Source of the DNA: Podarcis erhardii
Taxonomy: Eukaryota
DNA: 64,000 nucleotides
NCBI GenBank assembly: GCA_964252035.1
Contig: OZ176200.1
Direction: 5' to 3' (one strand)
Program-made: the position numbers and the translations under genes
The notes under the pieces: generated by a model
Seen by the model: the letters and a program-made list of their open reading frames with translations, nothing else
Told to the model about the DNA's origin: nothing
The model's database searches: none
In this document: piece after piece, positions 1-64,000 of the stretch
How positions within the stretch are numbered: position 1 is the first letter of the stretch
Layout: each line of letters opens with the position of its first letter

Positions 1-1455
1 TAACGTTTTGCAGCACTGGTTCAGTATGAGAAATCATAACAAGAAACTGACTTGAAAAAGATGATTCACTGCAAGTACATATCTGCAGAAATGTAACTGC
101 ACTTCCCACTAATTACATTTTTGTTAAAAGAGATAACAGTCTGAAACGCACACAGCAGCACTCTTAGTACTCAAACACTTATCCTTTTTGTAGGTTTGGT
201 GAGGTACTCTGAAAGTAACAGGCAAAGGCTTTCAAGAGTGACCACCTTTCAAGAGTGACTCCAGGCTGAATCTTGATTTACTGCCTTTCACCAGCTGAGT
301 TGTAGGGAGCCTTATTCCATTGCCTGAACAGAAGGAAAAGAAACAAGCAATAGTCTGGTCTAATCCATTGTGGACCAGCTACCAAGAGATCCACTCCAAA
401 GCAAAAAGTGAAGGCAAAGTTGGGGATGAGCTGAAGTCAGCAGCCACTGAATTCATTTAGAAAGCAGACGGGAACATAAAGGAGTATGAAGCAGGATACA
501 GGAACAGTATACTGCGATGTCAGCAGAGGGGACTGGATGCAAGTACAAAGTTCAGGAAGAAAGTGTTGCAGAATTTGACAGGCCACCAAAGTAACCTATT
601 GCTGTTCTGGAAGTACTCAGCAGTAGTCAGCATCAGTGTTCTACTGGCAAAGCAGCTGTAAAGGCATTGTGGAGCAGAGGTATCTGTATCTAGATCAGTG
701 GTTGAATAATGGTTGATTGTTCTGGGGAAGGGCATCAAGTAAATGCTCAGGTTAACTGTTCTTTAGCATATCCACATAACTGCCTTCAGTCTGGACAAGA
801 TGCTTCTGGGTGGGCATGAAAGCCTGTCCATCAAAGGCTGTCAGTGGTCCCAAGCATTTAATGCAGCAACATTGCTGAAACTGTGGATGTGGTCTCAATG
901 AGTCCCTTTAATGGGAGACCACGAACAGCCCCATAGTAGAATGGGAAGTATATTAAATATTAAAACATGTTTAAAGTGATTTTTAACAGACATGATAAAG
1001 TCCGTCATCTTGATGGTTAGGGGTGTTGAAGCTGTCTGAATGATGGATTGGCCGCAGTCTTATGGCAGTTTCTAGAAGAACTGCCTAGCATTGGATGCTT
1101 GTCCTAGAATGAGAAGAAATGTTTCAGTTTTATGCAGAATTATTGTCTAAAAATGTGGATGTTGCTCATTCCTGAAGACACAAGAAAGCTGCACAATATT
1201 CTCCCCCCCCCCCCCACTTTCCAGAGTACATGCACTGGACTCTTGTGTTGTGTGCACCACTAGATGGGGTTTTTGGGGGGAGGGATTTCAGAAACATTTT
1301 TTCCTATGAAATTATTAGCACTATTAGAGCTTTGAGTCCCAACTATTTTAAAAGGTCAAATTGATGGTGAGAGTCCACTGCTCTATGGGAGAGTATCTGC
1401 AAATTTGGGGGTGGTCCTTTCCTCATCTAAAACTTATTACCTGCTTGGGTCACAG

Positions 1456-1479
1456 CAATCAATCAATCAATCAATCAAT
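1456..1479. repeat. (AATC)n microsatellite
   Basis: About 6 tandem AATC units. Confidence 0.9.
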
Positions 1480-4400
1480 AGGGAAAATGGGAAGATTTTT
1501 TTTTTAAAAAAAGAATGGGCAAGACCTCATAATCACATTCCATTTTAACTGATCTAGATATCACCTGCTTACGTACCAAACTATCAAGATGGAGGGATCA
1601 AAGTCCTGAAAGGCATGCTTCTTAAAAACTCTTAAGTTTCTTCACTTTGATAAAATGTACTGGGCCTGTTTCATTTCCCCACCCATTTCTTTCAATTCCC
1701 CACAGAATTCTTCCAATACCGATTTCAGATTGTCAAAGAACATGTAGGTATTCCAGCTTTGAGGTCTTCCAAACAGCTACATGTTCTAATGCACAAATCC
1801 AGACCATGGGGTTCATTATTATTTGAAGTATTTAATCCCAAATGAAAGAAAACTGCTAAAAGTTGTTGAATAAAGTCTGTCAAGGCTATTCTCTATGAGT
1901 ATCTCAAAGGATCTAACAATCTAGGTAAGAGCAAAAAGCACCTGTAGCGGCTGGAGCGCCCCTCCCAGGGAGCAAACATTGCACTTAGGAAAACTGTGAT
2001 TTGAATACTAAGTATCACAGTATTTACATTATTTGCTAACTTTTTTAGTCTGATGTATTGTACCAAACACCAGTGGTTGAAAAATTGATGGGGACAGGCT
2101 ATTAATAACAACCTATTTTAAAGGTTCATCAGAAGCAGAATAAATTGTTTAAACTAAAACATATACATCAGCCCAGGTATCCTAAGCCATCCAATAAATG
2201 CAAACAAAAATGATCCTACAATTTTGTACAAAAAAAAATTGCTTCAGTACCCCAGAGCACAGTCCTAGCACCAGAGTTGGTTTAGAATAGGATTCTGTAC
2301 TCAAGTGTAATCAAAACGTTTACAGCTTCTGTTCATCACAGTATTGCAGGTGCTTTCAAACTCTGCTAGTGACTCTTACGTATTCAAACTGTACTAGGAA
2401 TAAAAGGGAGGGGGCAAAGACTGGAAGTTCAACATGTAGCATTCATTTCAGGTCTAAGCTAAACGAAATGAAAAGGGGGGGGGGAGGAAGGGAAGCAGAC
2501 TATAGGTCAAAGAGAGTATACATGGAAATAAGGATCTCATTAAAACAGGAACAAGTATTCCACTGATCCCTATAATCCAAGCATGGACGTTATTTACCCA
2601 TACTCAATTACTTTCAGTTGAATACCCATTCTGTCCTAATATCCTTTTTACTTAAAACTGAATTGCTGTGGAAGTCTACCTTCAACTTCAGGAAGATAAA
2701 GAGTCACAAGATCTGTCCCTTTGACCAGCTTTTTTCACTTGAGGTTGCCAATGACTCGATATTAAGATGAAGTCAGTGCAATTTAATTACATTATCAATG
2801 GCTCAGAATCTTTATAAGAAGAAGACTTATAAATCTTGCTAGAAAAACTACTTACTACAACTGCAACTTGCATACATTTATTGTTGGAAGCAAGGGCCAC
2901 TGATTTTAAACGCAATTAATTGCAGATAGCTCAATTCTGTAAAATGCTGCACCAGTTTATTTCGTTTATGTCCAATTCTGTATGCGTACCCGTGTACTCC
3001 AGAAAATTACAGAGCTGACCTACATGAAGCAGAAAACACCTCTTGACCCAGACCCAGGTCAGCCCAAAGTGATTAACCAAGATGTTTTCCACCTCAAATA
3101 GATCAATCCTGCAACTCGCCAGCAAAATGATAGAGCTGACAAGATGCACAAACTGATTGCACTAAACGTAAGGTTGTAACTAGGGTATTATGCCAGAATC
3201 ACGTCAGCAATAGATACTGCATTTTTGCGCAATCCCATGGGTTAATAGGTATAATAGAGTAGTGCTCTGTCGATACATCACAATGACTGTTTCACACATT
3301 TATTTGATCAGAATAAAAAATATTAGAATCATGAAATAATATGAAGAATTTACAATTTAAACACCAAAATATCACCTAGTGGCTAGAATAAAATTAATTT
3401 TTAAAAATGAATTAAATGTTTTTTTATTTAATCCCTAAATTTAGTATCATCTAATTCTAGGACCTTAGACATTAATGATAATTCGTAAAGTTTATTAATC
3501 TAGTCATTTACTAAAGGTAGTTTGGAGGCTGTCCATTTTTGGCAAAAACAAACAAACTACAGGACAAAAGTTTGGTGTATTTTTTCTGTTTTTATGTTAT
3601 TAGGCTCACTTTAGACAGGTACCAAATACAACTACAACATAGTAAGTTCTAAAACAGTACAGAATAAAAAAAACCTGCACACGAAGTGACTTACAGAGAT
3701 TGAAAAATGAGTTTAAGAAGGCTGTCCTAATCCCTGACAGGCAACAGCATGGCTATGTGAAGTGGCACCACAAACCACTGCATCCACAGCCCTGTTGCTC
3801 ACATTAACCAGGGTGGAAGGTGTGGGAAGGAAAAACTGCCCCTATGCTCTGCCATCTCCCAGACTGGCACAGCAAAGGAGTTGGATTGAGCAATTCCACT
3901 ACTGTCATTTGATGCTAGCAGGGATAGGTCCTGTGCCAGTCCTGCCCCTGCCCCTTTCTGTCTCTGAAATGCCCAACTTCAGGTGTTTCCTCTGGCTACA
4001 GCTAGAAGGGGTATTATCAGTGGCTGCTTATACCCACCCTTTGGGAAATTTGGGCACTCCTTGCCAGTTGCCAGCAGGGCTGGCCCAGTGACAGAACAGG
4101 GAAGGGCTGGGCAGAGGGGCAACTTTGCTCCATCCAAACCCTCTCCAGCACAGAAGATTGGGGTTTTGGAATGCTCTGCCAATTGGGTTTTGCTACTTTC
4201 TTTTAAGTTTTATTTAACTAATACCTCATGAAATGTTATCTACATAGTCAAATCACACAGTTCAAGACTCATCCAACTCAAGAAAAAGCTTCTTAAATTC
4301 ACTAATATGCAATAAAAGCATTTAAGAATGCATCCTAGACAAGTTCTTACTTTAAGCGTGCAAAGAAATGCCTCCTACATTTCCAATGAATTGGCATGAA

Positions 4401-4741
4401 AAACAAATGCAAGATATAACTTCTGTAATGATACACCATGAACAAACATTTGTCCACAACAATGGTGGATATACTGTGTTACTATATTATTTAAATGCCT
4501 AAGGTAAGCAAGGGAAAGGAGTCAATACTGAGACCTAAACAAATGCAAACAATATAGTAGTTGTCTGCCAAATTTATGGCAAGCTACTTCAACAAAATAC
4601 TTTTCCAATTCTCCACAGCTCAAAAGGGTGTATACTTGTAATGGGTTCTAATGAAAGATATCACTGTATCTGTTTTGCATCCCTTCAACACAGCTCTCAC
4701 AAAGAGCAGATGGTCTGAAATCTATCTAGGCTTCATCATTT

Positions 4742-4892
4742 CAGTAGGTGGGATTCATGTGATTGAATACTGCTCTATTCAATTGCCTAGGCATAGAAAC
4801 TAGGAGGTCAGAGAGGATTCTAGCCTAACCTCTCCCTAGTATTCTAGTTTTCTGTGTCTAGGCAATAATTCTACCACGTGGGACCCACCTGC
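4742..4892. mobile_element. Old degenerate palindromic MITE-like element
   Basis: Imperfect inverted arms GTAGGTGGGATTCATGTG...CCACGTGGGACCCACCTGC with inner CTAGGCA/TAGAAACTAG symmetry. Confidence 0.35.
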
Positions 4893-5346
4893 AGCCTTCA
4901 ATAGCTATTTGTAAGAAATAGTTCTGAGAACAATATATATAGGAGCGGTTTTCAAACCTACAGGGGCACTTTCTGTATTGACATCAGTAAGAAATCCCTG
5001 TGCATTGCAAATATTCAGCATAATAGACAACAACATTGCCTTGCATGAACTGATTGAAGAACACAGCCAGCAGTCCCATGCAGCTCTATACTGCAGGGCA
5101 ACAGTGGTTGAGCAAGAGATTTATTAGGAAAGTCTGCTTGTGATCCCAATTAGCTTCTGAGAATGCTAAGATATCCATGAACAGAGTATAAAAAGTAATC
5201 AAACTACTCTACTCCCCATCACCTAGAACATAATTTCCCACCAGTAACTCTATCAACTGCTTACCGATACTTCCTTCTGTTTCAAAACAACAATGTTCTT
5301 TAAAACAAACATTTTGGTGGAAAGAAAAAACTGCTTTCTCGGGTGA

Positions 5347-5485
5347 GAAGGCTGGGGAACCTGGGGCCCCGCAAATGTTCTTGGACTCCAATTCCTTAGC
5401 CTCAGCTAGCATGGTCAGTGGTCAAGGAAGATGATGGAAGTTGTAATCCAGGAACATCTAGAGGGCTGCATGTTCCATACCCCTG
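5347..5485. mobile_element. Degenerate palindromic hAT-type MITE
   Basis: GGGGAAC...GGACTCCAATTCC...GGAAGTTGTAATCC...GTTCC..CCCCTG; same architecture as the copies at 27273 and 57073. Confidence 0.55.
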
Positions 5486-5840
5486 TAGGAGATTACTGAT
5501 CATACTGTATTTAGAAGAAACTGGATTCATTTTACATATGAAAAAAACCTAATAAAACCATCAACAAAAAATCATGGAATTTCAGTCAATAATTCAGTCA
5601 ATAATTAAAAGACACTCTTTTATATTCATTCTTCAGTGATCAGGTGTCTGTGGTGGAAAAGCCAAAACAAGTTTCCTAGTTTAATAAGCATTTCTGCACA
5701 CAGCTTTGTTCAAATCTCATGCAGAGCGAAACTAGCCGGCAAATCCTGACAGCTGACAGATTAGAACAAACTTCTTTTGCAGCTCAGCTGGATCAGGGAG
5801 GTAAGTCTATTCTGCTTTCCGACCCTTAGCTGAAACTACG

Positions 5841-5854
5841 GTGCCCCCTAGAGG
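5841..5854 (-). promoter_or_regulatory. Candidate CTCF site at the left edge of the CpG island
   Basis: Minus strand CCTCTAGGGGGCAC matches 13/14 of the CCASYAGRKGGCRS core. Confidence 0.5.
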
Positions 5855-6919
5855 TCGCCTCTCGCCTTCTTCAAAGGCCGGGAGCAATGCTCCTCCACTC
5901 AAGGCTGCCCTGCCCGATCCAGTCACATCTGCTTTCCGTGTCGGGCACCGCTCCCCAAGCCCAGCTCAAACGCTGGGAAAACGAGACACCCAGGATCAAG
6001 CTGCCTTTTCGCCACCTATCACAGAAATCCCGTGCCAGCTCCACCTCTCCGAAGATCCGCATCCCCTTAAACGCCGAAGCAGCGCAGCAGGAGGAGGAGG
6101 GATGCCAGCTGTCACAGCCAACCGGGAGATGGGTGTGTTGCGGGTCTCACAGCCACTGGTGGCCCAGCGCCGCTTTCTGCGGGTGCTTCTAAAACCTAAG
6201 TAGCCTAAGTGGCCCGTCCGATCTTCGGGGGTGGCTCCCCTTCCCCTGCCAGACCCATAAAAGCGGTCCGAAGGCGCCCCGTGCGCAGTACCATCTCGGG
6301 AAGCCAAGCAGAGGCCTAGGCCTGGATGGGGGAGTCACTTAGGAACCTCCATGAATAGGACACTCTAGAGTTCAATGGAAATGCGGACGCAGCGGGCAGG
6401 TGTGCGATGAGCAGCACCTGGTGCCAGATCCCCGCTAGGGGGGGGGGATGCTCGAAGCACCTCGTTCTAGCCTGGACAGCTGCCCGGCTGCTTCCCCAGG
6501 TGCGCTTGGTGGCCCTTCCCAAGTGCTGACACGACCCTCTCCCGCCACCTCCAAGGAAAGGCTGCCTGGCTCTTCCTGCAGGCCCCAGCCATCCCCATCG
6601 CCTCCTTCGCCGCCCGCCCTCCCAGCCCCACCGTATTGTCCTCATCTATGGGCGCCGGAGGAGGAACGAAGCGCACGATGCCATTTCTTTATTTGATGCC
6701 CTTTAGAGAAACGAAACCCCTCCCCACATGTCTGCCCCCGAAGACCCTCGTCTCCTCCGTCACGAGAAGCAGGTCCCCCCCCCCCCACTTCGCCAACGGG
6801 TCGTCGCCCCACCTCGGGCCCTGCCCAGCCTGAGGGGGCCTCGCTTCCATCCTGCCCCCTCCCCGGAAGGAGTGGGGCCCTCGCCGCCGCCGTGCCAGTT
6901 CCAGGACACCCCCCCCCCA

Positions 6920-6945
6920 ACACACAAACACACACACACACACAC
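6920..6945. repeat. (CA)n microsatellite in the first intron
   Basis: Interrupted CA run. Confidence 0.85.
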
Positions 6946-6988
6946 CCCTCCGTCCCCTCCCCTCGTTCCGCCTCCGCCAAGCACTCAC

Positions 6989-7182
6989 CTCCTAGCTGCC
7001 CCTGGGCACTGCAGTCCTCTTCGCCAGCCGCGGCCCCGCAGGTCCACAAAGCCTCCGCCGCCGCCGTCCAGAATCTCGGCCAGAGGCGAAAAAAAATAAT
7101 CATCTATATATATAAAAATAATAATTCCAAGGGGAAAAATGGCGGATTAAAATCCAAGATGGCGGCGGCGAGGGCGAACGAT
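6989..7182 (-). other. Candidate non-coding 5'-UTR exon of the minus-strand gene
   Basis: Ends in a strong donor GAG|GTGAGT (exon end 6989). Possible acceptor GTAGCTTTTCCAG| at 7183/7182, or an internal TSS. No convincing protein. Confidence 0.45.
7136..7166 (+). promoter_or_regulatory. Tandem YY1 motifs
   Basis: AAAATGGCGG (7136-7145) and AAGATGGCGGC (7156-7166), 20 bp apart, both near-consensus YY1 sites typical of housekeeping promoters. Confidence 0.6.
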
Positions 7183-7510
7183 ATCTGGAAAAGCTACCTA
7201 GAGATCCATCCGCCGGGCCCCGAGAGAAAAAGTCCTCGAGTCCCCTCACGACGACCCTGCGGCGCAGCAACAACAAACCCAGGCACGGTCCTTCCTTCCG
7301 CGAGGAACACCGGGCGCCCCGAGCCAGACCCACTGAGGCAAATCCTCGCTGCGCGCTGAAGTCTTTTGTCTTCCTTCCAGACCCCCTGTTTTCCTCGCAC
7401 AGCCAAAAGAAGCGCCTCCTGCTTGTGTGCTCCAAAAGCGGCGGAGGGACACGGCAGACTGGGCGAAGACCTCCTTGCGAGGGAGCGGAGGAATACGCCG
7501 CCAAAGAGAT

Positions 7511-7519
7511 TCTTACCTT
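7511..7519 (-). other. Candidate splice donor of an upstream alternative first exon
   Basis: Minus strand AAG|GTAAGA with exon end at 7517, inside the CpG island. Confidence 0.4.
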
Positions 7520-8732
7520 AGCGTTTTAACTCCACAGGCCGGAGCGAGGTACAGCAACCCATCCCCGTTCGCCTCTGCAGTTTCTACACCTCTCCCCGCC
7601 GCGGAAGGACACCATGAAGGCCGTTTGCACGCTTACTCGCAAGATTCGGTGCGGAGGGATACACATATAAACAAGGCCTGCTCAGTATAGTTTGAGAACC
7701 CGAAAGAAACCATTAAAAAAAAAAAAAATCAATCCGCCCCTTTCCCCGCAGCCCTTTAAATAAGCTGGAGCCTCAAGCGAAGACTGTCAGGACAGTTTGA
7801 GTTGAGTGTAGATTTGGTGGGTCGTCATACGGCAGGCTACCTAATAATCCTTGCGCGTTGTAACTAGCCAAGCCGAACGTGGCTCACCGGTCATGTTATG
7901 GCCCACCAGGAACTCGACATGCCTTTTATTTTTGCTGCCAGAAATGGAGTTGTCAAGTCCCTAGATAAGCTGAAGATACGACATGGTTGATGGGCTCCGT
8001 TTGATTTGGGGGCAAGGTGTCCCGCATTGTGTAGACCTGCGTTACTGTGTCCTGATCCAGACCCGCTCCCCCTCCTGACTTCCATCACCAGCTTGGGTGG
8101 GGTTTAAAAATCTCCATGACACCCCCCTAGCTCATCGGTGGCTTTTCTGCCTCATAGGGTCCCCCCTTCTTTTCCTTGTCCTCTCAAGTTCATCGAGCAA
8201 AAGGGAAGGTGACAGGGTGCTTGTCACCTGGGGAGTCGGGTCTATGCTGTCAGTATGCAAAGCAGCATTTTAAATAAACGCCTCGTGGAAAAAGAATTAT
8301 TCACACCGCTTTGGGTATCAAGAGTAAAAATGACTCCCTGTAAGTAGGAAGGACCTCGACTGTGCCCTGCTAACACGCTGTTTGGTGCTACAGTGTTTAT
8401 ACACTTCACAAGAGAATATAGCAGCAAGGTGTCCTGCGAACAAATGCCCTTAAAATGAGAAAGGAATTCCTTTACTTGCTCTACCCAAGTCCTTCAGTGT
8501 GCCTTGAGGGCTACATTTAAAGGGCCTGGCCAGCGTTGATTTGATCGTGAACATTTGCAAGAGAAAAATGGAAGGTTTCTATCTTATCTCCCTTCCCCTT
8601 TCATTGCCATAGATGTGGAAGTCGTCTAGTCGCCGTTTGCAAGCAATTTTGATGCCTCCGAAAGAAAAAGGAAATTAGCTTTTTGCTTATGTTCATTTTA
8701 ACGTCTGAAGCAGTGAAACTTAGATCGTAGCA

Positions 8733-8790
8733 GCTACTTCCGTTTTTGGGGTGGGGGGATGTATCTTGCAGTTCTGATCGCGGAAGTAGC
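8733..8790. promoter_or_regulatory. Inverted pair of ETS/GABP-type sites
   Basis: GCTACTTCCG (8733-8742) and its exact reverse complement CGGAAGTAGC (8781-8790); a CRE-like TCACGTCA follows about 25 bp later. Confidence 0.4.
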
Positions 8791-11399
8791 AGCTGCAATA
8801 TCCCCGTGTGTCCTCACGTCAAACGTTACACTGTTCATGCAAGTAGGCCTCGTGTGTGAGCAAGTTACTCGCACATCAGCTGGCTGAGCTAATATCTGTA
8901 CCGGCAAGCACTTTGTTTTCTCCTTTCTAAACCCTGTCTAGAGCCCAGCAGCATTTCCTCAAGCATTCTCTCTCTACCCCCCTCCCACTTGCTGTTGTGT
9001 ATTGAGAAAGAGGGAGGGCATTATGGTAGAGACATTGCTTTTAATTGCTTCAGATTAACATATGAATCAAATAAGATGAATAGTGTGGAATCTGAGGAAA
9101 ATTGGAACATTCCCCCCATAAGTTCCCAAGGTCATATGTCAAGAGCACAATTTTACAAATCTTTCAGTATAACTTTCTTTCTAGATTTTACCTGTTTAAT
9201 TAAAAAACAAAACAAAAAAATTGGCCTTATGACCACTTTCTCTTCTAATAAGCCACTAACCCTGGGGAAGCCAACTTAAAAACAAACAAACTGCCTTTAC
9301 TCTGGTGGTACCTTTAAGGGCAGCTTGATATACAGAAATGTAACCAGTGAAGCTTTTTCCTACATAAGGAAAGAATAATCCTGGGAAAAGCTTCATCTGA
9401 TACATTGTCTGTCACATTGACATTAAAGGCACAGAAGGAGAGCTGGGGTTGGGTGGGTATGGCAGGTCCACTCAAAACACTGCAGTACAGTATATATAAC
9501 ACAAAGTCAGGGGCGTGAGTGTTACAGCGTAAGTTACTCAGCTGCACATATAGCAGGCTGCCTAAACTAGTGTGCAGTAACACTAAGTGTGACAATAGGC
9601 AGTATGAACTCAAATGCATGTGTGTGTTTTAATGCTGTTTTAGTGCCCTGATGGATTATGCATTGCATTAACCCACTTCCTATGGATTACCCTGAATTGT
9701 CCCCAAACAAACAGAGCAGTGCAATGACCCTTGGTCATAATTTTGCAATGTGAAATGGAAACAAGAAGAGGATAACCAGTACAACCCAACTCAAACTTGC
9801 ATTTTTCATGAAGAGACCTACTGCTGATGTATAATTGTTCTTGTAAAACAGAGGTTTCAGATTTTCTACCTTCAAAACACCATTTCCACATAATCTCAAG
9901 AGAACTGGACTACCATAAATTGTGGCACAAGCAACTGTTTCCATAGCATTGAGAATCTTTATAGTACAGCAGTTCACATACAATACTTGCTGTGGTTCTC
10001 TTGTCTGGCAAACAGAGGCCCTGATCTGCTGCACATTCTTCACACACCAATGTATTATTTAGGCTACCTCCCCACAAAGCCAAACAAGTATACTCCTCTA
10101 TTGGGTGTCTTCCCATTTAGTCATGGAAAGCTGCTTTATGATGACATTGGATCTTTGTCGACATCTGGCTACAGGAAGCAATTCCCCTGTTGCTCCTATA
10201 GGATGTTCTGCAGAGAAATCCTATATGGATATTCCATCTCTGTGGAACTTTAAGCTCTGTTCTTTTGACTCACCATCCTTTGATGAGCCTACTGGGATAT
10301 GGGTCTTTGATGGTAGGAGCTTCCTAGTCTGCAAGGCTGGCTTCTAGTTCAGAGGGAAGACACATCCTTCAAGGAGCTAGTGGTGGTTCTACCTCAGGGT
10401 TAAGCTCATTACACCCGCTTAGCTGGATCTGCACCCTCTCCAACTGGGTATGGTACAGTAATTAATTGCTTCATGTGCATACAAACACATTCTGCTGCTA
10501 GTTTCCGTGACTTTACAATCAGGAAATGAAAATAGTATTGAGTTAATCTCTGGTCCCAAGAATAGGAAAGACAACCACTTCTCATTTGTTTAAGTTTTTG
10601 TTTTAAAGGTTCATTGTCATTGACATTTGCACACAGAAAATAAGAACAAGTGACAAATACAAAAATGCTTGAAGACAGTTGTTGAAATGTATTGCATTTA
10701 TTTAAAAACAGCATCAGAGTGTTACAGATGATCAATACTAGATGGCATTCTCTTAAAAATAAATGCCTGTAATTCATTTGAGGGCTCTACCGATGTCATA
10801 AGTTGCTAATATGCAGGCAACATAATTTGTTAACAGCTGGAACCATCCTATGGGGAAGTACTCCATTGTATTATATCAGGCACTGGAAAGTGATCTTAAT
10901 AAAATATGGAAATATTTCAATATAACCTTTTGAATGTGTTGATCTTTCACATGTTCCTCAATACAGCCTTTTAAATATGTGGATTTTGCACTGAGGTAAT
11001 ATCTCTAGAGAACTGATGCCTTCTTTTCTCAAACCAAGCAACAGCAACCCAAATATATTCTCGCATCCGCCAATATATGTCCATTTCCCTTTTTTCAAAT
11101 GGTGTTTAAGAGCTGTGACTACTTAAATAAATAAGTTGTAGTATTTTCTCCCCACTCTTTACCTGAAAAAGCTCCTATAGCAGCTTATGTAAGATCAATA
11201 ACACAAGATAGTCCCTGCCCTCCAGCTGGCTTGAAATCTAAAAGGCAGGACACAAAAAGAAAAGGGGACCAGGAGGAAAGGAGAAAACAAGCACATTCAG
11301 GCAGCAGTTCTTAAAGTTACAAAGCTGTTATAATGTCCAGCTGGAACTGAAACAGTTCAGGGAGAAAAAGGCAAAGTGAGTTGGTCTTTCAGCAGAGAT

Positions 11400-11653
11400 G
11401 TGGGAGCAGGTCTTGTTTCCCTAGTTTTCCCTCTGTTTATGCTGCAGACTTCCAAAATTGAATGTAGATAGATAGGTTGACTACAGCTGCTGTCACACAC
11501 CACATATTTAATTGAAAGCTGCAACAGTCTGATGAGGAAGAAGAGAACAGCTAGTATTGAGGTGGGGAAAAGGTTCATTCCCCCAAACTAGCAGTAAGCA
11601 GGAAATCTACAATATCTGTACACATGCACCTATTTCACAACTTTCCCATGGAA
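11400..11653 (+). repeat. 254-bp host segment, left copy of the duplication flanking the copia element
   Basis: GTGGGAGCAGG...CTTTCCCATGGAA, identical by eye to 15979-16232 (offset 4579). Confidence 0.95.
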
Positions 11654-12187
11654 GATTTCACCCCTCCCATATCCAAGAATCTCCTGAGGTCTCTGCTGAC
11701 TCTACAGAGAGGAGGAGCAATGTACTGCTCTCTACTTAATTAGTCAAGTGAGTGAGTCAGTCTCTGTGTGAGAGAGAGAGTCAGTCAGTGTGTCGGAGAG
11801 AGAGTGCAAGAGATCGTGTTTATAGATAAGATTGCTGCTAAGAGCAGCTGCAGGCACTCAGAGTATAGCATTGATTTATGCTCAGAATATTTAGCTCTGT
11901 ATATAGTTTGTATCATAGCTGTAGTTATAGAATAAAGGAGGATATTTTACAGAGCTGCTCTCCGAGTGGTTTATACTCTGCAAGACTCTGCAAAACGCTG
12001 CTGCGCAACGACTGTATTATTGAGACAGTGAATCCGGTGCTCTCAGCTCCAAGCTGTGAGTCCACAGCACTGTGACCTGTTCCTGTGGGAAAGGAGGTCT
12101 CTGGCAGTGCTACCCAGCTCGCCTAGCCCAGTCGGGGCTGTAGTGCATGAGTCCAGTCGGTACACTGGCTCAAGGGCGATGCTGACA
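11654..12187 (+). repeat. 5' LTR (534 bp, lacks the first 6 bp TGAGGA)
   Basis: Identical by eye to 15445-15978; ends in ...GCTGACA; AP-1 TGAGTCA 11753-11759; AATAAA 11931-11936. Confidence 0.95.
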
Positions 12188-12189
12188 TC

Positions 12190-12203
12190 GGTTATGGGCC
12201 CAG
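12190..12203 (+). promoter_or_regulatory. Primer binding site complementary to the internal (anticodon-arm) part of initiator tRNA-Met
   Basis: GGTTATGGGCCCAG, 2 nt after the LTR, is the reverse complement of CTGGGCCCATAACC in tRNA-iMet; the half-tRNA primer type used by Drosophila copia. Confidence 0.9.
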
Positions 12204-12528
12204 TCGTCTGACCAGTCATTGTTTCAGTCATCCCAGTCGTCCCAGTCGCCAGAGGTTTCTGTTGCTGATTGCTGGACGGAGGAACGGAGGCTGCATGCTG
12301 GACTGCTTTGTGGTGCCTAGAAGCAGAGCTGTGTTGGAGCAGAGTGCTCAAGCTGCCGCTGTTGCTGTTGCTGCTGCTTGAGGTATGTTGCTGACTGCCA
12401 AATAAAGAAGATAGCATCCCTGTTTGCCTGTTAATTGCGCTCTGAGTGGGAGAGAGAGTGGCTGAAGAAGTCCAAGGCTTTATCTGTGTTTGCACGAGGG
12501 AAGTTTCTTGCTCTGAGTAATAGCAGAC

Positions 12529-15057
12529 ATGGCCTGTGCACATTCTGGCCAGATGGCTCTATCCTTTCCCCTCCTCACGCCTGAAAACTATGCAGTTTGG
12601 CAAGTTAAGATGAAAGCGCTTTTGCAGAGGGAAAAGCTATTTCACACCATAGAAGATGACCCTCCAGATAAAGATGATGATGATTGGGCTGAGTGGCATG
12701 CTGCAGATATGAAAGCCCGAGGGACAATTGTTTTGAGTGTTTCAGACCACTTGCTGGTGAACCTAGAGGGTCAAGAGACTGCACAAGCTGTTTGGCATAA
12801 GTTGAGAGATATGCATCTGAGACAAAATGCTGGTTCCAGTGTGATTTTCTTCAAGAAGCTGTGCAGGTTGGAGTTGCAGAAAGGTGGTGATTTGCCTAGC
12901 CATCTATCTCAGTTAAAGCGTCTCAGACAGGACCTTGTTCAGCGAGACCTGGCTATTTCAGAGGCTGTGTTTGCAATGCTGATGATAAATAGCCTAGATG
13001 ATTCTTACGATGGAGTAGCTACCCAGATTTCCACAATGCCTGCTGACCGGCTAACAGAAGATTATGTGTCTAGCGTGCTCTTGAATGAGTGGGATCGCAG
13101 ACAGGCTGTTAGAGAAAGCCGGGACTGTGCTGCTAAAAATGTGCTTGAAAATGTGCCTGAGTCTTCAGCAGGGGAAAGTGAAAGTGAAACTGCTGCTGTT
13201 AAAGCTTTGAAATTGAAGCGGTGCTTTTCGTGTGGAGCACAAGGCCATTTGAGTTTCCAGTGCTGCAAGAAATCTTCAAAGAAGAAGGGAAACTTCAGAG
13301 GCAGAGGGGGAGGAGGACGAAATCCCCAAGCACCTGCTACTTCAAAGGCTTTGATCTCTCGCTGTCCCAATCAACGTGGGCGGAGTTTCTTCGTGATCGA
13401 CTCTAGCTTTACCAACCACGTAGCCAAAGATAAGGATCTCTTTGTTCAGCTTGAGAAGCAAGAGAAAGAAATTCATCAAGCAGATGGGACACTTCTCACG
13501 AGTGAGGCTAAGGGAACTGTGTTCTTCAAGAGCCTGAATGCAACAATTAAGAATGTCCTGTATGCGCCTGATATTCAGGACAATTTGTTGAGTGTTTCCC
13601 AGCTTGATCATCAAGGTTTTAAGGTGGTGTTTGCTAAATCTCGCTGTGAAATTCGTCGAGATGGCAAGCTCATTCTATATGCAAAATGTGTAAATGGTCT
13701 GTACCAATTGCCTTTTGTTTCAGGTACAGGTACTGCAGAAGCAACTGAGAAAGAGTGTTGCAATTTGTCTGTTGATAAGAATGAGAAGTTGCATGACCAA
13801 TGTATTCATTATTACCACCGTGTTTATGCTCATTTGAATTTCCAGGCTGTGGCAAAAATGCCTGATATGGTTCAGGGTATGAAGCTGAAAGAATGTCCCT
13901 ACCACATGAAATGTGTTTCTTGTGCTGAGAGTAAGGCAAGGCAAGCTCCCAAAGGTACAGAGTCTGGGAGAGAGGCCAAGAAACCATACGAAGTCATTCA
14001 TGCAGACTTAGTGGGGCCTCTAGCGCTCTCTAGAGGCAATTCAAGGTTTTTCATGGTTTTGATAGACTCCTACTCAAAATATGCTTGGGTCTATATACTA
14101 CAGAAAAAGTCTGAAGCCTTTACCAAGTTTCGTCAGTTTTGTAAATGGCTCAGGAATGTACATAATGAGAATGTACATTGTATTTTCACTGACAGGGGTG
14201 GAGAGTTTTGTTCAGAGGAGTTTGAGGCTTTTCTTTCTGAACAGGGCATTGAGCATAGGACTGCCACGCCCAGATCCCCCTGGCAGAATGGTTTATGTGA
14301 GACCCTGCAGCAAGGAATCAGAACATTGTTACATGATTCGGGGCTGCCCAATCCTTTTTGGGCCGAAGCTCTTTCGTTTTTCTGTCACGTGTATAACAGG
14401 AGGTACCAGTCCGCAGTAAATTGCACCCCATATGAGATGCTTCACGGAAGGAAGCCATGTGTGAAGCACTTTAGAATTTTTGGGTCGGAGGTTTGGGTGC
14501 ACACCTCGCAGGGTGACAAACTGAGTAAGCGTGGAGAACATGGTGTTTTCCTAGGATATGAGAAAGGGTCTTATCGTGTCCTGATCACAGACACGAAAAC
14601 CATAAGGCTGACCAGGAGCATTGACGACAATCCACAATGGGACAGAGTTGGCGTTTTTCAGTGCCATCCCATTTGTGATGATGGTGCAAGAGGGGCAAAG
14701 AAAGTTAAGAGGGAGGCAAGTTCTGATGTGATTGATAATCCTGATGCCAATGTAGTTCCGGATGGTGGCACAGATTATCAGAGCCCAAAAGCCTCAGGTG
14801 AGTCTGACACTGACTCAGACTTAGCAGCTTCATATACTTTAGCTCCCCATTCTCCCAAGGAGGAGGAAGCACCAGAACAAGAGGATCAAAGAGTTTTGCG
14901 CAGATCCGAGAGAACCACCAAGGGTGTACCACCGAAAAGGTTTTCTGAAGAGTTCGCTAAGGCTGCGGTCACATGCAACTCTGGTGGGGTTTTTAAACCT
15001 AGCATGAAGTGTGCTGAGAGTAGTAGCACAAAACGCTTCATTTATTTCCTTACCTGA
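12529..15057 (+). CDS. Copia Gag-protease-integrase polyprotein (842 aa), no RT/RNase H
   Basis: Gag N-term NYAVWQVKMKALL; zinc knuckle CFSCGAQGHLSFQC (C232-C245); protease FVIDSS...NVLYAPDIQDNLLSVSQL; HHCC YHRVYAH...CVSC; integrase D493 (IHADLVGP), D555 (FTDRGGEF), E591 (QNGLCE); SH3-like GVFLGYE; ends after RRSERTTKGVPPKRF. Confidence 0.93.
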   Translation: MACAHSGQMALSFPLLTPENYAVWQVKMKALLQREKLFHTIEDDPPDKDDDDWAEWHAADMKARGTIVLSVSDHLLVNLEGQETAQAVWHKLRDMHLRQNAGSSVIFFKKLCRLELQKGGDLPSHLSQLKRLRQDLVQRDLAISEAVFAMLMINSLDDSYDGVATQISTMPADRLTEDYVSSVLLNEWDRRQAVRESRDCAAKNVLENVPESSAGESESETAAVKALKLKRCFSCGAQGHLSFQCCKKSSKKKGNFRGRGGGGRNPQAPATSKALISRCPNQRGRSFFVIDSSFTNHVAKDKDLFVQLEKQEKEIHQADGTLLTSEAKGTVFFKSLNATIKNVLYAPDIQDNLLSVSQLDHQGFKVVFAKSRCEIRRDGKLILYAKCVNGLYQLPFVSGTGTAEATEKECCNLSVDKNEKLHDQCIHYYHRVYAHLNFQAVAKMPDMVQGMKLKECPYHMKCVSCAESKARQAPKGTESGREAKKPYEVIHADLVGPLALSRGNSRFFMVLIDSYSKYAWVYILQKKSEAFTKFRQFCKWLRNVHNENVHCIFTDRGGEFCSEEFEAFLSEQGIEHRTATPRSPWQNGLCETLQQGIRTLLHDSGLPNPFWAEALSFFCHVYNRRYQSAVNCTPYEMLHGRKPCVKHFRIFGSEVWVHTSQGDKLSKRGEHGVFLGYEKGSYRVLITDTKTIRLTRSIDDNPQWDRVGVFQCHPICDDGARGAKKVKREASSDVIDNPDANVVPDGGTDYQSPKASGESDTDSDLAASYTLAPHSPKEEEAPEQEDQRVLRRSERTTKGVPPKRFSEEFAKAAVTCNSGGVFKPSMKCAESSSTKRFIYFLT

Positions 15058-15425
15058 CATTTGAAGGATCAGGATTGAAGAAGCAAGCATGTGTTTAAAG
15101 TGGTTTGTTCAAATCTGCCTAATTAGCAATGTCAATTTGTATTTGAGGGAAGAAATGTGTGTGAAGATTTTCCAGAAGCTGCTTATTCATTTGTGTATTC
15201 ACAGTGTGTATTTTGTGTAAACTGCAGGTTGAGATTTATGTTTTAACTCTTTCCTAATAGACACAGAGTGGTTGCAGTAACTGTATAATGGTATTGATAA
15301 AAGTGTCTTAGATAAAGGGGGAGAGAGATACCTGCAAATATGTTACCAAGGTTGTAAGCAGAGAACAACTTTTGGAGTGTGTGTGTAAATTGCAGTTATG
15401 TTAAAGATTCTTGAATGGTCGGATG

Positions 15426-15438
15426 AAATGGGGGAGGA
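15426..15438 (+). promoter_or_regulatory. Polypurine tract
   Basis: AAATGGGGGAGGA immediately before the TG start of the 3' LTR. Confidence 0.85.
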
Positions 15439-15978
15439 TGAGGAGATTTCACCCCTCCCATATCCAAGAATCTCCTGAGGTCTCTGCTGACTCTACAGAG
15501 AGGAGGAGCAATGTACTGCTCTCTACTTAATTAGTCAAGTGAGTGAGTCAGTCTCTGTGTGAGAGAGAGAGTCAGTCAGTGTGTCGGAGAGAGAGTGCAA
15601 GAGATCGTGTTTATAGATAAGATTGCTGCTAAGAGCAGCTGCAGGCACTCAGAGTATAGCATTGATTTATGCTCAGAATATTTAGCTCTGTATATAGTTT
15701 GTATCATAGCTGTAGTTATAGAATAAAGGAGGATATTTTACAGAGCTGCTCTCCGAGTGGTTTATACTCTGCAAGACTCTGCAAAACGCTGCTGCGCAAC
15801 GACTGTATTATTGAGACAGTGAATCCGGTGCTCTCAGCTCCAAGCTGTGAGTCCACAGCACTGTGACCTGTTCCTGTGGGAAAGGAGGTCTCTGGCAGTG
15901 CTACCCAGCTCGCCTAGCCCAGTCGGGGCTGTAGTGCATGAGTCCAGTCGGTACACTGGCTCAAGGGCGATGCTGACA
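15439..15978 (+). repeat. 3' LTR (540 bp, TG...CA)
   Basis: Begins TGAGGAGATTTC and ends GCTGACA; matches the 5' LTR at offset 3791. Confidence 0.95.
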
Positions 15979-16232
15979 GTGGGAGCAGGTCTTGTTTCCC
16001 TAGTTTTCCCTCTGTTTATGCTGCAGACTTCCAAAATTGAATGTAGATAGATAGGTTGACTACAGCTGCTGTCACACACCACATATTTAATTGAAAGCTG
16101 CAACAGTCTGATGAGGAAGAAGAGAACAGCTAGTATTGAGGTGGGGAAAAGGTTCATTCCCCCAAACTAGCAGTAAGCAGGAAATCTACAATATCTGTAC
16201 ACATGCACCTATTTCACAACTTTCCCATGGAA
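15979..16232 (+). repeat. 254-bp host segment, right copy of the duplication flanking the copia element
   Basis: Starts immediately after the terminal CA of the 3' LTR; identical by eye to 11400-11653. Confidence 0.95.
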
Positions 16233-17730
16233 AAAACTCAAAGGTCTTATTGGCTCAGTTGTGACTGGACAAGGGGAGGGACAATAGCAGTTCAGCATAT
16301 GGATTATTATTATTTTTAACCCCCTGCAATTAACCTTCATAGACAGTCACCACCCACTGTATTTTTTCTGGATATGCATCTTACAGCTAAGCTTTACTAT
16401 ACAATGACTTGACAGGTCTCAACTGGTTTGTAAGTTTGGAGTCACTAGGGAAGTGGAACCAGTGGCCACTGAAGAGACTGCCTCTGTTCCTTTTGGAAAT
16501 CATGCTGCAGAATCCTCTAATGCAATAATCAAAAATCTATCCACAAGTTAATTCTGTTGTCACTTGCATGGAATCCAAAGCATGAAAATATGTCTGCTTC
16601 AGGATGAACTGTTAGTCAAACTTTTGAATTGCCATTTCTCCCTCATCATTGAATCTCGACATAAATATCATCAAGCAGCTCTTACTGATGTGCTTGATAT
16701 TTTACCGTAATTGGCTGCATTGTAATACTACGTTTTGGTCTTCAAAGTGCCTTGTGATATTTTATAAGAGAGTGTAGATTATCAATATTTTAAATAAATA
16801 AAAAATGTCAATTTTTTTTTAAAAAAGCTCTTTGCTGATTATGAAATTGTCTTCCAGGGATCATGGGGAAATAATTAGCATAGCAACCATGTGACAAAAA
16901 TGAAGGCCTGATCATGTGGTAATATTACTCACAAGTATTTCATAGCTGGAGTTCTAGAAATTTCCCTTTATTTCTTTACACAGGTGAACACTACTCACTC
17001 TAGGCGGTTGGGTCATCAAATGCCAGCCTCTCTTACATCATACCATCATGACTGTCAACAAGCAGCTCTGAGAAAGCTCTTTTGATGAAGTAATTCTTTC
17101 CAGAGCCAGCCTTCTTTGACAGTGTGTACATTTGAAACACAAGATCTCTGAACCTCACAGTTCTCCCCAAGGCCTTTGTCAAATGTTGTGATAATATTAA
17201 AATATAGTGCAAAGTTTTATTCAAAGCAAGCTCATCCTCGTTTGGAGTTATATAAACCAGTTGACTATATTGTCTTTGGTGCTAGCTGTGGTTGTACCTT
17301 GCCTCTAAACCAATTCTTGCTGTTTTTACTCCTTGTTCCTTCTCTCACTAAGTGGTCAGTTTTGTCTTTTGGAGATTTTGTATAAAGAGAACTCACTTAT
17401 GGCAGTGATGGAGACAGAGGAGCTAATTTGCTCTCTCTTCATCACATTGGTCATTCTGCCACGTCCTCCCTGTCTTGTTAGGACCACAGACCATGCTGTC
17501 ACTTCCTATAAAGTGACATTTATTTCTTGTTCAGTTACCACATGACAGATGTGGAGGTACTTATCACTATTCCAATCACACTTTTCTTGTAAGTTAGTTC
17601 TGACTAAGGGCAGTGTGCTGAAAAAGAGAGGGCTCCTACACCTTTAATAGAAAATAGGTTATTTCAGCATCCCACCTTTTTCACCTGGCTATCGTATTTA
17701 TTACCCTTCCTGAGCTGCATTTTGCAATAC

Positions 17731-17823
17731 TGACAGTGGAATCATGCACATACCTTCTTGGAAGTAAGTCCCACTGAGTTCAACGGGACTTACTTCCAGG
17801 TAGGTGTGAACAGAATTGCAGCC
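17731..17823. mobile_element. Short palindromic squamate interspersed repeat
   Basis: Hairpin core GGAAGTAAGTCCC..GGGACTTACTTCC; degraded relatives near 26590-26690 and 41705-41760. Confidence 0.55.
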
Positions 17824-17845
17824 GCAAAAGGTCCAAAACAGAATA

Positions 17846-18071
17846 CGGTGGTACCTCGGGTTAAGAACTTAATTCGTTCTGGAGGTCCGTTCTTAACCTG
17901 AAACTGTTCTTAACCTGAAGCACCACTTTAGCTAATGGGGCCTCCCGCTGCCGCCACACCGCAGCTGCGCGATTTCTGTTCTCATCCTGAAGCAAAGTTC
18001 TTAACCCGAGGTACTGTTTCTGGGTTAGCAGAGCCTGTAACCTGAAGAGTCTGTAACCCGAGGTACCACTG
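17846..18071 (+). mobile_element. Tc1/mariner-pogo (Tigger-like) MITE, copy 1
   Basis: TIRs C(A/G)GTGGTACCTCGGGTTA...TAACCCGAGGTACCACTG, TA TSD on both sides, internal TAACCTGAA repeats. Confidence 0.88.
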
Positions 18072-18680
18072 TAGTTACTTACTATGAGAGAGTGATAAGG
18101 AACTCTCTATCTGGAATAGGCAGCCTGTAACAACAACTACCTTGGTTGTGGAACTGGGAAAGTTTGAAACCTTCTCTCATGATAGCCACCTACTGAAGTG
18201 ACACAATTTATCTATTCAAATCACAGAATTCTACTTTGTAAGTCTCAAAACTTTAGAAACTAATGGGTATAAATTGGCATAAAGGAGCTAAAGAATTTCC
18301 TGAAAGATAGCATTTTGTTTTTGCTTCTGACCCATCACTCTTTGTTTAAAACTTGGAGGGAAAAAGATTCCATTTGTCTACAAGAGCATGCAGTTCTCCT
18401 CAGGTTGTTTTTCCTCATTTGGCAGACAAGGACTGCCTTGTTTCCGCTTCATCTACAAATAAATCAAGAAATCTGTCAGTGCATGGCATCTGCTTGAGAA
18501 ATAAGAAGAGAAAAAGAAAATATGTTGATAGAAAATACCTAAAGCTTATAAGGGCAGCATTTGTTTGTTTTTACAATGAAACTGAAATTCCAAAATGTAA
18601 ATTTCCCCCAAAGACTGCTGAAACTCAACATGAGATTATTACTTGCCAATGGGTAATTGTTAGTCCGTAACTCATCCTGG

Positions 18681-18954
18681 GGGACGCGGGTGGTGCTGTG
18701 GGTTAAACCACAGAGCCTAGGACTTGCCATTCAGAAGGTTGGCGGTTCGAATCCCCACGACGGGGTGAGCTCCCATTGCTCGGACCCTGCTCCTGCCAAC
18801 CCAGCAGTTCGAAAGCATGTCAAAGTGCAACTCTGGTTCGCCAGACATGACCCGGAAGCTGTACACCGGCTCCCTCGGCCAATAAAGCAAGATGAGCGCC
18901 GCATCCCTAGTGTCGGCCACAACTGGACCTAATGGTCAGGGGTCCCTTTACCTT
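18681..18954 (+). mobile_element. Sauria SINE with an internal deletion
   Basis: tRNA-like head GGGACGCGGGTGG..GGTTCGAATCCC, BovB-type tail GGGGTCCCTTTACCTT, 13-bp TSD TAACTCATCCTGG (18668-18680, 18955-18967). Confidence 0.88.
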
Positions 18955-19953
18955 TAACTCATCCTGGAGGTTCAATTCTGATTCATTCCTATCAGTGCTA
19001 TTGCACAATGTAATTGCTATCCCTGCTAACCTCTGCTGTAACATCCACCTTTCGTTCCAGCATCCTTTTCCCATCTCCTTAAGCTCTCCTCTAGCAGCCC
19101 CCAAATTCTTACATCCTCCTCCCTCTTGCTCATTCTCCACCACAACTGGTCCCCTCTCTTCAGTTCAGGACTCATCTCTTTAGATCATTCTTGGATCGTG
19201 CTATTCTCTACAGCTTGGTTGTTGCATTCTAGTTGAGTTCTTCTTTTGCACAATTGTTTTCTTAAGCATGTTGCACAAGCCCCACAACCCACCCTTTATT
19301 TTGTCCATTAATAAAATCCATTATCTACCATTGGAATTCTCCATTCATTTGCTGTACTCTTGAAAGGATAACTGAATCTTGTAAGGGTTTCCTCCCTGCC
19401 CCCTTTTTCTTCTAGTCATTTACTTCCTTGAAACCTACCTATTAACATCATGTGAATCAATAAGGCTAAATGATTTTAAAAGTTCTTTTAGCTCTTAGTT
19501 AGTCCCTGTTGTACAATTCCACCAGCTGCAACAATAATAGGGCCATTTATTTAAAACAATGAGATAGATCCAATTATAATTCCACTTTGTCTTTTCCCAC
19601 ATCTGGGCCAGTTTTGATATAACCCTTTGCATCTTCCCAGTGAAAGTGTGGTTTGTAACATTATCACTTTGCAGTGATTTGCCCAACTTAGTATTTAAAG
19701 AGCTCTGGGGTTGGTTTGTCCCTACTCACATCCTTCTCTGACTCAAGAGAGTACCTGTATAATATCAATGGTTTCTGAATCCCTTGATGACTCTTTTCTC
19801 AGTACCCAAGTTTCATGGAGTCATTCTAACACTCAGCAACTCAATTAAAAAAAAAAATGATAGAACTGGCAAATTCATATAGAAAAACCATCCCTGCAGA
19901 AGCAAATGATTCTTTAAAAAAAGGCAGGGGGAGAAAAATGACTAATTAAAGTA

Positions 19954-20184
19954 CAGTGGTACCTCGGGTTACATACACTTCAGGTTACAAATGCCTTAGG
20001 TTACAGACTCCGCTAACCCAGAAATATTACTTTGGGTTAAGAACTTTGCTTCAGGATGAGAACAGAAATCCCGCAGCAGCAGTGGGAGGCCCCATTAGCT
20101 AAAGTGGTGCTTCAGGTTAAGAACAGTTTCAGGTTAAGAACAGACCTCCAGAACGAATTAAGTTCTTAACCCGAGGTACCACTG
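19954..20184 (-). mobile_element. Tigger-like MITE, copy 2 (opposite orientation)
   Basis: Same TIRs and TA TSD as 17846-18071. Confidence 0.88.
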
Positions 20185-20254
20185 TACCAGTGGCCTGGAG
20201 AAGCCTCAAGAGTGCTTTGCCACTCCACATAGGACAAGCTGGTGTTGCAATTGC

Positions 20255-20600
20255 ATTTTTTAAAGTGAACTACATGGTGTATGAAGAACTACCTCCTTTT
20301 ATCTGTTCTGAATCCCTCAACAGTCAACTTCATTGGATGACCCCATGTTCTACTATTATGAGAAACAGAGAAAAACATTTTATATTCCCTTTCCCCACAC
20401 TATGCAGAATTTTATACAATCCTGTTGTGTCCATTACTTCTCCCCACAGTTAGCTTTTTTTCTAAATTGGAAGTCCCAACATTGTAGCCTTCCCTCATGG
20501 GGGTGGGGCTTCTGACCTTTGATAATTTTCAAATTTTTAGGATGTGTTTTCCAGACTTCAAAGAACAGCATTATATTTGACTACAAGGAATCAATATTTG
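20255..20600 (-). mobile_element. CR1 LINE ORF2 C-terminal fragment (decayed)
   Basis: Minus-strand translation SHNSRTWGHPMKLTVEGFRTDKRR* matches the CR1 C-terminal motif. Boundaries approximate. Confidence 0.7.
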
Positions 20601-21841
20601 AATCTTACCTTAGAAACCCTCTTTGCATTCCTGCTACCATGTCATAGCCACTTTCCCAAAGCTGCAATAAATATGAGATCCTGCCACCATATGGGTGAGA
20701 TAAAGTCTTCCTCCCCACCTCCAGGAGGAAGGGCAGGAATCAGGTGGAAAAGAAATATGCCATCAGCCCTGCTCACACTGCTCCAATCTTTAGACACATA
20801 ACACACAGGTGTGAGGATGCACCACTGGAATGCGCCTTCCAAGTCGTGTCACAAGGCGGGGCCATTGGCGACTTAGCTAAAGAGGCTGTAGGCAGTAGCT
20901 GGTTATGTACAGCTGCCCTGTAATGTCACTTAATTTGTTCTGGAGAATTGTTTGATTACAGCAGTTTAGCTGTACTTTGGCTCTTATTATTATGACTAAT
21001 TTATGATTTATTGAAGCCAGCCTCCATGTTATCACTCTGAATTATACTGCAATCGTTCTCTTACTATCTACACCGTAAATCAGTGCACACAGTGTCTTAA
21101 TGTGTTGGTTATTATGGACTGAAGAACACCTTAAAATGATGTCCTGGCCCACTTGGAAGACATTTTACAGACCCTAAAAAAGACAATGCTCATCTGTTTG
21201 AACCCCCTGACTGCAGCTGGCTTCTTCTTTTCTGCTGCAGTCTCTTGTCTGAAAATGGCAGAGCAGCACACAGCAGCTGCCGTTGTTGCCTCACAGCTTC
21301 CTGGAGCCTGATCTGTCAAACAGGAGCCACTGTAGGTTTCTCCCCAATCATCTCTCCCCTCTGTGCCAAATGTCTGGAGAACAGGGATGGAGGGGAAACA
21401 AGCAGCTTTCAAATCCCAAGGCAAAGTCTTCCTTCTTTCTTTCTGTCCTTTCTTGAATTTACTTTGGCACTAAAAGCAAGGCTTGCTTATGTCAACTGGC
21501 CAGAAGAGAAAAGATTTTGGTTCAGGTTACAAAGATCTTCTTGAGTGGGTGCAATTGCTTCTGCACAGATACAGGGCTTTTCTGACAATGGAAGCTCAGC
21601 CTTGCATGCTATGCAATTCTTAATTTACAGTGCAGCTTGCTGCTGATGCAAGCCAACAACTGAAAGGTGAGGCTGAGAAAATCTGCCCAATGCTACATGC
21701 CCCTTGGAATCCCAGGAATTTATTGGATCCTCAAATATTTGCACCTACCAGTGGCTTGGCAGGGAAAGGGCAACTCTCCAACCCCATGCCTGTCTCTTAG
21801 GTTACACAGAACAGAGGTTGAACCAAGACATTCTGCTGCCT

Positions 21842-21973
21842 GAGGTGAAAATGGCACCTTCCCATTCCACATATAAGAGCTGAATGGGATGGAAGCTGAA
21901 TCTTACTTAAACTGGCAATGGGTCAAGGTCCTCTACTCTATCTGGAGGAAGCTTGCTATCTTAGAGAGTGCAG
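21842..21973 (+). repeat. Left arm of a ~130-bp inverted repeat
   Basis: About 90% identical (by eye) to the reverse complement of 23659-23789. Confidence 0.9.
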
Positions 21974-23140
21974 ATAAAACCCCTTGTCTTGGATCCTAAA
22001 GTAAGAGATTGGAAAGCATTTTCTCTTTCCCCTTCTGTCTCTTGCATATACTTGCTAGCCCTGAAAAGCCCCTCTGTAAACAGCCCCTCCTGAACCGTAT
22101 GGGATGGGTAGGTAAGAGGGAAATACAGTTGACCTGAATTTGAATGATTCCGTTTTGGTCAACAGCCTTCTGTAACCCATCACACATTGTTCAGAAGGGA
22201 CCGCTGAGTCTCTGGAAATATTTTTCAGTGGGTGCTGATAGTGTGGGGTGGGGAAGAGGGGATGGGAAACGTTCCTTTCTTGAATATCCTTCAATTCACT
22301 TGTCTTATGAGTCATAATGGCTACAATCTACCAGAACCTTTTGAAAACATTGAAAATCCTGAAACACAAGTTCTCACCACTGTTCATTGATCCTGTACAT
22401 GCCAACTTGACTGATCTACCAGGAAACTGCATGACTAACCTTCAAGAAGAGGATCACTATTTGATAAGCCCCATTAATCCATTCTGGGTTCAGAGTTAAA
22501 TATACTTGGCTTGGAACAAAAAATGGATCAACATGATTTACTGAATGCACATTCCCTGTCCCCTAGGATAGCAACATCGACGGCAGATTTGTTGAGTTTA
22601 AGTCAAAAATTCTTTAAACTTGCTTAATGGATTTAGGCTGCATGCCTTTCTTCCTACCTGAAACTGAGAAATTGCAGAGCATCTGGGCTGGATGTTTTAT
22701 GATACCAAATTTCCTTTTACTTCTGCCAGGGCATCCTCTAGGGTTTTTCCCCTTCTGTTTTCAAGGACTCTGTAGTTGTGACTGTGCCCTTTGTTCATTG
22801 CTGCAAAAATGGCAGGTGCAAGTGAAGGGGTTGCACAGCCTGGGCACACTTCTTAATAATGTGCATGCCTGATGTTGTTAGTGACAGACGGCAGGAGATT
22901 AACTTGTTGTGGTCTTCCTAGTTTTGTTCCCTTGACATAGCAGAAAGGGGGGGGGGAGAAAGAGAATTTTCTTTCCCTCTCTTTTACTAATTATAACCAC
23001 CCACAAACAGCTGTAGAAGGGATCAGGAAAATGGCCCAATAATTCTGAGAGCTAATGTTACAGGGCTCTGGAAAAGAAACAGCAAAGAGGGATTTCAGTT
23101 TTTCCTCCTTGCTCTGTGAGTGAACATTTAGTCTTGACTA

Positions 23141-23382
23141 CAGTGGTACCTCTGCTTAAGTACTTAATTCATTCTGGAGGTCCGTACTTAACCTGAAACT
23201 GTTCTTAAACTGAAGCACCACTTTAGCTAATGGGGCCTCCTGCTGCTGTCGCGCCGCCGGAGCATGATTTCTGTTCTCATCCTGAAGCAAAGTTCTTAAC
23301 CTGATGCACTATTTCTGGGTTAGCGGAGTCTGTAACCTGAAGCGTATGTAACCTGAAGCATATGTAACCCGAGGTACCACTG
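23141..23382 (+). mobile_element. Tigger-like MITE, copy 3
   Basis: CAGTGGTACCTC...GAGGTACCACTG TIRs, TA TSD. Confidence 0.88.
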
Positions 23383-23658
23383 TATATGCTCTCATATTTT
23401 ACTAAGCTCTTTTGTATGGGATGAATTAACCCAGACTAAATTTTTCATAGGACACTTCCTAGAGCCACTGGTGATATTTCTGGCAATTCTAGGCACACGG
23501 AGGAAAAATCCTGAAGTCTGTGCATCCAAACACACAGGAGAGACGTGTTATCCATCAATACCCATTCTAGATTCCATGGCAAGTACTTGGCTGTCAGTAT
23601 GAATTCGGGGGGAAATAGCGTCATTCTGTGCTTTAGGATCCAAGACAATGAGTTTTAA

Positions 23659-23789
23659 CTGCACTCTCTAAGATAGCCAGCTTCATCTAGGTAGAGTAGA
23701 GGACCTTAACCCATTGCCAGTGTATAAGTACGATTCAGCTTCCAGGCCATTCAGCTCTTATATGTGGAATGGGAAGGTGCCATCACCTC
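23659..23789 (-). repeat. Right arm of the ~130-bp inverted repeat
   Basis: Reverse complement aligns to 21842-21973. Confidence 0.9.
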
Positions 23790-24851
23790 GTTTGTTTCCT
23801 ATAGGATTAAATGTGTTTCTGAAGTTGAGGATGGAGAAAATGCATAAAACCCTACCTAGAACATCATCATGAGCCAGCTTGTTGATGACAGTCCAAGTCT
23901 GTGGTGAATAACTAGCTCAACATCAACCAATCAACACCAGATCCTGGTCTAAAATATTCCACTTCTGATCCAAATGGGAATCCTTATTTCCTCTTCAAGG
24001 TATCTTTTCATATTATGGACAGTAAGATTTAATGGGAAACCAGTCCTTAGCATCAGTCTTGCACCCAAATAAGCAGGCATAAATTAAACCCCATTTATGT
24101 AGGTGCAACTGGGGACAGGAATGCTTCGCTTTGTGACGACAAAAATCATGAGCTGGCAAAGACTGTTATACTCATTACAGTGCAGAAAAAAAATCCCTGT
24201 ATTCATTTCTTCAGGAGCGCAGAGCTGCTCCATCCATGGATGAGACAGAGTGCACACATAAGAGGTCTATAGTGTCCACATAAGGCTCTGAACTAGAGTG
24301 GTGTCTGCGGCTTTTTTTGGTGGGGGGGGAATAATAAAGGCATTTTTTCCATGCTGTAAACTTTTGGAAATAATAATTTTTCTCAGGAATGGTTTATAGA
24401 CCTAACATGAATTGTGTTGGGCTTATAACTGGGTTGTGTTGCTGCATTATTTAAAGTCTAACGTATTTCAGCCACTGCTGTTGATGGGGCTTCAGCTACT
24501 GCTGAATGCAAAGGCATGACGCATTTGGGAACGAATTTCTCTCGGAAATGCAGTTACTAACTGTAACTATTCGAGCTTTCAAAAAACATGTGGGGAAATA
24601 AAGGGTGAAGGGGACCCAAGGCCAGCGTTGACCAACGTACACTGAGACCTAAGGCCTTTTGCACATTCCTCATTGTGGGAAGGAATCCGAACACATCCAG
24701 CCAAATGCAGAAAGAATCTCCCTTCAGACCTTCTTGCTCGCTGTGGGAAGGTTGGGGGTGGAACCAGTAGGGGTGGGGACATGCTGGCATGTGTGGCATC
24801 ATTGTGCCCTCATCACACTTCCTTCTCCAAGGTGCCTTCTGAATGCTTGTA

Positions 24852-25071
24852 CAGTGGTACCTCGGGGTAAATACGCTTCAGGTTACAGACTCTGCTAACC
24901 CAGAAATATTACCTCGGGTTAAGAACTTTGCTTCAGGATGAGAACAGAAATCGTGCAGCAGCGGCACAGCAGGAGACCCCATTAGCTAAAGTGTTGCTTC
25001 AGGTTAAGAACAGTTTCAGGTTAAGAACGGACCTCCGGAACGAATTAAGTTCTTAACCTGAGGTACCACTG
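24852..25071 (-). mobile_element. Tigger-like MITE, copy 4 (opposite orientation)
   Basis: Same TIRs, TA TSD. Confidence 0.88.
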
Positions 25072-25209
25072 TATAAGGCTTTATATTCTGTCCACACAGA
25101 TATCAAGAAATGGGGTACAGAGAAGTTGTCCCTGATTTGAAATGGGAAGGAGAATGGTACAAATATGGCAGATTCTTTGTTCCAGATGTTCCTAATTTAG
25201 CTCCTAACC

Positions 25210-25246
<37 letters not shown>
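25210..25246. repeat. (TAA)n microsatellite
   Basis: About 12 units. Confidence 0.95.
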
Positions 25247-25248
<2 letters not shown>

Positions 25249-25453
25249 CTTTATTGTCAATGTACAAACTGTGTACAATGAAATTAACCTAGCACTTGGA
25301 AACCTTCCTCGTGATGGAAACCTTACCACTGCTTCATCTCACCTATGGGTGAAGGACTGTTGCATTCTCTTCTAGGCGAATGGTGGGCAGGATCAGAGGC
25401 AAAAAAAGAGCACAGCCATAGATCTAAACCTCATGGTTGCAGGCACCTCCAGT

Positions 25454-25765
25454 CAGGGGCAGAGGAAGAGGGTTGTGGTGGGGGCAGGTCGCCCAGGGTG
25501 TCACCACTGACGGGGGTGACAAAATGCTGGGCAGCACTCACCGCGGGGCCTGCAGCACGCCTGAGCCACGGTTTCTCCTGGACCAAACAGTCCACCCACC
25601 ACCTGCCCCTCAGCTGTAGGGCCACTGAGTGGAAGGAGGCAGGCAGACTCCTCGGAGGCCCCTCGGAGCGTCCCACCCTGGTTTGCCCTGCCCTGTGGGT
25701 GGTTGCCCCTGCCCTGTGGGTGGCTGGCGCCGCCCCAGACATCTAATTGGCTTGCTCCGCTGCTG
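25454..25765. mobile_element. GC-rich non-autonomous hAT-type element
   Basis: Imperfect TIRs CAGGGGCAGAGGAAG / CTTGCTCCGCTGCTG; 8-bp TSD CCTCCAGT / CCTCGAGT (7/8). Confidence 0.65.
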
Positions 25766-26179
25766 CCTCGAGTGGGGACATGTTACAGACCCACATTGTT
25801 CTAGTAGATAAATTGTAAAATTTCCAGCTGCTTATGGCCAACTCTAGTTTCTTATAATTTAGATGTGTGTTGTTTTTTTAAAGACTCTGAGTAGCTCCCA
25901 TTCATTTATTTCAGTGAAATTTATGGAAATTTCCCAATGGATTTTGCCCTTTGAAAACAATTGGTGTGAATCATTTGATACTCCCAGAGCATTCATGAAA
26001 TGAATTGAGGTGTGAACCATCTGGAAGTTTTAAGGCACTTTGAAAACTATTAGCAGCATTTATTCCTCTGCTACTGATGAGATTCTGCAGCTTTAGGTTT
26101 TCTGGCTAGCATGAATAAGAAAATGAGCATAACAAAAGAGATTTGGTTACAGATAGTTGGTCTGCCATAGTCAAAACAA

Positions 26180-26272
26180 AATAAAAAAATTCCTTCCAGT
26201 AGCACCTTAAAGACCAACTAAGTTAGTTCTAGGTATGAGCTTTCGTGTGCATGCACACTTCTTCAGATACAC
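26180..26272. mobile_element. Penelope-like terminal fragment
   Basis: GTAGCACCTTAAAGACCAAC...AGCTTTCGTG...CACTTCTTCAGATAC resembles reptile Penelope pseudo-LTR ends (recall); a reverse-oriented relative is at about 41172-41245. Confidence 0.45.
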
Positions 26273-27149
26273 ACAAATACTTTTGGTCAACAAAAGTATA
26301 CTGTATTCCACAAGATATTTGTCAGTCTTTAAGATGTCACAAGAATCTTGGTCATACTGAACGGTTTTATAGAAAAGAATATAATGGGACTACTGGACTT
26401 GCAAAACTGCAACACAATTCTCTTAAAATCCATTAGCCAGAGTTAAGAGTCACAAGCACCAAAGAATAATTTCAAAATAAAAATAGGATAATTTTTGAAA
26501 TTCAAATGTATGAATTTAATTTTTTTTTTAAAAATCTGTAAAACGTTCAGGGGCACCAGCTCCTGGGGACCGAGTCCTTTTGCACTTCCACTGTGCAATC
26601 CTATGCAACTTTACTCAGAGGTAAAGTACTCTGAGGTAAAACACTCTGAGGTGTATTAATCCCAGGAAAATGTGCACAGATTGCAGCTTTGACCTTTCCT
26701 AAATTCAATGAGAGTGCATGCTTAATTCTCCAGCACATATTAGTGGGACTCAAAAGTGCCTAGCTTTATATATTTCTCTTGCGTATCTCCCACTTTTTCT
26801 TTTTACAAAGTACAGTAACACAAAATGGTTTACAGAAAAATCAAAACAAGAATGAAAAGATAAAATTCAGTATAAAACAAACAATTCACAGCAAAATGCA
26901 CAGGAATTTAAAACAGCAGCAGAAAACATAAAATCTGAATGCTAAAAATGTTTACGTAGTTAAATAAAATGGTCTTTTCTTAAAAAAAAGTTTGCAGTGA
27001 AGGGGCTAGGTAGATTTCTTTTGGGAAGGTGATTCAAATCCTGTGTAACACAAAAGGTCCTCACCTGGTTCCCACCTATTTTATTTCTCAGATGGTTTTG
27101 TTGGTCATCCCTACTGCTTCTTCCCTATGGTTCCCCCAGTTCTAGGTGC

Positions 27150-27450
27150 CTTCAAATTATAATGTGATGTGTGAAGAGCTATTTCTGTTTGCCTGTCCTG
27201 GATTTCCAACTACTCAGGTTCAGTGGATGGTCTCAGGTTTTATGACAGTGGGAGAAAAACTTTCCCCTACATCAAGTGTGGGGAACTTTTGCCCCTCCAG
27301 ATGTTGCTGACCTACAACTTGCATGATCTCTAGCCACCGGCTAAGCTTGCTCGGGATTATGGGAGTTGCAATTCAGCAACATCTGGAGGACCACAGGTTC
27401 CCCACCCCTGCACTACACAAGGCACCATTTTGTATACCTCTCCTGTTGCC
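27150..27450 (-). mobile_element. Decayed CR1 fragment interrupted by a MITE
   Basis: GTGTGAAGAGCTATTTCTG...GGGAGAAAAACTTTCCCCTA resembles the same CR1 region as 20255-20600. Confidence 0.5.
27273..27410. mobile_element. Palindromic hAT-type MITE
   Basis: CAAGTGTGGGGAAC...GTTCCCCACCCCTG TIRs; degenerate 8-bp TSD CCCTACAT / CACTACAC. Confidence 0.75.
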
Positions 27451-30344
27451 CACCCCCAATTAAAAAATGGCATTTGCTGTCTGCACACTGAAGTTGGACA
27501 GTCTATAGCTATGTTATCATTTCCCCCCTAGATAAGGCCTTACTTTGGATCCTAAACTGATGAGTGATAAACTATAATAAAGTATATGATTCATAGAGAA
27601 AGAATTGTGATACACTGTAGGAGGATAATACATAATTGACCAGGAATCAAGACACTTTCCCTACTAGTTCACGCCTCCCTAATACCTAAAATTTTATTAA
27701 TCCATCTCTGCTTTTTAGCAGAGATCAGTCAAATGTAAAACACTGTCCATAAATAATTCACTTATTTGTAAATTAACTATGAAAGATTAATATACTGGGA
27801 TATGTAACCGTTAGCCATTCTTGTTTTCTTTCCACCCATTTCTTCTTTGGCTGATGAGCTTCATTTTAACATCTTGAATGCTTATGATGATGTGTTCTTC
27901 ACCACAACAAGCAGCAACAGCTTATTATTGTATTTGCGTTCACCTTATGGAATGCAAGGAATAAAAGGACCACATGTATGAGATTTTTGCTGTAGCTCTC
28001 TTGGGCATTTGGAATTTTCTTTCTCTTTTTTTCCTGGAGAGAACACCAAACAATTAAGGCAGCCAGAAGTGTCTGCTTGACGTAGGAGTAGCTTAGTATT
28101 CATCCATACCTAGTGCATCCAATGAAGTAGATTAAAATGTATGAAAAGATAAACAAGAATTAGAGTTCTAATGTTCCCCCTGGATTTTGGATGATTGGGT
28201 AAGAAGACCTTCTCAAGTCTCCAGACCTTGCTCACCAAGGTATTTGAGGGTAGATTCTAAAGTACGGATTTGTCTTATTATTTTTCCTTAGATATAGATG
28301 AAAAAACTAAATGGGTTAAATGAAAACAAGTTATTCCTAGACAGTAGGCCAAAATACACATGTTGTGGGAAGAGTTAAAGCAAGTGTTGCCAACATGTAA
28401 TCCACAGGTTCACATGCCCACAATGGCCTTCCTGGGCACCCACAAGGTCCCCTTCTCTGCTGGAATTTGGCTTGAAAGAAGCATTGTATTGTTGCTACTA
28501 AAATTGATTGCAGCGTGTGCTTGGCTGCAGTGTGTGTGAGATGCCTGGTTTGCAAATGTGCCGTTAACCTAAAAAGGTTGGCGACCTCTTGTTTGAACAA
28601 TAAAGTCCCCATACTGAAATCATCCATGTAGCATTGGTCACACTCTCTTCCTGTTAATATATAGGCAATGGAAACATCCCACAATAGCAAACAATGCCGA
28701 ATCAGTCTTTCTCGCCACTTTGGCAAAACATGGTGGTAGCTAAAGCACTTTCCTGGCCACTTTGCCTAGAAGTCCTTGTTCTGAAGATCCCGCTGGCCCT
28801 TTCCCCAAGTCAGGCAAGACAGTGGAGGGAGAAGTGACGAGCCTCCATCACTGGATGGGCAGATGGCTGGTCAAGCTAAATTTGAGGCAGAGGGGCACAA
28901 ATTTGGCACAGTCACCCACTGCCTCAGAAAACTGTGTCATTCCACTTAATGGTTGGACCAGCCCTGCTTGAGTTTCAGACTTTTAATAATGCAAATTTCT
29001 AAATACAATCACTACCTCTTCCAGATTGCATCTCTTCTTCCTGTTGTAAAAAAATGCAACCACCGAACTTGAATATTTGTTCTAATGAATGAATAATGCA
29101 CTCTGGGCCAGATAACATTTAATTAACCTCAGTGTATATACTCTAAACATAAAACTAAAGCCTTCTTCCCAGATCCCTTTTGCCTCTCCTTTGGAATTTA
29201 AATTTGCAGAGATGCTCTTCAACTATTATATGAAATGTTGCTTAGCGTTTGCCTCTGATTTTATTAAGAAGCACTCCATTACCATCAACTGAGTACAGTA
29301 ATAGACTGTTAACAAAATGTTTCTACCATAATTCTTTTGTCCCTCCTTGTGTTCTGGAACTCGGAAGTCATATAATCTAATAGCAGCATAAGGGATTCTA
29401 TGAACTCCCATTTAAAAGTGTTGGAAATGTAAAGGCAGGGACCATTCAGTGTGTGATTTAAGGGATCAATTCTGCTATCAGACTCTGATTGGCTGGAGTT
29501 TCCAGTCATTTGGGAGCTAGCTTTAAGGAAGGAAGGTGGGATTTGACAGTTGCCTGAGTCTAAGGGAAAAGTACGGTAGTTCTGAATGAGTTTTTCTCTG
29601 TTCCTCATATCAGTTCGGTTCATTTTATTATGCATTTTTAGCACAGTAGGTTTAACTTTCCAATATAATAGAGCTATTTACAATAAAATTTAGGTAGTGT
29701 GAGGCAGCTATCTCAGGCAGCTGGCTTGGGGTTGTCATGAAAGGGCAGCAAATTGTTACCTGTTTCATTATTACTGCAGCTTTACTGCTAGGGAGGGGGA
29801 AGGTGTTTGTGGGAATTTCTGCTTCAGATGCCAAAATAACTTGCCTGCCCTTGGCTGCAATGCACCTTGACTTGGGGGAGCGGATGTCATTTGCTTTTCT
29901 GCCTCAGGCCCTGTCTGAGGGGAAAATAAGAATTCTAATTTGGAGGAAAACACTTAACCCCACCCCCCTCTGCCATTTTCTCCCATAATTTGCATCTCTA
30001 TCTGTACCACTGCTGTGGTGGAAGAGTGAGAGAAAGAGAGAGAATAAGCAGACTTTTGGATATGGTATCCACTCATATGATGAACAGAAAAGCTCCATAA
30101 TTCTTTTACTTTGCTTTCTAATTCCCATTTATTTTGCAACAAGACATGATGCAAGCCTCTTCTCTTATTTAAAGGTTATGAAACAAGCAGCAGAACCCCA
30201 TGTCTCAAACCTCCCATATTCAAGCTGCAATGATTCAGCAATAGGGCTCCTGATAAAACAAAGAACAGCGATTCCTCCATTGTGCATTTTTGGATCCCAT
30301 CCTACTCCTGGGACTGCAATTGCTTCAAACCACTTTTAATATTG

Positions 30345-30410
30345 ATTTTAAATGGTTGTAAGCCGCCCTAGGACCTAAAGGTGAAGGGCAGGTAATAGAT
30401 TGAAATAACA

Positions 30411-30448
<38 letters not shown>
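30345..30448 (+). mobile_element. LINE (L2-like) 3' tail with (TAA)n
   Basis: GTAAGCCGCCCTAGGACC...GAAGGGCAGGTAATA followed by about 12 TAA units. Confidence 0.55.
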
Positions 30449-30449
<1 letters not shown>

Positions 30450-30999
30450 GCAGCTCCCCCCAAGGATCTTGGGAACTGTAGTTTATCCCTCACAAAACTA
30501 TAACTCCCAGCAGCACCTGTAACAAACTAAGCTCTCAGGATTCTTTAGTGTGAGGGGAGTAATGTGCTTTCAATGCATCTGGGACAATCTTGCCGTTTCC
30601 CTACATCTTCCTCAGGAGTTCCCACACAAGGTAGCTTTCTCCAGGAGGACAAAGCTTGCAAATCTGAGCCAGCAAGTACAAAATAAAGCGTCACAGAACT
30701 GTGAGTTCTATGGAGAGTACAAATTCCTTAGCTCATTCTGGCCCCTCAGGGTGGGAATGGTAAATAGGTGGAGAATGGAGGTTAGTCCAGCTTTACTGCT
30801 TGCACTACTATAAATTGGAAACTGCTACCACCTGTTAGAAAATTATTTATTTGCTGTTGAGCAAGAAGCCTCTGAAATCATCGGTCTAATGTAATTAGTT
30901 TAGATTACAGATCTGTGCCTTGAGTACGGACTCTTGACTATCTCAGCTTTCCAGTCCCCACCCACTTGATTCCCAAATGACTATGCAGCTCTTTCTTTG

Positions 31000-31306
31000 T
31001 TGCTTACGCAAGCAACAGCAGCAGAACATCGAAGCATGATGGCTTTGTTTGCATTAGGACTGGGTTGGCTTAACAAGGATGTGAAATTTGCCCTCTGTAA
31101 TCAGAACTGTGCCACGGGTATGTTGTACATCCTTAGCACTAAAGTCCATTTAGTCATGGGGTCTGTACCACGGATGGGCGAGATGGTTGGTGTGATCACA
31201 GGGTTGGGATTTTTCACAGTGATAGAATCTGTGACAATACCAGGTTGCCCAATACTTGTCTTTGAGAAGGTACAACACATTCCTCCTGCTGCTTCTTGTT
31301 GGACAT
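31000..31306 (-). pseudogene. Possible highly decayed Ty3/gypsy pol remnant
   Basis: Minus strand GQPGIVTDSIT and KWTLVLRMYN resemble gypsy PGxTxxxxHxI and RWxLxLQxYxF motifs; stops and frameshifts present; weak. Confidence 0.25.
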
Positions 31307-31381
31307 GATATAGATGATATAGATATAGATATAGATATAGATATAGATATAGATATAGATATAGATATAGATATAGATATA
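31307..31381. repeat. (TAGATA)n hexanucleotide microsatellite
   Basis: About 12 units. Confidence 0.95.
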
Positions 31382-33875
31382 TGCAGTGTGCAGAAGTATA
31401 TAGTCTGGTGGTTGAAAGAATAAAAAGCCTACTCCTGGCAAAACATCCATCATGGTGTCATGAGTTTAAAGAAAAGGGTCCCAACACTAGGTCACACAAA
31501 GAAAACTGACTGGAGAAGGAATAAAAGGAAATAAAAGCCTGAGAACACAACATGCAAGACAACAGTTCTGACCATTCAGACATGTCTTGACTTGCTCATT
31601 TTTCTAAGATCGGAGCAGGGGAGAATTTGTGTTGTTTCCCTTCCTTCTAATAGTTTCTGGGAAACACTTTTATTTTTCTTTAATTGTCTTTTCATGTGCC
31701 ACATAGCAGCCATCCCCGTTGGCACACAATCCATCTTGCAGTGGTGCCTTGCTTATGTCACACAGTGCTCCTAAATCGATAGCCTGCCTCTTTAAAATTC
31801 CTACAGTACAGCTGAGAACCAGAAAGAATCCCCAGTGGGAATACTAGGAAATTGGAGATTATTTCACAAGCAGAGGTTCCCAAGGTCTGGCCCCAGGAGA
31901 ACATTCTGGTTTAACAAGGAGTTAATCGTACCATTTTTATGTATGTGAAAACTGCGACTTAATGAGGAGTGCTTTCCTTAAGGGGAGGGGGGAATTCAGA
32001 TTTCTTTTGATTGAATCATAAACAGCTCCCTCAGTACTTAAGGCAATCAAGTTCAAGCTCAAATGAGTCCTCCATTTTATCACTGGGATTTTAAAGCGTT
32101 GTTCATAACTTCCTTCTAGGCAATGCCTTATCTCAGCAGCTCTTGCAAAGGAAAGAGCTCCAACCTTAACTGCATTGCATACAGTTATGAGGTTGAGGGC
32201 GGAGTGGGGGAGAGGGAAGACTTTCCCATACTCTCCTTCAAGTCCTATCTTGACAAAACAACATGTTTTCCTAGCCAGGGGCGCTGCTGTGTTCCCACTT
32301 CCAGCCACATAGCTCCAGCTGTTCTCTAACAAATACAGCCGCAACACACTTCTTTCCTTCTGCAGCACCCTAATAAACCAAGAGTAAATTACCGAGTGAC
32401 CTACTTACTGGGGTTGTTTAAATAATCCTCAACGTGGCACTGTAATTTGATGTTTTCCACTGAAGGACAGAGGGATTTCACATGAAAACATAAGCTTGCC
32501 ACAAAAAGGCTGGGAATTAAAGCTAATAATAGTAATAATAATAATGGTGGGAATGGGCATAAAATAGCTGCTTGGTTGTTTTGATAAAAAAATAAAAGTT
32601 ATAGTGTTTTGTTTTTGTTTTAAAGGCAGCGATCGGTTGGCGTATCATGTGGTGTGATTCCATTATCGAGTCCAATATAGAAAATTGATTTGCAAGATTA
32701 ATATCAAATCATTACTTTTGCATCGTCTCTTTGTGACACCATCATTTTTATGGGAAGCCTTTTATTTTCTTGCATTTGCTTCTACTCATCTCAAATTGCA
32801 ATGTGATACACACACCGTACATTTAAAGCACATTACTTTCCCCTGCCCCATCAGAGAATATACTGAGAGGTTAGTTTTTACAGGTGCTGGAAGTTATAGT
32901 TTTGTGAGGGATACACTACGGTTTGCTGAGTTTTCAGGAGTAACACAAAAGCTGTGGAGACTAGACTTCCGGTCGGCGCCAGCGTTTGATGGCGGTCCTA
33001 GCCTCGAGCTCCGAGGCAGGACTGCTCCGTAAGTTCGGGTCTTACCCGCTACGGCAAGCGGGGGACCCCTAAAATCACAGGCGCTGAAGCCTGTGAGCAA
33101 GGAGATTCGGTGGGCACCTTTGCGCCCCCCCGGCATCGTGAAAGAGCCTTTTTAAAGGCTCCGGAGCGGCATCGGGGTGAGCGCGGTGCTGAGGATCGCT
33201 ACCCAGCTTACGGAGTGAAGCCGCGTCGCCATTAACGGAGAGCGCCGATTTCTTTCTGAAACTAACGATTGGCAACAACAATACCCGTGAGTAAGAACGC
33301 AAAATTAAAACGGGACTTAAAAATCCAGAAGATTTGGCTGAAAACGGGAAGGTAAAAATTAAGGAAGTCAGCCTCCCGGATCTGCATGATTAACGGAGCA
33401 ATGAAAAGACCGAGCTGTGTTTAAATGGACTTTCTTTTTAACTTTTACTAGACCAGACATCGAAAGGATCTCCCCCCTGTAGTGCAGGGGAAGGGGGGGA
33501 GGAAACAGAATTAATTTAACCTGCAATAGAAAGGGATAAGGAATAAAAAACCTCTGCTGCCGACACTTCTGGTCAGGCTGCCGGAGCAGCGATCGCCTGA
33601 AAAAGGAACTGTCAAGTGAGCTGTCAAAGGACAGTGGTTATAAAATAAGACTTATTTGAAACATATTAACGGGACTTTGGTGGATTACAATTTTAACAGT
33701 AAAGTGCTACAAATTAAAGACTCTTAGTGGGACTTTTGCCTCTGGACTTTCTGTTTCTTTGTTGTGGGTGACTTTGGATGGTTACAATTTCCTCCTCTAG
33801 AGGGCTTTAGTTGCATTACGGTGTATCCAGCGGGACTTTCCACTTGCAACTTTCCTGTGTGAATGACCTTGAGTT

Positions 33876-34907
33876 ATGAGCAACCCGCCAGAAGAGATTT
33901 CAACAAGAAGTAAAACAAAGCAGGCTCAAAAACAAGCTCAAAAAAGAGGCTCTTTATCAGGAGCAGCAGCTGCACAAGAAAAAATAACAGCAGCATCAAT
34001 GGAGTCAATGACACAGGCTCTGCTCAAAATAAATCAGTCACTAGAAGTACTCACCAAGCAATCTGCAGAACTTACTAAACAGTCTACAGAGAACTCTAAG
34101 AAACTGACGGAGTTGACAACAAGATTAGACCTGAACACAACAACAATTTCATCTAACACAGATTCTATAAACCGTTTGGTTCAAGAGTCTACGGAAACAA
34201 GGAGAATAGCTGAGAGTGCTAGGTCTACTGCCGAAGAAACCAAAGGAAAGTTTGCGCCTATTGCAAAAAAAGTACATGAACATGATACAGCATTAGCCCT
34301 ACTAGAACTGGAAAGGAAAAGCAAGAACCTGAAATTAAGACTGGTTCCAGAAGAGGAAGAGGACAAGCTTGGGGAATTCCTCACAGATAAATTTCAAGAT
34401 TTTTGGAATGATGAGCTAGATGGAGAAGAAGATGAATTTGTGATAACCTCAGCCTTTCGGATTGGCAGGAAGCAAGGGAAGAAGCCAAGAGATTGTTTAA
34501 TTACCCTGGGATCAAAGGAACAAAGAGACAAAATACTGAACCTACATTTCCAGAAGGCCTTGGTCATTAAAAATTCTCAGATCCAGATTTTCAAGGATAT
34601 TCCTAAATATTTTTTGGAGGTTAGATCTCAATTTAAAGAATTAGTTGATCTACTTAAACAGAATAATATCCCATTCAGGTGGGAATTTCCACAAGGGCTG
34701 TCCTTTAACTTTAAAGGGAAGAAAATTAAAATAAAATCAAACCAGGATAAAGAACTCTTTTTGGAAAGAAATCAAGAGGATCTTCAGAAAGGAACTGTTA
34801 GTGAGGGGGAAGTACCGGACATTTCAAATCTATCATTTGGACTGAACCGAGCACCGACCGAGGAGGAACAACAACTTGGTGCAGTCGGTGGAAGAGCTAC
34901 CCAATAA
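33876..34907 (+). CDS. L1 ORF1p (343 aa; coiled coil, RRM, CTD)
   Basis: Basic N-terminus, heptad-rich coiled coil, KSKNLKLRLVPE RRM start, AFRIG, QIFKDIP, IPFRWEFPQGLSF motifs typical of vertebrate L1 ORF1. Confidence 0.9.
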   Translation: MSNPPEEISTRSKTKQAQKQAQKRGSLSGAAAAQEKITAASMESMTQALLKINQSLEVLTKQSAELTKQSTENSKKLTELTTRLDLNTTTISSNTDSINRLVQESTETRRIAESARSTAEETKGKFAPIAKKVHEHDTALALLELERKSKNLKLRLVPEEEEDKLGEFLTDKFQDFWNDELDGEEDEFVITSAFRIGRKQGKKPRDCLITLGSKEQRDKILNLHFQKALVIKNSQIQIFKDIPKYFLEVRSQFKELVDLLKQNNIPFRWEFPQGLSFNFKGKKIKIKSNQDKELFLERNQEDLQKGTVSEGEVPDISNLSFGLNRAPTEEEQQLGAVGGRATQ

Positions 34908-34912
34908 CAAAA

Positions 34913-37900
34913 ATGTCTCTGCAACTCTACAGCTGGAATTGTAATGGTTTGAACCACCCTCGAAAAAGGGGCCAAGTATTTCATCTATTAAAGAAAGAAC
35001 ATCTAGATGTAATCTGCCTACAAGAAACCCACATTGCCAGGATACATAGAAAACTTTTAATAAACAAGAGATTAGGACAAGAATTTATTTCATCAGATAG
35101 AGTTAAGAAAAGAGGAGTTGTGATTTATGTTAAGGAAAAATTTGAACCAAAACTGATTTTTAAGGATGACCAAGGAAGATACCTGGCAGTGGAAATTCAA
35201 ATTTATGGAGAAAAGATGTTGATTGTTGGAGTTTATGCACCAAACGAGGGGAAGGCTGAATTTTTCAAGAAGTTGCACGAGACTTTAATGGACTTTTTGG
35301 ATTTTAAAATCATAATGATGGGTGATATGAATGGAGTCGTCTCCACAAACATGGACAAGGCCCAAAGACAAACAATATCTAATGATGGAAGACTACCAAA
35401 GACTTTCTTTGAACTGACTGACACTATGGACCTGATTGACATTTGGAGAACTAGGAACCCTCTGGAAAGGGAGGGGACCTTTTTCTCTGAAGCAAAAATG
35501 ACATGGACTAGAATTGATCAAATATGGACTTCTAGTAATCTGGCATCGAAGGTTAAAAAAATAGAAATCTGCCCAAAGACCTGTTCTGACCACAATGCTG
35601 TCAAGATGGAAATGAAACTGACAACAGCTGGAACCTTTAGATGGAGAATGAATGACACCCTCTTTGGAGATGAGGAAATTTGTAAAAAGGCCCAAAAAAC
35701 ACTTAAAGACTACTTCGAGATTAACATGAGATCAGACACCGAAAAAAGAGTTATTTGGGATGCAAGTAAAGCCGTGATGCGTGGCTTCCTAATACAACAG
35801 AATTCAATAAAGAGGAAAAAACAGAATGAGAAGAAAGAGAAAATTTGGAACCTAATAAAAGAAGGGGAGAAGAAATTGAGATCTAAGCCTAAATCTCATG
35901 AGATATTAAGAGAAATAAAATTCTATCAAACACAATATATGGAATTGATGAATCAGGAAATAGAATGGAAAATTAAACAAATGAGACAAAAGACTTTTGA
36001 GTCCGCAGATAAATGTGGGAAGCTACTGTCTTGGCAACTGAAAAAGAGGCAAAAATTGAATACAGTGACATCACTTGAAGTAGATGGGAAGTTTATTAAT
36101 AAACCAAATGAGATAAGCAATTGTTTTCAAAGTTTCTTCAAGAAATTATACAAACAAGGGCCAAAAAACGAACAGGAGATAGAAGAATTTATCGGAAAAT
36201 ACGGCCTACCAAAAATCTCTGAAAATAATAGAAGGAGTTTGAATGAGAAAATTACAGATCAAGAAATAGAGAGCGCCATTCAGGATATGCAGCTGGGAAA
36301 ATCACCAGGACCAGATGGACTAACCGCGAGATATTATAAAGTACTGAAGGATTGGTTAATACAACCATTGAAAGAAGTCTGCAATCAAATTTTGGAAGGG
36401 AAAAAGGCTCCCGAATCGTGGAAGGAAGCATTCATTTCACTTATACCGAAGACAGAAACTGAGAAACATCAAGTTAAGAATTATCGCCCTATATCACTTT
36501 TGAATGTGGATTATAAAATTTTTGCAGACATTTTAGCAAAAAGATTCAAAAAAGTGTTGTTAGAGGAGATTCACAGGGACCAAACAGGCTTTCTACCAGG
36601 CAGGCAATTGTCAGATAATGTGAGGAATATTATAGATATTCTAGAACTTCTGGAAACTGACATAAATAGAAAAGCTGTTTTGATTTTTGTGGATGCAGAG
36701 AAAGCCTTTGACAATATTTGTTGGAGCTTTATGAAGAGGAATCTCCAAGGGATGGGGGTAGGCAAGAACTTTGAAAATGGTATAAGTGCAATTTACTCTG
36801 AGCAAAAGGCCAAACTAATTGTAAATGGTATGGTTATGGACGAAATTCCAATAGAGAAAGGGACACGACAGGGATGCCCAATCTCTCCTCTATTGTTTAT
36901 ATCGGTACTGGAGGTTTTCCTAAATATGATTAGAAGAGACCAGCTGGTTAAAGGTATACAGGTCGGAACTAAACATTATAAGTTAAGAGCATTTGCAGAT
37001 GATCTAGTTTTGACATTACAACAGCCAGAAACCAGTACAAAAAGAGTTTTGGAACTTATTGAAATATTTGGTCAGGTAGCAGGTTTTAAATTAAATAAAC
37101 ATAAGACAAAGGTGTTGGAAAAAAATCTTACGGTGGGGGAAAAAGACAGTTTTCAAAGAGAAACTGGTTTGGAAATTACTAAAAAGGTAAAATATCTGGG
37201 GGTGAATTTAACATCTAAGAATGTGAACCTATTTAAAGATAATTATGAGAAATGTTGGGCTGAAGTGAAGAAAGATTTTGATATATGGTCAAGATTGAGA
37301 CTTTCCTTGTTAGGCCGAATTGCTGTTATCAAGATGAATGTATTGCCGAGATTGTTGTTTCTGTTCCAGACATTGCAAATTCTAGATAAGATGGACTGTT
37401 TCAAGAAGTGGCAGAAAGACATATCTAAATTTGTCTGGCAGGGCAAAAAACCCAGAATAAAATTTAAGATTCTAACTGATGCAAAGGATAGAGGGGGCTT
37501 TGCCCTGCCGGACTTAAAACTTTACTATGAAGCAGCAGCTTTCTGCTGGCTGAAACCATGGCTACTTCTTGAGAATACAGACATTCTAGACCTGGAAGGT
37601 TATGATAATAACTTTGGTTGGCATGCATATTTATGGTACGATAAGGTAAAGGTACATAGAAATTTTAAAAACCATATTGTTAGGAAAGCATTGTATAATG
37701 TATGGAATCGATATAAAGATTTGTTTGAAAGTAAAACCCCTAGGTGGTTGTCACCAATGGAAGCCAAGGCGGTAAAAAGACTGAACATGGATACAGATTG
37801 GCCAAAATATTGTGAAATTATAGAATATGATGGTGAAAAGTTGAAACTACAGAGTTTCGAGAAATTGAAACCTAAAGTCCGAGATTGGTTACATTATTTC

Positions 37901-38650
37901 CAGATCAATGAAACTTTTAAGCAGGACAGAAAACTAGGATTTCAGAAGGAGAGGTCAAAGTTAGAAACAGAATTGCTAGAACCCAATACTAAGAATTTGT
38001 CTAGAATGTATAATCTGCTGCTAAAATGGAATACACAGGATGAAACGGTTAAATCAGCTATGATTAAGTGGGCACAGGATATTGGTCATGATATTATGTT
38101 TGCTGACTGGGAGCAGTTATGGACCACAGGTATTAAATTTACGGCATGCAGTGCCCTGAAAGAGAACATAATGAAAATGATCTATAGGTGGTACATGACC
38201 CCAGTCAAGCTTGCAAAGATATATCATTTGCCCAATAACAATTGTTGGAAGTGTAATGAATGTGAAGGAACTTTTTATCACCTTTGGTGGACCTGCCCAA
38301 AGATTAAGGCCTACTGGGAAATGATCTATAACGAAATTAAGAAAATCCTTAAGTGGACATTTGTAAAGAAACCGGAGGCTTTTCTCCTGGGCATGGTCGG
38401 CCAATTGGTACCAAAGAAAGATAGGACCTTTTTTATGTATGCAACAACAGCAGCAAGAATCCTCTTGGCGAAGTATTGGAAGACTAAAGAATTACCTACT
38501 CTGGAAGAATGGCAGACCAAGGTGACTGAATTTATGGGACTGGCAGAGATGACCGGCAGAATCCGTGACCAGAGGAAAGAGACAGTGGAGGAGGACTGGA
38601 AAAAATTTAAAATCTATCTTAAAAATTGTTGTAAAATTTCGGAATGTTAA
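34913..38650 (+). CDS. L1 ORF2p (1245 aa; APE endonuclease, RT, CCHC domain)
   Basis: EN: SWNCNGL, LQETH, GVYAP, GDMN, TRIDQ, SDHN. RT: SPGPDG, YRPISLLNVDYKI, DAEKAFD, GTRQGCPISP, FADD. C-term CWKC...HLWWTC. No stops. Confidence 0.95.
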   Translation: MSLQLYSWNCNGLNHPRKRGQVFHLLKKEHLDVICLQETHIARIHRKLLINKRLGQEFISSDRVKKRGVVIYVKEKFEPKLIFKDDQGRYLAVEIQIYGEKMLIVGVYAPNEGKAEFFKKLHETLMDFLDFKIIMMGDMNGVVSTNMDKAQRQTISNDGRLPKTFFELTDTMDLIDIWRTRNPLEREGTFFSEAKMTWTRIDQIWTSSNLASKVKKIEICPKTCSDHNAVKMEMKLTTAGTFRWRMNDTLFGDEEICKKAQKTLKDYFEINMRSDTEKRVIWDASKAVMRGFLIQQNSIKRKKQNEKKEKIWNLIKEGEKKLRSKPKSHEILREIKFYQTQYMELMNQEIEWKIKQMRQKTFESADKCGKLLSWQLKKRQKLNTVTSLEVDGKFINKPNEISNCFQSFFKKLYKQGPKNEQEIEEFIGKYGLPKISENNRRSLNEKITDQEIESAIQDMQLGKSPGPDGLTARYYKVLKDWLIQPLKEVCNQILEGKKAPESWKEAFISLIPKTETEKHQVKNYRPISLLNVDYKIFADILAKRFKKVLLEEIHRDQTGFLPGRQLSDNVRNIIDILELLETDINRKAVLIFVDAEKAFDNICWSFMKRNLQGMGVGKNFENGISAIYSEQKAKLIVNGMVMDEIPIEKGTRQGCPISPLLFISVLEVFLNMIRRDQLVKGIQVGTKHYKLRAFADDLVLTLQQPETSTKRVLELIEIFGQVAGFKLNKHKTKVLEKNLTVGEKDSFQRETGLEITKKVKYLGVNLTSKNVNLFKDNYEKCWAEVKKDFDIWSRLRLSLLGRIAVIKMNVLPRLLFLFQTLQILDKMDCFKKWQKDISKFVWQGKKPRIKFKILTDAKDRGGFALPDLKLYYEAAAFCWLKPWLLLENTDILDLEGYDNNFGWHAYLWYDKVKVHRNFKNHIVRKALYNVWNRYKDLFESKTPRWLSPMEAKAVKRLNMDTDWPKYCEIIEYDGEKLKLQSFEKLKPKVRDWLHYFQINETFKQDRKLGFQKERSKLETELLEPNTKNLSRMYNLLLKWNTQDETVKSAMIKWAQDIGHDIMFADWEQLWTTGIKFTACSALKENIMKMIYRWYMTPVKLAKIYHLPNNNCWKCNECEGTFYHLWWTCPKIKAYWEMIYNEIKKILKWTFVKKPEAFLLGMVGQLVPKKDRTFFMYATTAARILLAKYWKTKELPTLEEWQTKVTEFMGLAEMTGRIRDQRKETVEEDWKKFKIYLKNCCKISEC

Positions 38651-40689
38651 GATGTCAAGGGATTGGATACAAAGAATTACAGCTATAAATTGAAATTTAT
38701 AAAATAGAATTTTTTTTATTTTTTTTTTAAAGAGAATTAAATATAAAAATGGGATGAAGAATTGCTAAAAATTTTAAAATATGGATGCAGTGAAGGGGAG
38801 GTTCGGGGAAGTCGTGTTATGTTTATTTGTTTTTTGTTTATGTTGTAAAATCAATAAAAATTATTTAAAAAAAAAAAAAAAAAAAAAAAACAAAAGCTGT
38901 GGAGACTAGAGAAGTGAATGATCCCTAGAAATTGGCAGTCCTGCTGCCTCAAGGCCGTAGCATGTGGCCACTTATCTTCCCTAGTCCACTGTGGCTTTCG
39001 ACTTCCCCTCCTGTTCTGCTAAAAATCCGATTGTTCCTTTGTAGCTGTGGCTGTGCCTGCCCCACACCTAACGTCTTATGGTAGCAGTGGTGGGGCAGGT
39101 GGCCAGGGCTCATGGGCCAAACTGGGAGCTGTGGCAAGCCCCCCACCCCACCCCCAGTCCCATATAAACCTCTTGATTTTATTCAGTTGAGGATATGTCT
39201 AACTGTCTTTGGTCGTCTTTTCTGTCATTTTTATTTATTACATTTATTAGATGCCCCACAACCAAGGCTCTCTGGGTGACAAAACTATATAAAATCACAA
39301 ATCCAATAAAACGCCAGCCAAATAATAGCACAAAAATCATGAAAACAATAAGAAGTACATTAGAGCAGAGATGAAAATGATTTCGGCCACAGCTGTGTAG
39401 TCTAATAACAGACCAGTGTGTATGTCTGGCTGGATTCTTCTCCGCCTGTCCCGACTGCCCAGCCTTACCTGGCCTCTAACTCTTCTCCCAACCTCCAGCT
39501 TCTCTCCACCTTGGTTGCCCCAAGCTAGTGACTGTGTCTCTATATGTGTTGTGATTCCTACATGGCCATGGTAATTGACTGAATCCTCATGAATTCTGAC
39601 AGAAGGGGTGGCCTTGACCCAGTTCGGATGCCAGCCTCGGGTATGCACCTGCGTGCTTGCCACATGACAAAAGCATTATCCAGTCTTTCATTCAACAAGC
39701 AAGCCAATGCATTTCGTAGAGGTTTTGCTTTTCTGCTGTGCCATTAAAAACTTCAACCAGACCTGTGCCTTTTCACCAAGGGATTACAGTTCAATAACAG
39801 TGCAAAGTATAGCGCAGAGCTCGGTTTTCGTTTCCTTTTTATTGCCTGATCCCTAGATGGCTGCATATCGTGCAGTGCCCTAGTCAGGGTGTGGCCCTAG
39901 TAAGCAGGATACAAAGCTGGACGTATGCTGAGTGGAGGCCTATTTGCGGTCTGGCAACGGATGCAAGTCCAGTCCCTTGACTAAGCAAATAATGCCTCCC
40001 AACTTAGTGCTGGCACATTTCCACCAGTTAGTGTAATGTGTTTTCTAGGCAGGGCTGCCCATCACCGTCAACAGCTCCTTCCACTCCCACTTCTGTACTA
40101 TGAATATCCAAATCATACACAAAGGAAAGCTATGTCTGTGCTCATAGTCGCTACTATTTTAATAATAAAAAATGCAGCTGTTACCAACTGTACACTGTCC
40201 AAACAACAGTTCTTGGTGTGTTGCACTTTCCCAGCACTATATATCCACTATATTTTGTACCTGGGAAAATGCATATCCTCTGATATATTGAGATAATCAA
40301 ACAAGGTGGTTGTTTCCACGTCAGAGAACTTCACTGGAGCTGCAGGTGACTTCCCACCCACCCCATGTCTATGTTGCTTTCTTGGTAAAAGATGGCCATT
40401 TGGGGCAGGTCTGCAAGTCGCAGCTGCAGAGTCAAGAGACGGAAAAGGAAAAGGAAAGTGTAGCAACCAATACCACTTGCACAGTCTGAAATCACAATTT
40501 TGAATAAACTTGGTGAGCTCATTGAAGCCTTTACTACGGTTGCTGAGATTTAATCTTTGTGTCAGATGTTCCATCTTCCCATCAACAACCGGGAGTTTCA
40601 CAACAAAATCAGCCCAGATGTGGTTTTGCAGCAGAACTGATTTGCTAATGAAACTGAGAATATGTTCAAAAGAGGATGCCCCATGGAAC

Positions 40690-40992
40690 AGTGGTTTGGA
40701 CAGACCTTTCTCTGTGGCAGCACCCTGGTTGTGGAACTTTCCCCCTTTGGAAGTGTAGTTGTTCTCTCACAGTCATGACCTTCAGACATCAACTGAATAT
40801 ATATTTTGTTGCCCAGGCTTTTGAGATGTGAATGTTGACACAGAACTGAAGCAGCTCTGGATTTTTTAGTTGTACATGCCGAGGGCTTTAGCACTGCATG
40901 CTTAGATTTTTAACATTTCTATATGCATTGTATTTTGTTATGTTGTATGACCCCCTGGGCTCACACAGGAAGAAAGGCACTGTAAAAAATAA
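40690..40992 (+). mobile_element. Old L2 LINE 3' end
   Basis: RPFSVAAPWLWNFPP is the L2 C-terminal AFSxxAPxLWNxLP motif, followed by a typical tail. Boundaries approximate. Confidence 0.6.
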
Positions 40993-41563
40993 AAGCAAGC
41001 AAGTTGCTTCTGCATGGTGAAATGTTACACAACCCCCTTGCCTAGCCCAATGCTTGTGGCATTAAAAAAAACCTTTTATAACAGATTTTATTTCAATTAG
41101 ACACTCAGCATTTCTTTACTCTTCCAGCGCATGTGTGCTCTGCTGTACATCCAGAGCCATCTCCTTGCATGTGAGAAAGTAGATTCGAGTCCATAAATGT
41201 TTGTGCTGCAATAAATGTGTTAGTCTTTAAGGTGCTACGTCTCTTCCTTATTAAAGCTATCCCTTTCTGACTTTTTGTTCTTTTATTTTATTTAGTTATT
41301 TGAAGGTTGTACACTTCAGCTCCCCCAGTACTGGAGCACAGATACCGGTATATCCTGAATATTTTTGAAAAGCAGAAAACAGCCATACAGCCATCCCCAC
41401 TGCAAGATTGTACCACACCCCTTTAATTGCACAGTGACTTCATCTCATAGTGTTGCCTTTTGTTAGGGACATCCGGAACTAGAATACATTCTGGGTAAGC
41501 TGTATAAAATGCTTCAAGGAAACTTACCACAATTCCAACAGGAAATGGTTGTGACAGTAGAAA

Positions 41564-41564
<1 letters not shown>

Positions 41565-41607
<43 letters not shown>
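41565..41607. repeat. (CA)n microsatellite
   Basis: About 21 units. Confidence 0.95.
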
Positions 41608-41609
<2 letters not shown>

Positions 41610-42096
41610 CAAACATTGTGCAACAGCTTCATGCTGTCTGTTGTGACATAAGTCTGTCAGCTATTTTAAAAGTGCTTAGCTGACCATTACCTTTATAGTG
41701 AATTAACTCTGAAATCCTACACATATCTACTCAGAAGTATGTGGGCACAGGATTGCCACCTAATTCAATTCAATTTAACATAAATAACTCTGCACATTAC
41801 CTAAACTTCAATATAGGTGTATTTCTGGAATACTGAAGAAGGTGAAAGGTAACTTACAAAATCTACCTCTCACTATTGGAAGGAAAAACCACTTTTAATG
41901 TATTTGCTTTTATTATGGGAACCAAAAGAGTCTCACAATTGGCAATTGTGCCTTTAACGCTTTGGTGATTAAAAAAAAAAAGCAATTATAACTTTTGTTT
42001 ATTAATTTACCATTTAGAATGATTACAGACTGAAGCACTAGCCATAATATAATACATTCTTTCTAGGTAAAGGACAGCACCCAGGGTGCCTCTATA

Positions 42097-42742
42097 CATA
42101 GCTGTCAAGTGTCCCTTATTTGATCTTAGCCAAAAGGCCGAGAAGTGTCCCTTATTTGAGGGGACAGTCCCTTATTCCAGCGCCATGTCCCGGTGCTGTC
42201 CCTTATTGATAGATGTCCCTTAAATGTTCCTTAAATGATGTCCCTTAAATTTCAAAGGAAGCAGCTCCTCTCCCTCCCTCCCTCCCTGCCGGCCAGGGAG
42301 GAGGGAGGCTCCAACTGTGTTGCTTGGCTGTGTTGCTCACCCAATAAGAAGTCTAAGAACGACTGGGGGGTAGAGCTTGCATGCCTTGTGTGTGGCTAGT
42401 TAATGCAAGCTGAGGAGGTTTTTGAATGCTGGACGCCATTTTGTTGCACGTGCTGCTGCAAACTTTGCAGTGCAAAGCCAGGCCGGGGAGCCATCTTAAG
42501 TTGAGGCTGCATAGGCCTTGTGGTGCATGTGATTCAGATTCTATTCAGCTGAACCTCTGGTTACAAAGTTGGTTGGACAGTGTTCTCGAAGCTACCAGCA
42601 TGAGTTTGACCAGACTGCAGGAGGACAGGAAGACTGGAGTGCCTGAAACAGGTGAGGCTGCAGGTCCCTTATTTTGGCTGCTGGTCCCTTATTTTCAAGC
42701 CTGCTGGTCCCTTATTTTCAAATCTGTAAGCTGACAGCTATG
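42097..42742. mobile_element. 646-bp non-autonomous hAT element
   Basis: Perfect 11-bp TIRs CATAGCTGTCA / TGACAGCTATG; perfect 8-bp TSD CCTCTATA; reiterated subterminal GTCCCTTA motifs. Confidence 0.88.
42120..42145 (-). pseudogene. U2 snRNA 5' fragment (nt 5-30), tailless retro-insertion
   Basis: TTGATCTTAGCCAAAAGGCCGAGAAG is the exact reverse complement of U2 CTTCTCGGCCTTTTGGCTAAGATCAA; flanked by a duplicated AAGTGTCCCTTATTTGA. Confidence 0.88.
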
Positions 42743-44042
42743 CCTCTATAAGGCACATAACACACCATATCTAATGCCACCAGTCCAATTACAGTAACAC
42801 AAGCAGAAAGAAGGCAATAGAAGATGTGCATTAGTCTATATGGGCTTGACACACTGGTATTAAGAACCTAAACATGTTATAAAGAGAACCTTGTGTTTGC
42901 TCTGATCTAATCCCATGAGCCAAGTGATTTAATTTTGCAGTCAGAAGAAAGTAAGGAGTGTTTCCTACCTGAAGACAAGTTTGTTTTTAAACAACAGTCC
43001 TCTAGCTGTTGGCTGCAGGATGCAGACAGAACTTGTCGGCTAGGGAGGTCTATTTTTGTTTTGTTTTTAAGGATGCTGTTGACATTTTTTCTGTTCGTGA
43101 AAAAGTAGGTAAAACTGGCAGCCCCACCGTAGACCGATGACTGGGCGACAAGCCATGATCAGAAGCAGACTTTTCCTTGCATTTCTTGTGTTTTACAGAA
43201 AAATCTTTAAATTTAAGCATCTGAGCTTTACAAAATAAGAGAGTGGGAGGCTGTCACTTCCCATAGAGACTGTAGTCTAAATGCAAAAAGGGTTGTAAGA
43301 AAGCAAAGGTAGAAAGCGACAAGAACAGGATGTGGAGCAGCATGGCTCTGTGATAAGAGTTATACTATTTCCTTTTGGAGAACCTCAGTTAGCATGTGTT
43401 GTTTCTACATCGCAGATCCAACTGAAACCTTCCTTATCTCACATACGGGAATTTTCTTAACACTCAGACTAACCAGTGATCCTAAAATATGTATTTTTTA
43501 AAAAAATACCCCGCCCTCTAGTATATGGCATGGCTTACTTGTTTGAGCAATCAATACATATTTTACTAATCTCATTTTTCAGACATACTAACCATTCTAA
43601 TTCCATTCTAATTCTTGTACTTACCATTCTAAATCAAAGGTGGGCAAATGCTAGGCTTGTGGGATCTACTTAAAAACAACAACAACACTAACTTTAGAAC
43701 ATTGGCTCGTTTGTTTTGGGTGAGATTCTGTGTTGAAATTTCTCCCAATGGCTGTAAATATTTCATTGTTTGTACCTACAAAAGAATAAAAATATAGCTT
43801 GGTTTTTTTTAAAAAAAGCACAGAGGGAGTGGGACTATGTACACCAGCCTCACCCACAATATCCCCACTGGCTCCACCCCTTACCACTTGCTTTTGAAGA
43901 ATTCCTGAATGCAGTTACTGAATACTGCCTATCAATGAAACCCTTCTGCGTTACAAGAATTCATATCATGTTCTGGTCCAATGACAGATCCCACGGAGAA
44001 AGCAGTGAGGCTGGTCAAAGGTTGCCAGATCATAGATAACTC

Positions 44043-44376
44043 CAGAACCTCCAAGTGTCTCTATTTTCCAGGGACGTCCCTGGTTTAAAGAAGCCAGTTT
44101 CTGATTTGATAGTGGAATGCCCAGCTTTTCCTTAGGATGTCTCTATTTTCATGGGAGAAATGTTGGAGGGTATGGAGTTATCCAACCCCCGAGCCGTCTG
44201 AAGGCAATTCTGTATAGGGAAGTTTTGTTAATATTTAATGTTTTATTATGTTTTTATATATATTGGAAGCTGCCCAGAGTGTTGGGGCAACCCCAGTAAG
44301 ATGTGTGGGTTATAGTAAAATTATCATTATGGAACGGGACGTCCCTATTTTCATCAGAAAAATGTTGGAGGGTATG
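44043..44376. mobile_element. Composite non-autonomous DNA element with two right ends and a captured L2-type tail
   Basis: Left end CAGAACCTCCAA; right end TTGGAGGGTATG at both 44174 and 44376; LINE-tail sequence (GGAAGCTGCCCAGAG) between them; TAACTC on both flanks. Confidence 0.6.
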
Positions 44377-44625
44377 TAACTCTGAGTGAGCAACTTGCTC
44401 CATCAAAGGTTGGGAACTGTGTGAGACCTTTTAAGGCTTTATCTCCAGGCAACCTCCTCCAGCCTCCCCCCCCCCCCCGTCCACTTGTAGAGAACTTCAG
44501 GGCCTTAAAGGGCCAGCTCTCTGGCCTGAAGGCAGGCACTCCTGCTACATTCCATTGCCTTCCTCCTGGTGGGCTTCCACCAGACTGATGAGTGGTGGGA
44601 GGCATCTGGTTCCTTGGGCTTAGGG

Positions 44626-44761
44626 TAGTGATGGCCAAACTTGGTCCTCTAGCTGTTTTGGGACTACAACTCCAATCATCCCTAGCTAACAGGACCAGTG
44701 GTCAGGGATTATGGGAATTGTAGTCCCACAACAGCTGGAGGGCCAAGTTTGGCCATCACTA
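44626..44761. mobile_element. Palindromic hAT-type MITE inside a larger perfect hairpin
   Basis: TAGTGATGGCCAAAC...GTTTGGCCATCACTA; same core as 57073-57208. Confidence 0.8.
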
Positions 44762-46328
44762 CCCTAAGCCCAAGGAACCAGATGCCTCCCACCACTCATC
44801 ACTGGCTTAGGAGAAAGTGCGCATGTGGGTCTGGGCTCTGGTCCTATAGGCTGGGGTGGTCTGGGAGGTTCCTCTGGGGGCTCCTGTCCAGCAGCCTAAG
44901 ACACAATGGTCTCTTATCTTCAGCAGTCAGCTCTGAGCCCTGAATCTGATCCAGCACCTCATCTGGTGTTCCTGCAGCTTCCGACTCTGTGTCCAGATAA
45001 CTGGTAAATTCAGGGCTCATGACAATTTATCTCTGAGGAGGAGAGTGCATATGTATGTGTGAGTAACTTGCCTCACTCCATTCTCTCCTCCTCCTATGCA
45101 TAGCATTATTTTCCAAGCATTTCTTCTCTTTTCTTACGGAGATGACATCATAGGCCATGGCAAGGTGCCTGCTGGGACTTTTCATGGACAAGAAACTTCT
45201 TCTGCACAGAGAAGGAATTTTAAAACAATCAAAATCCCGAGGAAGTTTGAATTAGGAAGGTCCTAGCCTACTTCTAAATTAATCAGGATATCCTCCCCAT
45301 GAAAGGTCACAGGCTCTAGTGTTTTCCTCATGAGTTACTCTGAAAACATTTCTGCAGACTTGATGTTCCAAGCTCCCAAAGGAAACTGCAAAAACTAACT
45401 GTGGTCCAGCTCTGATGTAATAGTTAGGGCAAACAAGATGTTTCCTGGTCTGGTTCCTCTGGGTGCGTCGAAGCAAAAGGAATGGATGATCCATTCAAGA
45501 AGCCCACCTCACTGCTATATAGAGATGGATGAATGGATAAATACTCCCATGGCTGTCCTCAGGCTGACCTAGAAATGATCTCCCAAAATTGGAAACAAAT
45601 TGGCTCATATCCCAATCAAATGCAAGGAGCTTGAAAAATGAAAAGGCACTGTCTGCTCCAGACTGGCACCGTTTTAGGTTTAGAGAATGTAGGTTTGCCC
45701 AAATAAAGTGGATTAAAGCACCCTGGTACAGCAAATCCACTTGCTGATTTTTTAAAATTTATTTTTAAAAAAAAAAATGTGGGGGTTTGCGATTAGGATG
45801 ACAGGATGATATATGACTTCTGCACACACAATTCAGGATGAAATCAAGATGAATGCTCATTGTTGTATAACTTCCACACCAGCAAATCAGAGGGAAAGCT
45901 CAATAAAGAGCAGGCATCATATGTATAACCTCCCTGTAAGTTCTGTGCAAGCAAATTGGAATGAATGCGCAATAAACAGCTCATCTGGAGAAGTCCACAA
46001 GCTCTCTGCTGCTGATGCTTTGTCAATAAGTAAAGGAAAGGGGGTGGTTGGCAAGCAAGTCTTCCAATGTCATCACTTCTTTCATGCAGTCATTTCCTTG
46101 CCACTTTTTCATTATGAGACACTGGCTGCTACACCAGGGGGTCTGTCTCCTGCTTCAGTGAAGGGAAATGCACACTGCTTTTCATTTCCTTTTGTGTTTC
46201 TTGTCACATCAGCCCACACAGGCTGATAAGAGACATATGAACCATGGTTTGGGCATGTCCACATCTGAGCATTATTTAGCTATTAATCCACTCCCTCCAC
46301 ATTCAGATTCGATCGAAGTAGCCCACAC

Positions 46329-46508
46329 CAGTGGCGTAGCGTGGGGGGTGCAGGGGGGGCCGGCCGCACCGGGCGCAACATCTGGGGGTTAGGGAAATCC
46401 ACGGGTTAGGGGGCGCAAATCCACGGGTTAGGGGGCACAAATCCATGGGTTAGGGGGCGCAAATTACTTGCCTTGCCCCGGGTGCTGATAACCCACGCTA
46501 CGCCACTG
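46329..46508 (+). mobile_element. hAT MITE with TTAGGG-containing internal repeats, copy 1
   Basis: 17-bp perfect TIRs CAGTGGCGTAGCGTGGG; perfect TSD GCCCACAC. Confidence 0.9.
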
Positions 46509-47492
46509 GCCCACACCCAAACGTATTTGTATATGAGAATCAACTTCACTTTTCCCCCAGCAGACAAGAAGTTTCAAGGCAAGGAGGCAGGGCTATCCTT
46601 TCGTTCCTCACCAGAGAGAAAGCTATGGGTAGTATCAACAAGGAGAGACTAGGATGTGTTGAGCAATTTTCTGTTTACATTCCTGGTCTCTGGCAGTTAC
46701 CTGAATCCTCAGTGTGTGTGTGTCTGGGGCTCCTATGTATCCTCAACAGTACAGATGGACAGACTTTTGGTCCAACTAAACACCCCATGAATTTTCCTTA
46801 AGAGAATGCTTGCCAGCAACATTATTTCCTTTCCAGTGAAATAGATGGGCTTTCAGTGCATCTTTATGGCGGTCTGGCTGAAATGGAAAGAGAACTTGGT
46901 GGCAGAATAATGGGTGAAGAGGGAGTGGAGGATGTGGATTTGCTATGAATGCCTGAGAGCTTTTACATTTCAAAACAACGTTTTTCTGAACTGAGCCCTC
47001 ATCACAAACAATATCTAAGTCAAAGGTATTAAGTTCATGTATTTAGCAACTTGCAAATCGGAGAGTAACTTGAAGGAAGCAACAAAAGGGTTGATTAGTG
47101 TACTGAGTGGTTTCTACAGTTTGATTTGTTATCAGTGGAAAGAGTAACAATGCTTAGAGTAATTCTCTCTTTTTAACATCAAAGCATCTGGAAAGGAAAA
47201 CTATAATCACCATGTGTTATAGGTGCATTAACTATGTGCACTGGAAGCTAGAGACTTGTGTGCCAGGTGAGGGGAACCAGCTGAGGGGGCATAAAATCTC
47301 ACCAGAGTCACACCTAGGCTCCCTTGCACCTTTGGCAAAGAGTTGTATTGGTGGCGCTCCAGTCCCTTGTGTCCTTGGCAATCACAGCTCTCTTCATCTT
47401 TCTTTTGTGATTTTTGAGCCCCACTGGGCCTGGGCCCTTGGAGGGGGCCAACCAAGCCAACCCCTAGGCATGCCCCTGACTATAACTCTAAG

Positions 47493-47666
47493 TAGAGGTG
47501 CCAGCTTGAGTAAAATATGGGGGGGGGGCAGGTAAGCTCTGCCCCGCATAATCTATCACACACCGTTTAAATGGCAATGCCCATCAACTTTGTGAGGTCC
47601 CAGCCCTCTCAAGTATTTTACTGGGGAAGCCAAAGGGACCTCGGCCCCTAGGCACTGGCTCCTATG
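47493..47666. mobile_element. Non-autonomous hAT element
   Basis: Perfect 8-bp TSD ACTCTAAG (47485-47492, 47667-47674); degenerate TIRs. Confidence 0.7.
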
Positions 47667-50407
47667 ACTCTAAGGAAGGCAGAGGGGTTGAGCCCTCAGA
47701 AGGCTGCCAAGATGGTCTTCAATAGCCAGTTCAAAATACACAATTTCTTGTACGTTTAAAACCACTTTTAAACCTCGGATTTTTATTTTGATTGGGATAT
47801 ATTTTTTTGCCAAACACAGTTACCCCCATGCTGCATTTGTAAAATATATAAATAAAAAATAAGTCAACATGCAAACAGCAACAATAACCCATAGGCTGAG
47901 GCAGTAGAGCAGTTAGATCATTTCAGACTCTGAGCTTATGCCACCATTTCCTTCAGATGGTAATGCCCACCTCTCTCTTTTTAGATAGTAATATGTATTA
48001 TATCAATTACTTCAAAATGTGGTAAGCTAGTGTGGCCTTATTTGGGGGTTTCATGGTCATTCTCCTGAGTGGGGTGCTGGATTTCTGACCAGGGTCCTGT
48101 CCTGACTAGGCTGGGAAACAGAAATTGCATCCTTATTTTGGGCTTTCAGGCATCTCTTGAAGACGTTATTAAAAAATTTCTTGAGTAGCCAGTCATTTTA
48201 ATTACTGTTTTGGTGAGAAGTTTGGGTGTGGCTGCCAAGTTGTATTGCTTGTCTCTGTGGTGTCATAGCATTAGCCACAAGGTGGCTGTGATGTCTTTGC
48301 AACCACACTTCAAGCTGCAATGAGCCCATTAACTGGCAGAGGGGGGAGGGCATTTCCCCCACCATTTTATATATTTCTGTTGGGTAATCGCAATTTCCAT
48401 GCAACAGAAGTTCTTCCTTGAGAGAATATGTCTCCCTTTTCCCATGACAGCTGAGTAACATCACACTTTTTATCATGCAAAATTACAATAGTTTGGGAAT
48501 GCGAACGCTTTGTTTAGCTAGTTTCTACCCGAATGTTCACTTAGGAATGCTGTAATTTAAACTCAGACAGAAAGAAAGCCATCTTGTCCAGAAACCCAAA
48601 TCAAATGTGCACAAAAGCCAAACACTCTGAATACAATTTTAATACCAAGTACTAAAGAACAGCCAAAAATGGAACCTGTGATTGTGGTAAAAATGTAACA
48701 ACAGATGGATGAACAATTGGCAACTTGCTGCTTAATAGTTCCCCAAATCCTGCCACCGGAGGGGAGCTGTCTAACCCTGCTTAGTGGTAAGACTGACTCT
48801 GACATAGTACTGATCTAAACTCCCTGTAGCTAAGTCCAACTAAAATATTTATCTCTCTGTCCCCCCACCCCACCCCCATCTCTAAATTATAATGGAAACT
48901 GTGGTTCCAAACTGTTTCTTTCCCCCCTCCCCCTAGCTAAAGAGTATCACCTCCCCAAAAGCTGGAGAAACCTTTCCAGCCTTCAAGGAACATTACTGTT
49001 CTTTTGTTAAACTCCCTGGCTGGTTGCCCATTGACAGTAATGTAAACAGTCTAAACTCATAACAGTGCTCAGGCCGATTCTGCTTAGCTTATATGATATT
49101 GAATCAGAAGACTTGAGCCAATGGAAGTGTGGCTGTAGGCCAGGAACGAGTTACAGAAAGGCAGCCTGTCAGATCTGACTCTTGTGGACACCAGTTTCTT
49201 TTTTTCCATTGCTGGCATTTAGATACTAAGAAGCTGGAGGGGATACAGAACTGACACAGTAGATCTAGTACTTAGGTCGCAGTGAAATATTTCACATGCA
49301 TTCAAGATCTCCATTGTCTACAGGGAAGGAGAATAACGACGCAATACTCTCTTTTTTTCTAAACAGCTAACGGTTTCAATGTGGTTCATAGGGAGCTGTT
49401 TTACAAACAAACCACTGACACTTTTTTTAAAAAAAAACCTGATCACAGAATGAGCGACAGCATGTTACTCCATTCACAAAGGTGAAAACGTAATTTATTC
49501 CAGTTTTACTTTCCCATGCTCTGATTTTCTACATTGCTTTGAGAAACTGTAATTGGGGGGAAATGTTTAGTTATGACCAGTTTCCAGGGCAGCTCCATAA
49601 AGACTAGCTTAGAAAAGCAAAGGGGTGACAAATTAACAAAACACAGTATAATTAGGAAAGCAAGGATTTAAATGCTTATATGCTTCAAATGTTATACAGT
49701 ATAGGAAATCTAATATACTATGATTGAAACTGGAGGAGCATCTACTTCCCCTTGGAATCATACCTGCTAGTTTTCTCAGGCCCTCTCTCCATACAAGATA
49801 CCATTGTTTCTGATGTGATTGAGTATTGTTCTATTTCTGAATGCCCTATCGGCTGCTTAGTATTTGTATCTGCTCCAGGACGGGTTTAGGTTATGAACTG
49901 CACATTTAGCATTCCACGATGTGGTTTGTTCTCTTTAATTCTTACTTTGTGGGCCTCAACTGACACGTCACATGCATGTAAATTTTGCATTTTCTGTATG
50001 GGATGCATAAATTCATGTGGTGGAGAAGAAGTGCATTTCTATGTTTTGAAAATGACCATATTTTTTTACCCCTTAGCTACATTAAGATTACGTTACTTCC
50101 AGTTGCTATGAGGAGACAGTAAAAGGAAAACTAGCTGAAGTACCTCCCAGCAGAGGAGATAAGCTAACCAGCCCAGGCACCTGACCTCAGAGCCTAACTC
50201 CCACACCAGTAAGTAGCTCCATCCATAGGAGCCATGTATAAGGCACAGAGCTGGTATCAACTTTGCCTGCAATCAATTTCTTCATGCTACAGGAATGAGT
50301 CTGAGGTGTTGTGACAACATTGAAATGTTTCCTTGCATGGACCAGTTTATCCAGTCACTTCCCAATACTGCTGCTGCAGTGGCTATTGCCCTGATTGGTA
50401 GAAAGAG

Positions 50408-50462
50408 CTCTTCTTCTTCTTCTTCTTCTTCTTCTTCTTCTTCTTCTTCTTCTTCTTCTTCT
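50408..50462. repeat. (CTT)n microsatellite
   Basis: About 18 units. Confidence 0.95.
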
Positions 50463-51305
50463 GTATTCATAGTGTAGTGTAACCAGGAGGGTCAGGAAGC
50501 CACTGCAAAATGGGAACAATACAAGGTTGTCATGAGGAAGAGAAGGGAGGAAAGAAGAAGATGGTAAAATATTTGTAATGTGATAATGATCTCTCAGCTA
50601 GGATTTTGACTTGATGAATTACTGGACTGTTCGAATATAGCATGTATTACGTATCCAGTTATGACTGAGCAAAGGAGATGCTCAATAGCTAGAGTTACAC
50701 CATTTTCCTAAGGCATTACCTAAAGCAAGGCAGACATAGCAGTGAATAGCAAGCAAGAAATCCATTGGCCTATGACTTCATAGGTCAACACTGGGGTACA
50801 TCAAAGGCTTCATTTTAACACCAATGCAGTCTGACTCCCTTTGAAACTGTACAGCATACTGTACTGTATGTGTGTGTACGCGAGGAGATATATATGATCA
50901 CACATACACTGAATGGATCAGTTTAAAAAGAGTCAGAGATAACAAGGGAAGTATCTGTATTGCTTATTAGCTAGACAGCCCCCACATTTCTGCCAGAAAC
51001 AATGCAGCAACCAAATGATTTGTGACAGTTCAACCATAGCCAATAATTACTGCAAGCAGTTGCCTGACAGAGGACTAAAGGGCAATGGAGGGATTGCACC
51101 TGTAGGAAGTGTTGTGATTAATTACCTTCAGTTTAGCTAGCATCAGCCCAGACCCCTTACGCACAGTGGGGAAGGAAAGCACAATTTCAATCAAGTTATT
51201 TTGGCTATTCTGGCAACAAAACAGCTTCAATGTGTTTCACTAGGTAAGAACACAGTGTAAGCGGAAGTTATTTCCTCTGTTTTAGCCATCGTGGTGTAGA
51301 GTGGT

Positions 51306-51757
51306 TAGTACATTTCCGAGCACAATTCAAAGTGTTGGTGCTGACCTTTAAAGCCCTAAATGGTCTCGGTCCAGTATACCTGAAGGAGCATCTCCACCCC
51401 CATCATTCAGCCCGGACACTGAGGTCCAGCGCCGAGGACCTTCCGGCGATTCCCTCACTGTGAGAAGCCAAGTTACAGGGAACCAGGCAGAGCGCCTTCT
51501 CACCCTAGTGGCACCCACCCTGTGGAACACCCTCCCACCAGATGTCAAAGAGAAAAACAACTACCAGACTTTTAGAAGACATCTGGACAGCTCTGATTAG
51601 GGAAGCTTTTAATATTTAATTAATATTTAATTGTATTTTAATATTTTGTTGGAAGCCGCCCAGAGTAGCTGGGGAAATCCAGCCAGATGGGCAGGTTATA
51701 AATAATAATAATAATAATAATAATAATAATTATTATTATTATTATTATTATTATTAT
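51306..51757 (+). mobile_element. 5'-truncated L2 LINE 3' end with (AAT)n/(TAT)n tail
   Basis: Translation FRAQFKVLVLTFKALNGLGPVYLKEHL...RTLRSS...APTLWNTLP is the L2 ORF2 C-terminus. Confidence 0.85.
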
Positions 51758-51759
51758 AC

Positions 51760-51925
51760 CAGACTAGGACTTAGGATAGCAGAGTTCAAACCCTCAATTA
51801 GCCAGAAAACCTGGGTCAATCACACTCTTTCAGCCTATCCTACTTTATAGGGTTGTTGTGAAGACAGAACACAGGGAAATGAATGACTGCTTGAGCTCCA
51901 TGGAGGAAAGGTGGGATATAACAGT
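51760..51925 (+). mobile_element. MIR/CORE-like SINE remnant
   Basis: TCAGCCTATCCTACTTTATAGGGTTGTTGTGAAGA resembles the CORE segment. Confidence 0.45.
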
Positions 51926-52374
51926 ATCCTAGTCACATGGTTCATGTTATTGTTGCCATCAGTTCTTCTCTGATCCTCAGAGCAGCTAACAACAATAATA
52001 TAAACAGAAAAATAAGAGAATGATAAGAATTAAAAGAAAAACAGCAACATATATTGCTTGTGGGCTTCCCACATACATTTGGAATTGGACACTGCGAAAG
52101 AAAAACCTGGACTAAACAAACCTTTGAGCTGATCTAACAAGGCATCTCTTCTATTATGTACTCAAGACAGCACTGTCATGGAAATGACTTCTCACCTGCT
52201 CTTCACTCAAGCTCTGTCTTGATGGCAGCAGATGTACTGAAGAAACACAACCAATTCTTTACATTTCTTAAATGTCCTTGGAAGCTATATTGCTTGAAAC
52301 TCCATCTGGGATTTTATCTTTGAATACAGCTGTGAGCATCAACAAAGGAGGATGCATCCATGTACTGAACATAT

Positions 52375-52859
52375 TGTTATGAGCTGAGGGAGGAGTAAGA
52401 TGTACAGTGTGTCTGAGCCCCCTTCTAATTCCTGGATCCACCATAGATTCAATTCCTGGAATAGCCAGGCTAGCTTCCTGGTGAGGTAATAGCCTAAATA
52501 TGGGCCATTAAAGTAACCAAGGAAGTGGCCCTGTGCAGATGGGAGTTAGAAAGACAAAATGGCAGAGTTGGGAGTTGCAAGGCTGCAGGCTGAGCAGCTG
52601 GGAAACAGAACCATGCTTGATTTCCAATGGAATCCAGGGCTGTGGCTATGGGAGAAGCAAGACCCTCTTTGGGTGTTAATGTTGTGACCCCCCCCCCATT
52701 TGTAGGCTTAGGCTGTATATATGTGTAAATAAACCATATATCATAAAGACATCACCGTCTTCACAGTCGCTCATTCTGAGGAAGCTGAACCCCAGATAAG
52801 CAGCTGGAACCCCTGGAATCTTGCACCATTCAGAGATTGGGGTGGTGTGCATGCTATAA
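52375..52859 (+). mobile_element. Solo LTR-like element, copy 1
   Basis: Starts TGTTATGA; TATATATGTGTAAATAAA; extensive colinear similarity to 57600-58223. Confidence 0.65.
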
Positions 52860-53786
52860 TCATTCTGCCATGATAACAGCTGGATGGCTAAACTACAGAA
52901 TGGTACACCGATATAATTCACAAGCATGCAACTGAACGCAAATGGCACAGGGACAACAGCTTGTGGAGCACTCACCTTAATGTCTAGATTCAGTCATATT
53001 TCACTGATAATTTTTGAATATATATAGTTGTTCACTCTGATCTAAGGGCCTTTATAAGAAACTGAGTGTTTCTTTTGCATGAACACATCTGATTTTTACA
53101 CTCCTGCAAATCCATCTTTTCCTCTGTAGCAGAGTGAGAACTGACAAGGGACCAAAAATAATTGCAGACCCATCCAGCAAAGACTCTGTGTAGCAGAGAC
53201 AGAGGCCTGGGGCTCCTCTGCCGTAATTAAGAGGCACATGCAATATGCTGTTTTAATTGCCGCATGCACTAAAAGTATAGTGGAAAGGGGAATGGGGCTG
53301 GAGCCAGTATTCTGTGTTTATTGCAACACCCAGGCTGGGAACAGCTTGCATGCCATCCTCCCAGCACACTTGATTCTATCTCTCATCAGCATGATTAAGC
53401 ATAAGTAATGTCAAGCTGTTCAGTGCTGAGGCAAAATAAAATAAATAGAGACATATTATAGGAGGACACTGCCAAAACATTTTTCCATATATTTTCCGCT
53501 TAGGGTGTTCTCAGTTAAAATATGTACATATATAGGCCATCTTTTCCATCCACAGTTGTTGACAGACTGTCGGCATGTGGTTAAATTTCACATCAGACTT
53601 GACTAATATTTATCTACCCCATAAAAGGTGCTCAGAGGGCAACATCAGGTCTTTCAGCAGTGAGGTGGACCTGCAGCTGGACACCTCCATTTCTCTGACT
53701 GGGCTTTTCATTCTGAAGCATGATTTTGGGTCATTCTGCTTTGGGCAGATTTCGTACTGGTGGGCTGATTTTCACAGACGTTCAGT

Positions 53787-53933
53787 CAGTGGCGTAGCGT
53801 GGGTTGTCAGCACCCGGGGCAAGGCAAGTAATTTGCACCCCCTAACCCGTGGATTTGCGCCCCCTAACCCTAACCCCCAGATGTTGCGCCCGGTGCGGCC
53901 GGCCCCCCCTGCACCCCCCACGCTACGCCACTG
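53787..53933 (-). mobile_element. hAT MITE with TTAGGG-containing internal repeats, copy 2
   Basis: Same TIRs as 46329-46508; perfect TSD CGTTCAGT. Confidence 0.9.
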
Positions 53934-55003
53934 CGTTCAGTGGCAGCAGCTTCATACTTGGTCATGTGAATCTAGTGGAGCACAAATCTCCCAGGCAAAC
54001 TACCGGTAGTTTGATATTTGGCATGGTTCAGCTTGCAAAATGAGGAATGGCAGATTCATGATCCTGCTTGAGTGCCCTTTCTCCAAACTGGAGATGTGAA
54101 GGTTCTGGTTATGGTAAGAGAAAGACACACAACTAGAGTCCCCCCTCTCCATTCACTGTTGCTCACGTCTAAATACTCAGGAGTGTGTACATTTTATATT
54201 TATAGAGGCATTTCTTTCAACTGTCTGTTCTCTGGGCGATCAGATCTCTCTACTACTCGGCTAATCCTAATCCAAAAGTACAGCTATGGCACAGAGGTCC
54301 TGCCCATGTGTCTCTAAGCAGAAAAAAGTGACAGATTGGGCTGCCTAAGAGTCAGCCCTAGTAGGAAAGCTCTTGCTCCATCTGTTGCTAGGAGCCCTGT
54401 CCAGAACAACTACTATAGCAGATAGGGAAGGAGTTAGAGCTGCTTCAGAAACAACCTTATGTGGTAGGATTAGCATATCAGAATCATACACTGAGCTATT
54501 TCCCTGAAGGCCAGATAAGAAACAGGGAGTATTTCCTAATCTGAGGAGTTGTTCATTTGTTTAGTTTAGTATTTTTTGGTGACCTTGCTAGTGAGAGTGA
54601 ACAAGCAAGCAACAGCAAGTCTCTTTCTATAATAAATATCTGTTTTTCACTTAATCATTTTGCTTTTGCAATGGTGGATGGCTTGTGTATGTGTTGCAAC
54701 AAACTCTGTAATAAGCATTTCCTTACATTCATTCATTAAAAGCTGCAGCAGCTGCTGGATGAGGCAGGGCAGGTGACACAAGATCTAACAGGGGATATAG
54801 CTTGAATGCACAATCATTTTTGTCTATTGGCTGGAATACTTTTTTCTTTTATTTTAGGGGGGAAATGTTTAGGATAATGTATCATTAAACTGATATTTGG
54901 AAGGAGAAAAACTATACAACTGGAAGCAAGTTTTCATTACTTTTAAATATGTTTTGTGTTTAGTTTTTTTGCTATAGATGTGTAGGTGTAAACCAGTGTA
55001 AAC

Positions 55004-55384
55004 CAGTGGTTTTCAATCAGTGACACCCTGTGGTGCCTTGAATGATGGTCAGGGGTGCTGCGGCGATCACTGGCCTCTGTCCCTCTTTCCTTCCCTCCCT
55101 CTGGAGCTGGCCAGGGGGTGCTTCCCAGGCCTCTGTGGGGCAGTGTGAGGAGGCACCTCTCTTTGGCGTGGGGGTGAGGAGCTCAGAGACCAGGGGCAGC
55201 AGCAGCGACTGCCTGGAGGACTCCCAAGGAGAGGGGAGAGGGAGGGTGTTTGAAAAAGGGGGAGAGGCTGCCAGCTCTGCAGGCAAGGGGGGACACAACT
55301 GGGCTCCTGAGTCCCATAGGGGTGCCGCAGAAAGAAGGTAGTTGGTCAAGGGAGCTGAGGATCCAAAAAGGTTGAAAACCTCTG
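55004..55384. mobile_element. hAT (Charlie-like) non-autonomous element
   Basis: TIRs CAGTGGTTTTCAA / TTGAAAACCTCTG; TSD GTGTAAAC / GTGTAAAT. Confidence 0.8.
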
Positions 55385-56377
55385 GTGTAAATAATACATG
55401 AATTCAAAAACGTATGTCATGTGGTATGGCTTAATTTCAAATTAAGAGGTATGGAGTCACTCTTGTCTGACAATCATATTTGGGCTCTTTATATGAAAGC
55501 TCTTTCCCTGCCCATTAATGTGCAGGGAATAATTGACTTTTTAGGGAGAGAGGAGGCAATGGCACCCTATACATGTTTAATGACACACTTTCCTAAGTCA
55601 GTGCCATACAAGTCCTGTTATGATGGTTAAAAAGGTTTAAAAAATTGTGGCCCTACCAAGTCAAAATGTTAGCAAGCTTCACTGAGTCCTTAGCTTCAGG
55701 GCTTTGTGGGGAGAGCCTCGCAGAAACCCTCTAGCTACACTCTTGTCGCTACATATTAGTCCCATCCAAGCACTTGTGAGACGGAGAGGTTGCTCAAACT
55801 CAAAATAAAGGAAAAAGAGAATAGGTGGCAATAAATCCAGCAGAGCTCATCAGAGCTTAGCTCTGGAAACTGTTCTCCCATACAAATGCTTAGCCCTGTA
55901 ACAGGTAAAGTAATGAGAATGTGCCTTGGAGCATGAGTTGCCTTTCCCTTGTCATTGAGAATCACAGTCACCAGCACCACCTGCTCAGGAATTATGGGTA
56001 ACGGCTTTCAGAACAGCAAAGGCCTTGATTTCCAGACAGGCCTGAGGCCTGGCACCTCTCATTTGGAAAATTAAACTCTGAAACTAACCCAGAAACATCT
56101 GGTTCTCCTCTTAGACCTCCTCAGACCTAGCTGTAATTTTTGGAGAAAGTACATGTTGCAAGATCTGCTCATGGAGCATAATCAAGTGCCCAAGACAGGC
56201 TCACATGGTACACAATTTTATACAGCCAACATGAATTGGCAGCCACGTACTTTCCTTCCCTACAAGTCCACTGCAGCAGCATTCACACTGAATAGCCCGG
56301 GGGGGGGGGGGTGAGCCTAGTGTCTTTGGTGCCAGGTCTCAGATCTCCTGTGCTTTCCCTCACTTTTTAAAGACCTA

Positions 56378-56541
56378 GGCCACATTCACCTCATACATTT
56401 AAAGCAATCACTGGAACTTTGGGAACTTTAGGAAGGGAATAGTGGTCTCCTAACAACTCTCAGCACTCTTAACAAACGACAGCTCCCATAATTCTTTGGG
56501 GAAACCACGACTGGCTAAAGTGGTACCATAGTGCATTAGAT
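56378..56541. mobile_element. Old palindromic squamate MITE
   Basis: GGCCACATTCACCTCATACATTTAA ... TTAGATGTATGCTGTGAGTGTAGCC imperfect inverted ends. Confidence 0.5.
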
Positions 56542-57009
56542 GTATGCTGTGAGTGTAGCCTTACTGTTTTTTTATTTACTTTGCTTATAGAGAAGCTGGG
56601 CAGCTACCTGCCATCTTAATATGTCCAGAAGCACCTGTTCAGATAAGTGAGCATATGCAAATTTTATGCAAATCTGTGCCATGATTCTTGTGCTTCAAAT
56701 CCTGTAAGTGCTTAGCAATGCCCTTGGCTGGAACTGAGGCTGACCAATCTCCCCACTGTTGTGTTGGTGAAAATTATTCCAAACTTTGATTAATGGGGAG
56801 CAGAGATGGCGTGGGGTGATGATGAACATGTGAGGGGAGCTGTGTTGGGGGGAGCAGCTGCTGCACACATCTGCAGTGCTAATCCACTGCCCTCTCCCAT
56901 TGTGACCCTCCTTGTGTATTTCAGTGTGTGTATCTGAATATTCCTTATCTTAGTCCTCTAGAAGAGAAAGTGTTGGGTAGAGCATCCTTTCCATTAATGT
57001 ACAGATAGA

Positions 57010-57346
57010 AACACAGGAATATGTCTTATACTGAGCCAGACCACCAGTCCACCAAGTCAGTATTGTCTACAGCAGGCACCCCCAAACTCGGCCCTCCAGC
57101 TGTTTTGGGACTACAATTCCCATCATCCCTGACCACTGGTCCTGTTAGCTAGGGATGATGGGAGTTGTAGTCCCAAAACAGCTGGAGGGCCAAGTTTGGG
57201 GATGCTTGGTCGACTCTACAGTGACTAACAGTGGCTCTCTGGGGTTTGAAGCAGAAGTCTTTCCCAGCTCCATCTGGAGATACCGAGGATTGGGACCTTC
57301 TGCATGCAAAGTAGATGCTCTGCCACTGAGCTATGACCTTTCCCCC
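57010..57346 (-). mobile_element. tRNA-derived SINE with a CR1-like tail, interrupted by a MITE
   Basis: Minus strand GGGGAAAGGTCATAGCTCAGTGGCAGAGCATCTACTTTGCATGCAGAAGGTCCC (A-box, tRNA-Ala-like head) ... GTAGACAATACTGA...TCAGTATAAG tail. Confidence 0.75.
57073..57208. mobile_element. Palindromic hAT-type MITE nested in the SINE
   Basis: CAGGCACCCCCAAAC...GTTTGGGGATGCTTG; near-perfect hairpin. Confidence 0.85.
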
Positions 57347-57599
57347 ATACAGATGCTATAGACATTAGCTAATCAAGCTGAATTATTTTGGGAGCAGAAT
57401 CAGGATTTTAAAAGGACTCTTCTGTACACACTAGAACAGGCTGAGGATGTTTTCGAAAGCATTAGGTACCACTTAGAGCACATTCATGTTTTACTGTGAT
57501 GAGCCACAGTAGCTGGAAAACAGGAAGTACTTCATTAAAGAGGAATTTTCATGTTGCAAGGGTTTAAAGCTACCGTTCTTTAAATCCTTGCAAATGTAA

Positions 57600-57855
57600 T
57601 GTTATGACTTGGGGGTGGGGGTGGGGGAGTAGGCCATATGCCAAGACCCTTCTAATTCTTGGCTCCAGCAAGGGTTAACATCTAAGGAAGGATTCAAATT
57701 GTCAGAACAGCCAGACATGCTTCTTGATAATGGCCCTCTAAATATGGGTTGTTAAAGTAACAAGGGAAGTGGCTTTGTGCCATATGGCAAATGGGTGGGC
57801 CCCACTCCCTCAACTCACAGGTAGTCAGTTAGAAAAGACAACAGTCAGAGCTGAG

Positions 57856-57895
<40 letters not shown>

Positions 57896-58223
57896 GCTAG
57901 AAACTGGAAGAAGAAGCAGGCTGAAGCCTGTGAGTTATAGCCATGCCTGATTTCTGCTTGAATCCAAGTAAGTCTGTGGCTACGGGAGAAGCAATACCTC
58001 CAGGTGGTGTATAAATTGAAATAATAATAATAATAATAATACCTACGGGGTGTTAATGCTGTGACCCCCTCTATTGTAGGCTCAGGTTGTATATATGTGT
58101 AAATAAACTGTATATCATAAAGACACTACAGTCTCCACTATCCTTCATTTCAAAGGAGGCATGAACCCTGGTAAGCACCTGGAACCTCACACTGCTCAGA
58201 GATTGGGGTGGTGTGCAGCAGTA
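57600..58223 (+). mobile_element. Solo LTR-like element, copy 2 (contains (GT)n 57858-57893 and a small LINE-tail insertion)
   Basis: Colinear with 52375-52859 (shared blocks CCTTCTAATTC, TAAATATGGG, GTGTTAATG.TGTGACCCCC, CAGAGATTGGGGTGGTGTGCA). Confidence 0.65.
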
Positions 58224-59317
58224 AAAAAGGGCTAGTGCACAGAACCCTCTTTTTGCCTATTCTAAATGCTTTCTGGTCAGAATGAGGACCACTTCCAAAA
58301 TATGTGGTTTGTGAGTGGGTGATCAGTGCACTTTGAAGAAGGAATGTCAATCATCAACAAAGCTACTGTTGGAGGAAACTCTAGTCAGTTGGAATCCCAT
58401 AATACTTAGCTCAGAGCAAGCTTCATGGAAAACAATGAAACTTCTGAGTAGACATGTACCATATTGCACTGCTTGAAATGCCTTCTCAGCTATCAGTATG
58501 TAAAAAATCAAGCAGGTGTGAAATCTTACAGGACAAGCAGAACCTGCTTTTCTAGCCATGTTTTCCCAAGTCATACCTAATTGCATTTTTGCATTACAGC
58601 AAATGTTCATTCATACAAGTTTGTTTTTTTTGGAAAATGTGGTAGTGCTAAGGGTTGGCCCAAGAATAAACTTGCCCCACAGAAGTCTTGATCATGCTTT
58701 TTTAAAACCTTGCTAGAACTTTGAAGAATGATTCTGTGACTCCTAGAGTGCTGTCTTTTCTTTGAATTTTGGATTACAAGAGGACCTTGTTCCTGTTTCT
58801 GAAGAAACAGCTACTCAGAATGAGGAGCAAGACTCAGACAGTTTTGAGACATATTGTTCCAGCACGCTGGTTGGCAAGATGGGGAAAAAAAGATTGCCTC
58901 ATATTTCTTAAAAGGAATTGTAGCTGCAACAGTGGTTCAGCGGGCTTTTTTTTTATACTGACTTGATTAAATCTGAAGATGCCATTTGATCTAGGAGAGA
59001 GGTTATTTAAAATGAGTCCACCAAATGGGCCTGTGGAACTCATTGCTATGGTTACAACCATGACTGAGTGTGTATCCTTTTCTTATTATGCCTTGTTTGT
59101 TTATAAGTCTCATAATTGCAGTTGTCATGTTTCCAGCAAAACTATCCTGTTTGCTTGTTGTGGGACACCAAATTCAGATGGTGGTTTGAAAGGAGGCCAT
59201 GTGACAGAAAGAATGAGTAGAGGAATGGTTGACAGTACCAAAGTGAAAAGAGTGCAGCAGCTATGAGACACAGAGAGAAAGAAGGAATGAGATGAGAGTT
59301 GTGAACGTAAGCGCACA

Positions 59318-59466
59318 TAAAAGAATCAGCGAATTATAGAACTGTAGAGCTGGAAGGGACTGTGAAGTTCATCTAGTCCAATCCCTTGCAATGCAGAAAT
59401 CTCAACTAGATCATACAGGACGGATGGCCATCCAACCTCTGCTTAGAAACCTCCAAGAAAAGCCTC
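59318..59466 (-). mobile_element. CR1 3' terminal fragment
   Basis: Reverse complement reads ...GTCCCTTCCAGCTCTACAGTTCTATAATT, the CR1 3' end with (ATTCTRTG)-like tail. Confidence 0.65.
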
Positions 59467-59654
59467 CATATAACACGGGGGAAAGCCTTAGGGGTCACAA
59501 TCACAGATCATAGATGGCAATCAATTTGGCTCAACCCCTACATTCATTCTGTCTCTCATCTCATTCCCTCTTTCTCTCTCTGCCTCTCATAGCTATGTTA
59601 TGATCTGGGTGGATTCTAAGGTAAATGTCTCACTTCACTTGCCTTGTGTATGTG

Positions 59655-59828
59655 CAGTGCTTTTTTTCTGGGGGACGCAGGGGGACGCATACCCATAAGC
59701 ATTTTGTGAATCTTTGTACTTTTGTCCATTTACTGTATCCCCACCCCCAATTTGCACTATAAAATGGTGGCTTTCTTGAGTCAAAATGAGAGTAGCCCTA
59801 GACATTTTTTTAAAGAAAAAAAGCACTG
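59655..59828. mobile_element. hAT MITE
   Basis: Perfect 15-bp TIRs CAGTGCTTTTTTTCT; perfect TSD TGTATGTG. Confidence 0.9.
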
Positions 59829-60265
59829 TGTATGTGTACTTGATTAACAACGTAAAGGGAATTGTACTACTCTCTCTAAGTTAGTAGTAGGCAGTGGCAG
59901 CATGTATTTTAAGGGAACTCTGGACACAGCAGAGTAGCTGATGGGCTAATCAAGTGACTGTCTGGAAACAGGCCTTTGTGGGAGACCCAGGGAGCATCCC
60001 ATGTGCCAGCAAAATGAAAATGTCTTTGTAAGCTCATTTGAATATTTAGGCCAAGCCAGAGCTCTTAGTTGAGAGCAGCTCATGCTTGCACAGCCAGCAT
60101 CTGAGACCTAGATCTCACATGGCTGTAACCAGTGCACAGGCTGGTAAGGAAATCACATTTTCCTAGCAATACAATATTTTAGTTTGAATGATGAGAAAAA
60201 ACTGAATATCCCCACAAAAGAAGTACTACCTGGAAAAAAGATGTCCATGTTAGAGCTGAGTATCT

Positions 60266-60296
<31 letters not shown>

Positions 60297-60783
60297 TTTG
60301 TAAAAAGTCCATACTTTGTGAAAATTTCCTTCATTTTTGGGGAGAGCTCTATTAACAGGTGTGAAAGTATTTCCCTGTTCAAAGTGAAAGCAATACTTCT
60401 TGCCCTCTCTCTGCATTTGGTCCGCAGGAATCATCATCAGATTGGCAATATGGTGTCTGCCTTTTCAGAAAAAAGGGCAGGAAGCACTGTCCTCTCTCTG
60501 AATTGGCATGGCTACAATGCTACATTATGATTTTGTGACATCATTATGCTGTCATATTGAGTACTTGAGACCCATTTGGCTGGGATAACATGGCTAGGAA
60601 GCTGAGTAAGAGAGGATTTCAAGTGTGTTTCTGTCCCACATGCTGCTTTCATTGTAAAAATGTTTGCTCATTAAGATTAAACACAGCTCTAATCTGCATC
60701 CTCTGAAACAAATGAGTAACAACTGTCTGGTTTTTTAGAACAAAGATCATATGAAAAGGCTGTACAGATGAATAAGCTTGGGT

Positions 60784-60982
60784 CATGGGCATAGCCAGGG
60801 AGGCAGCTGCCCCCCTGCAATCAAGTAAATACCATAAATAAAAATACTTTACACTGGAACTGGTCTGTGACCGAAATAATAAAATTCATTCATTCAAATA
60901 CTTTACTCACTGATCAATTGCATCACAGATAACTCGGTTCTGCTCCCCCTAACATAAAGCCTCCCCCCTCCCTAAAATCATG
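60784..60982. mobile_element. hAT non-autonomous element with a partly deleted right TIR
   Basis: Left end CATGGGCATAGCCAGG, right end AAAATCATG; perfect TSD GCTTGGGT. Confidence 0.65.
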
Positions 60983-61264
60983 GCTTGGGTGCCTTAGCCA
61001 GGGTTAGACAGCAGGGAATAAAGCTGCCTTGACTCATTCCCAAATTGTTATGTCAGTTTTCTTTTTTACAAAATGTGTTTGGCTAGGTTTAATGCTTCCT
61101 GTTGTTTTGCAGTACCTCTCAGCGTATGGTGTGAAATGAACCTTTGATGTGTGCAAACTACTGGGGTGCACTTTGTTGCTTTCTTCCACACCAGAGGCAG
61201 TACCCATGAACCCCATGTGCTGTGTCCAAAACAATAAGGGGAGGCTGCTGCCTGGTGCCTTGGT

Positions 61265-61370
61265 GCCCTGCTTGAACGCTTCCTCCTTAGAGGCATCTGA
61301 CTGGCCAATAGTTGGAAACAGAATATTGGACTACAAGGACTTTTAATCCAATCCTGCCGAGCTCTTCTTA
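61265..61370 (+). mobile_element. CR1-tail-type SINE/LINE 3' remnant
   Basis: GGAAACAGAATATTGGACTA...CTCTTCTTA; a similar remnant is at about 52050-52155. Confidence 0.4.
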
Positions 61371-62334
61371 GGTTTGTTTCTGCCACCAACCTGCCTCTTG
61401 GTTGAATGCCCTCCTTTCTGACCCTGACCAGATAAACAAGTTTGTTTTTATGCATGCAGTCTGCTGTCTTCCTGCTTCAGTCATGTTGACGAGGCAGACA
61501 CTCTGTGCTATTTTTGGACTCTTGTGGCATTTCTGGTTTGGACCCAGCCTATGGCAAGTGATGCCTTTGGCCTTGCATTTCCTACGGCCACATCATGCCA
61601 CTGTTATATCATGCTGTGGTTTCATTTCAATTAAAAGGCTTGTTGCATTGTGGAACAGGAAGAGGGCAGGGACCTCTCTCCCTCTCTCTCTCATCACCAC
61701 CATCACTAACATATGCAAATGATTTGTTTCATCACACAGTGTGCAACATTGATCATGGCTGGGGGAGGGGGGGAGATCTGTTATCTCTGATTCCTCACAG
61801 AATCTGAAACGCCAGTCCCCATGTAAATATGTAAACATGCACGAGCACTTAGGAAATCTGTGAAGACTACTTATCCTTTGATAATTGTTCCACCTTGGAA
61901 ATAATTGTCTTTGAAAGACGGTTTGTGCTTTTCTAGGTGCTCATCGCTAGAGGAAGCCAAATCCTACTCACGTCTTATTTCTTCTCCTCCTATTTCTTCT
62001 TTGGCTCCTGGTTCTCTCCCTGACCAGAGAGAACCACACTTCTCCTTTCTCCATGAGCTCTCCCCTCTCTCCCTGCTTTTTATATGCTCCTTTCTGCTCC
62101 TTTCCAGCCAAGCCTGCTTCCTACACTCCAGTTATTTATACTCACTTTGTCCTCAAAACCTGGGTTTGTATCTAGACATGGTGGGCCACGCTGTGTTTTG
62201 TGTGAGCGAGGGGAAATTAAGCTATGGCAATGGGGAAAACAAGTCAAGCCTTTCTCATGCACGAGGATCCGACCCAATGCCATATCTGCCACCCGAGTTG
62301 GCCCCTTTCTGCTGACTCACGGCCAAACCACTTA

Positions 62335-62560
62335 CAGTGGTACCTCGGGTTAAGTACTTAATTCATTCCGGAGGTCCGTACTTAACCTGAAACTGTTCTT
62401 AACCTGAAGCACCACTTTAGCTAATGGGGCCTCCTGCTGCCACCGTGCCACCAGAGCATGATTTCTGTTCTCATCCTGAAGCAAAGTTCTTAACCTGAAG
62501 CACTATTTCTGGGTTAGCGGAGTCTGTAACCTGAAGCGTATGTAACCCGAGGTACCACTG
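62335..62560 (+). mobile_element. Tigger-like MITE, copy 5
   Basis: CAGTGGTACCTCGGGTTA...TAACCCGAGGTACCACTG, TA TSD. Confidence 0.9.
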
Positions 62561-63897
62561 TACATTGTAAATGTCCAGCTACCAAGCCTTGTTGCCCAGT
62601 GGCAAAAATGCACTCCATTGGGTCTCTGCAGGGCCTCATGATAAAAAATGATGCCAGGCTTCCGAATCCCTCAGCCCCCAAGTCCTTGCACCTTCTGCTG
62701 CATGGCCCTCTTCATATTCTTCCATGTGGGCTCAATAACACCTCTCCAGCTCTGCCTTTCTAGAAGCTTTGAGCACAGGACAGTGGTGCGCTGTGTGCAG
62801 AACCTCAAGATCCTCCCCTTTCTGGATAAGTGGTGATGGTTATGCCTGCATAGGTGGTGACTGAAGCCAGACAGTTTGTGAAGGAGCGTTCCACTTGAAT
62901 CTCCCCACCCTTTGGTATCATTTGCCTTTGCCTTTTTCCGACTGAGGGAGAAGCAAAGTAAATAGAGCAACATGTCTCCATTTACGATGTGTTCCCTGTA
63001 TTTCTTCCTCAGGTGAACTTCCTCAGGGCAGCGGGGTCCTCACAATTCACGTAGTTGGACTTCCAGGGATCCTTGCCTAAGGAGCCATTTCCCCATGCTG
63101 TGATCATGGGTACACAAACGCCAACACCAGCCCAGTAGACCAGGCACACTGGCTGCAGTGAGCCATTTCTCATCCAGGAATGTTCATCCATTGATGGTGC
63201 AACTTTACAAATCTTTTTATTTTTAAGAAAAGCTGCTTTGAGAGAGGGCAACTGAGGATAGAGAAGTGGCAGAGTAAAAAAAAAAGTGTTAAAATAAGAG
63301 CTTCTCTACACTATTTTATTACATCTGCCAGTAACATGTTCCTCAACCCAACAAAGGTCTTTTAAGTACTATTTCAAATGCATGTCTCAATAAGTTTAAT
63401 ATGTTGGGTCCAGTCATAAAGTAAATGCTAGATTTTATTGTTTTTTGACCCTCTGGGATTATCTTTCCTTTAAAAAAAAAACCTTTAAAAATGAATAAAT
63501 AATGCAAATCATAAAACAGGCAAACACTGTGACCACTTTACTTATTGTGTTTTCCAGATTTTCTTCATTAATATCATTCAACATTCACAATGTTCTTTTT
63601 TATTTTATTTGCTATTCAAGGCACGAAAGCATCTGTTTTGCACCCTGCAGAAATGCTTGCCACATAAAGCACACTGTGCATTTCAACACATCTGCTTTCA
63701 AAAGAGTCCATCAGAACATATGTGGCCTTAAACATCATTCAAATCACAATCCTATTCATGTCAGCTCAGAACCAAGCTCCACAGATTTCAATTTAAGGGT
63801 GTGCATAGGATTTCAGCCCGATATATTTTTCTTTTCTTTGAGAAGCTTACAATCACTGAAGCAATGAACGAGTGGCTTGTTGGACAACGCCACTTGT

Positions 63898-63911
63898 GCT
63901 CCCTCTGCTGG
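63898..63911 (-). promoter_or_regulatory. Candidate CTCF site
   Basis: Minus strand CCAGCAGAGGGAGC matches 13/14 of the core. Confidence 0.4.
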
Positions 63912-64000
63912 GAAGTAGATATATAGAGGGGAGAGGAGAGGTTTTTTAAAAAACAAAAACAAAAATCCTTTTCACAAATCAAGGTCTTATTTGCAAACTA

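Follow-up and report, generated by a model that had tools for sequence, protein, structure and literature searches.

How does an LTR retrotransposon come to lie between two identical copies of 254 nucleotides (nt) of host DNA, with one of its ends exact and the other cut short? The question is raised by a copia-type element on contig OZ176200.1 of the Podarcis erhardii assembly GCA_964252035.1, in a stretch of 64,000 nt that we call the window. An initial annotation, made from the letters of the window, had explained the arrangement as a natural one-ended integration, rare by implication, in which integrase joined one LTR end and host repair captured the other. Here we weigh that explanation against the anatomy of the locus, the other copies of the family, contigs of public sequencing runs, and published retroviral cases.

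Anatomy of the insertion

The element is flanked by a maximal direct repeat of 254 nt, in which 11400-11653 and 15979-16232 agree without a mismatch. Its LTRs share a repeat of 535 nt (11653-12187 and 15444-15978), likewise without mismatches, and the window contains no N (Table 1). Because other genomic copies start with TGAGG and end with TGACA, the full-length LTR is fixed at 540 nt. The 5' LTR lacks TGAGG; five bases are certainly missing and the sixth is ambiguous, and the A at 11653 can be assigned to host or LTR, giving 1 nt of microhomology at the left junction. At the right junction the LTR ends canonically in GCTGACA, and host DNA follows directly at 15979. The repeat, the canonical right junction, and a left end short of about 6 nt with 1 nt of microhomology had all been described in the initial annotation, and all were recovered here, the clip being 5 to 6 nt. 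This copy has a 254-nt duplication in place of a 5-bp target duplication, combining one exact end, one truncated end, and a long duplication of adjoining host DNA. The insertion is probably young and heterozygous.

The idea that the repeated segment is cargo of the element was ruled out. Matches to it occurred only at window-derived loci among the 220 loci compared, and a genome search with 11100-11653 found the full segment only at the window locus. Since the whole segment is found there and in no other of the 220 loci, it is host DNA and not part of the element, as had been supposed. A search of the window against Rfam gave no matches, and none of the 28 flanking open reading frames (ORFs) searched matched Pfam. 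Elsewhere in the window, a LINE-like element on the plus strand (33873-38650) has an ORF of 344 amino acids (aa) and an endonuclease-reverse transcriptase (RT) ORF of 1281 aa, both open.

Table 1. Features of the insertion, in window coordinates
Feature	Position	Strand	Basis
Left copy of duplicated host segment; last base, A 11653, common with the LTR	11400..11653	+	
5' LTR truncated by 5-6 nt at its start (U3 end); the remainder matches the 3' LTR exactly	11654..12187	+	
Predicted 5-bp hairpin across the border of U5 and the primer-binding site (PBS); loop at LTR positions 535-538	12177..12190	+	z -3.2 for the 41-nt stretch containing the hairpin
TC dinucleotide between LTR and PBS	12188..12189	+	
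PBS, complementary to initiator tRNA-Met at an internal position, not at its 3' end	12190..12203	+	
Single ORF, 846 aa from stop to stop, first ATG at 12529	12517..15057	+	Pfam domains
Polypurine tract (PPT) and GA dinucleotide; purine run extends into U3	15425..15438	+	
Intact 3' LTR, 540 nt, TG...CA, canonical right (U5) junction	15439..15978	+	
Right copy of duplicated host segment; unique host DNA from 16233 on	15979..16232	+	

The element and its family

The ORF matches a copia-type Gag, a Pol beta-barrel, an integrase core, and an SH3-like domain (PF14223, E 9e-24; PF22936; PF00665; PF25597), and no Pfam domain for RT or RNase H was matched in its 846 aa. Integrase follows directly after Gag and the Pol beta-barrel, and with RT and RNase H absent the integrase-RT order cannot be read. 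Matches of similar length and 94-100% identity in 53 scored copies point to a non-autonomous family and not to one damaged copy; judged by its sequence, the family is an RT-less, non-autonomous, multi-copy copia-type retrotransposon. It resembles Ty1/copia elements in its copia-type Gag, integrase, 5-bp duplication, and internal tRNAiMet primer site, and the TG...CA LTRs, PBS, and PPT by which such elements are classified are all present; the window copy differs from them in having neither RT nor RNase H. Copia-type Ty1/copia elements of Drosophila are primed by an internal part of the initiator tRNA. The same 14 letters as in the PBS here lie within an antisense tRNAMet(i) oligonucleotide given in PMC1797187. 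The GA before the 3' LTR mirrors the TC after the 5' LTR, which would predict processing of 2 nt at each end.

RT-bearing copia elements with long open frames exist in the same genome, and the shared LTR was found at none of five RVT_2 (RT) loci, the best 5 of 150 scored. Many near-identical, stop-free, RT-bearing copia ORFs of ~1340 aa also occur genome-wide and point to a second, very young family.

The window ORF is four codons shorter, just past the putative catalytic Glu of integrase, than the ORFs of seven of the eight copies compared. A shortened integrase core would suit integrase-independent capture of cDNA, either by annealing or into a DNA break, with host repair joining the two ends; such capture is described for Tf1 and for integrase-dead HIV and leaves LTR truncations and no short duplication (PMC11042837). 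Against it, the right end is exact and there is no PBS-like host sequence, and L175, the eighth copy compared, has the same ORF length as the window copy together with a perfect 5-bp duplication. The four-codon shortening alone therefore does not explain the event, and we regard capture independent of integrase as very improbable.

Target duplications and clipped ends across the family

Exact motifs near the LTR start and at the LTR end occur 464 and 618 times genome-wide, respectively, these being motif counts that include internal LTR ends. The first 100 listed LTR ends represent 90 loci, of which 80 besides the window copy, chosen by an intact right end, were analysed, three of them at their far ends as well; nine of the 89 listed sample loci lie outside the tally, and L125 and L140 were unscorable. 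At L140, LTR heads are repeated in an AT microsatellite. Perfect 5-bp duplications flank 62 of the 80, with four more matching at 4/5 positions and three at 3/5; the remainder comprises one copy with a 4-bp duplication, one with none, seven that are left-clipped, and two that are unscorable. A 5-bp target duplication is the norm of the family, in agreement with the length that the initial annotation gave for copia integrases. A 4-bp duplication was recorded at L109.

The left breakpoints are packed at the LTR tip, five of seven in this right-end-anchored sample falling within ~11 nt of it (P ~1e-7 if breakpoints were uniform). Deep left clips occur at L108 (~307 nt) and L113 (~241 nt). Genome-wide searches with patterns of abnormal starts gave 39 hits; after removal of 16 and addition of L048, 24 left-clipped copies were retained, with clip depths of 1-9 nt. 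Fourteen of the 39 were dropped because they carry an LTR start variant that is 3 nt shorter (10 with a normal 5-bp duplication, one an internal 3' LTR, and three classed from matched letters), and two others were dropped as point changes. Copies with the shorter start and normal 5-bp duplications are L051, L060, L061, L064, L073, L075, L079, L089, L090, L092, and L102. That this variant integrates with normal duplications indicates that the U3 end tolerates change past its first bases. Two individual copies may be mentioned: L107 has a 7-nt clip with four shared bases, and L174, which is young and full-length, has an altered start and lacks any duplication within about 600 nt.

The corresponding right-end search gave seven hits, from which L086 was dropped as an internal rearrangement and to which L015 was added, for seven right-clipped copies (L015, L081, L083, L084, and L085, also L082 and L087). 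Five of these stop at LTR position 535, one at 535 or 538, and one at 537, so that all seven stops fall in the loop of the predicted hairpin at the U5/PBS border. No duplication was found within ~5 kb of any of the seven; the contrast with left-clipped copies in this respect is not significant (p 0.13). Clipped left ends outnumber clipped right ends by 24 to 7 genome-wide (Fisher p 1.3e-4, with approximate denominators), a contrast that persists after correction for lower detection at the right end (p 5e-4). In this RT-less copia family, failure is about fourfold commoner at the U3 than at the U5 end.

Long duplications and microhomology

The implied rarity of the event was not supported by the survey. 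The genome holds at least nine events of this kind, the window copy included, with duplications of 48-385 nt (Table 2). Among the 24 left-clipped copies, seven have a duplication of at least 48 nt (window, L077, L068, L050, which is the same as L200, L078, L055, and L074), three are ambiguous, two are untestable, and 12 have none within 4.9-8.8 kb; L108 and the pair L180/L183, counted once, bring the total to nine. The rate of ~9 in about 540 insertions is an estimate and a lower bound.

Table 2. Long-duplication events in the genome
Copy	Duplication (nt)	Microhomology (nt)	Clip
Window	254	1	
L077	181	5	
L068	144	0	
L108	385	3	~307 nt
L200 (=L050)	68	2	
L078	48	3	
L055	about 84	5	
L074	about 70-80	1	
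L180/L183	306	3	none; ends intact

Microhomology at the nine joins averages 2.6 nt, against 0.68 nt for random joins (P ~1.5e-5), with the null drawn at LTR positions 2-12 and used for all nine events. The 1 nt at the window copy is by itself at chance level, as 44% of random joins have 1 nt or more. In seven of the eight other events the duplicates differ from each other, which argues that the structure is real in the family, since a false duplication by assembly would not give divergence. Identity between the duplicates tracks identity between the LTRs in three of the four two-LTR cases (100 and 100% at the window, 99.5 and 99.1% at L108, 99.0-99.4 and 98.9% at L180/L183), L200 being the exception (100 and 96.4%). 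L180 and L183, on contig C13, have both flanks in common at 99%, together with the 306-nt duplication and intact LTR ends; L178, on contig C7, matches their right flank over its first 22 nt and over another 128 nt, and a PPT precedes the first LTR of L178.

The expectation that recombination between the duplicates would excise the element rather than leave a solo LTR proved overstated. Solo LTRs make up five of the nine long-duplication events, showing that recombination between LTRs continues inside long duplications; a clean excision leaves no trace, and the excision rate is thus unreadable from one assembly.

Contigs of public sequencing runs

Contigs of public runs, as distinct from raw reads, were compared with the window over 9900-11730, a range in which none of them covers the entire structure. 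Runs X1 and X18 come from two organisms other than that of X15 and X17, and in both a single contig crosses the segment once and continues for ~1560 nt without joints. They show neither a tandem duplication nor the insertion; short-word contigs collapse repeats, so this is no proof of an empty allele. These contigs bear on a pseudo-duplication, in which two normal insertions, on different alleles and ~250 nt from each other, would have recombined via their LTRs, or the element would have landed in a duplication already present. PMC5488345 considers a related model for HERV-K (HML-2), and a history of this sort could explain L180/L183, where both ends are intact. It predicts an intact start of the 5' LTR, however, and the start at the window is clipped; moreover, X1 and X18 carry the segment once, with no joint leading back. 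We therefore rate it the most improbable origin of the window copy.

X15 and X17 derive from one sample and match the window nearly exactly. The X15 contigs break at the right junction, one ending at 11429 and the next beginning at 11400, a sign of a second path entering there, and extra depth of ~4.8 versus ~8 in one bin suggests a heterozygous insertion. The left junction 11653|11654 is spanned by no contig among the pieces listed for X15 or X17, and coverage is not raised in the depth bins at that place. Such contigs have plausibly lost short paths into a very deep repeat, and the left junction of the window copy is documented by the assembly alone.

An artefact of assembly or library at a heterozygous insertion, in which sequence of the empty haplotype, as far as 11653, was fused to the filled haplotype, would account for this missing junction, for the appearance of heterozygosity, and for the complete identity of the copies. 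Yet the canonical alternative, with a junction at 11404, is equally missing from the X15 and X17 contigs (X15 contig 11 extends to 11429), and contigs show presence, not absence. No overlap exists to drive such a join, the clip falls at the same position as in L077, L048, and L050, and the diverged duplicates at other copies speak for a real structure. An artefact is, in our judgment, quite improbable.

Two further features of these runs were recorded. In X15 and X17, a 262-nt piece at 10679-10940 forms a contig of its own with ~2x the flanking depth, a pattern absent from X1 and X18; the assembly has one copy of this piece, and the excess depth possibly reflects an unassembled second copy. 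At 11036, a 6-nt insertion is present in X17 and absent from the window and from X15, although the two runs share a sample, and this is probably a heterozygous site.

Model for the origin of the insertion

The window copy probably arose by one-ended integration of a young RT-less copia-type element, with integrase responsible for the U5 join and host repair for attaching the free U3 end at a distance of 254 nt. From the observed anatomy, the clustering of breakpoints at the tip, the microhomology excess, and the end bias, we infer an order of events and the enzymes involved. Integrase would have joined the U5 end, observed here as canonical, to the host at 11400; the U3 end would have remained unjoined and been trimmed by 5-6 nt. 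Extension of this U3 end by a host polymerase may have followed, templated 254 nt along by an intact copy of the locus, and closure of the join through recombination would have left the 254 nt present twice, as in the model for ASLV and HIV. Had priming occurred on the opposite side of the site, clipped copies without a duplication would result; the Discussion of PMC5041404 likewise assigns duplications to priming on one side and deletions to priming on the other. The 12 clipped copies that lack a duplication would be consistent with the deletion outcome; some of them could also be products of later deletions.

The proposal of the initial annotation thus stands in part. The normal U5 end, the left breakpoints packed at the tip, and the excess microhomology across the family favor it; against it count the lack of a left-junction contig in X15 and X17, the long duplication of L180/L183 with no clip, and the half of the left-clipped copies (12 of 24) that have no duplication.

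A two-step history would yield the identical sequence. The element would have inserted normally at 11400, and a microhomology-mediated template switch would later have led from the empty allele, through 11653, into the filled allele just inside the LTR. Microhomology is expected here too, and the deep clips of L108 and L113 also fit. Such a switch gives no reason, however, for breakpoints to gather at the LTR tip, and with LTRs and duplicates both 100% identical, little time was available for a second event. We consider a later switch unlikely, and prefer one-ended integration.

Why the U3 end should be the one to fail is a matter for guesses: plus-strand priming might be imprecise at a purine tract extending into U3, or the U3 end might be a poorer integrase substrate. 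HIV-1 depends on PPT selection both to form a correct end and to integrate (PMC2665208). A fixed 6-nt slip of plus-strand cleavage at a purine motif repeated across the PPT/U3 border was rejected as the sole cause, since clip depths spread over 1-9 nt and no single miscleavage site explains them. More tentatively, faulty U3 ends in a family that borrows its RT may make 5-9% of germline insertions one-ended, with U3 failing at varied depths and U5 in the hairpin loop, a generalization that we think possible but doubtful.

Comparison with known systems

Aberrant proviruses from one-ended integration are known for ASLV and HIV-1 (PMC5041404, which cites Oh et al. 2006 and 2008). In such proviruses, one end is normal and the other often truncated and joined by the host, usually with short homology, and the products show duplications of hundreds to thousands of base pairs, or deletions (PMC5041404). 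This matches the precedent on which the initial annotation drew, an impaired end giving one normal junction and one host-repaired junction with a large duplication. The window copy is like them in its normal end, its truncated end, and its long duplication. The retroviral events, as presented there, were forced in cultured cells by end mutations, inhibitors, or weak integrases, whereas those described here are natural, are found in a genome assembly, belong to an RT-less copia-type element, and are biased to the U3 end.

The novelty that had been implied is not supported. For HML-2, the accessible text of PMC5488345 already reports duplications of 250 bp and 111 bp with validated, sequenced empty alleles, records duplications of >10 bp at 8 of 451 sites, and proposes excision through recombination of the duplicates. 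That frequency is close to the ~9 in about 540 estimated here, so the event and its rate are of a known kind. HML-2 is betaretrovirus-like, and the same text draws no connection between long duplications and LTR clipping, microhomology, or end bias. The accessible part of PMC12312487 holds no long-duplication data, its method having taken only duplications of <15 bp. Within the literature searched, outside which most subscription papers lie, there was no report of such long-duplication events for a copia-type element and no link of long duplication to clipping and end bias in natural copies.

Implications

The single event is ordinary for its kind, and the family is the more useful object. Its natural aberrant junctions number in the dozens and connect long duplication with a clipped end and with microhomology, as the forced retroviral experiments predicted. 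Annotation filters that demand a duplication of 4-6 bp or TG...CA ends lose roughly a tenth of the real insertions in such a family. If it is true that 5-9% of insertions are one-ended, the family would be a standing source of deletions and of 50-400-nt duplications in its host, and its copies would naturally document the half-site pathway, with an end bias that is fixed.
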